The notes: a model not told the origin generated them from the sequence alone. DNA of 64,000 bases from Psilocybe cubensis (GCA_017499595.2 CM039002.1:1240001-1304000); one strand, 5' to 3'; positions 1 to 64,000 are shown, numbered from the stretch's first letter. A program made the numbers and translations.

Positions 1-319
1 CCCGACGTTCCTATATTGAGGTTCCAATTAGTTAACCATACGTCAGTAAATGGTACTTCAACATACCTCCACCAACAACGATAATATCATATTGTCCACC
101 GGGGCCCGATTGACTAGCTACTTCAGTTCGTTGGCCAACCTTGTCGAGATTAGATGTATATCCTTTCGACTTCTTTCCCTGAAAGCACAGACGAAGAAAG
201 ATGGCTAGTGCTACTCCTGATAAAAATACGTTTTTTGCTCCTGAATACGCATTAAGCTTCTGAAGAATTAGCTGGAGAGCATCTGGGGCAGGTGCAAGAG
301 TATTAGACGGTGTCGACAT
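1..319 (-). CDS. GMC-oxidoreductase-like FAD-dependent enzyme, 5' part only (runs off the window edge)
   Basis: ATG at 319; hydrophobic segment VFLSGVALAIFLRLCF. Splicing the GT-AG intron at 66..11 gives YDIIVVGGGTSG, the GxGxxG FAD-binding start typical of GMC oxidoreductases. Confidence 0.75.
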
Positions 320-1027
320 AGTGTACGGGGCCAATGATAATGTTGGGACCGTGGATATTGGTCTTCTAATATATGAGAAATCGGATAAAATCATATGCAT
401 TTTTGATGGTAATCCAGTCCCTAGATATGTTCTTAATTCATGTTGTGGGAAAGATGCGGGCGCCGTTCAAGGAAAAGCGTTATTAGGATGATGATCATGG
501 GGTAAAGCAAAATGATATCTTTGCATAATAGTTACTGGCTAGGCCTCCGTGCCTAGAAGGGAATAAATTCCAGGAGGATATTAGACAGCAATCACACTTG
601 AATAAAATGTAGGCCGAAGAAACATCTCTTTCTTGCTCAGGCGTCAACTGGATAATTTGAAATCGTGTTCTTGAAAGCTTTCATAGATTGTCACTTGACG
701 CCCTTGTATCACACGGCCAGTTTTGAAAAGAATTACGTCAAATTGGTATGTATGGTGACCAGCAAGGCAGTATTGGGAATCCGAAGGATGATGGACGTGC
801 TTGGAGGCGTGGACGGTGGAACGGAAACAGAGGAGCCTGGGAACTTTGACGGACCAATGAAGCAAATGGTGTTAACCACGTGCTATCGCGGTGACCCTTA
901 ATCGCACCAAAAGAGTCATTTTTGTAACCTTTCCGTTGTTTCGAGTCTTTCTTTGTCTGCTCACTTATTCTTCTCTAACGAGCTCAGGCTCAGATATACG
1001 CGCTGTGGGTTGCAATCGCTCTTAAGC

Positions 1028-4000
1028 ATGGAGCAGCAAATAGATCAGGTCGTTCAAGCTATCGCTATTGCTTTTGATCAGAGTCAGATTTCATTGCACC
1101 AACAAGCCCTTGCGTATGTCTCGACATTCCAACAAAATGCAAACGAAACGTGGAGGCTCGCGTTGAGGCTTTTCGTAGATCAGAATGCAGATGGAACCAG
1201 GAAATATCCTCCACAGGTTAGATTCTTTGGCCTTCGTGTGTTAGATGAATTTTTGGATAACCGGTGAGTATTTTACCTGTCCTGGGGATGTGTGCTTCTA
1301 CATGTTGTGGCTCTTCACATCTTCTATATAATATTGTGTTTATCCCCTCATTTAATTCAAGGCATTGGTGATAATTGCGATCTTTATTCACCAAGTTGTC
1401 CCTGCACTGTAGATTCGAAAGATTCGATGACGAGTCATTCCAAACTCTCCAACAAGCCTTAGTCGCATATATCGAATCCGAATATGTTCGTGGTCCCGCT
1501 GAAGCAGATGCTACTTGTGAGATCAAATACTTTACGATCGATGTCAATGAATACTCACGCAACCTGATCTTCACAGTTCTGCGGAACAAGTTTTCACATA
1601 CCCTCACGCTCTTCTTCCTGTGCACCTATCAAGATCAATGGCCCAATTTCTTTACCGATCTCTTTACGCTCATTCACCCCACCGAACAGAGTCCCTCCAG
1701 AGGATTTAACAGACATGTATCCCTGCTTTTTTTCCATATCGTCCTCGAGATTTCGGGCGAGGTTGCCGACCAGATTATAAAGTCGGCGAGATCGTTCAAT
1801 GCTGCACGTCATGCGCGCGACGCCAAAGTTCGGGATGGTGTTCGCGAACGAGATGCAGCAAGAATTAATGAAGCTGTTCTCACCATTGTGGCAGAACGCA
1901 CCGAACGCATGAACGAACTACGCAAAAATCCAGGTTCCGCTACAGAGCCAAAAGAGCTTGACAATGCAGTAGAAGTAGTGGACTGGGGTGTTCGAACCTT
2001 TGGATCTTATGTTGGTCTGTGTGATTCACGTTGTAAGTCTTTTTGATGGCTGACTGTCTGGTTGCGTAGGATGGATCGACATCAATTTGACTGTTACTCC
2101 AATTACTGTGCCGCTACTATTTAATCTACTTGCTGATCCGTCTCTACCAATACGATTGGCAACATCGGTTGCACTACTTCGCATCGTGTCAAAGGGTCTC
2201 AAGGAGCCAGGTGATAAGCTCCAGTTGTTAAAAGTTCTGTCTCTTGGTCAAGTTCTTGAGGCTTTGGAAGCGAAAACTCGTGCTCAACAGGTAGAACGCG
2301 GCGATGATACTGATGAAGGAGAGGAATCATACAGGGAAGCATTGGGAAAATTGTTGAACGTACTGGGGCAGGAGCTTGCTAAGCTAGTCGAAGTGAGTCT
2401 TACTACCACAATTATGTCGCGTGCCAGTAACCCAATCTGGTGTAGGAGTGTCAGAACGAGGAGATTCGTTCTGAAGCATCAACATATCTTACTCAGATTC
2501 AGCCAATCATGTTGAATTTTTTGGCGGATGAATACGACGACACATGTTCAACCGTGTTCCCATTGCTCAATCTCGTTTTGGCTGCCGTATGTTATCCTCT
2601 TTCTGACATATTTTTGTCGACTTACCTGAGGTCTAGTATAAAAGGTCACGTAAAATATCCACAGAACCTCTTGATGAACCAAAGCGGGCATTTCTTGCCT
2701 CTCTTCTTCAGGTCATCCTGGCCAAGATGAAATGGGACGAACATCCCGATCCTGATGGTGCCGAGGCAGACGAAGATGATATCGCCGAATTTGAAAAAAT
2801 GCGCAAGGTAAGCATATTCATGTTCAAACCTCTGATGAAATCATGGACAGTATTAAGATGTTTTCAGGACCTGCGTGTCTTTTTAGACTCTATCCTTTCT
2901 ATAGACCAGGATCTTGTCACTGAAGCTGTGCGCACGCTGTCTCTGAATACGATCTCAGCCTATACGTCGGGTGTGTCATTGAAGTGGAATGATGCGGAAC
3001 TTGGTATCTTCTTGGTGTATATATTTGGGGAGATTAACAAATGTGCGTAGACTTGACCTGAGCGCGTTTTGCACACATTCTAAAGTGATCATATCAGCTG
3101 GTGGGAAAGGGCGTGCGGCATTTTGTCAGGCACCCACAGTGGACAAAGAAAAACGGAAATCCGCGGATTATTCAGAATATCCTCTTACTGCACACGGCGA
3201 GATGCTCCTTGCGCTTGTGCAATCCGGCATAGCTTCATTCCCCAATCGAAATGTAGCACTGCAGTTCTTCGAGACAGTGTCAAGATATGCAGATTTTTTT
3301 AAAGTTCGAAGGGAATGCATTCTTCCAACGCTCGAGGCCATGGTCGACACTCGGTACGTTCTGATTTTTGTGTTATATTCTACTTCTCTAAACAATCTTA
3401 GAGGGCTTCACAATGACAATGATCAATATCGCTTACGCATGTTTTACCTGTTTCACCGTTTCATCAAGGAGCTCAAGAATGAAATTCCCGTCGATATATG
3501 CCCTGGAATCATCGACAGTGTACGAAACCTCTTGCCAATTACAGTGGTGATCCCTGAACCCGAAGAACCCGAGACCGATGTATTAGCAGAGGCTCTTGCA
3601 AATTCTACGTTCGCCTCCCAGCTCTATCTATTCGAAATTGCCGGCATGTTATGTTCTCTAGTTTTCAAGAATCCTGCACAGCAATCGGAACTACTGCTGT
3701 CACTGGTTAAGCCACTAATGGATGATCTATCTGTCAGCTTCCAAGCTTTCAGGACGAATGGGCCATCAGATTTAGTGCCAATCGTTAAAGTCCACCATAT
3801 CATCATGGCACTTGGTAGCATTGCAAAAGGATTCCCAGATTATCCTTCGACGGTCCCCGAAAATTACATCCTGCCTCCATTGGAAGTATTTAGCCAAATG
3901 GCTCAAGCCATGATGGTTTGCCTGGAAGCAATGAGTGTCTTCAAACCTATCCGAGATGCAGTAAGTGTCTTGGAGTACGATGCTGTTTCATTCTCACTCT

Positions 4001-5001
4001 GCTTTCAGAGTCGCTTTGCTTTTGCAAGAATTTTGGCTACTGCAGGCCCGACAGTCACACATTTCATTCCGCCACTCATGAGCAACCTGCTGGTTCATTT
4101 TGAACCCGCAGAGCTCGCTGATTTTATGAACTTCATTGGTCTCCTTATTCATAAATTACAGGTGAGTTTTGGTTTTGATTACTGTAGTTCGATGTCACTG
4201 ATAATTTGTATCTCAGAGTAATATGTTTGATGTTCTGGATCAATTGATAGGACCTTTGAGCACGCATATAAACGAACTCTTATCTCAACCCATCACTGGT
4301 ACAGATGATCAGCGTGCGCATGTAGAAACTAAAAGAGCGTACCTTGCCCTTTTGAATAATATCATGGCCTCCAAACTGCAGGGGATTTTTGTGTCAGAAC
4401 GTAAGGAGTATTTTTCTCTGCATAGACAGCATATCTTAACTACTTGATTTATTCAGGAAATTCTGCGCGTTTTGAAAGTCTAATCGAAACTATGCAGCGC
4501 TTAGCAGAAGATGTTTTAGATCCCGCTAGCGAAAAGGTGGCATTAATGTTCCTAAACCGAGGTGTTAGCGTCTGGGGCCAGCCAGTCGATTCATCCTCTG
4601 CAACTAATGGACTGGAGGCGGGTGAAGGGTTGCCTGGATTCGAGCGTTTTATTTACGAACGACTCATTCCGATGGCATTCCGTGTTCCATCATTACCCAA
4701 TTTCAATATGAAAGATGGGCAAATTACGGTAGTATGTGTGGTTCTCGCCTTCTTGTATACCAGTATAGCACCAACCTCTTTCTTTCTTTAGGTACTCCAC
4801 GAAATCGCCAATCTTCTCCAAGTTGTCTGTAAAACACGAGGAGCGGAAGCGTACACATTCTTCTTGAATGTCTTCTTGCCCTCCCAAAACTGGCCTTCGG
4901 AAATGGCCCTAGATTTTACGACCAAGCTCAAAGACCTAGACGGCAAAAACTTCCGGAGATACTTCACAGATCTCATTCGTTCTTCACGCACGTCATCATA
5001 G
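1028..5001 (+). CDS. LOS1: Exportin-T / Los1 (tRNA nuclear export receptor, importin-beta family), multi-exon
   Basis: Consecutive helical-repeat exons: VRFFGLRVLDEFL, LRNKFSHTLTLFFLCTYQDQWPNFF, RDAKVRDGVRERD, LQFFETVSRYADFF, SQLYLFEIAG. GT-AG introns; stop TAG at 4999-5001. Confidence 0.88.
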
Positions 5002-5593
5002 CATATTTCGCGAATTTGGTAACATCCACCAAATACTACTAGACTCTGCAGTGGCGTCTTCGTTGAATTGGCGATCGAACATCTGCAGTGATCCTTTTAT
5101 TTGCATCATATTACCTTATCATTCCCTTCACCGTTTTCACATCATCTGAAAATCTAAACGCACTCTTTCATTCATTGTAATATAACTTCGAAGGCACGTA
5201 GTGACGGGTAGCTGTTGTATGACTCGTTAAGGTGAGTGCGTCGAGCGTACTCAGGCTATTAAAGTTAGCCTCCCAGTCTTAGAGAACCACACCACATTTA
5301 CATAAGAGAGATAAAGCTTCCATTGAGAGTTACCAGTATCTTACAGCTGGTTGAGCCTTGAAGCCGACGTAGTGTTTGAATGCGTGTTGTACTTTGTACA
5401 CGGTTTGTGTGACTGCTGCCACTTTATAAGTCCATGGAAGCTATTAGTGGCATTGGCCTTAGAGTCAAATATAGACAAAGTCTATTCAGGAGAATTCCCG
5501 GTCCCTAACAAGGCATTTGTGACTTATTGCTGCTTTCTATCCGATGCACTATCAAAGTTCCGATTAATACATTTGCCCTCACATCACATTGTA

Positions 5594-8500
5594 ATGGCGG
5601 CTGGTCAGTTTGCCTCTCTTTCTGTGGTCATCATAACCACGTTTAACCCTTCATTACTGTTCGTTACAGCTCCTCGACGCGGTAGGCCAAGGATTGTATG
5701 CTGATTCTCCGCGCCTTAATAAATATCTCTACTAACAAGTCCGCTCACTGGACGGCAGATGGCACCGCGAAGGGTAAAATAACCGTTTACTCACATTTCT
5801 TTTTCTAATCTATGCTTTATCTTGCAGCATGGCCCAGAATTCTCTCCTGAAAGCACATGGGCTGAACTATCCAGAAACATACGCGAAATCCAAAATCACA
5901 AAGCATCAACCCTTTCATTTGAGGAAAATCACCGTTATGCATACAATATGGTCCTATATAAACAGGGTGATATGTTGTACAGAGGTGTCAAACGCCTTGT
6001 TATGGAAAATCTGGAATCGCTGGCTAAGGAGGAGATCATCCCAGCGTTTCCAACTGGAACGACCGATCCAATAATGCAGAATACCGAGGAGGAAGTTCTT
6101 CTTAAAGCCCTCCGCAAGGTCTGGGATGATCATAAAAGCAATATGGTTCGGTTAGGACAGATATTAAAATATATGGTGTGTGCATCTCTTTATCGACGTA
6201 CTTGTTCGACATCTTGATAACTATGTTATAGGACCGCGTACATACCAAGTCTGCTCAAGTCCCTACAACCAATGAAATGGGTCTCGAACTATTCCTTAGC
6301 CACATAATGAAAAATCCCATCAAGGAGCATATTGTCACCGCGATTTTGAATCAAATACGACACGAACGAGACGGAAACGTCATTAATCGATCAGCTGTAA
6401 AGGAATGTGTTGATGTCTTCCAGAGCCTCCAGTATGAAAATACGCCCACAGCAACAATTTACAAACGTGATTTGGAACCCCCGCTGTTGGAGGCTAGCAG
6501 GGCTTTCTACCAAAAAGAAGGGCAGGAGCTCGCCACTACATGCACAACTCCAGAGTTCTTGATCTTAGTGCGTGCGCATTTCTTTCCATCTCTTCTATGC
6601 TAATACTTGAGCAGGTGGAAGCGCGCTTTGAAGCAGAGCAATCGCGGACACATCATTACTTGTCCAGTCAGACTAGTCATCCCCTTCTTCAAATCTTAAA
6701 GGATACCCTACTGGACCCACATATAGAGAACGTAATTGCAAAGGAATCTGGTCTGGATTCTATGATTGACAACAACAAAACATCAGATCTTTCACGCCTT
6801 TTCCGATTGTGTCAGAAAATTGGGAAAGGCTTGAAATGTTTAGAATCATCGTTGAAGAAATCTATCGTCCGCAGAGGACAAGAGATTAACGCTGCATCAA
6901 CAGGAGACGAGTTTGGCGAACCTGACGCCGAGGGCAAAGAGACGGAACAATCTACCAAAGGGAAAGGAAAGGCACGACCCCCTAAAGCATCTGGTATTGA
7001 GCCAGCCATAAATTGGGTTCAAGAAGTCCTCAACCTCAAGGATAAATTCGACGTAGTATGGAAAACTTGTTTTGAAAGTAATAGAGCCATTGAAAGTGCC
7101 TATAACGATGTAGGTTTGTTTTGCCGATTGATGGTCTTTCCGCATAACCTTATTTGACTCCAGGCCTTTGGGACGTTTGTCAATCAAAACGAAAAGTGCT
7201 CCGAATTCATTTCTCTGTTCATCGACGACCATCTAAAAAGGGGACTTAAAGGCGTCAGTATCAGTATCCTTGTCTTGTGTATCCTACATTATGCTGATGG
7301 ACAATACGTACAGAAATCTGATGTTGAAGTCGATGTTATCCTCGATAAAACGATCACCATTTTCCGCTTCATCTCAGAGAAAGATGTGTTTGAACGATAT
7401 TACAAGGGTCATTTGGCGAAGCGTCTCCTTCAAGGGAAATCAATCTCCGATGATGCTGAACGCGGGATGCTTGCAAAATTCAAAGTGGAACAAGGAATCC
7501 AGTTTACTCAGAAGATGGAAGGAATGTTTAACGACATGAAGATATCCGCTGACATGACGAAGGAGTACCTGGAACATGTCGCGAAGACAACAGTAAGTTA
7601 GGCTGCGTTTGTCCCAAGCTTAATGTTAACATATTTTAGGCCCCTGAAATTGAACTGAACGTTACAGTCATGACCTCAAATGCATGGCCAATGACTCACT
7701 CGGCTTCAAAATGCCTACTTCCTCCGAAAATGTCAGAGGCATGCCAATCTTTTCAGCATTTTTACCTTGGACGGCATCAAGGGCGTCGTTTAACGTGGCA
7801 ATTTTCTCTCGGAAATGCCGATGTGATAGCAAGATTCAAAAGTAAAACGCACGAGCTTAACGTTTCGACTTTTGCTTTGGTGATCCTTCTTTTGTTTGAA
7901 GATCTTGGCGACGGTGATACCCTAGGTTATTCAGTAAGTGTTGTTTGCTACTTGTGTTGAGAAAATACAATTAATAATATGTGAAAGGAAATTAAACAAA
8001 ACACTGAGATAGATGAACCTGAACTCAAAAGACACCTCCAATCCTTGGCCTGTGCAAAGTACAAAATATTGAAGAAACATCCTCCAGGACGTGATATCAA
8101 CCCAAATGATACATTTTCGTTCAATATCGATTTCTCATGCCCCATGAAGAAGATCAAGATTGGTACAATTTCTTCGAAGGTCGAGAGTAACGAAGAGAGA
8201 AAGGAAACTATCGATCGCGTCGAAGATGAAAGAAAATATCAAATGGAGGTATGCTCGGTCATGTAAATCAAATTTTTCTTGTCTCACAAATATTGCACCC
8301 CATCTTTTGCATAGGCTTGCATTGTTCGCATTATGAAGGGCCGGAAAAAGATGACGCACAATGATTTGGTCCATGAAGTTACTCAACAACTGACAAGCAA
8401 ATTCATGCCCGAACCTCTGGCGATCAAGAAGCGGATAGAAGGGTTGATCGAAGTAAGTCTACGTTGATATTCAGATGACACTTCTTTAACAACGTTCATA

Positions 8501-8611
8501 GAGAGACTATCTGCAACGTTGTGATGACCGCAAATCATATGAGTATTTGGTACGCTTCAGTTTATCTGAAAAATGCTCAGCTTATTCAACAAATGCGTTC
8601 TACAGGCATGA
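5594..8611 (+). CDS. CUL3: Cullin-3 family E3 ligase scaffold, multi-exon
   Basis: [76 protein letters not shown], and the neddylation-site motif [11 protein letters not shown]. Start reconstructed through three micro-exons. Confidence 0.93.
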
Positions 8612-9019
8612 GCATGAGCATTCTTAACTTAATCTAACATTTGTATATCTCGCAATTGTATAATAACATCACGCTATTGCATCTTGGTTTGTTTTCAGTT
8701 GTGCTCTTTTTTGAGCAAAGCTCTCGACATATCAAGGTATGTACTCTGTTATCTACGCAATGATCCAGGGTTAACTACATTTACCATGGAAGGTCTTTAA
8801 TATCTAGTCCATGCAAAGTCCGTAAAGAATTGACGTTTTGCCTGTGCCTGCCCAGTATGTACCTATTTCTTGTTTCTGTTTATAAAAATCCATCTCCATC
8901 ACACGTTATACAGACTTGGGCATCCCAGTAAAGCCTGCCCACATGCTTTTAAGTACCGACATTGTGAGTTTGGTTGAAAATTAGTCGGCCATCCGTAAAA
9001 CCCGTTCGACTGCCGAAGA

Positions 9020-9758
9020 TCAAAACCCCAAGCCGTTATGCAGACTCTGTAATTGGAAAATGGTTTGTAGCTTGAGAATCGATTGAGGGGACCTTGAGTC
9101 ATCCCAATTGGAACCACTGAAGACCCTGGAGTGTTGGCCGATATCACGACCGTCGAAGCCGAAATCTCTGTTGTTAAAGGACCCATCTGAGTTCAGGATC
9201 TGAAGGATCAGTGTCGCGATATTGGAATCAAAGCTGACACTGCGCCCGGACTGGCGCGATATATCCCGTTTAAATTGGAACAACCGACTTTGGAACTGCT
9301 CCAGGAGGATGAATTGGGTCTCGACATCGCATATCTGCTGTAGAAGGATCCTTTTGCGGGATATCAGGCTACTTCAATTATATCTAATGATCAGGGTGGC
9401 TTACTGTTTCGCAAACTCTTGGACGATGGAAAGCTGTTGCTGGATAACAGTAATATCTTGGTTTCTGCAAACTTGGTCTTCTTGAACAAGAATAACTTGT
9501 TGATTTCGAGACCCATCAAAATTGTCGGTCCCGAAGAAATTATCGAAGTGGGCAAGAGAAGAAAGGCCACCCCAGCTATTGAACAATATACTACGAGAGC
9601 TGCTCACTAATCAAAAAACGAAATCAGTGACCTCTTCGGGTATTGGGCGACAAAAACGAACCAATCGATGTATTACGTTTATGGCCAGGCATAGGTGATG
9701 CAAATACCGTCAAAGCGGCGGCGAACATAAAAAGGGTTTTCAATAAAGAAGCGACCAT
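9020..9758 (-). CDS. Small secreted protein of unknown function (paralogue A), 3 exons
   Basis: Signal peptide MVASLLKTLFMFAAALTVFASP. Exons 9758-9677, 9606-9405 and 9350-9020 splice in frame. Clear similarity to 11255..11982 (FDNFFGTDNFD, IQQQLSIVQEFAK, QICDVETQ, GSNWDDSRS). Confidence 0.85.
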
Positions 9759-9970
9759 AGTTGGAAAGATGGTATGAATTGACAATTTGCAAAAAAGTTT
9801 TTGACGCAGGTATGTTTTAGCTTTTTTTTTTCAAAAAAAAGTATAGATGTGCCGGTAAGATCAACGAAGAAGCAAAAAAAAAGAAAACGAGGGGAAGGGC
9901 GACCTGGCCAAAGGTAGGAAAAACAGAACTTGAAAAAAGGGATAGAGCAGCCAGTGTGGCGACAAATCGT

Positions 9971-9990
9971 CTTTTATACCGTGGAATTGA
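9971..9990 (-). promoter_or_regulatory. TATA-box core promoter of secreted paralogue A
   Basis: Minus strand reads TCAATTCCACGGTATAAAAG, followed by a CT-rich stretch. The same motif occurs upstream of paralogue B. Confidence 0.6.
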
Positions 9991-11254
9991 GGAGGACTAA
10001 CGACACCCAACTCTTTGGCCATGAATCCATGGCAATCACAAGGTAACACCATCTTTCAACCTTATGGATCCAGAACCTGTATACTATGTGGGCGAAGAGC
10101 TCCTTTCAGCGTCGAACGCTAAGCTCCATCCCAACCCTTACTGCAAAAACATGCGAAACATTCACAGGAATGGATAAAAATAGCCCAAGTCATGGAAGGG
10201 AAACATCGGGGTAACGAACTTGTTGCTGTATGCCTACCTCAATGGACGTATGTCTGGAACAAAATGTCATGGTTATCTACGAAATGGAGTTAGAGGTTCT
10301 TTTGTAGAAAAAAAGATGTGGTATGTTCCTTGCACTACGCTCTGGCGCCTATGTTGACCTAACACACCTACACTGGCAGTCGAGGAGATGAAGAAAAATC
10401 TCAACTTACTGATATTCCGAAGACATTAATAACAAAAAGAATCTTTAAGAAACGTGCATCTCATTATGTCTTTGTCGGCTTCAATACTAACGAAGGCCAA
10501 AGTGCGTTGCCATCACCCTTGTGAGGAAAATCAGAATATACCACTAGAAATTGTAACTCGCAAATTCCTCTTAGGATAGCACCCACGCTGGACCCTGGTC
10601 AACAGAAGGAAACGAGAATGCAGTGGCGAATGGTCATTTGATCATTTTTGCTGCGAGTCCTTACTCCGGAGACCAACCGTAGATGGGCTCTTTGTCTTGG
10701 CGTGAGACGAGGGCAACCCGGAGGTTGGAACAATCTTAAACCACTAGGACTGACTGGCAAATCTGTGAAAGGCAAGTCGGCAATACTGCTGCATTGTTTG
10801 GAGTACCCATTTATCCGTTGTATCTCTGTTTCTATAGGCTTATTTTTCAGTATAAAATCGATCCTAGATGGTATATACTTGAGTTGAACTCAGACATTCT
10901 TTAAGGCCATTCTCTGGGGGTTAAATTGGGCGTCCCTTATTCGGGTATCCTGAAAGCGGACCCAGCCAGTAAACTTTCAGACGAGAATTGTGAAGAAGGA
11001 ACGCAAAAATAAATGTATTGCAAATGGAAAAAAAATGGAAATTTTTGAAGAAAAAAGGATGGACCAGGAGCGTACAAATCGATCCAAGGCTATTAAGGCA
11101 AGTCGTTTACATATCCAAGCGTCCATAAACTAGGAATCTGTCCCATGACAATGCTAAACGTGTAAAATCATCAGTTAATAAAACACTCCTCCAAAATTAC
11201 GTCTACTAGAGCTAGCGTCTGTATGCGTCATATTTTGGTCGAATGCTGAACCAC

Positions 11255-11982
11255 TTAGAAGGTGGTGACAGCAGAGCGGGCAGCCTTGTAAGCGTTTCCG
11301 ACTGAGCCGAATGAGCGGCTGTTGTCCCAGTTGTTGCCACTGGGGACAACGTAGGAGTGGCCGAGGTCGCTTCCAGAGAAGCCCCAGTCGTCGGTGCTCA
11401 ACGAACCATCGCTTCCGTAGAAGTTGCTGAAGTGCGAGACGATGTCAGAGTCATATCCAACGTCGCGGCCAGAGAAGCGCCTGAGGTCGCGGCTGAATCC
11501 ATGTAAACTGGCATGGAATTGTTCGAAGACGACGGTCTGAGTCTCAACTTCACAGATCTGCTCGGAGATGATGCTATAGCCAGATAACGTGAGTATGTAT
11601 TATTCATGCGAATGAGATCCAAATGTTACTAACCGCTTGGCCATCTCCTGGAGAACAAGTAGACGCTGTTGAATAATTTCGACGCTTTCGGAGTGGCAGA
11701 CAACCTCCTTCTCCTTAATAACAGAGATGGAGCTTTCGCTGAAGTGGCTGTTATCGAAGTTATCGGAGCCGTAGAAGTTGTCAAATCCATTGAAGGAGCT
11801 AATTCCACCGTAGTTGTCAAAAGAGTGGACTCCACCACGAACGACTAACACATAAGCCATAAGCAAGCAGTTTATACATGGATAGAGAAATACACACCCA
11901 AGCCAGTGTTAGTGACAGGAACGGCAGAGGCCGAGAGGACGGAGATGGCGACGGTAAGAGCAGCAGCGAGTTTAGCGAACAT
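11255..11982 (-). CDS. Small secreted protein of unknown function (paralogue B), 3 exons
   Basis: Signal peptide MFAKLAAALTVAISVLSASAVP; FDNFYGSDNFD, IIQQRLLVLQEMAKR, QICEVETQ, GNNWDNSRS. The two introns are at the same positions and phases (1 and 2) as in paralogue A. Strong C/T-ending codon bias. Confidence 0.88.
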
Positions 11983-12230
11983 GATGATTTAAAGTGTTGA
12001 AATGGGAAAATTCAAAGTTCTGGCCGAATTGGATATCAGTCTTCAAATTAGTAGATCGAAAAAAATCAGACACCTACTTGCTATAAGCACGAATGTAAGG
12101 CCTACCCTGGAGGAATTGAACGAAGTGAGCAAAGACTGTGATGGGCAACCTGGCCGAACAAAAAGAGCAAAGAGCGAAAGACGAAAAGAAAGAAACGAAA
12201 GTTGATGCATATTCAGCTGTACATCTTGAG

Positions 12231-12250
12231 TATTTATACCTGTGAATTGA
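12231..12250 (-). promoter_or_regulatory. TATA-box core promoter of secreted paralogue B
   Basis: Minus strand reads TCAATTCACAGGTATAAATA, followed by a pyrimidine-rich stretch. Confidence 0.6.
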
Positions 12251-13401
12251 AGCATATTAGCCGAAAGCGAACTCCTCTGCAGACCCGCTAGGGTGCTGTG
12301 ACTGGCAGGATGTCAAGGACTGACAGTCGTAAGGAGTTTACAACCGCCCGTCGTTGGAAATTGGCAGATATACAGTACGCCTGTCAACAAATACTGTGCT
12401 CATCCTTTGAAGCTAATCATAGCAAGAGGCCAATTACCGCTAATCCCATTATATTGGAACCTCCGTACAACTGTCTTGGCGTTGATGATATTACTGATCG
12501 CTGTCTGCATTAGGAAAGAAAATGCCTAATTATAGAGATAAGGCTCACAAATGTCCATCTGCCAAGAAAAGTGAAAATAGGTCATCACAAGCGTTTGAAG
12601 ATGCCAGGCAGGGACCATGGAAACCTGCATATCCATCTATCATTGATGATTTCGGTGAGAGCTAATTAGTTTACGGATTGTCAAACCCAAAGAGCAATGA
12701 GTTATTTTATTCACGGGTTCAACATGAAGATTGCATATACAGATTGCAGTAAAACAATCTGCGCCAATATTGTAGGCAATACCTCGATAACGCGGGTCGC
12801 AGATATCGTGGAGTTATTGCTACCTTCGATTATAGCAGTTAGTTGGAATATGGATTTGCGGGCGTGAGAAGAATCCGGATCCGTCGGTCAACTTTCAAAA
12901 TGACCTGTGCTATCCGAATGACAGAGAGTGACCGCACCTGAACATGTACGCACGTCCGACTCCTAGCGAGGCTTAAAATATTCTGTGCTATTGATAATGG
13001 CATCTTACAATATCGAAAAAGATAAGTTTGGACGGTACCTCATGGAACATTTTTCCAAAATTATATCTTTCCTTCCCGGTATTACCATGATACACCCCAC
13101 GCAAGATGGAAATCTTTTGACCTTTTGATAATGTACGAATATTTGCTGCAAGTGGTCGTAGAGACAAGTCTAACATTTGAGCGCATCATTAAACACCATC
13201 TTTTACCTTGAATTTGAAACTATCCGGAGGGCGCGCGCTCTGTTGCTTCGAGGAAAGTAACAGTGCTTTGGGTCGCATAAATCATCATGCTGACGGAGCG
13301 GTGTTTCACCTGGGTTATGCGCGGCCCCAAGCATGTATGTATGTCGTCGTGTTCATGAATAATAATATATATCCGCAAAATTAAAGTAGTGTATAATTAC
13401 A

Positions 13402-15165
13402 TCACAGTTCGTCGTGTGTTGACGATGGTGACTGGAAAGCCTCCGTGAGTTCTGCGTGGAGAAACAAATGTTTAGTGAGATCATGACAAAAAGTGTAAAG
13501 AGACACAGGACATCTGGAAATCCAAACAAGGGAAAAGAAGAAAGCACTTACTCCTACGCATCTCCGGAGTTATTTCGCCAGGTAGAATAACGTTATACTC
13601 GATGAACAAGTCGCCCTTCACATCTCTATTGCCGAATACCGGCATACCCTCTCCTTTCACGACTTGTACAAAACCTGCCGAGTGTAAAATGATTTACAGC
13701 TAGATATGTCAATGTGGTGAGGCTGACGAACCTGGTTGCGTGACCCCTTTTCTCACAATCTGAACATTATGACCGTCTAAATGGGTGATATTTTTCTCGA
13801 ATCCGAGCAGTGCCTAAATGATACGTCAGGTCAACGTGTATTAATAACCACACGGTGCTAACCTCATCGATACCAATGGTTTGTTTCCAGTACAGGCTTG
13901 TTTCTTTTCTCCTCCATGACCCTTTAACCTTTTTACTCCTTACTCGCAAAACAACATCACCGGCCTCCCAATCAGGACTCTCGTCTGCCTCTCCTTCGAA
14001 AACTACTTCATGACCCTCTGGCATACCAGGCGTAACTTCAAGCGTGTAGTGTGCAGTATGGTCGACGACTTTATGGCCTTGACAATGGGGGCAAAGCTTT
14101 TTGATAACCTTCCCCCGCCCATTACACTCATTACAGGTTACTTGACTTTGCGCGAACATTCCAGGGAATATCTCCAGAGGAGTTTTAGATAATCAAAACG
14201 GAAAAAATATGAAAACTATACCTGTTGCTTGACTAACTTGACGCCGGCTCCGTTGCATCCTGTGCAAGTGTGAATGTCACCATCTGAAGCCGCACCCGAT
14301 CCTCTACAATGATCACATAGGATACGCTTCTTGATCATAAACTAGATATACCATTCGGGGAGGGTGAGTAGGGGCTACTAAAGGCCAAAACTGACTCACG
14401 TCTATACTTGCACCCTGATATCTACATCCCATGTTGAGATTGGCAATAGTTTATAGAATGGACGTAAAACTTACATATCCGCCAGTGAAACCTCGAATTC
14501 AGTTAAAGATGACGGCCCTCTTCTTGTCTGCTGTTGATGGTCTACGGCCAACGATTAGATATAATATTTACAGCTGTAAGCTAATTGAACACTTACGGCC
14601 ACCGAAGAAACTCGAGAAGACATCGAAGGGATTTGGTTGATGCTGACCGCCTTCATGAGCCTTGAGGCCCTCCTGATGATGAACGCGTAAATGTGTCTTC
14701 CAAGCCGATGAACAGCAAGAGCTTACCTCTCCATGTCGATCGTATATTTGGCGTTTCTTGGAAAGAAGCGTGAGTTCGAGATCTAGGACTGAATATGATG
14801 GCAATCATTACTGTTGGATCTGACAGAACTTCATAGGCTAGATGGGAATTCGAATTAATTTGTATTGTACTTCGAATCATACTCGCACTCACCTCTGGCA
14901 ATGTCTACAAACCTATCCTCCGCGCCCGGATCCTTGTTCTTGTCTGGGTGATATTTCTTGCTGAGTCTCTTGTATGCAGCTCTGATATCTTTCTCCGATG
15001 CTGACTTATGCACTATTAAACAGACAAGACGCAAAGTTCATGATTAACGCGTTTCGTATCCGACGCCTCATGAAATTACTGACCATCCAATATTTTGTAC
15101 AAGTCGGCCGCTGCTACTAACATTGCCAGGCCCAGAACCACCAGCAAAACAGGCGATAACATCAT
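13402..15165 (-). CDS. SCJ1: ER-lumenal type I DnaJ/Hsp40 co-chaperone (Scj1-like), multi-exon
   Basis: Signal peptide MMLSPVLLVVLGLAMLVAAA; J domain (DLYKIL...KYHPDKN...AYEVLSD); CxxCxGxG zinc-finger repeats (CDHCRGSG, CTGCNGAG, CNECNGRG, CPHCQGHK); last exon ends ...PSSTHDEL*, an ER-retention signal. Confidence 0.9.
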
Positions 15166-15443
15166 GAAAGAGAAGGGGTAAAAAGAAAAGTGAAGGGTAT
15201 TAGGGAACACAACAGCTTTACGCCGCTATGTTGTTGCTCTCTATAAATTTACTTAATGGTCTACGTGTCCTAACACCGTCAAGGGGGAAATGATTGAAAG
15301 TGTGACACGTGACATAATAGTCTAACGTGGAGCGGACCGCGACCCCGTTGATCGTGCAAACTTGGAACCCGTCCCTCACATCCCGAAAATACAGTGGACT
15401 CGTTCAAACGGTGGTCGCTCACTGCTCAGTGGGTAGACAACTC

Positions 15444-17152
15444 ATGCTCAACTTGATATCTCGTCAGAGGAGCTCAAAATGGATTGTGCGAAGGGGCCTT
15501 CATAGCACAATATACCCGTATCAGAAGCTTAGAGGTAGGGAGTTTTCCTCTGGCTAGATAGCAGTGATGACTGAGATGTTTACCCTCCCATTGTTATATA
15601 GCATTTCCGTTTGTTTTACCTCCTGAAGAAGCTATACAACGGATGAATCCTTATGTGAGGATCTCCTGCAATGAATTTGGATGGCGCGACAGGTTTTTCC
15701 CCCGAGGATTTGTCGCAGCCAAACGCCCTGTTATAATAGAAGCAGTATATTTTCCAACCTGGTTATTTGGGGGCCGCATTATGTTGGATCTCATTGGCAT
15801 GAAAGGTGTGATCATCAAAAAATTACTTTCCACCAACCTAATCTAGCCGCACCGACAGGCACACCTCTCGAGACGGCTATGTTTGCGCACATTTTCAATC
15901 TTGCTAGGTGAGTCTTCGCTGCGCCATTCGGAATTTTATGTTGAGCATTGAAATCAGCCCAATCCCAGGTAAATTTTTAACGATAAAGTTAATCCGCTTG
16001 GTTTGAATATGTTGGTCCAGGATGTGCCGTTCCGTTATTATCCTCTGCAAGCATATGGTCTCTCCGATCCATGGAAAATATCACACCACTCCCGCTCACA
16101 GATTCATTTCTGCGAGGGCAAGAAGCAAGCATTGTACGTATGCAACACGAAGCCGTAAAATTTTATTGCTTAAAAGGTTTTTCGCATGGATACAGGAGAC
16201 AAGTTATTTGAAAGGAATTCGATGCATACCCTTTACTACCTCCCCGTTCTCCGTCTTGAAGTTGATAGATACAGCAGCTGGGCGTACATTAACACTTGGT
16301 CCAGACAGTCTCTACGTCAAGTCGAGCAGAATTTATGACGTGAGGACTTCGACGATCTTATGTTTTGCTGTCTAACAATGTTTACAATAGTTCAGCGCCA
16401 TGCCAGTCCTACTTCCTATGTATGTCGCAAAATTTAAGGACAAATATAATCAAAGTTTACGTGCATTTATAGAAGCACATACAATAGAGGCTAGTTTTTT
16501 TGTCTTCGTACTCAATCCCATGCTCATCACGGTCCTTAGGCGTCAGTTAAAATCGACAGATTTCAGGCAGCAGCAATAGCACGCAGCCATAATCGCCCTT
16601 TGCCTCGGGTTTTTAATAATGGAATGAAAGACCATGATGTGTCATTAATCGACAACGGAAACGAAGTGATCGATTTTGGCAACCCTTTCAAGAGGTTAAA
16701 CGGTACATTTATGACTAACAATGAAAGCAACATCACTATAGGACTTTTTGAAGCTTATCTGTGGCACATTTTGGGTTCTTACGAAAATGTCAAGAAATTG
16801 GAGTCATTGGGGAGCCTTGCTTCAGACGAAGACAGTCGCATTCATGAAATGACGGCAAAAGAGATGGCGAAAAGAAAACAGGCCTTACAAGATGAGAAAG
16901 ACAGGCTGGTAAGTGCATCGTGTAATTGTAACGTCTAGAAACTTAATTCATCGATTTTCATACGATATCTAGCTAAATTTCATGAAGACCCGTAATATAT
17001 CGCCTACCAAAGAAAACGTTCGACAGCGGACTTCCAAGCTGGGAGTATGGTCGAAATACAAGACTTCTCCAGAGACACGACGTACATCGGGCACTGCGAC
17101 ACAGGAGCAGCCAACTACTCAGCCCAGCCAAAAGAAGAGCGGAAATCCTTGA
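15444..17152 (+). CDS. Unannotated protein with mitochondrial-like presequence (paralogue 1), multi-exon
   Basis: Arg/Ser-rich, acid-free N-terminus MLNLISRQRSSKWIVRRGLHST. Exons splice in frame, requiring one GC-AG intron. Shares motifs with 17417..19148. Confidence 0.75.
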
Positions 17153-17416
17153 CATCTGCTGTTACCTTGCGAAAATCATGCATACAAGGATTCTGTTCAG
17201 TCAACAACCGATAAAAATTAGCTAATTTATCTATATAATACATTCATATATATATGCATGTGTGTCTGTGTACTTTTCAGCCAGACAAGTATCAGCCTCG
17301 GGGCCGGGTTTGAATCAATCGTAATTAGTTCAACAGCCGCTCGGGCACGTGATGTATGGTAAACCGTGAGCAAGCGCGAACGTTAAGCTACAACAAGTCT
17401 ACAAAATATTGCCACC

Positions 17417-19148
17417 ATGCTCAGACGAATACCTAAAATAAAGCACTGTGCCTCGCAGATATTTTCTCGGAAATCGTCAACCAACCGCGGTACACCATAC
17501 GATGCCATTTTCACAAATAAGAAACTGAGAGGTCCATTTCATCTGTAGAACGAAGTCGGCAATTTCTAAAAGTAATTCGCAGCCTATCCCTTCGAGGTCT
17601 CTCCGGAAGATGCTCTAAGGCAAATGGGAGGATGGGCGGGCGCATTCAGCAGTACGACAGCGAGTGGGCTCATGAGCTCGGTGCTTGCTACGGTGGTGCC
17701 ATTTATTGATTACCAACGCCCCGTCAAAATGACCGCTGTTTACTTTCCGGCTTGGATCATCAATGCAGAAATCGAGGCCAGACTTACCCATGGATCATCA
17801 GAGGTCCGTTTTATGTCCATAAGTTCTTTCACAATGGGATTTTTTCATTAATAGTCATGACAAGCAGCAAAACGCGTCGGCAACCATTAGAAATACGTGC
17901 GTCTTTTAATTCATTTTGGGATGATACAAATTTTATCTGAGTATCTGAATTTAAAGATATGTCCCAGGTTTGCCCATCGATTTACCAGAGGTTCAAAAGC
18001 TGGACTAAAAATTTGTAGGCTTCGACGCTCCACTATTGTCTGCTGCACCTCTGTGGAATTCAGACGGAGACAACTACAGGGAAGACTTGGTACCGTTTAC
18101 TGCAGAGTTTTTGGAGCAGCAAGCATTAGATGTCCAATGTATACCTTTCTCGGTGTCACCATTTTCCCTTCTCGACATTCCGGCCTCTGCGAACAGCAGT
18201 ACATCATGGGAAATTAGCCGGGATTTAAGTGTATCCCCTTCGTCCATAAGGACAACGTTGGTAAGGCCTTCGCGTTATTTATTAAATTGACCAGTAACAT
18301 TTCATCTTACATACTTTCTCAGTTTTCAGCACAGCCAGTTTTGATCCCACTCTACATGGGTCTCTACAATGTTGGTGAAAAGACTGGCCAAACAATGACT
18401 TTCTTCACTTCAGGCTTTGCGAATGCCGTAAGTACTTTCACTAGCCCTCTGCGAACAAGCTTAAAATCTTGTACAGCAAAATGTCATGACGCAGAACATC
18501 AGTGGTATGAATCGAGTAGTGGAAGAAACCTACAAAGGCCTCTCGAAGCTTTCCCTATTCAAATGGCTAGATCTTGACGCAGGTGCATCGTAGAAGTGTT
18601 CAGTTTGAAGAATGTCGTTGCTCACTCATTAACGTACAGAGGTTTTCAGGTTCACTGACTACGAGTCAGTGCGGCAAGTGCACATTGGAGGAGTATCTAT
18701 ATCACCCGCCGTCGACACCGCAAATTCAATTTCCAAATGGCTACAAGGCCAACTTGGTTCGTCTGAAAACATCTCGAAACTGGCTGCAATGCGCAGATTC
18801 GAAAGTGATTCCGACCTACGCATTCGGGAAATGTCAGAAGAGGAAGACCAGGCATTGAAACGATATTTAGATCTTTCATCAGAAATAAGCATGATCAAAC
18901 GGATTATTGAAGTCAGTCTACATCATACTTTGCACTGTTTCAGTCCCTAACCGTCCCCACAGACGATGAAAGTCGCAAATAACAAAGCCATGGTTCTTAC
19001 TTATGGGGATGGCAAGATGCCGCACTTTCAGGCTGCAGAAGCTGCCGCTGCTACGTTGGCCGCCAAACTTGAGGAACTAGAACGCCAACGAGAAGAAGCT
19101 AGGCCTGAGTGGTGGATGGTGTGGGAGGTGTCAAATAGCACGTTGTAG
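17417..19148 (+). CDS. Unannotated protein with mitochondrial-like presequence (paralogue 2), multi-exon
   Basis: GCCACCATG start; N-terminus MLRRIPKIKHCASQIFSRKSSTNR. Motifs LRAYPFEVSPEDA, AVYFPAWII, CIPFSVSPFSLL, FSAQPVLIPLY and DLRIREMS are shared with paralogue 1. C-terminal coiled coil; stop TAG at 19146-19148. Confidence 0.8.
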
Positions 19149-19355
19149 TGGGATAACTGGCGAACAACTGCTTAAAATTTAATAAAGATATGTAGTTGCT
19201 CACTGCCCCTTCCCTCGGGGGTTTTCATATGTGAAAATCGTTGAATTAGTTAGCAGAGTAGGTGATGTGTATAGACGCTGCAGTTAGATATAAATATCTT
19301 TTAACATTACAAGTACAAATCCGAATATGTGCATATATGAAGTGTTCGACATTCG

Positions 19356-21873
19356 TCAAGTTCTAGGAAATGACAGCGCCCACGTAATTGTGATGGAAGT
19401 AATCAGTAACACCCAGAATGGATTGTTGGGACCTGCGCTGCTGGAGGGCAACCCCAACGTTACCGCTGCCATAGAGGCAATCGAAACAGTGGTCGAGACA
19501 TCCCCTGCCGAGTCAGTCACAACGAGCGTTCGGACTGTAGGCGAAGGTGAAATTGTGGGTAGAGCAGAGACGTTGGTCAATGCGGTCTTTTGGGCAAACA
19601 ACGCACTGTAGGTGGTGTTCGCAAGGCCAGAACTCACGATACCACCGACTGATACTGATACTGAGGTGTTAAGAGTGTAAGGCGGTGTAGTGAAGGTTGG
19701 TGTGGATAAGATGAAGTTTGGAAGAGTGGTTGTGACAGTTGCTGAGTTGGCAGAAAGGAAAGAAGCAAGCTGGGTTTCAGTAATGTTTGTACTGTTTTGC
19801 AGGGGGTATAGGCCGATCAAGGGAGGCTCTTTGCCGTTAATTCCGAAACTATTTGGGAATTAGCTCATTTTCGAACAGATTGAAAGATAAATATTACTTG
19901 AAAATCGAATAGACTGTCCTCAAGAAGGCTGAACCTGTACAGAGAGTAAGTAGACGTTCGATGTTTTTAGCTGAAGACGTTTTACCGAATTGCCAATCAA
20001 TGCCGTCAGAACTTGGGGGAAGGGCCAAAGGCCATGACAGACATAAATTTGGGTTTCCAGAAGCTGGTCCGATGATATAGTCTGTGGGGGAAATGGAGTA
20101 ATTACGTTGTCTGAAGTGATGTCACATGAGGGCTCGAAATAGGAAAAAAAAATTGATGATGTACCCAAAGGTAAACGACATCGGAACAGTGGTGTCGCAT
20201 GGAAGAGCCCATTGTCCATTACTAGCATCGACTAGGCGTGCGCCGTCGATCATAGTAAATATACGAGAAACCTGTTGTGTGAAAAGTCAGTGCTAAAATA
20301 TCGCGATTTCTTAGAGGCAAGACGATTACATCTTGGTAAGGCCCATAGATGCCTGGTGATCCACTAGTCATTTTTTGTTAAAAAGGGTTGTTGGTGAATC
20401 GTCAAGCTAGCAAGAACTATACACACATGTCAAACAGCGCAAGTGAACGTGTTAAGCCAATGTTGGCATATGTAGAAGTAGGGGTAAATTGCGTGCCATT
20501 AACCTTTGCCAAACTACAGTAAATATATATTGTACGCTTTCGGAATAAGATTACAACACTCACAGCAATACCCGTTATCGGGATCGCCCATTGCAAATAG
20601 CTAGAAACATTACTCTCTGCTCCAAAGGGGGGAAATTGAGCAACTTTATTCCACCCAATGTTGGTAGCGTTGGTCACAACGGAAGAATCAATTGCGCCTG
20701 TACCATTTGGCCGTTCAGCAAAAGTGCGAAACATGGGATCATTCTTCGTACCAAATGTAAGCGTTCCAGAAGCATTCCGCGTCAAACTGAGAGCAAACAG
20801 CGGATATTCCAGAACACCTCGAGCAGCTAGAGTTGCAAAGAAAGATGAAGCTAATAAAGGAAAACAAATTTACACTTTTGTGAGCACAATTATCAGGGCG
20901 AAACAAAAGTGTACAACACTTACCATTGGCTGCAGTGGAGATAGAAGAAAGCCTAGGAAACCCAAGGCCCATGATTCCAGTCGTCTGATCCGTGAGAGAG
21001 ACATTCGAGTCCGTCACAACGCCTGAGCATCAAGAATATGAGAAAAATACTGCATTACACCAGAAAAAAAAATTCCGAAGACCACAAAGGAGTGTAAATA
21101 AAAACGTACCAAACACCTGGTTGGCAATCGTCAGGTTGGAATTGGACAAACCAATCGTTTCTCTAGCGACAAATCCTGATGCGACTGTGACGTCAAAGTT
21201 GACCAAGTTGCAAAGCGCCATTTGTATCATTACAGTCACCGATATTGACCAAGCAAAGCAAAGCAGAGGAGAAGATGAGAAGACAGATGAACCACTTCAG
21301 AATCAATACATCATTTTGCGGAAGTGGCAAGCAAAAACGTACATGTGGTGTCGGCATATGACGCCTTGAACACAGTCTCATTGGCGTTCAGCTCGACGAA
21401 CGAGGGACTTCGATGATTAAGCGGATACAAAGGTATATTCTTGCAAGTAATTGTCTCGCAGGCGCTCGAGGCCAGCCATAGATCCGCCGAACCAGTGTCC
21501 AGATCAACGCGAAAGTTCAGCCCACCAACAGTGATAATCGTATAATATGATCTAGATGAAAGCGAACGATTGTAAGTTGTGACGAACGAACGTTTTTACA
21601 TTTATGGGACGAGTAAACATACTGTCTGTTACTCGCCAACGAAAGTGAGGTCAAGCTGGCTCCGAAAGTCGTGTTGTCCGCTGGCGAACGTGCGTGTAGT
21701 GTACGTATCGGGAGGGTAATAAGATCCGATGGCGCTCTCGGGATAATGTGTCCACCCATACCATTACCAACTGCTGCATAGCCCGCCGTTACAAGTTGGA
21801 GGAGCATGACGGTGTATAGCGCAACATTCGGAGAACCCGAGGAAGACTCATTATGGATGAAAGTCAGACGCAT
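19356..21873 (-). CDS. Pepsin-like (A1) aspartic protease, probably secreted/GPI-anchored, multi-exon
   Basis: LDTGSADLW first catalytic motif; flap SYAD; GIMGLGF; second motif FDIGS across an intron; Ser/Thr-rich stalk and hydrophobic C-terminus. Start codon uncertain (21873 or 21808). Confidence 0.85.
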
Positions 21874-22668
21874 AGTCCTGCGTAGATGTATGACTCCTTG
21901 TACGGTGTAATGATGCTTCAATTAGCACTGGGGTATCGGCGACATTAAGTGGATGGCCGGGGTCAAGGTCGCGAGAGCAGTTGAACTTTTGAAGAGTCGG
22001 TAAGAACGAAAATATGGATACAATGGTGTTTGAAAGTGATAATACTTTTCGAGAATGAGAGTGAAGAGAATGAGACCCGAGGAACAGAAGAAAACGAAAG
22101 GACCGGAAATATAACGACAACGAAACGAGTGTGAAAGTTAAGACAAGGTCAGTACTGGCCGCCGCAGCTCTGATCCCGCTTGCCTTTTCCGGCTTCATCA
22201 AGTCTTGGGTCCTTTCACCACCTCTAGAGCAATTCTAGAGATGTTGGAAATATTTTGGCCGCAGAAACACTCAGTGGGAATGGATTTCAGTTCACGGTGT
22301 AGATAGACATAGGACAAAACACATTTTTGGGATAGTACACAGTAAAATTTGATACATCCGATACAGCGAGAATGGGCCCTGGGTACTGGAGGCGGGGTGG
22401 GGCAGAGAACGAGAACTGACACGGTTAAAAGCTTGGGAGTGTGATAATGTTGAACGAATGGGCGTTGCCAAAAAAAAGAAAGAAAGAAGAAGAGAGAATG
22501 AAACTAAACCATAAAGATGAAGAAAAGAAACAAAAAAGTACGGAAAATAAATCATCAAGGGTAGCGCGCCATTACAATATATAAAAATGGTGAAAAAACA
22601 CGGCGTACAAAGGGTACGGATGTCGGATATATAAGAGAGAATATAAAAAGAGAGAATGATAAAAGCCA

Positions 22669-25532
22669 TTATCGCTTGGCAAATACTTTCTTGAGTAAAC
22701 CTAGAACTTTTGGAACATTGAGTTGGACATATTCCAAATCTAACAGATGCTTGTTGTCTTTTTGCTGAAGCAATGTGTCAGTAGTGGAAAAAGATCATGT
22801 CCGCCTCAACCCCATGGGTTGGCTGCCGACTTTAATCAGATCAAGAAAACACACCTTCTCCAGCAAATCATCAATCTTGAGATCCATCTCTAGAATAGCT
22901 TTCTCGCGCCCCTTGTAATGGAGTGCAATGATAAACGTCCCGGGAGTCGGTGACGTTATGTTGAAATAGATATTCGGTCGCCTACAGGCACATTATCAGC
23001 CACGCGACATCGAGACATCTGAAGGCAAGTTCAGAAAGACACTAACCGATTATCAGGCACATTACTCTCCACAATAATACCCTCTTTTTCCAGTTGTGCG
23101 TGTGTGAACCTATAAGGGCCTAGTACAACTGCCTTCACAGGCTTCTTCTCCTTTCCACCAACAGTAACTACACCGACACCCGTCGTACTGCCCTTGTCCT
23201 TGGTCGCAGTCAGACGCACATTCTGGAGATACGCCTTGTACTGCTCAAGCTGCGACCGCATGTAATTGTTGTGATCGCATATTGTCTTGTACACGGCCTC
23301 CAGTGACTTAGTCTCCAACACAACCTTTTCTCGCAGGTTCCCGAGGTGTACCAACTCTGCAGCTACTTCTTCCTGCATCAACCTGTACCCATCCGCCGCC
23401 TCGACGATTTTCTGCTCTTCCAGCTCCCGAAGCATCTCCTTGACCTTGATGCCCTTCCGCACAAGTACGGCGTCCTTCGTCGTGGCTGCCCGTTCGGCGA
23501 TCGCAGCAAGGTTGTACGGTCGTTTCTCGGCCGCATGAGGCAACGAACGGATCAGCTGCACAAAGATAGACTTGGTCTCCATGTACAGCATATCACTTGA
23601 TGACACTGAATCCATCAATGCACTTTGGATATCGTGCACCGGTGTTTCCCAACGACTATACAGGTTCAACTCGATCGTTCGGTTTTCTTTGCGGGGTACT
23701 TGAGGAGGCGCTGGGCCTAACTCGTCAGTAAGAATTCGTAGATGTTGCTTGTCGTTTGGGGACTGGAGGAAAACATTATTCAATGTATTTCCTCTCATTA
23801 CGGGCTTCATGCTTACCAGTGTCTCCACGTGTTGAAGAATGAGGGAATGCGTATTGTAAAGTTCGTTCAGCGTAATATGGATCATCAAATCTTTTTTAGA
23901 GAGGGCCATGTATTGATCCATCTGAATATTCCAAGTAAGTAAGATAGTAACAAATCCTTCTCATGCCAACGTACCTCAAGGGTATCATAGAAGTCTCCGA
24001 CCTCGCAAAGGTTGTTAAGGAACTGGTTGATGCGGGCTTTATTATTTTCGACGAAGGGATTAAGGGTCATCATGTACGCCTCCTTTGCGTACGAAGGTTT
24101 GTTTGCAAGATTCTGCAACATCTTCGCAATCTATTGTTCATGAATCATAAGTGCGTTGATTAGAAACTGTATCCATTGGCACACACCAAGGTAAGGGTTC
24201 GTCGTGGGTGCTTAGCAGGAACACCTTCCACAAGCATGTATGCCTGTGGCGTTACGATAGCGGGGTTGATGAAACGAAGGAAGAAAAACCCGCCAATGAG
24301 AGAGCAAATAGCATAATCAGTAGCGTCAGGATATTTACGCTAGTAGGAGGAAATGATTAGCAGGGCACGAGCAAAATGGAGCAATGGACACCAACTCTCG
24401 TCAGACTTCGAATCTGTTTGCATATCCAACGGATACCGTAAGGTACACTCTCCATACTCTCAATGATAGTCAACAAAAAGCTGTTGGCAATCTCCATGAG
24501 CATTGTGAGGCGTGGTGCGATGATAGCTTGGACATCATTGTTCTCTGCTGCTATTTCAGGTGCCACACCTCTGGGTAGATTAGGCGGAAGAGAGCCTGTT
24601 TCTTCTTCAATTTGGTTGATCATTTGCTCATAGACCTGTGATGTCCATTTAGAGACGGACGGTGCCTCCGATAAGCAAAGCATACCTTGACAGGATTGAT
24701 CTCTAGGTTGAGGTCCTTGTGTTCGATTAGGCTGTTTATGCGTTCGGCCAAGACGCTCTTGAGGTAGCTCTGACCAGGGCCACGGCGGGTATATGTCGTC
24801 ATCATGCGAGAAACAGGGGTATTGGCGCGAAGAAGCGAGCCGAACTCGGTTGCAGTCTCGAACTGAGCTGAGAGCACGCTCTGAAACATCGTGAGGAGAA
24901 GGTGTTCTTCTCTACTTTCGTACTGGTTTCCGTAAAGGGTGAACATGACGGTCTGAAGGAGAGTGTCGATCTCGGAAAGTGATACAAGGCGACAAAGAGC
25001 TGCAATATGTCGCGGCTCAGACTGGAGAAGGAAAAAAAGATTGGAGTACTGCTGTATTTTTCTGTCGTCTGGGTAATGTCCTTCTGTTGGATCAACTTCT
25101 TCCAGCGTGCGCTCCACTTCGCGTTGCTGTCAGACGATGTTGAGTACATAAACAAGGAACATTAATGGAGGATCGTGGTGGGAACAGATGCTTACTTCGT
25201 CGAGTGCCATTCTGTTCTGAATCAACAGGGCAATGCGAGAGTCAAGATAACGGACATCCCGTTCTAGAACGAAATTCTTTTTCGACTGAGCAGAGATCTT
25301 TCCCTTGAGGTCACGAAGACGCTTTTGCGCTGCAGATAAGAAAACGGGTCAGAGCAAGTGGGGAAAGCGACGGGGGGAGAAACGAACCTCTGGCCAAATC
25401 ATCCTCTACCTCGACATCCTGCTCTGCCGCCATGCTGAAGAGGGCGGTAACACTGTAGCGGTTTGTGTTCCTGTTGGTGAGACGGCGGGTGGAGGACATG
25501 CCTGGGGAGGTGGGCTGGTCCTGGTACGACAT
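22669..25532 (-). CDS. gap1: Ras GTPase-activating protein (Gap1/Sar1 type, with RasGAP_C domain), multi-exon
   Basis: [12 protein letters not shown] arginine-finger region, [30 protein letters not shown] signature, [11 protein letters not shown]-terminal coiled coil [24 protein letters not shown]. Confidence 0.93.
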
Positions 25533-28500
25533 GATGGAGAACCTGGGAGGGTGGGTATCTTTTGAAAGGTGGTGAGGCGCTACGGAGACGAGAGGAGGAG
25601 AGGGAGAAGAAAGAGAGTCTGTATACTGAGAGGACCTATAACGAGACCAGCGCTAGGGAGCGTTCGTATACAGCGGGAAGGAGAGGTAGGGATCGTTGGG
25701 AAGGAGGGTATCGATATGAGGGACAGGGACGGAAGCAAGCAACTGACCATTCTCAGTCTCAGATCCATACAATTGATCACCTCGGCAGACTCCTCCAACT
25801 GCACAGCCACAACCTTGCCTTTTTTTTGTTTGTTGCAATGATCGAGAGCCATGTATGATCACTCTGTCGTCCTCTCTGGCACGCACAGCTTCAAGCTTCA
25901 CCGCCAGACTCGGTATGCATGCCTCTCATAATTACTCGCCCACATGCGGGATGGCTCTCGCATTCCGTACACGAGGCTTTATCAGCCTCTACGATGAGGC
26001 TATCCCTTCATTGATTTTCAACCACATTCTCGCCTCATCTCTGGTCGCAGCTCGCCTTTTTCGACCACTGTCCCAGCTTCTCGGGACTAGAGCTTATTTC
26101 GCGGCGTCGTGTCCTGCTTATTTCCCAATATTCCTGACAGAAGGCTATTGATACCAGACTTATGCTTCAGGGTGTTCAGAGCATTCTACTGGCAAAGGCA
26201 TGCATTTCATACTTGGACTCTGCATGTCCATATTCTGCCCCTGCTTTCTCTTTCGTGTATACTACCGACTGGGGCCAGGCTTTCCGACGTCCAAACTCAG
26301 AACTTTATTCACCATTTGGGAGTCAAATTCGGGTCCACAGCGAACACATGTCCAAGCGCGTAGTTCTGGTTGTGATAGCGTATCTCTTTTCTCATAAACA
26401 AACGTTCTACTTTCAGGATTTCAGTTCCCGTAATGCTCTCGGTGAATTTCCATATCGTTCGTATCAAATTGTGGTGACAGTTGCACTTATCATTTACTGC
26501 AAAAGAATATGGAATCGATTCTAGAGCAGAAAATAGATATTCAAATAATATCGAAACCATACACACATCAAGCTGTTAAGCTTTCTGCAATTGCTAACAA
26601 TTGTTGAAGCGACACCGCGGCCTGAGGAATGAAGCACCAGATATCGATCGGCAACGTTTTGAAAAATCTGGCAACCAGTAACAACCAATCGCGTCCGGGG
26701 ATGAGAAAGGTTAAAGTGAAGCAAAATGCGACATCACCGTCGGTTAACAACGGTGTCGTCGAGCAAATAGGTTAAACCTGCCCTATATTCGGACATTCCG
26801 GACACCCCTAACGAATAATACCCGACGCACCTTTCTCATCCTCCAATTACACCCACGAAAAATAAACGAGTTCATATAGCGACCCACTCTTTTGACGAAT
26901 CTGCTGCCCGGTGAAAAACCCTTTTGGGCTCCCGGCGGAGATGCCGGTTTGATTTTTATTACCTCTTCACCGCCCAGCTCGAAATAGAGAGCACAGAAAT
27001 CATTATAGAACAGGATCAATGGTGAGCCATTGCTCAGGAGCCACGAACAAGAGGCTAGATCTTACGAAACAAATCCCTACACCTTCGGAATACATCAGCA
27101 ACAGACTGGCTATCTCAAACTCGGTCAAAAATGATATGTAGCTAAAGATAATTCACCACGGGGTATCTTTGAGATGGAAGTGGAAATTGGAGAAACCTTG
27201 ACAAAGCCTTGAATGTGAACAAATCCGATTCCTCTCCCATGAAATCTGGGGTTTTTTGAAATGCTGGAAATGAAATGAACATGGCGCCACCTAGAGGTTT
27301 TAAACACCCAATATGATGGCAACGTATTATATTTATATTTTTACAGTCAACTTTAAGAGAATACCCACACACAAAATGCACAAAATTGGTAGATCATCCC
27401 GATGTTCACCCGCTTCGTTCGGTCCTAGATAAACGGACGGGGGGCATATGTACGCATGTGTAGAGCATTGTCTTCACACACCTCAGCCACCAGCTGCTGC
27501 ACACCTTCCTAGCCTCAGACGGACTCTGATGGAGCCAGGGTCATTGGATTCGAAAGTAAGCACCGACGTCACCTCTTGCCAATCAAGCTCGGTGCTACTG
27601 CCATTACGATGATACTGTTATGGTGCTAGTTTTGACATATTGTTATCCAATCAAGGCGACGAACGCCCGATGTACATGCACTGGAGTGGCACCTGTCTCA
27701 AATTCCCAGGCACCCTGCCAGTATATGTTATATACACCCGTAAGCAAGGCCAACTGAATGCGGTGCCCATTTTTGTTACACAAAGTCTCCGTGTCCGCAT
27801 GTCCATGTGGTAAGATGGCAAGCGATAAATCCCCCCGCTGATGCGCCCGCCGCCTGACTAACTGTGCACTCTGGGGCGTTAGCAGATACTGTGTATCTTT
27901 CCCCCGTATCTCTGCAGAAAAAGTAAGTCGAGACAGCAAAGGATAGCCGACATCTATCAATTACGTTCATCAAAGACGACAATCATACAAGCGAATAACG
28001 AAAGATCTCCTTCGCGGTGGTTGTTAAGGCGCCTGTTTAAAATAGGCGCCCGTGACCGTTTGCGGTGCGAAAAAGGGATTAGCTTCATCAGCACGCGTCT
28101 GGTGAGTTCATGTGCATCATAGATGATGTGTTTCGGGTCTTGTCTTGTGCTGTTGCTGTGGTGAAGTAGCAGCCTCGTGTACGGAATCCGTTGAACAGTT
28201 TTGAGAACAATGCATACAAGTTATTCCGAGGCCAAGCGTACACATGTCTGTCCTCTTATTAAAGCTCGCTGACTTTGAAAGGCACGCGAACCATTCCTTT
28301 TGAAGACGAGTCTAAGATTTGTTGTACAACTTGGGCACTGTAAGGGTACTAGTATGAACACCATTATGTTCCATCTTGGGAATCTGGCGAACTATCATCT
28401 ATGTCGAAAGATATCAATACCGAGATATATTACTCGAAAAGGCTTCTTCTTAATTATCCAGATATTCGAGTTCCCATTACCTCGGGATTCGGAGGATATT

Positions 28501-29561
28501 GTCGTCCGGCTTTTAAACAGTGACTTTGAGGTTTAGCTAGACATCCAAAAGTTGCAGGGGAGTTTGATGTACGTCAACGTACGATGACCGTATCGTACCC
28601 TTCATCATATTGCTAATAGCCCCCCTTGGAAATTCACATGCTCCCCTTTGCTCACCACTCGCTCCGCAAAACGATATACCAGCCAATAGATCTAGATTGA
28701 GGGTCATTTATTTTGTTTGTCACTTCCCGCGACGCTTTGCCCATTTGGAGGCAAAAGGATCCGAATTAATGAACAAAGGCAATGTCGAGAATATATATAT
28801 ATAGGTGTCTGTAACAGTGTATAATTTTTAGTTTCCCGAAGTGGACCTCTGGCAGGGACCATCGACCTGATCTAGAGCGCTCGCCGACATCCAGGGTCCG
28901 CGCTCATCACCTTTTATGTCTTGTAAAATCCCTGATAATTAATGGTAAAATTAAAATATTTATCTCCAATGTCGTTTCGAGCTGATAGTTGGGCAGGTGC
29001 ACTCCATGGAATCAGTGAACTAAATTTATTGGTTTAAGCTATCAAGTAGGGTAGGAACCGATAGAGCAATCCCCTGCTAGAAAGCCTTTGGGATTAAAGT
29101 GGCTCCTTTGGATCTGCCGTACTGCGAAGGGTTTGGGGCAGGAAACCTTTCATGTAACCGGATGATCGGCGGCACAATTGGTTTTCAAGGAACTTCCCAG
29201 CCCACGTTGAATTCGAACTCTTGAGTCTTTACTCTGTGCGTGTCCCTGGTGAATTGTATTTCCAAGGCTTTCACACATTACCTCATACTACCGTCAACCC
29301 TTCGAAGATGTTGCTGTAACATGTCCATTCCGGTCCTTACTTTCTTGGCTGTACCTATCTATACTTTAGATACTGAAATCTCACGCTTTAGATTGCCAGC
29401 CTTGGATGGCTCCTTTTCGGAATGGGATATCAAGATGTAAGAAAATATATTAGTTTACCAATAGATACAGTGCTTGAGGAGATGCCAGTCTGATCACAGA
29501 CTGCACGAAATAGGTAAGAAAGCGTGTACAGTTCCCAATAAGATGGTACGTGTGTGAAACT

Positions 29562-30365
29562 TTAGCAAGGGCGGACGTGGTCAAGGTTATTTGGGAAGTT
29601 GTCTTCCCGCCCGCGACCCGAACAGACATACCTCACCCTAACAAAAGCGCCTGTTACCTGAGTAAGCTTGTCAGAGCCAGTCACTGACACTACAGTGCCA
29701 AAAGACATAGCACTCACTGCCTGTACAGCGCCGAGCATAGCAACAACAGTTCCAACTAACCAACCGTAGCCTTCGATGTTGACCTGGACCCGTTGGTTCT
29801 ATTATCATAAAAATCACATTGAGCGCAGTCGCTAGACAGATCCAATTCGGATGACATACAGTTAAAAAAGTCCTCCACTAAAGAAGGTATTCATCAGTAA
29901 AGATTATGAACCGACTTGAAGAAAAAAGCTCACATGGGAAATCAAAGGACCTGTTGCCGACGAATGAGACGTGGTAGGAGGTGGGTAGTAACCTCCAGAA
30001 GGATATCCTTGGGGTATAGCCATGCCGTGGGAACCACCGTGATAAGGATGTTGGGCTCCGGGGTAGGCATTGGAATCAACGGGGTAATGGGGAGAACCAT
30101 TGTGTTGATGAGAGCCATCCGGATAGCGGGGTGCAGCATTTGGGTAGCCGTATTGCGTGTAGTCGGGATTGGAGGAGTCCCGGACACGTCGTGCGTCTAG
30201 ACGTTGTTCATTTCTAATGACAGCTGAGAAGACAATGAACATCCGTCAAAAAAGCGTATGGGGAAACATACAAGCAGAACAATCTGCTCGGTATACAACA
30301 TCACCCGTAGCAAGGGAAGCAACGGAGAGGAGGGCGTTCTGGTAGCAGATAAGTTCCTTCGACAT
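29562..30365 (-). CDS. Small orphan protein: Tyr/Pro/Gly/His-rich middle and a C-terminal Tudor/SH3-like beta domain, 5 exons
   Basis: ATG at 30365 with TATATAAA ~60 bp upstream. GT-AG splicing keeps the frame through to ...WRTFLT|NQRVQVNIEGYGWLVGTVVAMLGAVQA|VTGAFVRVRYVCSGRGREDNFPNNLDHVRPC*. Confidence 0.65.
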
Positions 30366-31291
30366 TGTAATAACTGTGTGGAGGAGACAAGGGAAGTAGA
30401 GTTTTAGTTAATATGTACGTCGGTTTATATACACTCAAAATTGCGGAGCCGTCTAGATTGAAATTACCTTTCTACGGCCTGTTTTTTACGTGAGAGCCAA
30501 AACTCTTGTATATTATATCGTATTCGTGCGCGTGACAGGATGTGTCCGAGATAACCTGGTTTGCATATCTATGGCATATTTCAGATCTGGTATTTTTAAA
30601 AGCCAAAAGGGGGCACCATTACCACAAATTACGAGATGGCTCCCGAACGAAATGTATAAGCTTTTTTAAGTCCTTCTATGTCGGGATGTGGAATTGCAGT
30701 GACACACAAGCTGCGATGTTCCCTGTATATTCGCAGCAAGCCGTCCGGAAAGATGCGTGTGATCAATTTATGAGTTGGCCTGTTCTAGTTGGGTGCAACA
30801 ACAAATTGGCCAGGATGCGATAAAAAGCCAGGGTTGTCATTTCCACTTCAGGACATGACACTAACCCAGATGCATGGTTATAAGATTGCACGGTATAAGA
30901 ACGTTGCTTCTACAGAGCTCCAAGTTGTACCATTGCCGGTCTCGATCATTGATTGGTCCAGTAGGCCGTGTTATGGGTACCATTCGGCAAGATTGGGCAC
31001 AGCATAACGAAATTAAATCCTAGCAGAGCGAGCGGAGATATAGAAAGCATGGCAAGGAACAATTCCACAAGTTGGGTATAATAGTGCTTTCACGGAGCGC
31101 ACCATCCAACAAGGTTGATTCCGAGGAAGGAAGTACAAGTTCCAGCTACCATTTCTCCGCAATTCCGGTTACCATATTCCAGAAAGCCCTGAGAGGAGTA
31201 ATTGTAGTGCATGATAATATCTAGTCTCAGCGCAAAGGGGCGGCCAATGATGTGAAACGGAGATAAATCCTAATTGTGGTTGCTGGCAAGG

Positions 31292-31887
31292 TAAGATTGG
31301 GCTCATCAGGAACCAGCACCCCCTTAGGTAAGCAAAAGTTGGCTTACCTCCGAACCTTTTCAACCCTTCTGCACTCACACTATTCTACATTTTTGAACCA
31401 CAGATATGTAGGTTATGCTTCTTTGAACACATCTGTGGTTTTTTTTTTCAAAAAAATTTTGATCTCAAGAAGTTATAAAGATTTTAATTTTTTTCCTTTT
31501 TTTTTAGTCTAACACGTCAGAAATGGTGTTTTCTCGAGTTTGGGAGATTTTCGAAAATTTGACAATGTTCTTTTGGCCGCTTATATAATGGTACACGTGA
31601 CCACACGTGACAATAAGTCACGCCTAAGTAATACCTCTCAGACTCATTATGGACTTCCAGAGACTACAATTTGACCTCTGAGGTGTAATTCTATTATTGT
31701 GGGCATAAAGGCTAGTAGTAAGGATTGTATATGCACATTTATGAATTTTTTTTTTTTAAACTTTTTGTCTGAAACCATTTTCCGTCAACATAACTTTTGA
31801 TTTTTTTTTCGAGCTGGATTTTGGCCGCTCTTGGCGCCAAGCCCATTGATTACGTAAGGGTGCTGGTTTCTGATGAGCCCAATCTTA
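31292..31887. mobile_element. MITE-like non-autonomous DNA transposon with ~38-40 bp imperfect terminal inverted repeats
   Basis: Left end 31292-31331: TAAGATTGGGCTCATCAGGAACCAGCACCCCCTTAGGTAA. Reverse complement of right end 31850-31887: TAAGATTGGGCTCATCAGAAACCAGCACCCTTACGTAA (2 mismatches, 2-nt indel). AT-rich non-coding interior with poly-T runs; TA at both ends. Confidence 0.75.
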
Positions 31888-32023
31888 TGAGCCTGGTGAG
31901 GTTAGAATCTTTGGACAGTCACATGATTGCTGATTAGATTGGGCTGACTGACGCGTTTGTTTTCTGTCTTGTTTTTGTACAGCCCTTTCACTGCACCTTA
32001 GGTCCGCGTTCGACCACATTACA

Positions 32024-35000
32024 ATGGCTAATTTACTGTCAATACCATTCAAAAAAGCTTATCCAATCGAAATCAAACAGGCTACCAGAGCATATTTATC
32101 AAACCAGGGAGGCGCCCACCCAGACCAATTCAAGGAAGATATCAAATCATGGCAAGATCTCAGAAGGGATGGAGTAGGTGGCGTCGTGCATGAAAATCGG
32201 GTCGGGGATTCTCTCTTGTAAATCGTCTCGAACCCTTGTATATTCTGTCTCCGAACAAAAATTAACCAAATACACAGGTACCACGCACAGCTTATATCCA
32301 TTTTGACCAAGTTACCAACGGATGTAAGATAATCGTGCTTTGAAATCTGATCTTCTAGCGACTAATTGCCCCTTCGCAAGATGCAACTCGCAATTTCATA
32401 TGCTCCTGCTTTCACTCCATCCTCCATTCCGGTCACCTTGAATAATCTTGTTTTCGAACGCGCGTGCCTGTTATTCAACCTAGCTGCTCTTTATTCTCAG
32501 CTAGGCAGCGCCCAAGATCGATCAAACAATGACGGTATAAAGGGCGCTGCCGCGAATTACCAGGTACAGCTCCATGTATTAAATTTTGATTTATTCTTCT
32601 GAAGGATTCATTTTCTCAGCAAGCAGCCGGGACCTTACTCTACCTCCACTCCGTTGTCCTTCCAAAACTTACCTATTCTCCAAGCGATGAAGAAATCGCT
32701 CTTGACCTTTCCACTGATTTCGTAAAGGGCTTGGAGTGGCTTATGCTTGCTCAGGCACAAGAGTGTTCATGGCAAATGGCCAAACTCAGTAAGGTTATGA
32801 ATCTACTTGCAGTCACCAGAACTAATCCGCTCTAAGATCAGTACAAGAACTCGGTCATAGCAAAAATTGCATCTACGGTATAAAACTCCCCCTGCATACA
32901 CAGTAATTCAGTGACCAGATGTCTCTATTTATAGGCTGCATCTTTATATCGTTCTGCATCGTCTGCATTCCGAAATGCACCATCTGAAATCAGAGCGCTG
33001 CTTCCTTCAGTAAATCAGTTCAATAAGAACCTCAGACCGCTGATTTGACTTTTTCTTCGAAAGGACTGGATACCTCATATCGAGACCAAAGAGCACCATT
33101 TCTCATCTGTCGCGGAATACAGGGAAAGCCTCGTTGAATATGAAGCTCGTAGGTCCGAATGTCTTTTTGGTTTTGGCCCCCATCGATAACTCAGAGTAAT
33201 TGTTCTAGATATGGAAATGAACTAGGGCGATTGGCGAAAGCTCATATCGAAGCCAAACAAGCTTACGATGTTGGTCGACGTGGGAAGGTTGCATCGACAG
33301 TCCTTCAAGATGCACAGGTTCGTCTTCTGGATACACGATAACTATTCACCTGAAAAAAAATTTCAGTCTCTTCTAGAAACTGTTAAGAAGAGTGAAGCCC
33401 GAGCCCAACGCGACAATGATCTCATTTATCACCAAGATGTCCCATCTCCATCTGCACTTCCACCAATCCAGGAAGCCAAACTTGTAAATTCTACTATCCC
33501 TAAAGGACTTCAAAATCCAAGTGGTATTCTTGGCACGCGACATCAACTGTTCAGTAACCTTGCAGGATGGGGTTCCCGCGAGGCGATCAGTAAGTGTTGG
33601 CAAACTGTGCCATTGATACAGGCGCTTAGCGTTACTTTAACAGGTATATACAAAGACAGAAAACAAAATCTTATAAAGGATCAAATATTCGACGTGGCAC
33701 AGGAACTTCAAGATCAGATTGATGAGTATGTGCACCACATTTCTTCCGTTTTTCATTCTTCACATCCCAGCATCAGAGAGCTTCGGAGATTAAACCTTCC
33801 ATCAGCTTTGGAAGCCCTTGAGCGACCAATTGGGCTTCCCCCAAGTCTCCTTCGGAAGGCAGAAGAAGTGAGATTAGAAGATGGGCCAGCAAAGATAGAG
33901 GCATCTATTGAAGACGTTCAAAGACTCGCACGTCAAGATTTGGCTATTCTCGAAGAGGTAAAACAACGACGATGTTTTCCAGGTCGGACACTTTTCTAAT
34001 CACAAGTATGCCAGGCGCTGGATATTTTAGACACTGAGGCTTCCGAAGATGAAGCCGCCAGAAAAGAGGTCCCACTGAACCGCTTGAAGTCATACGAGGC
34101 GAATGTTGAACTTATAGAAAAGTCGAAGAGATATAGAAGCATTCTAACTCAAGCTGCGGAGAGCGATGAAACCGTCCGGCAGAAATGGGATGAATGGGAG
34201 GAAAACATATGTGAATTGACGCTTGACGAGGTGATTTATCTCATCATTCGCAAGTAGGCCCTACTCACTTCCGGGCAGGAAATTCTTGAAGCCGCTATTC
34301 CATCATCTACCATTTCTTCGGCTGCACAAACAACGCCACAAGGACAAGTAACTCGAACCCATGCCCGCGCTTTGCGTGTGAAGCTTGAAGAACTTGATAC
34401 ACTGCGTCAAGATCGAGATCAAATTCTGCATCGGGCGCAGACTCTGGCTGATGGTGATGATATTCAAGGACGTATAATGCAAGCCGCTGCTGGGTTTGAA
34501 CGTATGGCAGAGGTTACGCCGGATATGTTTGAGGATATTTTGGATGAAGAGCTTGCTAAATATGATCGATTTATTGTGGAGATGAAAGAAATTCGGAGGA
34601 AACAAGATGAAATGATCACGGAGATCAAGGTAACATCAATATTTCAAAAGCACTATAATAAACTCATATGATTACAGAATCTAAACACACAATTTCTAGA
34701 TTCGAGAAAAGATGACCCCAGTGTCAAAGAGCGCGAAATCGCTTTGCAATCCCTTGACATGGCCTATTCTAAATATAGAGAGATAACTCGGAACTTGGAG
34801 GAGGGATTCCAAGTGAGCATTGAAACTTTACACAGCGATTCATGAATCACTACTCAGGCTATTACAGTTCTACAATGATCTTGCTGCGATACTCATCCAA
34901 TTCAAAGAAGTGTGTAAAGCATGGTGTCACCATCGTAATCAGGAGATTCAGTCAGTCATGATTCATGATAATCCCCATTGTATATACCATCTCTGACTGC

Positions 35001-35249
35001 ATCTTGGATTCGCACAGTGCGTTCACGCGTGCGATGCAATCGATGTCCATAAAGGACGATAAACCCCCGGAAGAAGTATCCTCTGCGAAACCAAAACCAA
35101 CTCCAACTATGAAGAAAGCACCTGTGGTTCAAAATACCTCTACACGAAAGGCTCCCTTGGGGAAGTCTTCATTGGGTTTACCTGCTATCAATTCGAGTGA
35201 ATGGGACTTTGAGGAGCTCCCCCTTCCTCCTGGACCTGGAGAAAGGTAA
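32024..35249 (+). CDS. RIM20: PalA/Rim20 pH-response regulator (Bro1 + ALIX V domain), multi-exon
   Basis: FERACLLFNLAALYSQL, WLMLAQAQECSWQ, RAQRDNDLIYH, LNLPSALEALERPIGLPPSLL, EGFQFYNDL. The short C-terminal tail fits Rim20 better than Bro1. Confidence 0.85.
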
Positions 35250-35569
35250 GGGTTTCAGCCAACTAATATATACAATTAAACTATGTACTATACGGGCCAA
35301 ACTAAATGCATATAATCAAATAAAAACTACACACACCGAGTCGTCAATTGCTTTCAAATTGTTCGCTTTCATGTTTGCAACAGAGTGAAGGGCGTTATTT
35401 GCCGAAACTCTGGGGTTTTGATAGATAGATCAATTATCAGATCAATCACGTTCTGACCCACAAACTGCTCTATTATTATAGTTGTACACATTGATTATAC
35501 CCACAGCAACCTTTATTCCGTTGAGTATTGACTGTCCTTTTTGTTCATATATTATACTCTGACGCTAAT

Positions 35570-36334
35570 ATGTCACCTCGCCGAAGAAGTCACGACTCCT
35601 CTTCCTCTTCTTCCTCAAATTCATCGTCTAATTCGGACTCGTCGCACAAGAACTATAAGAAAATGGATATGCCTGGTGTTCCTCCCAGATTTCCTGAGGC
35701 TAATCGCGAGCACGCTGGCGCACCTCCTCCTTATGCTGGCAACCCTGCACCCCCACCCTCCGGATACAGACTTCCTCTAACAACATCTGCAGCTTTTCCA
35801 GATCACTATCAAACTGGACAGCCACCCTTTTACGACGCCGATGGGACATCTCCGATTTTCATTGGATCAGCCTTGTTTGAAAAATCAGTTCATCCATGCA
35901 AAATCGGACCTCATCTTCAACCGTTTGCTTCAGTACCCTATGGTGGAGGAGAGCACGGACACCATGGACGATACGATCTCCTTCCATTTAGGCCGGACCA
36001 AATGGAATTCGTGCATACCTCTCACGGCAGGATTCCTCCAGGAAGACGACCAGTCGAAGGAGGATACGAAGAGGGTGGTGAAAGACTTTATCATGCTGTT
36101 GGGATGGTTAATGGCGTGAAGGTTCCAGGAAAAGCTGGAGAACATCTGTACGTAAACGAGATATCTTGTATACGTTCCCTAGTAATACAAATTATCATGT
36201 AGGAATGGCTGCCGACTGGCGTTCGGTGGAGTTGAATACTCTTTGGAGGATAATTATGAGATATTGTAAGTTCTCGATATGATCGTATGCTATCACTGCC
36301 TTAGCCTTTTCTCTGTAGATGCTGGAAGTATTAA
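35570..36334 (+). CDS. DM9-repeat (DUF3421-like) protein, 3 exons
   Basis: IFIGSALFEKSVHPCKI, VPYGGGE, GRIPPGRRPVEGGYEEGGERLYHA, VPGKAGEHL, AFGGVE...YEIL are typical DM9 motifs. Ser-rich and Pro-rich N-terminus. Confidence 0.75.
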
Positions 36335-37638
36335 TTGTAACCATTAGCGACACCTCAAAGACACTGGAAACCAATTTCGTCGAACCTTTGCCACATCTCG
36401 AATTGTATTCTTGACGCAAAATTGAAGCGTTGTAGAGTTTTGCACTATTAATCTCCATTTTGAATTAGCCTTTTTCAGCATTCAGGTGCCTACACCACCC
36501 TCAAGGGAGAAAAAAAGGCAAGAGTGGCTTATCTGTCTTAGCAAATTCAACAACAGCCTTTTATTATCTCAATCCACCAGCATCGACTCTGATAGTTTGC
36601 TCAGCAACACTAACGCCTAATCAAGCTTCTCCAGCCTGCTCTCATATGGCGGTCGCCCCTATTCATGCCGATTTTTGCTTTAAACCTTGGGACAAAAATG
36701 AATCCAAACTAGAATATTAATTATTCAGCTATTTTGCGGCATAGATGATTCGCTCCTATGTCATCAGACTCATATCTACACACTAGACTCTAGTCTCGAG
36801 CTTGAATTTGACTTTCTTGGCACAGTCTTGGGTGCCACTACGTTGTGGCCATGCGCCTGTCGAGCAGGATACCTAAACTTAAACGCTTCTAAAAATAACT
36901 GATTTCAGGAGCACATGCTCTCTGGAACCGTTCATAAGTTCAAACCGTACGTGGATCAGCAAATCAGCCTAATATGGGTTTCTGCCTGCCTCTGTCTCTA
37001 ACAACCTCTACTAGGACACGGTTGAACATTCGGATTCGGTGTAAAATGATGTGATTCAAAAGTTGAGTTGACTCGGAAGCACGTTCGTAATGTTCGCGTG
37101 GGTTATTCTGGGTTATCCCAAGGTTAACCCAAGCGGGTTTGCTCTGAGATTCTGCGCATATACCATACTTGTCATCTCTTGACATCGGCAGCGTATATTT
37201 CACTTTGTCTTTCAGACCAACTTTGGAAGGACTGGCTCTGTTCTGCCGATTCTTGGGATAGCTCGAAAACCTTTTCACTACCGTCGTGTGACCGCTGAAG
37301 GCCACCAAACAGCGGAACGTATGCCGTCATCAATGTGTTTGAACGACTTATCTATCCTCCCTGATGGCGAGCTATATCGATACTACACGGACGATTCGGG
37401 GCTTGTACGGTCACTTTCATGTTCTGATTTTCGCTTGTGCACCATTATGCTATCCAGTATCAGCGCGACCACCATATTGTAGCCCCTGGATCGTGAAGTA
37501 CCATATCCAAAGCGAGCTTGCCAACCGAGTCATCAAAACGTGTGCCGTTCTCTATCGTGGCGGAACGGTAATACATCACATAAAAGCCAGACTATTACTT
37601 GCATATCGCATTCTCCTCACTATCCAGCATCCGCAAAC

Positions 37639-40600
37639 ATGCCCCCCCGGACTTCGATCCTCTTTTTAGCCCTTGCAGGCGCAGGTATTGTCTCTGCACA
37701 AACCTTTCAGAGACTTGGAACATGTCCAACTTTAGGATGTGTTTTCCCTCCTGATCAAACAGACTTTTTGGCTGGCCAACTATTTGACATTCGTCTCGAA
37801 GTTCATGCTCCTGTCAATGGTAGCGAAGCTTATAACGGAGGTATCGTGAACGAGAAGTTCAGTTTTTGCATCCAAAGCGGAAAGGGCTCGTGCCAGGATG
37901 TTACTACTTTCTTCAAATTGCGGGACCCAGCTTTGGAAAAATGGAGCTTTTCGTAGGTATTTTTTTTTTTAATCCAAGGATTGCAGCGTGCCTGACAGAA
38001 TTCCTTCATTACTTCATTGTGTTCATATTATAGATACTTCGAGGATCTCTTCGCCAGAGATGCAGGCGAGATAACGGTTGTAAACGTCGCCTCGAAAGCT
38101 TACCGTGCTGTACGTTGTTGATTATCACCCCTAATGTAGATCACACGCAATTAACTTGCATTTGAATATTATAAAGCTCTCCTTGACAAAGGTATCATCA
38201 TCATTCTAACACTTTGCTCTCTTCGCAGTCGCTCATGTATCTATAAATAGCCCGGAACGTACAAGGCGAAGTTGACTTACAACGGCGGTAGTACCACTGT
38301 TGCGACTTGGACAGTACGCGAGCCTGCGACACAGCGCAAAGCAAAAAATGTTCTGCTCTTTATTGGCGATGGTGAAAATACTACATCTATCTAGTATTGT
38401 CCATTTACTGAGGTTCGTCGTTAAAAGGAATGACACAGCCCATGATCACAGCAGCACGACTAATTGCCCACAAGTCGATTAATGGAAAGTATCAAAGTCT
38501 AATGCAAATGGACCAGATGGATAACCTTGGACAGTACGTTCATCCATATCGTTCCGATGCATCACGCAAGGAATTGAAATTTTCATTCCAGTCAAATGAC
38601 ACATTCCGTTGATTCATTTATCACCGATTCCGCAAATTCCGCCACCGCCCTTTACACTGGAAAGAAGTCTTCAGTTAATGCTTTAAATGTTTACGCAGAT
38701 AGCGTAAGATTTAGTTTCTCTTCTCCATGCACGCACCAAATGAGTTTACTGACCAATTGCAACTTGTCTTTAGTCCAAAAACTCTTTCGACGACCCTAAG
38801 ATTGAGACTATTGCTGAGCTCTTCCGCAGACGCATTGGTGGCGCCCTGGGGATTGTATCAACAGCTTTCATCGCTGATGCGACTCCAGGTACGAAAAATC
38901 GCATTTTCATCATATACGGAAAACATTTGCTGAAACGGACGATTTGTTAATATAGCTGCCCTCTGCGCTCATACCCGTGATCGTACTTAAACTCGTCTAT
39001 TGTCATCTTGAAGATTCGTTAACATGAGAATTCTAGGTGGCCAGTACGCGGCAGTCGTGACCGAATACCTCTACGGTGCCAGCGCTGTCAACGCTTCTTA
39101 TGCCTGGCCGACAAGTTGTGACGCCCCTGATGTTATTTTCGGGTAGGAGTTGCACTTTCTCAGTTCTACGAATACTCATTGTTGGCTTCATGGCAATAGG
39201 GGTGGAGCTGAACAATTTATCGCTGGAAAAGGATCCCCAAATGGCACCGACTTTTACAAGGCGTTCGAAACGAAAGGCTACAATGTTATCTACAGCAACA
39301 CAGAGCTGAAGAGTGCCCCTGTTAAAGAAAAGACGCTGGGCATCTTCTCCAGTGAGTACTTTTCCATCAATCCACAGTGGCTCGTGATTTTGAACCCTTT
39401 TTGTCTACAGCTGGAAATATGTGCGTCGTAAATTTACGGAGACCCATCTGTTGTCTAAGTTTTTCGGCTATACAGGGCCAAATGGATTGATCGTAATGTA
39501 AAGTCTTATGTCCTACACAGATGAACAATTTGATTGAGAATGACATCTGTAGGTTTTGACCGAAAATCTTAACGGATTGAAAAATAGCCCAACAGGAGAC
39601 GGCTCTGACGCCACTGACCAACCCGGGTTGAAGGATATGACACTGAAAGCCATTGATATTCTACAGGCCAGAACCAAGAGGAATTCGGGATGGTTCATGA
39701 TGTCCGAGGCTGCTAGTATCGATAAGGTGAGGAAGAGCCATCTATGTATTAATTTCCTTCTCACGACCGATCGCAGATGATGCACGCTCTTGACTATGAC
39801 CGCGCATTGGGAGAACTCCTCGAACTTGACGATACCATCCGAGCGTCTATTGCCCGTGAGCCCAATTTGGTCATGTTGTTGCCTTATAGAGCCTTAATTG
39901 TTCTGTTAGATCTGAAGAAAATAGGCGAATATGAGAATACTTTAATTGTAGTCACAGCTGATCATGGTCATGGCTTCGTAAGGAGCATCGCATTCTTGTT
40001 ATTGTTTAGTTTTGCTTAATTTTTATGATTTAGGACGTTTTTGGTGGGGCTGATACTAAATATATTGCTGCCCAAAGGGACGATAGGTCAAAGCGAGGGG
40101 GTGGTATGCATTTTTTCCATTTCAGCGCAATTATCTATTCAATTTCTGTTCATGTAGTCGGCACTTACGGCGAGTCTGGCCTTAGTGGATATACTGTGTC
40201 TGAAGGTTCCCTTCCCAACAACAACACCATTGTATACGGGAGCCAAGGTCCAAATTTCCCTGTGCAATGGAACCCACGATACACCTATGCTGCGGGCTTC
40301 GGGGCAAACCCTGATCAGTCAGGCGCTTGTTGACTATTTCAGGAGAAATGAATGGCTGATATAATTGTTTAGCCGTGAATCCTATGTCCTCAATACGGAA
40401 GGTCCCCGTGTAGCTACTGTTTCTTCTCCAGAGGGTATTGTGGTAAACCCTACCGACAATGTTGACGGTCTGTCGCCCTATTACGTTTGCTTTCTAATAC
40501 TCACTTCTTCCCAGGTTTTAATGTTGGAGGAACTATCGGTACCACCGAAAGCCAAGGCGTTCACTCGCTACAAGGTACGCGTGTCCATTTCGCAACAAGA

Positions 40601-40803
40601 GCAAAACTGATGCAAGTGACCGTTGTCAGATGTTTCTGTATTCGCTAATGGACCTGGATCAGAAGCATTCCGCGGCGTCTGTGAGTTCATCCCTAAAGCC
40701 CAACAACGTAAATACTAATGCAACTGATGGCTTCATAGACAGCGCTGTAGACATTTTCTTCAAGATGGCGGATGCTCTTGCCCTCGGCAGAGCTAATAAT
40801 TAG
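37639..40803 (+). CDS. Secreted alkaline phosphatase (PhoA family) with an N-terminal extension, many exons
   Basis: Signal peptide MPPRTSILFLALAGAGIVSA. Catalytic/metal motifs: LFIGDGM, TDSANSATA, DATPA, EAASIDKMMH, VTADHGH, HSLQDV. Confidence 0.92.
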
Positions 40804-41382
40804 AAAAGCCTTACAGGGGCTATAAGCATCTATGCTCATATCTGGGCAAAACATACAGGACATACCATGTAGTTGTACTGGAAATGATACCTAAAGCTAA
40901 ACCTAATAGACACGATGTTTGGTCACTAATGATAGTAAATATCATAATGGATCGCACCAAGCTCGCACTGAACAATAAGGCATTTTGTGGATAAGCTAAA
41001 GATGGAGTGTGGCGCAGGACCATAAGAATTCAGACGTTGACCAGGTTTCTGGACAACGTGGCATCGTGACCAGCCGCAACACAAGACATGATTGTTCCGC
41101 ATGGACGTATCAACAAGGACGCGACGCGTTGCGCGGGAACAATGTTGTCAGGCATTGTTTTGCGGAACAATGCACGTGTTGAGGGAGCAGCCAAATAGGC
41201 GCAAATAAAGTAACGCGCCTTGATCTTGGTTTGGGCACGTTTTGCGATTCCTCTTTACACTCTTCACCCATCACCGCGAAATAGTTCCCGATTCCTCTTA
41301 TCTCAATCCCCGTCACATTTCATTTCCAACATCAACCTGCCTCTAGTCGTGTGTATACATCTCAATAGCTTGAAAGTGTTAC

Positions 41383-44300
41383 ATGTCATTTTCGGGCACA
41401 CCTTTAGGTCAAGGCAGGCGTCTCGATCATAGTACTTTTCTCGGTAAACCCCCATCGAACGGGAGCACACAACCATCCTACGCATACGGGTATGTCATTC
41501 CCACATTTTCCTTCAGGCCTGTCTCATCAAGTACTATGCCACCTGTAGCGCACCAGCGCTCGGTTCTAGATCCCCTCCGAAACCTGTATCTCCCTCTCGG
41601 GACAGAAGTAGGGCTCTCGACTCGGAATCAGGGCACGAAGACAACGAACCCGCCCTACAACGCTTTGCTCGGCTTAAACAGCGAGAATCAGCGACTGGCA
41701 TTATCTCACGTCCAGGCGGCCCAAAAACAACCACAGAATCTCTCAAACCAGACAAGTGGCCCTATAAGGACACATCCGTCAACATTGCCAACGCCTTTGT
41801 CCAGGCAGCAAGCGGTGCTGACATGTCTTCGTCATATACCAATCCCCACAACGCATCATGGGCTTCATCCCGGGGTGATAAGGCCCCCCTTCCGCGCAGT
41901 ACATCGGAAGACTATGAAAACCATGTCCACCATGCCAACAAAAGACTCGCTCCCCCTCCAGATAAACTCGGACGTGCACCTACTACTACCAGAAAACCCC
42001 CCTCAAAGGCCGGTTCATCCTTGCACGTGCCAGATTCTGAGGAGGAAGCCAATACATCTGGTCGGGCAAAAAGTCCTCTACTGGAACACGGCCTATCCTT
42101 CGCTAAACAGGCGTTAGGAGCTGCTGCGTTTTACGTTCGACAACAATCTCGCGAACCAGAGAACCTGTCAAACGAACATCCACCCCCCAATCCTGGAAAT
42201 GGTGCCACGAATACCAATGGCAACGATTCCAGTTATGACTATGCTGCAGAGGAGCAGGACTTCCAAGCGTCGAAACGTAACGCGCCCAAACGTGGTCGTA
42301 TATCAGTCGACAATAAGGCATACAAACCATCATTATCGGATGATGAGTACTCAGAATATTCAGACGATGATGGAAAGAAAAGAAGAAAGAGGAAGTCGAA
42401 GAAAGGTCCAAGCGGAGGCCCATTAACCACACTTCCTGTTGTAGCGGCCGACAAGAGAAGGAGGAGAAAAGGTCAAGGCTCCAAGCCCAATGCCGGAGGT
42501 CAAGACGAATCTGAAAGCGATAGTGATGAGAATACTCAAACAGAAAGCGTAAGGTCGCCTATCTGCCTGATAATTCTTTCTTTGACTTGTTCTTCAGGTA
42601 TTGCAATCTGCCCAGCAGCGCGCATCATTAACACGAACATCAAATCCCCCTGTGTCACGAGGATCAGTTTCACGGTTGTCTCAAGAACCTCCAGAGTATA
42701 ATGGGGATGATTCGTTAATTTCAGCCAATCAAGGTCTGGAATCAATACCAGAGATCGACGAGAATGCTTTGCCTACAGAACCTATACGACAATCTTCGCA
42801 ACCACGACGAGGAAGATCACGGACGCCGGCACCGCATGCTATTCCACGGTCTTTTTCTGTGGGAGGTCTGCTTGGTACCATCGTTCATATTTTCATTAAA
42901 TTATCACTGTGGATTGTTTCTGGCGTTCTTTCTGCTCTCAACATGCTTTCTTTCCTTTTTGGTCAAGTTTTTGGCACAACGTTCGACATTGTCCTACGGC
43001 GGCCCATAGGATGGGCATGGAGTGTGAGCCATCTTGGAAAATACGTGATACCCGGCCTGGTTATGGTCTCTGCATGGTATATCCTTCAAAATGATCCTTT
43101 ATCTTCGTATCTGCCCAGCCTCTCCTTCCCTTCGCGCACACCCATTGCCCCGCCCCCATCAAACGTTGTCGATCTCGCCAATCGGATTCTTCGTTTAGAC
43201 ACGCTAATGCTCGAAATTTCCAACGAACTCAAGGGAATTAAGCACAAGGTGGATGACAGTGTCAAGAGACAGGCGGAAATATTGGGCAGCCTCAGTATAA
43301 CGGAAGACCGTCTTTCCTCGAAAGTAAAGAACGTCGCGGACTCGGACGCCAAAGCGAGGGAGGATGTTACGAGGACAATTCGTGGGGTCCAACAGCACGT
43401 AGAAGTTCTTCAGTCGCAACTTGTCATCCAGCAAAAGTTGCACGAAAAGGAAAAGGAACAAAGAACTTCGGCGGCAAGCGGTAGTGATGAAGATGCGAGG
43501 GCGCAGATCAGGATTCTGGAGGAGAAACTTGCTAATGTGCAAGGAAGCATTCAGGAAGCTCTTGAACTTGGCAAGAAAGCAATCGCTGCTGTCCCCGTCG
43601 CAGTACCTGCTGCACAATCAGGCCCTGCTTGGTGGAACAAGATTACTCATGGGTCTGATTCCAAGTCGACTTTACAAATCAAATCTGCAGACGGGCAGGA
43701 CGTCACTGGATTGGTCTCGCAGATGGTCGACTCTGCAGTGTCGAGGATGAGCAAGGACACTGTAGCCAAGGCTGATTATGCCTTGTTCTCCGGCGGAGCT
43801 GTCGTTATTCCTCGCTTGACATCACCTCTTATGGAGATCAGACCACGCGGCCTCTCGAGCAAAATATTCGGTCTTTTCAGCGGTGGTGCGACATATGTGT
43901 CCCGGCCGCCTACTAAGGCTCTTCATCCAGATATGCATAATGGACAATGTTGGCCTTTCGCCGGTACCCATGGCCGTCTGGGAGTTGCACTGGCTTTCCC
44001 AATACACATCGAAGAGTTTACAATCGACCATATCGCGAAGGAATTGGCGTATGAGATGCTTGCTGCACCGAGGGACATGGAGGTTTGGGGTATGGTGGAA
44101 GGCAAGGAGAATGTTGAACGTGTCAGCGCTTGGAAAGCTGATCGCGCAGCTCGTGCGGAAGCAGGCGAAGAGGAATCGGTACATGACAGTATTCCATACC
44201 CCTCAGAACTACCCAAGAACCCTGAATTCGTGCGCCTGGCTAACTTCACGTACGACATCAATGCCCCGAGCAATGTGCAGACGTTCTCTGTGGACCCGGA

Positions 44301-44451
44301 AATCAAGGAACTTGGTATTGATGTTGGAATTGTAGTTCTTCGGGTGCTCAATAACTGGGGAAGGGACGAGTTTACCTGTCTCTACCGATTCCGTGTGCAT
44401 GGAGAGCGCATAGGACCAGCTATTCCTAAGCCTCTGTTAGAGAATTCATAA
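41383..44451 (+). CDS. SUN-domain (Sad1/UNC-84) inner nuclear membrane / spindle pole body protein, 3 exons
   Basis: Disordered N-terminus with basic NLS-like runs (KKRRKRKSKK), hydrophobic TM region and coiled coil. SUN motifs: DYALFSGGA, GQCWPFAG, TIDHI, APRDMEVWG, NNWG...TCLYRFRVHG. Confidence 0.92.
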
Positions 44452-45180
44452 CCAGGTTGTTGTGGTATGGATTTTGTACAGATAAACAGGATAGGACGGA
44501 TGATATCCCCGGCTACTCTTCATGACTTTAACGACGTTTATTTGTTTATCACTTCTCCCTCCGCCCGCGACACAAAACACCATCTCTCTTCCTAATATCT
44601 ATTTTTTTTACTTTTCATTTTCATTATTACGTATTTGATGTTGCAGTTTCCGATCTTCTTTTTCTCTCCCTCGCTGTATTTTGGGCTTGCTAGCTTTTCA
44701 CCTGAACTATCCGTCTTTACCTCGATGCACTGTGTTATTACCATCTCATTCACATCTTTATCGTACTGCTGTCTTCGCATCACCCACCACGACACTCCTT
44801 GACGTCTTAGTACCATATATAATCCTTTTCAACGTCGATTTGGACAAGTCGCCCCAATTATGCCTCAGCATCCCACAATGACGGCGGCATATGTACACAC
44901 CCTTTCATTCTGCATCTAAATCCTCCCTCTCATTCCCTCTTTCAAATGCCCTTGCTACATTTTATTTAGCTAGATAATTGTTATGTTCAAGAAGAAGCAC
45001 CCGAATGCGATAATAATTTTCCTCCTTCGATGAAATTCTGTTTCTGAGGCAACCTAAACCACTGGTATATATTTCTCGTCAGGTTTTCTTTTTTCTTTCG
45101 TTGAGTCTGCCCGAAGAACTAATACAACCGAATAGACTTCTAAACACATTTAATTGAAGTTATTGTACGCCTACTCTGGA

Positions 45181-47062
<1,882 letters not shown>

Positions 47063-47444
47063 TGTATGAGCAAGTCTTATAGATGGTGAAGATAATGAAG
47101 GGGGGAAGGCGTGGGGTCAATAGACGGGAAGCAGCCATGTCCTAATTTAGCGAATTGTACTCACACAGCTGTCGACGATCCCTTGTTGCATCGGAAGGAT
47201 TCTGTCAAACATTGATCTTCCGCATATGGATATTGGCCAAGGTTCAACTTCATCTCCATCTCTCCTTCGACGAGATAATACTCCCAAACACGCGTAATCC
47301 TTACTTTTGACGCGTATTATCTATATTTCGGTGAGTTTGACTCATTTAGTGCTTTTATTTCATTACACCAACGACGCAATTCAGATATAACGACCAGTCC
47401 ACGTCAATTCAACCTTGCATGTTCACTTCTACGACTTCACGAAA

Positions 47445-49492
47445 ATGCCAAACTCTTCTTTAACTCATAAATCTGAGCCTTCGGAACCTCAGAGCACCCT
47501 GGTACACTCCAGGAATCTCTCAACGGTTTCCAGCGTTACGTTGCACACCAACACCACACTTCACTCACAACCATATGAACCACTGCTTCGTCCCATATCA
47601 CCTGGATCCGGAGAATATTACGACGTCGTGTCTCATCAATCCAGACAATCTGACAGGGTTCTGTCGCTTCCTCGCTGGTCGCAGTCCAACGTAATCTCTC
47701 GAAGCGTCTCTGTGATAGACGAAAAGAAGTCGTTCTCCGACAGGAAACCTCAGAGGCGCCGTGCTGTAATGCGGTGGAGTAAAAACACTCTCCAACTGGT
47801 AATGGGTGAGTAATCACTTTGAAATACGTGTTCATGTACTGACTTTGTATTAGCTGCCTGGGCAATATACAGCACAGTGCGATACTTCATTGCGTTCACA
47901 GTCTATCAAAGTATCACAGGCCAGGCCGTCTCCTTGGCTCTGGGCACCGCAACAGGCTTATCGTTTGCGTTTGCTTCTTGTGCAAGCATACTGTGGACTG
48001 GACAAACATATTTACTCATTCACGGATTCTCGGTACAGGCTCTCATGACGCTGCGTCGAACCCTGCATTTTTTATCGTCGTGTTGTCTCTTTGGGCCAAG
48101 CGTTGTCAATCTTGTGCTCGTGTTTCTTTGGAAGAAGCATATTGACTTAGAACTGCAAGTTCGGTACAGATGCAAACTTGACGTTGACCTTGTATGGTCT
48201 GTCAGAGAGTCCTTGTGTAACCATAGAACGCGTAAGTGGGGGTACTGGATTGCTCTGTCGATTGTCCGTCTGTTGGTGACATTAGCTATCATTGTGGGTG
48301 GTTCATCCAACATTTCATCATAATTTCTAATTATTGAATTTAGGTTGCTTTCCATCTTATCGCATCGTCCGCACAATTTACTCCTTCTCGAAAGCCAACT
48401 AAACCGCGCCATTTAAAGGGTAAAAAGTCACATATTCGCCTAGAATCCGGTCCATCACCGTTTCTACCACCGAGTACGCACATAAGTCCACGCGACCATA
48501 TCCTCCAACATCAGTCCTCCGAAGTGACCCTGTCTGGCAAATCATCTCCCCGAAATCGCCTTCACCCAAGTCGATCTCATTCGTCTACCTTTTCTGAGCA
48601 GGGGGATGCACCAAGTTATCACAAAGAATTTATTCCAATGAATAATGAACAACAGGAAGGCGACCAAGAAATGACAGGCTTCGCTGATCGTTTCCGCCTC
48701 CTCATATCTCAGATTACGCGGGAAACAGAAGAAGCTTTGGCATTTGCTCGCTCGGACGATGCTACATCCTCACAAATCAGCGCAGAATCCCCTCCTCCAC
48801 CGCATCCACACGACGGTCCCGACGAGGATATAGAATACGCGCATGATCACCACGACTACCATTATGATGAAGACGATGACTTCTATTCCTCATCTCCTGA
48901 GCATAATGTTTCGCACAGCGATTATCACCAAGCATATCCCGCAGAGGAACATATACGAATGCTAAATGGATATATCAGGCGTATGCCCACCATTGAATCT
49001 ATGGGGTCCCGTGAATGGAGAAGTAGCGTTGGCGCATCGAGTCAGAACACAAATCGGGATCGGACAGGGACAAGCAGACCTCCAACGCGTGGGGCCAGAC
49101 TTTCATGGGCAGGAACGGAGTTGTCCAACAGCAGCGAACCTCGTAGTCAGTCGAACAGTCTGGCCGCTCAAGCAGAGCTTCTGGCTGGCATGTTTTCAAA
49201 GGCACATACCACAGAAATCGGAGAACTCGTCCGACGAGGAGAAACAATCCGGATGGTCGATAACCATTCCGCTAACGAGGGTAGTTCAATTGGCGATGCG
49301 GTTGCTGAAGCGTCAGTAGGCTCCGGAAGCCTTGGAAATGCCAGTTCATCGAACTCTTATCACACAGCAAGTACTGTTAGTTCCTTGTCGTCTGCCCTGG
49401 CGGACGCAACTGACTCTCCTCTACCTACGCCACCACGCATCAGCGGTGAACTGCCGCCCATTTCGAGCACTGATTCCAGTAAAAAACATTGA
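47445..49492 (+). CDS. Unknown multi-pass membrane protein (about 4 TM) with a long disordered Ser/Asp/His-rich C-tail, 3 exons
   Basis: Introns at ~47806-47853 and ~48294-48343 join ORFs 47415, 47877 and 48524. Hydrophobic helices with a Cys-containing loop (RCKLDVDLVWS...LC). Confidence 0.7.
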
Positions 49493-49757
49493 TTTTTGGA
49501 TATTTAAATCTGCTTTAATGTTGTATTGTAATTATCTAAATAGAGTTTAGTTCGCTTCTAGTTCTTTGAGTATCTACGTTGAGCAAGATATGTGATCTTT
49601 CAGTCTGCGCTATGATTGGCTGCGTCAGGGCGAGTGGGCAGATTCGAACTGTTGGGGTCAACCTTCAGGGCCGAAATTAATGATCAAACAGGTTTAAGAG
49701 CGCCCTAACTGTTGGTAAGCTTCTCTTCCCTACTCTTTGTTGATTCATCATCTTAGA

Positions 49758-51158
49758 ATGTCCACCGCGGAGAAGGTTTTCTTACCTATCCCACCACCGG
49801 TAACACCCTACAAGGATGATCCTCGGGCCGTTCTGTCCAAGTCCGAGCAGGCAATGTATGATGAGGTGTTAGCACACTTTACCCGTGCCGACCCAGTCTA
49901 CGTTATCCCCAACATTGAGAAGGGCGAGCTCACTGAACAGGAGAAGTTTTGGCTATCTCGTGAATGCCTTCTTCGGTGCGTTTTGCTATATTGATGGCGC
50001 TTAGTATGCTCATTAAAAGTGGATCATTCTAGGTATCTTCGTGCATCCAAGTGGAAGGTTTCTGGGGCAATACAGAGATTGGAAAGCACTTTAGCATGGC
50101 GTCGTGAATTTGGCATGTACGACACTCTTAATGCCAATCTCGTCGAGCCTGAGGTCAGCTTTATTTAATGTTCGCCTTTGGAATAGTTCTTCATTAGTGC
50201 CTATAGGCAGTTACTGGAAAAGAAGTACTCTATGGCTATGACACCACCGGAAAGCCAGCATGCTACATGATTCCTAGTCGCCAAAATACGACAGAGGGGA
50301 CGCGTCAAATCCAATACGCGGTCTGGATGCTTGAGCGCTGCGTTGATTTGATGGGCCCTGGTGTCGAGTAAGCTTCCTTGACTTAATATGAAAAGTATTT
50401 ATTGTTGACTCCATCATCTGGTTCTCTTTAGGACTCTCGCACTCCTCATCAATTTTGGAGACAGAGGCAAGAACCCATCGGTCTCCACTGCTCTATCCGT
50501 GTTGCACATCCTGCAGAACCATTATCCTGAACGCCTGGGTCTCGCGCTCATCATCAATGTTCCCTTCCTTGTCAACGCGTTCTTTAAGATGGTCATGCCC
50601 TTAGTTGACCCCATTACACGTCAAAAAGTTAAGTTCAACCCGGAAATTTTCAAAGATGGGTTCTTCACCAAGGACAATGTCATGAGGGAATGGTCTGGAG
50701 ACTGCAACTTTGAGTACCAACACGAAAAATACTGGCCCAACCTGGTCAGTATATGCGAGGAGCGCGTCAAGATTTGGTTTGAGAACTGGAAGGCCCTCGG
50801 CGCGAAGATTGGGATCAGCGAGTGGGCATACAAGCAAACTGGTACCCCAAACCTCGAGGAAGAGAAAAAAGGGGAGGCTTCAGTTACCGTCTCCCCTGCC
50901 GCTGATGCTGCAGAGTCTATTGCAACTCCCGGGGCTACTACAACCACAGCCAACGCTGCGCCAGAGACGACGGGCAAAGTGACTGAAGAGCCATCCGCTG
51001 AAACGCCAGTCAAGAAATCAGCTGGTGAAGCACCCGCTCCCGTTGCTTCTCATGCTACCAGCACTGGGGCCGCTGTTGTTGCAGGTGGTGCTATCAGTGG
51101 AGCAGATGCGAATGCTGGGGACAGCTCAGCTGCTGCCGACGGAGGAGCTGCAGAGTAG
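49758..51158 (+). CDS. CRAL-TRIO / Sec14-family lipid transfer protein (Pdr16/Sfh3-like), 4 exons
   Basis: WLSRECLLRYLRASKW, TLAWRREFG, EAVTGKE, PSRQNT, ILQNHYPERLG, DPITRQKVKF. Ala/Thr/Glu-rich C-terminal tail. Confidence 0.9.
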
Positions 51159-51894
51159 ATGCCATGTTGTGGTTTGTAATATTGTTACTATAACGGTACA
51201 GAGACTAACTATACCAGCTTCGTACCTGACACTCACTCCAATATCTCAGTATATATCTATATGCATCTTCCGATAGAGTTTTGCTTTATTTAATTACAAA
51301 CCAAGAGGGTTATTTTGGCCTATATTTTCTGTCGACTAGATTTGACTCATTTAATCAAACTCGGTGTATTGTAAAACCATTGCAGCACTGGAAGGCGACA
51401 GTATCTGAAGAATTGCTAATTTCAGATTTGAATGGCTCACACTGATAAGATATTTTCGCTATGTCGCGTCTTGATGTCGGGGCGATTGACACTGACAGTT
51501 GACAGCAGGTAGGTAGTAGTGGGTGTGATTAGTTGATGTGCTAAATACATCGATTCATGACAGTGTAATTAGGATAGCCATGGACTACGACACAATCATG
51601 ACATGTACAGTAGATAGTACGAGCAAAACAATGTTGTCCTTTCAACGACGCGATTCTTCTGGCTTCAAGTTGAAATTGATCTCTCCAGATTAAATTTTCG
51701 ATGGTTTGGTAGCCCATGGTAGTGGAAAAGGATGGGTTACGCGGGACACGAGGCCTTGAGGTCGAATATTTGTTGGTATTGACATGTGACGCCTAAAAAT
51801 ACACCTCGTGCTGGGGGTGAGGTTGGCGCGTGTTGGACTCCTTTTCTCTAGAATCCCTTCGTTTGCTCGAAGGCCATTTCTTTTCCTTTCTTCA

Positions 51895-54800
51895 ATGGAT
51901 TCCACAACGTACGTTGTCCATCTATCTCCGAGTATACTCCTTTACATCGTCTCTAGCGTATTGATCATGTTTGTCTGGTATTACAACAGGTCGGCATTCT
52001 CTGTATTGCCTATTATGGGCTACGCATTGCTGGCCATCGTGCTCGCCTACCTCAGTATTCGAGGGTATAGGTACCTAAAATCGAGGGCACAAACCTCGGT
52101 CTCTCTCCCCAAGCCGGTCTCTGGAAGTTCCCATAAATCCACTTATGCCTTGGGTCGTTCCACGGGATGGAATTGGAGGCGATGGATATTACCACGTGTT
52201 CCGTCATGGCCCAAAGTTCCAGAGGTCGTAGTAGGAAAGGCTAAGGCAGTAGCCCACTCAAAAAACCTGAGTGTTGAGTTGTTACCGACGACTGGTCTGC
52301 CACCTCCCCCGACGGCCTCCCCAACCCCTATTGCTGCAGTGACAATGCCTACCCCACAGCTTGTGGATCTAACTACACCTGCAACACCACCCCTAACGAC
52401 TGGAACTACTTTTAACTCTTATCCAACGTCGCCACGAACACCATCGCCTCCTTACATGCCGCATATAAGCACATCCAAACTTATTTATCCAACCCCGCCG
52501 CATGCATCATACCCTCGTCCACCTTCCCCTCATGGTATTTTTGCAACAACCATTCAGAAACCCCACCGTAGGAGTAGAAGTCTTGGTGGCGTTCCTGTCC
52601 GACGCCTTTCAGGAGGTACCTCTGGATTGCGAAATGCTATTGAACTTAAAGAACTGTCTGGAGACCACAAACGAGGAACTAGTCGGGAGCATCTTCTCAT
52701 CGACTTCAATTCTTCGAGCTCATCGGATGACGATAGAGAAAGCATTATGAAGATATCTCCGGCCGCATCAGATATTGGCATCCTTCCACCAGGAAAAGGC
52801 TTGATGCCTTTGGTTGACCCGCGAATGGTCGGGAGACATGTCCCCCTTGTAGATCTAGGGGATGACAACCATTTCTCGTCCCAGGTAGAACATGAAGACG
52901 ATAGTTGGCGGTGGTTTAATCCCTCTGGCGTCACGACACCATTGGCTGACAGGATTGGGACCAGTATTTTGCGCCCCAAATCATCACTCGCGACCCTTCG
53001 TGTTGAAAAACTGGTGGATGTGGATAGCGAGAGTGATTCCGAGCCGGTCTTGGGATCCAACCCTATTGGGATTCATCGCGTGGAAGTTCAGACAACTCAG
53101 ATAGAAAAGCTCATTGATATCCACCCGCCCAAAGAGGAAGTCAAAGTCAAAGAAGCCACTCTAGTTGATGTTGACGACTATACCTCAGTCGCAGATGGTA
53201 CTCAAAATCAGGGGCAGCTTGTGGACGTTGAAAGCCTTGGAAACACGTTGGAGCCAATACATAGCTCACCCCCACCCTTCCCGATCCAAACATCCATCCT
53301 CATGAAAGCCACCCTCCCATTACCTCAAGAAACTTTGACTCTCGCCGAAAGTCCTTTTGCGAACCCTCTGGCACGTGCACAGTCACCTACTGTCGAAAAT
53401 CAGGATCAAATTTCTGTAGTTTCTAAGAATCCTGGTCTTCTCGTTGAACATGCGAACGAAGAACACGAACTTTACCACTCCGAGAGTAAAACCTCTAGCC
53501 CTCTTTCCGAATTCAATTATATCTCCGAAAGTACGTCGAAAGGGGCCGAGGCAGAAGATTTAGAGAGTGGAATTCTTTCTCATGACGGATGGGAATGGGA
53601 CCTACCTGGCCACAGTGACCCTTGGGCAAGCCATATAGCAGAGACCCCGTCGCCCAGCTCAGAGGTATTCGTGTATACTGGATTGGACGCCGTAGAAAGG
53701 GAGGGACATGAACCGGATGTTTTGACATTGGATACATCCCTTCCGTCCGCAGGGTCTGATTTGGAGTCCGAAGGGTTTAAGTACGACGCGGAAGTCTTAG
53801 AGAAGAGTCCGGGCGCATCCTTGCTTCCGACGGAATTGACAGAGGAAGACGAGGAAGAGATGCCATCTCTTACCTTGAGTGACGACTTAGAAAACCCTAC
53901 ACCAGATCATGTCGACTTCAATCTAAGCGAACATATACTGTTGGATGAAGAACAAGATCTGACTCCAAAACCGACACCTTCCTCTTTAGAGCTCGCCCTT
54001 CCTGCTATGCCTGCCGAGGGTGTTATGCTATCGGAGGACTATCCTGATCCAGAATTGCTTCCCTTGCCCGAATCGCCATTGCTGTTGACAATTGACATCC
54101 CTGATCCTGAAACTCCTAGCCTCGCCTTCGAGAAAGATGAACCTGTGGAAAGGGCCATGCCATGCCAAACCCCTACACCCCCAGCATCACCTCCGCCCAT
54201 CTCGCCGTTGCGATTTGTCAACAGTTCTAATGGTTCAAACGTCTTTCATCTGTCTCCCCATGCCACCACACAAAGTATGTCACACTTGCAACTCCCCTCC
54301 TCGCCCCGATTGTCTGTTTCCACCGGGCGTTCCCCTCGAACTTCTTCAAGTCCATCGCTCCATGATATTGAAGAAAAAGAAAACGCAACGCCAACTGCAT
54401 TGAGTCCCAAAAACCCAAAATCAATCGTTGCCCAGGATGTGCATGTTACCCTTGCATCAAAGGGTGGTAACACACAGGAAAGTCCGGTTTTACACAGAAG
54501 GATTTTGGGCGACCATATTGCTGACGAAGTCGAATCGAAGCAAAGTGAACCGGCCACGGACGATGTAGTTGTACACAATGAGATGACACCTGAATCATAC
54601 TCGCTTCCAGAGACGGACATAGCAAAGGCTGTGCAGCACGTGCTTGCAGTCAAGCTTTCTTCCAATTTCGACGAGACACCACTCCCGGGCTCATTCCCGG
54701 ATTCCAAACCATTTGTTGAAGTATCTACGCCTATTTCCAAACCCGACACTTCTGCTACATCTACCACCATCGGCGCCCGGCTTGCCATGACTTCTAACTC

Positions 54801-54975
54801 TCTGACGCCACGGCCATCTGCACGCGCTCTTGTTCGCTCTCCTGTCGATATCGCGTTGGCGATGCAGCTTCGCCCCGGACTCGGTGCTGGCGCAGACCCA
54901 GCGTGGATGGTTCGCTTTTTGATGGCAATGTTTGGCTGGCTCGCCGTCGTCGTTTCGGGTCAAGTAGAATATTAA
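51895..54975 (+). CDS. Intronless ~1026-aa protein: N-terminal TM pair, Pro/Ser/Glu-rich disordered body, hydrophobic C-terminal motif
   Basis: Single uninterrupted ORF of about 3 kb from the first ATG at 51895. Two hydrophobic helices at the N-terminus; C-terminus IALAMQLRPGLGAGADPAWMVRFLMAMFGWLAVVVSG. Confidence 0.85.
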   Translation: MDSTTYVVHLSPSILLYIVSSVLIMFVWYYNRSAFSVLPIMGYALLAIVLAYLSIRGYRYLKSRAQTSVSLPKPVSGSSHKSTYALGRSTGWNWRRWILPRVPSWPKVPEVVVGKAKAVAHSKNLSVELLPTTGLPPPPTASPTPIAAVTMPTPQLVDLTTPATPPLTTGTTFNSYPTSPRTPSPPYMPHISTSKLIYPTPPHASYPRPPSPHGIFATTIQKPHRRSRSLGGVPVRRLSGGTSGLRNAIELKELSGDHKRGTSREHLLIDFNSSSSSDDDRESIMKISPAASDIGILPPGKGLMPLVDPRMVGRHVPLVDLGDDNHFSSQVEHEDDSWRWFNPSGVTTPLADRIGTSILRPKSSLATLRVEKLVDVDSESDSEPVLGSNPIGIHRVEVQTTQIEKLIDIHPPKEEVKVKEATLVDVDDYTSVADGTQNQGQLVDVESLGNTLEPIHSSPPPFPIQTSILMKATLPLPQETLTLAESPFANPLARAQSPTVENQDQISVVSKNPGLLVEHANEEHELYHSESKTSSPLSEFNYISESTSKGAEAEDLESGILSHDGWEWDLPGHSDPWASHIAETPSPSSEVFVYTGLDAVEREGHEPDVLTLDTSLPSAGSDLESEGFKYDAEVLEKSPGASLLPTELTEEDEEEMPSLTLSDDLENPTPDHVDFNLSEHILLDEEQDLTPKPTPSSLELALPAMPAEGVMLSEDYPDPELLPLPESPLLLTIDIPDPETPSLAFEKDEPVERAMPCQTPTPPASPPPISPLRFVNSSNGSNVFHLSPHATTQSMSHLQLPSSPRLSVSTGRSPRTSSSPSLHDIEEKENATPTALSPKNPKSIVAQDVHVTLASKGGNTQESPVLHRRILGDHIADEVESKQSEPATDDVVVHNEMTPESYSLPETDIAKAVQHVLAVKLSSNFDETPLPGSFPDSKPFVEVSTPISKPDTSATSTTIGARLAMTSNSLTPRPSARALVRSPVDIALAMQLRPGLGAGADPAWMVRFLMAMFGWLAVVVSGQVEY

Positions 54976-55424
54976 AAACCCTTACATTCTTTTTACATCA
55001 AGCACCTTTTGCACCTTATATCTGACGACCTTCTGATGACTTTCATGATATCTCACGCTTTGACTTACGCTCACAATCACCTTCAATCCCATTCTATCAC
55101 TCGCCTTCGCATTTTGCTTTCATTATTCATTGGAACACATTTCTGGCAACCCATGCATTCCTATTCATAGTACTCGCATTATTTAAGCTATATTTTTGCA
55201 TTGTTCTACTACCTTACACTCGCTTACGGAGATTTCTGTACCACCCGATGATCAAATGAGCACTTGCACTTTTGATTGGTTTACATCGGTTTGATCATTA
55301 TTTCCAACCATCTAACTACATTTGCATACATCGTACCTACGTTTATCGTCATTCACACCTCAGTCCGATAACTTCGCATATCTTCATTGCCCTCTCCAAT
55401 CCCTGTACACTGTCGTCGTCTATA

Positions 55425-58046
55425 TCACTTTGCCTGGCTAATTATCATAGGCATAGTTGGTGTAGTGCTATCGGGGTCCGTGTTGGGCGTAACGATGCCT
55501 GTCATTTGCCAGATAATCTCCTGTTTTGCGAGGGAGAATTCCAGATTTTCCACCATGAGTGCAAGAACAACCTCTATATAGTAGGTCAACCAAGAATGTA
55601 AAGAAAACGGTATAATCAAGTACTCACTCATCTCGAGTTGCGAAAATTTGAAACCACTAAACTAATATTAGTTCCTGGTCCCACTGGTCTAAGAAATTGA
55701 TTTGCCACGTACATGCAAGCTCTACCGCCTCCAATGAACGTCATCCTTTAGATTGGAAAAAAAAATAATCAGTAAATGATAGTATATTCTAAAGAACAAG
55801 ATGCAGGACATACAGGTGAGAGTATATTCCAGGCATATGAGCTGTAATCAAAGGCTCGGGTAAGGGACTGAGCCACCTTTCAGGCTTCCATTCGTATGAA
55901 TCTGGACCCCACAGGTCTGGATTCCTGTTCGAAGCCAAGATAGAAACAAAAACGTTGGTGCCCGCAGGAACCGGTACTTCACTTATTTGCTGGCCGTTAA
56001 GGCCTTTGATTGGCGTGGCAAGTGGTAAAACGATGTCTTTTCGAGCGCTGTTCAGTCGGATGTTACTATGCTTGTTCCCAATTGTCGAAGACCAACAACT
56101 ACTCACGTCCTCATTATAAACGACACAGGAGGGTAGCTATAATTAAGCGGTTAGTCAAACTCAAGCAAATACAAGAAGTTCCTTCATACGAACAGGCGGA
56201 GTGTTTCCCTGCAAATTGCGTCAAGGTATGGTAGTGAAACAAGCATGTCATATCCAATATCTTCTCCACCACATTCCTTTCGAGCATTTCTGATCTCCTC
56301 TCTTAACCTGTCTTGAACGTCTTTATGAAGTGCAAGTAGGTGGAATGTTCGAGATAAAGCACTCGAGGTCGTGTCGGTTGCAGCAAAGGATAAGGACCTG
56401 TTAATTTTTAACGCTAAATGATTTATCAATGAGTATAGAATGGAGTTGCGTTACATACATAATTTGGCCTAAAACGTCTTTGTCGGTCAGTTTGTCTTCT
56501 CCTGAGGCAGCCATATTCGCTTTCACTTGTGATATAAATCCATTGGCACGAGATCAGCCCACAAATCAAGACGAGGGGACATACTCAATATACTAATGAT
56601 ATCTTTGCCCCTCCCAACCTGGGCGGCAAGCGCTTCATCTCCTGCTTCCAGGGCTTTCTTTTTTGAGTCGAAGATCTCGACCGCTGTTTCGTAAAGGACG
56701 TCTATAATATCCCTTACTTCCTTCACTACTTTAAAAGGCAGATGATCAACGATAAACCTTCGAAAAGCTGGCGTGCCAATTTTCGAAAGTGTCGGCATCA
56801 AAGTTGTGAATAACATGGCTTCCTGGCCTTGCGCGGGTCTTACATCCGTATAAGAGAATGTCCAAGTAAAACAAAACAAAATCAAACCTACACCAAGGAT
56901 TTGGACGCGATTCCATATGGGTGTTGAACTGCATTTTCAGTAAGTTCGTCGAACGTATACCCAAGCCCACTTTGACCAATCAGTTCCAATGCTAGTCGAG
57001 TCATCCAGGTGAGGACATCAATCTGATTATTTGTTTAGTATAACGGTTCACTGATGACCTGCAAAAGAAAACTGACTTCTTGCGGTCCGCCCTGCGTCTT
57101 GGTGATGAATACCCTTCGGACCTGGAAAATTTCATACTTCAGTATATTTCTAACTTGAAAGAATGTGTAATGCACCTTATGTGCGACATCATAGAATATA
57201 GGGACTAACGAAGAAACGTTAGAGGTCACAGAGATAGTAGCGAGGCAGATAAAATTGATATACCCATCTCGCGCATATGAGCGATCGAAAAGACAGGGTT
57301 CAACATCTTACGCTGCCGACGATGATCATCACCTACAATGTTGTATAGGTATAAGCTATTCTAGTGTCCGGATGATTTACAACGAATTTGTGAGATTTTA
57401 CTCACCAAGTGTGGTGAATATACCAGCACCAAAAATCATCTTATTCGATCTATTGTGGAAGCTCAGAGAAGCCACTCGGGTTTGTCTATGTCGACATACG
57501 CGATGAAAGCATCAGTTTCCTCATATATATATTGGTCCTAATAATGATTCATATTCATTTCGCTTAGGTGGTTCATTAAAAATTTCCTTACCTTGACAAG
57601 AATATGATGCATGGCCTTCGGGTCGTAAACATAGAGCTCATCGGACTAATTTTTGACCAAGTGAGTAGAAAGTAATAATATCAAGATAATGACATAATTC
57701 ATACCCCAAATACTCCTTTTGTGCGCGAAAGCCCTCCGTCTGATTACCCATTAATTGAAGTAGGGTGTCATGGATAATAGACGACTCACATGTATCAGCA
57801 AGGCTTTGATGGAAATCCCATGCCTTTGGGTTCATCATTTGTTTGAGTGAACCTAGAAAATCTGTAATCAGCCAAACGATAGTACCAGTCAGGCTATGAA
57901 TTCGATTTAGTACCTGATATCCACGATCCCGCTGGAGGACCTGGAATATTCTTAAGTACCGATCGATAGGTACGGCTCTTTATGAAATTCCATGTAGCCC
58001 ATGCGATCCCGAAGTAGAAAACACCTAGTAGTAAAAGGGAGAGCAT
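55425..58046 (-). CDS. Cytochrome P450 (CYP5150-like, tentative), copy 1, many exons
   Basis: N-terminal anchor plus IPGPP; I-helix FAATDTTS; K-helix ETLR; PERW; heme motif FIGGGRACIG split by an intron. Confidence 0.92.
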
Positions 58047-58891
58047 GGTATGGGACAGCAGAGGAAGCAGAGGATATCAGAGAAAGTGGCTGTAGTAACG
58101 TGGAATCTGCCTTTAAAGCCTTTATAGGGGCTAACAATAGGCAGCCAGGATGCGTGAAGAGGATTGTAATGAGATAAACATCTTCACAGGCAGTCTACAG
58201 GATGCAGTCTGATAAGTCAGGTGAGTGTTCGTATGGAAGAACCACAATTCCTTGCCCAATAATTCCCAGGGTTAAAGTTGCAAGTGGAAGTAGCGACGAC
58301 TCCCATCGATACATAGTCGAGTGTACACGCATACGCCAAAATGTCTTGCTGGTGTTGCTTATAAGAAGGAGCACGGAGCCCGGCGATGTCATGAAGGTGA
58401 GAGGAATCTGTTGACAAGTTGCATGCACGTGGAGCCATTCCTGATAACCCAGCGGTCCCAGCCTCTGTACTATCCAGGCTCGGAAACATAAGCACACGGT
58501 AGTTCACACCAGGAATACAAACAGGCCTCTTCAGAAGACAACAGATAGTCTGCCCTCATGTTTGAGGGCTCTTTTGGATTCTTTTTGATGGAAGTGTTGT
58601 TTCAACGCTTATTTAAGTAACTTTCTGCAGCAATTCTGACGTCGGGCGTCTGTCCCGGGCATGTGAGTCATTTGAGCTGACTCATACTCCTTGTATTGAA
58701 GAAGAATCATATCGGGCCGGCGTCTTCAGTAATGAGAAAGAGTAGAAGCTTTGAAAAAGAAAAGACCTGAAATAGGTGCAGACACATAGAAAGTCAAGTA
58801 CCAAAATTATTTACCAAAAAACAACGTTATACGACTGACATGCTGATTCATCATTTCTCTTGGTTGACAGCAAATCATGGCTCCTCAAGTG

Positions 58892-61437
58892 TTAATCCTG
58901 ATCAATCCTTTTGATAAGTAAGGGGAGTGTTGGTGTGTTGCTGTCCGGATTTGTATTGGGGGTGCTGATTCCAGTCATTGACCAGAAAACATTTTTGTCA
59001 CTAGGACTGAACTCGAGATTTTCAAGTAAAAGCGCGAGAACAACCTCTGAAAAGACAGTGATGAACGTGCGTATACCCTTAGTGAACCACCTGCACGACT
59101 TACTCATCTCTAGTTGAGAGAACTTGAAACCACTATTGAGATAATTTAATCAGTTTTGAAATATTTTATCAAGAGGGAAGAAACATACATGCAGGATCTG
59201 CCTCCTCCAAGGAATGTCAATCTGGCGAAAGAATAGTCAACCCGGGATCAAGGACGTAAAAGATCCCTGCATCTTACAAGTGCGAATAGACTCCTGGGAT
59301 CCGGGCATTGACTAAAGCGTTAGGTAGTGCATTCAACCACCTTTCAGGCTTCCACTGATCCGCGTCGTCTCCCCAAAGTTCCGAATTCCTATTCGAATTG
59401 AGGATCGACATGTGAATAGTCGTACCACTAGGAATAGGAATTTCTGATATATCCTTTCCGTCCAGTCCTTTAATGGGCGAACCCAAGGGCAATATAATGT
59501 CGCTGCGGGCCCTAGAGACCATATGCAGTAAGTCGTTAGAAGACACCAAAAAGAACAAAATACACAACGCACACTCTTCTAAGTTGACTAATAGGAGCAT
59601 AACTGTGTTTCGCGTATTAGAGAAACTATAAGTATAGGCCTTTGGTATACTTACAGTCGAAGAGTTTCTCGGCAAATGGCGTCTAAATAGGGCAACGAAA
59701 CCAATTGCTCATATCCCAGATCTTCTCCTCCATTCTCCTTGCGAGCAGTCACGATCTCCTCCCGCAATTTTGCCTGAACATCTTTGTGGTGAGCTAAGAG
59801 ATCAAAAGTGCGAGAAAGAGCCCCAGAAGTGGTGTCTGTGGCGGCAAATGTTAAAGAGCTTTATGAAAAATTAGGGTGCTTCTGGCCGCAGAAGATAGTA
59901 AAACATACGTGACTTGTCCCAAAAGTTCCTCTTCAGACAGTCTTTCAGCCTCGGAGGCATGTATGTTTGCCTTCACTAACAGACACAGAGATGATTTAGA
60001 AAAGATTTATAAAGTCAGGCAACCAGGACTTACAGAGGATACTGATAATGTCCTTTCCCCTGCCAATCTGAGCGGCCACTGCCTCATCACCCTCAGCAAT
60101 GGCCTTCCTTTTCGACTCTAATATTTCCTCTGACGTTTTGTGTAAAACATCAAGGACACCTTTGAGGTCCTGGATTTCCTTGAAAGGAAGACAATCAACA
60201 ACGAACCGTCTAAATCGTGGAGTTCCGATTCGAGTAAGATAAGGAAGGATGGACATTTGCATTAGGGCAATTTTGGGACCTTGGGAAGGACTGTACTCCA
60301 TTAATAATACCATGGATAAGTAAAATGAAACGATTATACATTAGCTGACTCGCAGCGAGTGCATACGGGTGGCGCACTGCATCCTCGGTAAGTGCGTCGA
60401 AGCTATATCCCAATCCACTCTGTCCAATGAGTTCAAGAGCCAAGCGCGTCATCCAGTCCGCAATATCGACCTCCTGAGGTCCATTGTATGTCTTCCCAAG
60501 AAGCGTTTGGTGAACCTAACAGGAAAGTGGCGTAAAAGACAATTCTTATGAGTTACAATGCCTAGAAATTCTACCTTACGTGCAACACCATAAAAAATTG
60601 GCACTGATAAAGGACACTGAGCAATGTCGCTACTATGTACATAGTCATTGTCTTTCTTACCCATTTCTTTCATATGTGCAATAGAAAATACGGGATTCAG
60701 CATTTTCCGTTGCCGACGATGCTCTTCGCCTAAGGAAATTAACCAGGATAGCCTCGATTAATTCTATTCACAGTTAGCATACTCACCTAAGGACGTAAAT
60801 ATCCCTTTCCCGAAGATAATTTTGTTTGACCTATCGTAATTCGTGAGGAATTATCATAAAAACTGCCCATAATGTATTCTCCACTTACTCGATAAAATCG
60901 TCAGTCTCTTCGTATACATATTGATCCTGATAATGATCATGGTCAAAATATGTGTTTCACAATATACCGATAAAAGAAATTGAGTACCTTGATTAAAATG
61001 TGGTGCAATGCTTTGGCGTCGGATACATAAAGATCATTCCTCTGCTTGTTGTGAGAATTGTGCATCAGTATCGTTATGAAAGAGCATACCCCAAGTATGC
61101 CTTTGATTCGAACTATTCCTCCATCTATTCAAGACGATCAGAAGAGAAAAATCATCCAACTGTAAATCCATCCATTGGTGGAGCTTACACGTTTGACCAA
61201 TTTCCTTATGAAATCCCCAGGCATTATTTCCGATTATTTGAAGTAGGGATCCTAGCCATTGCCTTAGCTTCAGTCATTCTCCAACATTCGATATCAATGA
61301 ACCTTACCCGTGATCCAAGAGTCTGATTTTGGTCCCGGTACATTGTCTAGCATTGTCGGGAAAAGTAGAGGTCGCACGAACCGCCAGAGTGCCCACGTAA
61401 TTGCCAGTGAGACAGCCAACGATGTGTATAAAATCAT
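58892..61437 (-). CDS. Cytochrome P450 (CYP5150-like, tentative), copy 2, many exons
   Basis: MILYTSLAVSLAITWALW anchor plus VPGPK; FAATDTTS; ETLR; PERW; FLGGGRSCIG. Intron positions match copy 1. Confidence 0.92.
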
Positions 61438-63328
61438 GATGGAGGTCCGACCTAGGAAAAGGAGAGAAACAATGAACAGTAAGGAATCCAGATTTTTCTT
61501 GTGCTAGAGGTCTTATATAATGTATAAGGACCAAGAGAGAGCAGCGTGGGGAAGAAGCATATCTTGATCATTCTCTCCGAAGAAATTTATCCTTGCTTAC
61601 AGAAGGCCAGCAGATCGCCAAACCAGTTCCAGGCTGATCGTGATAATAAATTTCTGGTAATCCATAGTTCATTGGCCCAATTGGGTGACACGAGAACGGG
61701 AGATGCTACCCATATGTAACGTTGTTATTGATAGAAGCATGAAAAGCTCATGTCAAGAACTGTCCCCTTTTCAAAATTTAAGGTGAAGTGACAGGGGTCG
61801 CATCATACTCCAGTGATTGGGAGGCGGCCAATCGCCTCATACAAAGTTGTGCATCCCCTAGAAATACCCAGAATACCTACACATCTGTCAGCAATCCAAG
61901 AGTATATGTATTAGACCAGAACCACAACAACGCACTGAGAGTATAAGGTCTGGAAGGGGAAAGGCGATCGAAAAACCGGAAAATATTGGCATGTGCTCAT
62001 TTGTGCAAAGCACCCTTTGGGATCTTCTTTTCTAAATACCTCAAATCCCTGAGAAATTTGTACGGGTCTGGCCAGCGTTGTGTGGTAAATTGTGGGGCAA
62101 ATGCGCTTGTTCGCCATAATACGGTCTTAATCATCAGCAGATTGCCGACGATATGAGTATGCTTGCGGCCGTCCAATGGTACTAGATAGTGGCAGATGCT
62201 GCACAAGCAACAACAATCAGCAGTCTGTCAGCTTCCAACATGGTAACTTTTGTTTCGAAGAAGCATTTCAATCCAGAAAACTTGTAGTATGCTAGTGGTG
62301 GTTGTAGGTTGGGTCGCATAGAAGCCAAAAGGTAATGATCAAAAGTAGTTGCATTTTCTCACAATAACAACAACAGTGCCACAAAATCCTTTCGGGTTGA
62401 GTTACATAAAAGCGATGTTGTTAGAGATGCGGGATATAGGCACTGCTTTTACTCCAGGATTGAGTAAAAATCACTTCTTTCGACTCATTTGTTGACCGAT
62501 AACTCACACCCGCGCAGTTTGACTAGATAGAAGTCGAAAAATTGCGAAGCATCGGTGTCAAATCTGATCATCGTTGAGAAAAGCATTGGTCATGCTATCG
62601 GCGTCCCGGTCACTAGTCACTAGTCATAGTTCCTGTCCCATTACCGTGGCAAGGCCATCAAGTAAAAATCTCGGAGTTCCCAGCACACTCATTAAACCAC
62701 TCGCACCCTAAACCAGTAGGATTGTATGGCACTTAATAATCCATCGCGGCATAAGATCGAATTACTATCCAAGGAAGATTTTAGTTACATCCTACTCTGA
62801 AAAGCGGTGAAAGGCCCGCAGATGATTTGAGAACAGTACACTAGCTGTACTCGCAATGCATTGAATAGGAGCACTTCACATCGTTCAGCAATTGCATTGG
62901 TTGTCAGTCCCATGCTTTAATGATATATACTAAAAAGAGGTCAGGTACAAAAAGCTGGGGAACAATTGAATGATTTGCAGAACTCAGTGGTAAAGATCGG
63001 GTACCTAGACCAAGTGTAGGACGGTTAAATGATGTACCGATTCCAACAAAGCGTGAAGAGCACTCGTGATTGTGGCATTGTTCTTACCCCTCCCGTTATG
63101 CTGTTATCAGATTAGTAGATCTGTAAAATTTACTGGCCACCAACCTGTGACTAAAGTTCGTCGGTGGTAGCTTGTTCCATGTAAACCCATGCTGTAAACT
63201 TCTATGCGAATTGATATCTGAAGCTCTAAATGGCTTAACTTTGGTCACTGGATTGTGCATTAAGTATGTATTCGATGCTCGTTTATTCTCAATGTGTAGG
63301 TTATTATCGAGAAAAATTGTACAGTACT

Positions 63329-64000
63329 CTAGTCTTCAGCTTCACCCGAAGTGATCACATCATCTGAAAACATGATCAGAATGAATAGATGAGGAAATAT
63401 GTGCCAACACACCGATTTTGAGCACTGCACGGACAAGCTGTAAAGTAATCAATACGCAGAGTCAGCTGGGACGCAAGAGAAGAATGGAATACTGACCTGA
63501 GTAGCAAGCAAATATTGCTGACGCTTGGAAATAAGAGGGTCGTAGACAAATTGCTTCTTCATATCTAAATGGGAAAATCCCACCGTTAATGGCGGATGTG
63601 ACTCCGTACACAATGCAGATTCTTACCATTTTCTCCCCTATCGTTGCAGTCGATTCCAAGTCTTGAGTTCTTTTCATTTACCTGCCGGCTGCGAACCTCC
63701 GTGAGGGTCTCAATGGGCGATAAACCACTGTTCTCTGCCAAAGCCAATGGAATAGAATCCAGAGCGGACGCAAATGCACGCATTGCATATTGTTCAATGG
63801 AGGCGATCTGTATGCAAGTGTCAGAAGGTTAATTGCAGCAAAGGTGGACAGCAATCCTACTTCGTCTGCAGCTTTAGATACTGCAATGGCGCAATTAATT
63901 TCTGCAGACCCGCCCCCATAAACCACGCGGTTATCCACCACAAGATTGCGCACAGCACAAATTGCGTCATGGAGAGCCCGTTTGGCTTCGTCAATGATCT
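63329..64000 (-). CDS. CCT5: T-complex protein 1 subunit epsilon (CCT chaperonin), 3' part only
   Basis: [75 protein letters not shown]; stop TAG at 63331-63329. Confidence 0.92.

What the first reader, a model, noticed from the sequence alone, without database searches (positions are those of the whole stretch)
15444..19148. Tandem pair of unannotated, probably mitochondrial proteins with a motif series resembling an uncharacterised bacterial family
Seen in sequence: two adjacent same-strand genes with basic, acid-free N-termini and colinear motifs. These are LRA[FY]PFxxxPE[ED]A, RPVxxxAVYFPxW, CIPFxxSPFSxL, FSAxPVLxPxY and DxRIxEM. Both have an 11-nt micro-exon at the equivalent place (15958-15968 and 17957-17967). 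Inference from memory, not a search: the order PF..EEA / wfxP / (G/A)VYxPxW / xxPF...L / xLPx(W/Y) recalls bacterial proteins usually annotated 'TFIIB-type zinc ribbon-containing protein' or 'primosomal protein N'-like', here without the zinc ribbon. If real, this is a duplicated organelle-targeted family of bacterial origin with no known function.
Basis: partly seen in the sequence, partly recalled or inferred. Interest (0 to 1): 0.7.

Follow-up and report, generated by a model that had tools for sequence, protein, structure and literature searches.

The report
Mushroom mitochondrial relatives of bacterial YdjG
Two neighbouring mushroom genes belong to an undescribed fungal family that very probably works in mitochondria and shares its core fold with a bacterial membrane-stress protein (YdjG/SamG), which points to an unstudied membrane-maintenance adaptor.

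Summary
Observation confirmed. Both genes are real, spliced and 27% identical; gene 2 equals Psilocybe cubensis hypothetical protein JR316_0005876. All five motifs are present. The 11-nt micro-exon is family-wide (42 of 45 locus groups), not special to this pair.

The recalled bacterial link holds. Residues 37-241 match the unnamed core domain of Bacillus YdjG/SamG, annotated 'TFIIB-type zinc ribbon-containing protein' (HHalign 95.6%, E 1e-8; controls at most 4.4%; predicted-model TM 0.59-0.65). The zinc ribbons and membrane helix are missing; a presequence-like N-terminus (65 of 66 members) and a fungal helical C-terminal part replace them. The 'primosomal' label is not supported.

Bacterial origin by transfer is not shown: the same fold occurs in J-domain proteins of mostly green algae and in DnaJ-named giant-virus proteins, and the tree gives no donor.

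Best guess: a non-enzymatic matrix adaptor in inner-membrane protein assembly or quality control (0.45). Gene 1 is a fast-evolving paralogue whose RNA contigs lose a 53-nt coding piece, giving a stop after residue 222. Earlier scan notes cover bacterial YdjG in other genomes; I found none on this fungal family.

The parts
15444..17152 (+). Gene 1, fast-evolving paralogue, 419 aa when 16420-16472 is kept. Exons 15444-15534, 15602-15805, 15859-15907, 15958-15968, 16021-16133, 16196-16339, 16391-16489, 16540-16908, 16973-17152; intron 16490-16539 is GC-AG
   Evidence: 50% identical to the N-terminal half of P. cyanescens P0002
15444..15530 (+). Presequence-like N-terminus of gene 1 (basic, no acids)
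   Evidence: composition only
15958..15968 (+). 11-nt micro-exon of gene 1
   Evidence: table 5c (X1); family-wide
16420..16472 (+). 53-nt cryptic intron inside a conserved coding exon of gene 1; removal shifts the frame and ends the protein after residue 222
   Evidence: table 5c (X1 and X2, one study); a strong donor at this place in 3 of 77 family motif sites
17417..19148 (+). Gene 2, conserved copy, 428 aa = JR316_0005876. Exons 17417-17531, 17583-17803, 17868-17896, 17957-17967, 18019-18260, 18323-18427, 18477-18582, 18640-18911, 18963-19148
   Evidence: 11 of the 12 coding variants checked... see full report for the count
17417..17525 (+). Presequence-like N-terminus of gene 2; residues 1-21 mostly under pLDDT 50 in the model
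17526..18427 (+). YdjG/SamG-like core domain of gene 2 (residues 37-241, over exons 1-6)
17957..17967 (+). 11-nt micro-exon of gene 2
   Evidence: table 5c (X1, X2)
18477..19148 (+). Fungal-specific C-terminal part of gene 2: DxRxR motif, long helical hairpin, terminal PxWW helix

Best explanation
The two genes encode members of a basidiomycete family of nuclear-encoded mitochondrial proteins built on the YdjG/SamG core domain. Shown by computation: gene structure, homology of the core, loss of zinc ribbons and membrane helix, a well-modelled fold with no solved relative found. Inferred: the protein is imported by a cleavable presequence into the matrix, has no membrane anchor, and acts as a non-enzymatic adaptor at the matrix face of the inner membrane. 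There the core binds a client or scaffold during membrane-protein assembly or quality control (Hsp70, AAA-protease or SPFH network), and the fungal helical hairpin replaces the bacterial anchor as docking arm. Gene 2 keeps the ancestral job. Gene 1 is a lineage-specific duplicate under relaxed constraint, partly silenced by a frameshifting cryptic intron. My odds by step: core homology 0.95, mitochondrial 0.85, adaptor role of this kind about 0.55.
For: Profile match Prob 95.6, E 1.1e-8, 182 columns; reversed profiles 0.5-0.6, 40 block shuffles at most 4.4. The fungal HMM ranks YdjG-type ORFs in the top 17 places of 175 ORFs; the bacterial HMM hits 98 of 155 fungal proteins at E<1 and 0 of 155 reversed copies. 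Atlas model TM 0.59-0.65 over 176-185 residues to six bacterial cluster rows, five of them with zinc-ribbon names or families. Separate AlphaFold2 models of the fungal protein (pLDDT 89.8) and the YdjG core (88.1) show the same order of elements and retrieve the same two top viral hits. Presequence features: net charge of +3 or more in the first 25 residues in 65 of 66 members with an N-terminal extension (66 of 96 rows) against 4.8% of 1320 internal windows; R-3 motif 40 of 66 against 10%. No membrane helix: 2 of 96 exceed hydropathy 1.8. Residues shared with YdjG are P, F, Y, W, A, with no catalytic set. Partners elsewhere are scaffolds or co-chaperones: an SPFH gene lies directly upstream in 4 of 4 annotated plasmid loci; YdjG is needed for membrane recruitment of YdjI and PspA (PMC8581546, passages); a 471-member eukaryotic cluster has a J domain in 100% of members.
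Against: No localisation, interaction or phenotype data were found for any fungal member. No match to YdjI-type SPFH (PF13421), TPM (PF04536), PspA (PF04012) or Band_7_C (PF16200) was found in this genome (exon-wise search, not proof of absence), so the bacterial partners seem gone. In B. subtilis two-hybrid tests YdjG bound YdjH; the passages read name YdjH as the anchor for YdjI/PspA (PMC8581546). The fungal-only DxRxR motif (81, 85 and 80 of about 94 rows) could serve RNA or ligand binding instead. Sequence identity to YdjG is about 15%, so function need not be kept.
Confidence: 0.45

Rival explanations
1. Specific SPFH adaptor: the protein kept the bacterial job and binds a mitochondrial SPFH scaffold (prohibitin or a stomatin-like protein).
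For: SPFH gene next to the YdjG homologue in alpha-, beta-, gammaproteobacterial and actinobacterial plasmid loci and in many Bacillota loci. The genome encodes two prohibitin-like genes and one stomatin-like gene.
Against: No YdjI-type SPFH match in the genome. From my own knowledge, prohibitin SPFH domains face the intermembrane space, while a cleavable presequence without a membrane helix points to the matrix.
Confidence: 0.15
2. Lineage-specific subunit or assembly factor of an RNA-protein or respiratory complex (for example the mitoribosome), using the basic DxRxR surface and the helical hairpin.
For: Conserved R337/R339; single copy in most related loci; a sub-part of the YdjG core resembles ribosomal eL20/LX-type chains at Z 5.0-5.5, rmsd 2.1-3.0, 54-56 residues (the protein names are my reading of the chain ids).
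Against: Those Z values are in the range the tool calls common; no solved chain matches by sequence; the family is very divergent (16-44% to gene 2) with repeated duplication.
Confidence: 0.2
3. Derived from a eukaryotic J-domain co-chaperone that lost its J domain; it now delivers clients to mitochondrial Hsp70 through a separate J protein. The bacterial link is then only deep ancestry, not a transfer into fungi.
For: TM 0.62 over 191 residues to a 591-aa cluster with PF00226 in all members, 99% eukaryotic, mostly Chlorophyta; best viral hits are named DnaJ-like (E 6e-5; E 4e-9 for YdjG core).
Against: I could not fetch those sequences, so their relation and targeting are untested; bacterial rows score as high in the Atlas (0.59-0.65).
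Confidence: 0.15
4. Not mitochondrial: the basic N-terminus serves another purpose and the protein works in the cytosol or ER, perhaps with the neighbouring ER J protein.
For: A divergent Scj1-like gene lies upstream in 17 of 27 locus groups with room.
Against: Family-wide presequence features; the neighbour has a signal peptide and ends in HDEL; the unrelated downstream genes are also syntenic.
Confidence: 0.07

Closest known systems
Bacillus subtilis YdjG / SamG (pspA-ydjGHI = pspA-samGHI operon; NCBI name 'TFIIB-type zinc ribbon-containing protein'; PMC8581546, PMC13713150, PMC11237479)
   Same: Core domain of about 205 residues: PF-helix start, YxPxW strand, long beta hairpin, closing LPxW/Y strands; same order of elements in two models.
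   Different: No zinc ribbons (CxxC in 2 of 96 against two or more in 21 of 22 bacterial rows), no C-terminal membrane helix; adds a presequence-like start and about 185 C-terminal residues; no operon partners found.
J-domain proteins with the same fold: an unnamed 591-aa Atlas cluster (mostly Chlorophyta) and giant-virus proteins A0A5K0UBJ7 (Yasminevirus) and A0A3G4ZSZ8 (Edafosvirus)
   Same: Structural match of the core.
   Different: The fungal proteins have no J domain (no PF00226 hit in 8 of 8 scanned). Sequences not obtained; the J domain of the viral proteins rests on their names only.
YpeB C-terminal / PepSY-like domains (5boi, 4exr, 2gu3)
   Same: A 61-66 residue part of the YdjG core aligns at Z 4.4-4.9, rmsd 3.2-3.3, in line with the remark in PMC11237479 that the YdjG domain is related to YpeB.
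   Different: Covers under a third of the core; weak score; not tested on the fungal core alone.
Prefoldin beta subunits (6nr8, 1fxk, 2zdi)
   Same: Residues 342-428 form helix, beta hairpin, helix; Z 7.2-7.5, rmsd 5.4-7.0, 86-93 residues.
   Different: Score within the common range for helical hairpins; the tip varies from 0 to 132 residues across 83 members.

Membership tests
YdjG/SamG | Core domain after the zinc ribbons | tested here: met
   HHalign 95.6%, E 1.1e-8 with negative controls; 94.0% with a wider bacterial set; TM 0.59-0.65
YdjG/SamG | Two N-terminal Cys4 zinc ribbons | tested here: not met
   CxxC in 2 of 96 fungal rows; none in either window protein
YdjG/SamG | C-terminal transmembrane helix | tested here: not met
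   best 19-residue hydropathy 1.34-1.35 in the window proteins, family median 1.32; 1.36-3.61 in bacteria
YdjG/SamG | Partner genes: YdjI-type SPFH, TPM protein, PspA | tested here: inconclusive
   no match in this genome, but the search is exon by exon
YdjG/SamG | Needed to recruit SPFH and PspA to the membrane | not testable with these tools
Primosomal protein N' (PriA) | Helicase or PriA profile match | tested here: not met
   no PriA model among hits for 8 of 8 fungal proteins at E<=1; YdjG hits it only by the ribbon
J-domain co-chaperones | J domain with HPD | tested here: not met
   no PF00226 hit in 8 of 8; no HPD in either translation
Prefoldin | Coiled coil with conserved beta hairpin that builds the oligomer | tested here: inconclusive
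   Z 7.5, rmsd 5.6, 86 residues; tip not conserved in length
Presequence-targeted mitochondrial proteins | Arginine-rich, acid-poor, amphipathic N-terminus with R-3 type site | tested here: met
   65 of 66, 51 of 66 acid-free, 40 of 66 with R-3 motif; hydrophobic moment 0.61 against 0.42; own simple measure, not MitoFates or TargetP
Presequence-targeted mitochondrial proteins | Import and processing shown | not testable with these tools
   needs imaging or import assay

The most novel reading that the evidence does not exclude
Basidiomycete mitochondria keep a remnant of the bacterial PspA-YdjGHI membrane-stress system: a YdjG core, rewired with a presequence and a new docking arm, that organises an inner-membrane surveillance complex unknown from yeast and animal studies; together with the algal and viral J-domain forms it would define an ancient eukaryotic adaptor domain.
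Probability: 0.2. Interest if true: 0.75.

Novelty: new variant of a known kind. Interest (0 to 1): 0.5.

Why it matters
The YdjG core has no family model in the Pfam and NCBIfam copies searched and no solved relative was found, and the papers read treat it as bacterial. A conserved, probably mitochondrial version across two basidiomycete subphyla gives a first handle on an unnamed fungal family and a eukaryotic system in which to test what the domain binds. It is a candidate lineage-specific mitochondrial component that yeast-based inventories may miss. The tandem pair and the micro-exon are ordinary.

Tried and rejected
Pfam, NCBIfam and PHROGs scans: no family for the fungal proteins or the YdjG core. 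PDB by sequence and by fold: nothing clear; the fungal core was not folded alone, so this is not proof of a new fold.

Donor search: the fungal rows sit on a branch of about 3.3 changes per site and nest in no bacterial group (quick tree, 41 rows, 6 bacterial rows left out as fragment or near-copies). Alphaproteobacterial homologues score 9-14 bits against the fungal HMM, Bacillota up to 24; too weak to name a source.

Fetching the J-domain forms: no relative in viral contigs by pattern and 0 of 122 loci picked by a J-domain motif.

Arabidopsis BIL2/At3g58020 and animal SSUH2 were recalled leads. BIL2 is a mitochondrial J protein (PMC3664749: abstract, passages, section 19), but I saw no sequence; supplements of five DnaJ surveys were unreadable (2) or held no sequences (3). 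SSUH2: search listing only. Neither link is claimed.

Further paralogues in this genome: single-protein searches found only each gene itself and did not even cross-detect the neighbour, so copy number is open. The genome-level search of Bacillus with the fungal profile also missed YdjG, showing the first-look filter is too coarse here.

No RNA holder was on record as RNA; X1 and X2 are treated as RNA because they skip introns that X4 and X5 keep. Atlas feature hits to a 173-aa archaeal cluster scored under 0.9 and were dropped.

Full report
Observation. The window is fungal DNA with short introns. Two same-strand genes lie at 15444-17152 and 17417-19148, nine exons each. The gene 2 model (428 aa) is identical to P0001, Psilocybe cubensis hypothetical protein JR316_0005876. 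Gene 1 gives 419 aa. Contigs of runs X1 and X2 (one study; RNA by their skipped introns) cover both genes as separate records and carry the 11-nt micro-exons. Of the 12 gene 2 coding variants among the rows shown, 10 are synonymous (5 rows of the variant table were not shown), which fits purifying selection.

The family. A profile search found 468 representatives at E<=0.001 and listed 150. The 30 clusters for which I obtained an organism name are all Basidiomycota by my knowledge of the names: Agaricomycetes, Tremellomycetes (Vanrija) and Microbotryomycetes (Rhodotorula, Sporobolomyces). The 318 unlisted hits were not seen, so absence from other fungi is not shown. No Pfam or NCBIfam family fits. 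In 77 metagenome loci (52 distinct groups) the micro-exon pattern is present in 42 of 45 groups with enough sequence, against 49 of 537 control windows. It is an ancestral intron layout, not a feature of this pair.

The duplication. Gene 1 groups with the N-terminal half of the fused P. cyanescens model P0002, Galerina P0064 and Agrocybe P0114 (SH-aLRT 99, quick tree). It is 50% identical to its P. cyanescens orthologue, against 74% for gene 2, and lacks the terminal PxWW helix found in 71 of 96 rows. An Agrocybe-like locus has the same order of the two types (L041), and accession or locus numbers show clustered copies in Galerina and Agrocybe. Only 2 of 77 loci show two copies (many loci are short). 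Both RNA-like runs remove 16420-16472 from gene 1. This stretch encodes conserved core strands, is 53 nt long, and its loss ends the protein after residue 222. A strong donor at this place occurs in 3 of 77 family motif sites. Contigs drop rarer forms, so the full-length message may exist too.

The bacterial link. The Atlas structure search returned bacterial zinc-ribbon clusters, some named 'TFIIB-type zinc ribbon-containing protein'; for residues 33-250 the TM-scores are 0.59-0.65. Earlier scan notes named this family as YdjG/SamG, which I then tested. I fetched the Bacillus operon and homologues from 17 of 201 Bacillota genomes. HHalign of 96 fungal against 22 bacterial rows gave probability 95.6, E 1.1e-8, over fungal 37-241 and YdjG 94-303. 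Reversed profiles gave 0.5-0.6 and 40 block shuffles at most 4.4. The fungal HMM put YdjG-type ORFs in the top 17 places of 175, and the bacterial HMM hit 98 of 155 fungal proteins and 0 of 155 reversed ones at E<1. Against single-sequence YdjG the match was weak (32%). AlphaFold2 models of the fungal protein (pLDDT 89.8, pTM 0.88) and the YdjG core (88.1, 0.77) share the order of elements and the same two top viral hits. I could not superpose the two models directly.

What differs. The fungal proteins lack the zinc ribbons and the membrane helix. They begin with about 31 basic residues: net charge of +3 or more in 65 of 66 members with an extension, R-3 motif in 40 of 66. They end in about 185 residues with a DxRxR motif and a long helical hairpin, whose prefoldin likeness (Z 7.5, rmsd 5.6, 86 residues) is probably generic. 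So they are not YdjG members in the strict sense, but carry its core domain.

Origin. Not resolved. The same fold appears in a 471-member eukaryotic J-domain cluster, mostly Chlorophyta (TM 0.62), and in two giant-virus proteins named DnaJ-like. Alpha-, beta- and gammaproteobacteria and an actinobacterium have YdjG homologues, but the fungal rows nest in no bacterial group. Endosymbiotic inheritance, ancient transfer and descent from a eukaryotic J protein all remain open.

How it most likely works. In B. subtilis, YdjG is needed for membrane foci of the SPFH protein YdjI and of PspA, and bound YdjH in two-hybrid tests (PMC8581546, 12 passages read). PMC13713150 (12 passages) renames it SamG and gives no mechanism in those passages. 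PMC11237479 (12 passages, one supplement search) calls the core an uncharacterised domain related to YpeB. An SPFH gene sits directly upstream in 4 of 4 annotated plasmid loci. Residues shared across kingdoms are structural. Together this points to a protein-binding adaptor. In the fungus the bacterial partners were not found, though prohibitin-like and stomatin-like genes are present. I therefore favour a general matrix-side adaptor in inner-membrane protein assembly or quality control (0.45) over a strict SPFH partner (0.15), a subunit of an RNA-protein or respiratory complex (0.2), a J-less co-chaperone (0.15) or a non-mitochondrial role (0.07). Every step after homology is inference.

Novelty. 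Searches of the open library found nothing for the NCBI family name, four locus tags or SamG/YdjG/YpeB with J-domain or fungi, and the listings showed no title on a eukaryotic YdjG. Subscription papers and unseen supplements may hold it. Scan notes by sequence and by words found no fungal case. Verdict: new variant of a known kind, interest 0.5.

Noticed in passing
window 13405-15170, minus strand (approximate): ER-type class A J protein (signal peptide, HPD, CxxCxGxG repeats, HDEL end; Scj1-like) head-to-head with gene 1. The divergent arrangement recurs in 17 of 27 related locus groups, mostly 340-510 bases between the J exon and the YxPxW exon.
   Followed up: partly
window 16420-16472: Frameshifting 53-nt cryptic intron in gene 1, spliced in contigs of both RNA-like runs; possible decay or regulation by nonsense-mediated decay.
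   Followed up: partly
window 16490-16539: GC-AG intron in gene 1, supported by the RNA contigs.
   Followed up: yes
window about 19276-21950, minus strand: Spliced aspartic-protease-like gene (DTGS motif, S/T-rich tail) convergent with gene 2; syntenic in many related loci. Family call is by eye.
   Followed up: no
window about 22560-24000 minus strand and 6200-8550 plus strand: IQGAP-like and cullin-like genes, also syntenic with the family in related loci. Names are recalled from motifs, not searched.
   Followed up: no
window about 9200-9650 and 11300-12000, minus strand: Two similar genes with an FDNF(F/Y)GxDNF motif and a shared 'ICxVETQ' exon, apparently another tandem pair.
   Followed up: no
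protein P0002 (P. cyanescens CVT25_012323): The 776-aa model is a fusion of the gene 1 and gene 2 orthologues, most likely an annotation error.
   Followed up: partly
L026:1096-2580: Divergent bacterial YdjG homologue with two membrane helices and a long C-terminal tail, behind an SPFH gene with a SHOCT-like end.
   Followed up: no
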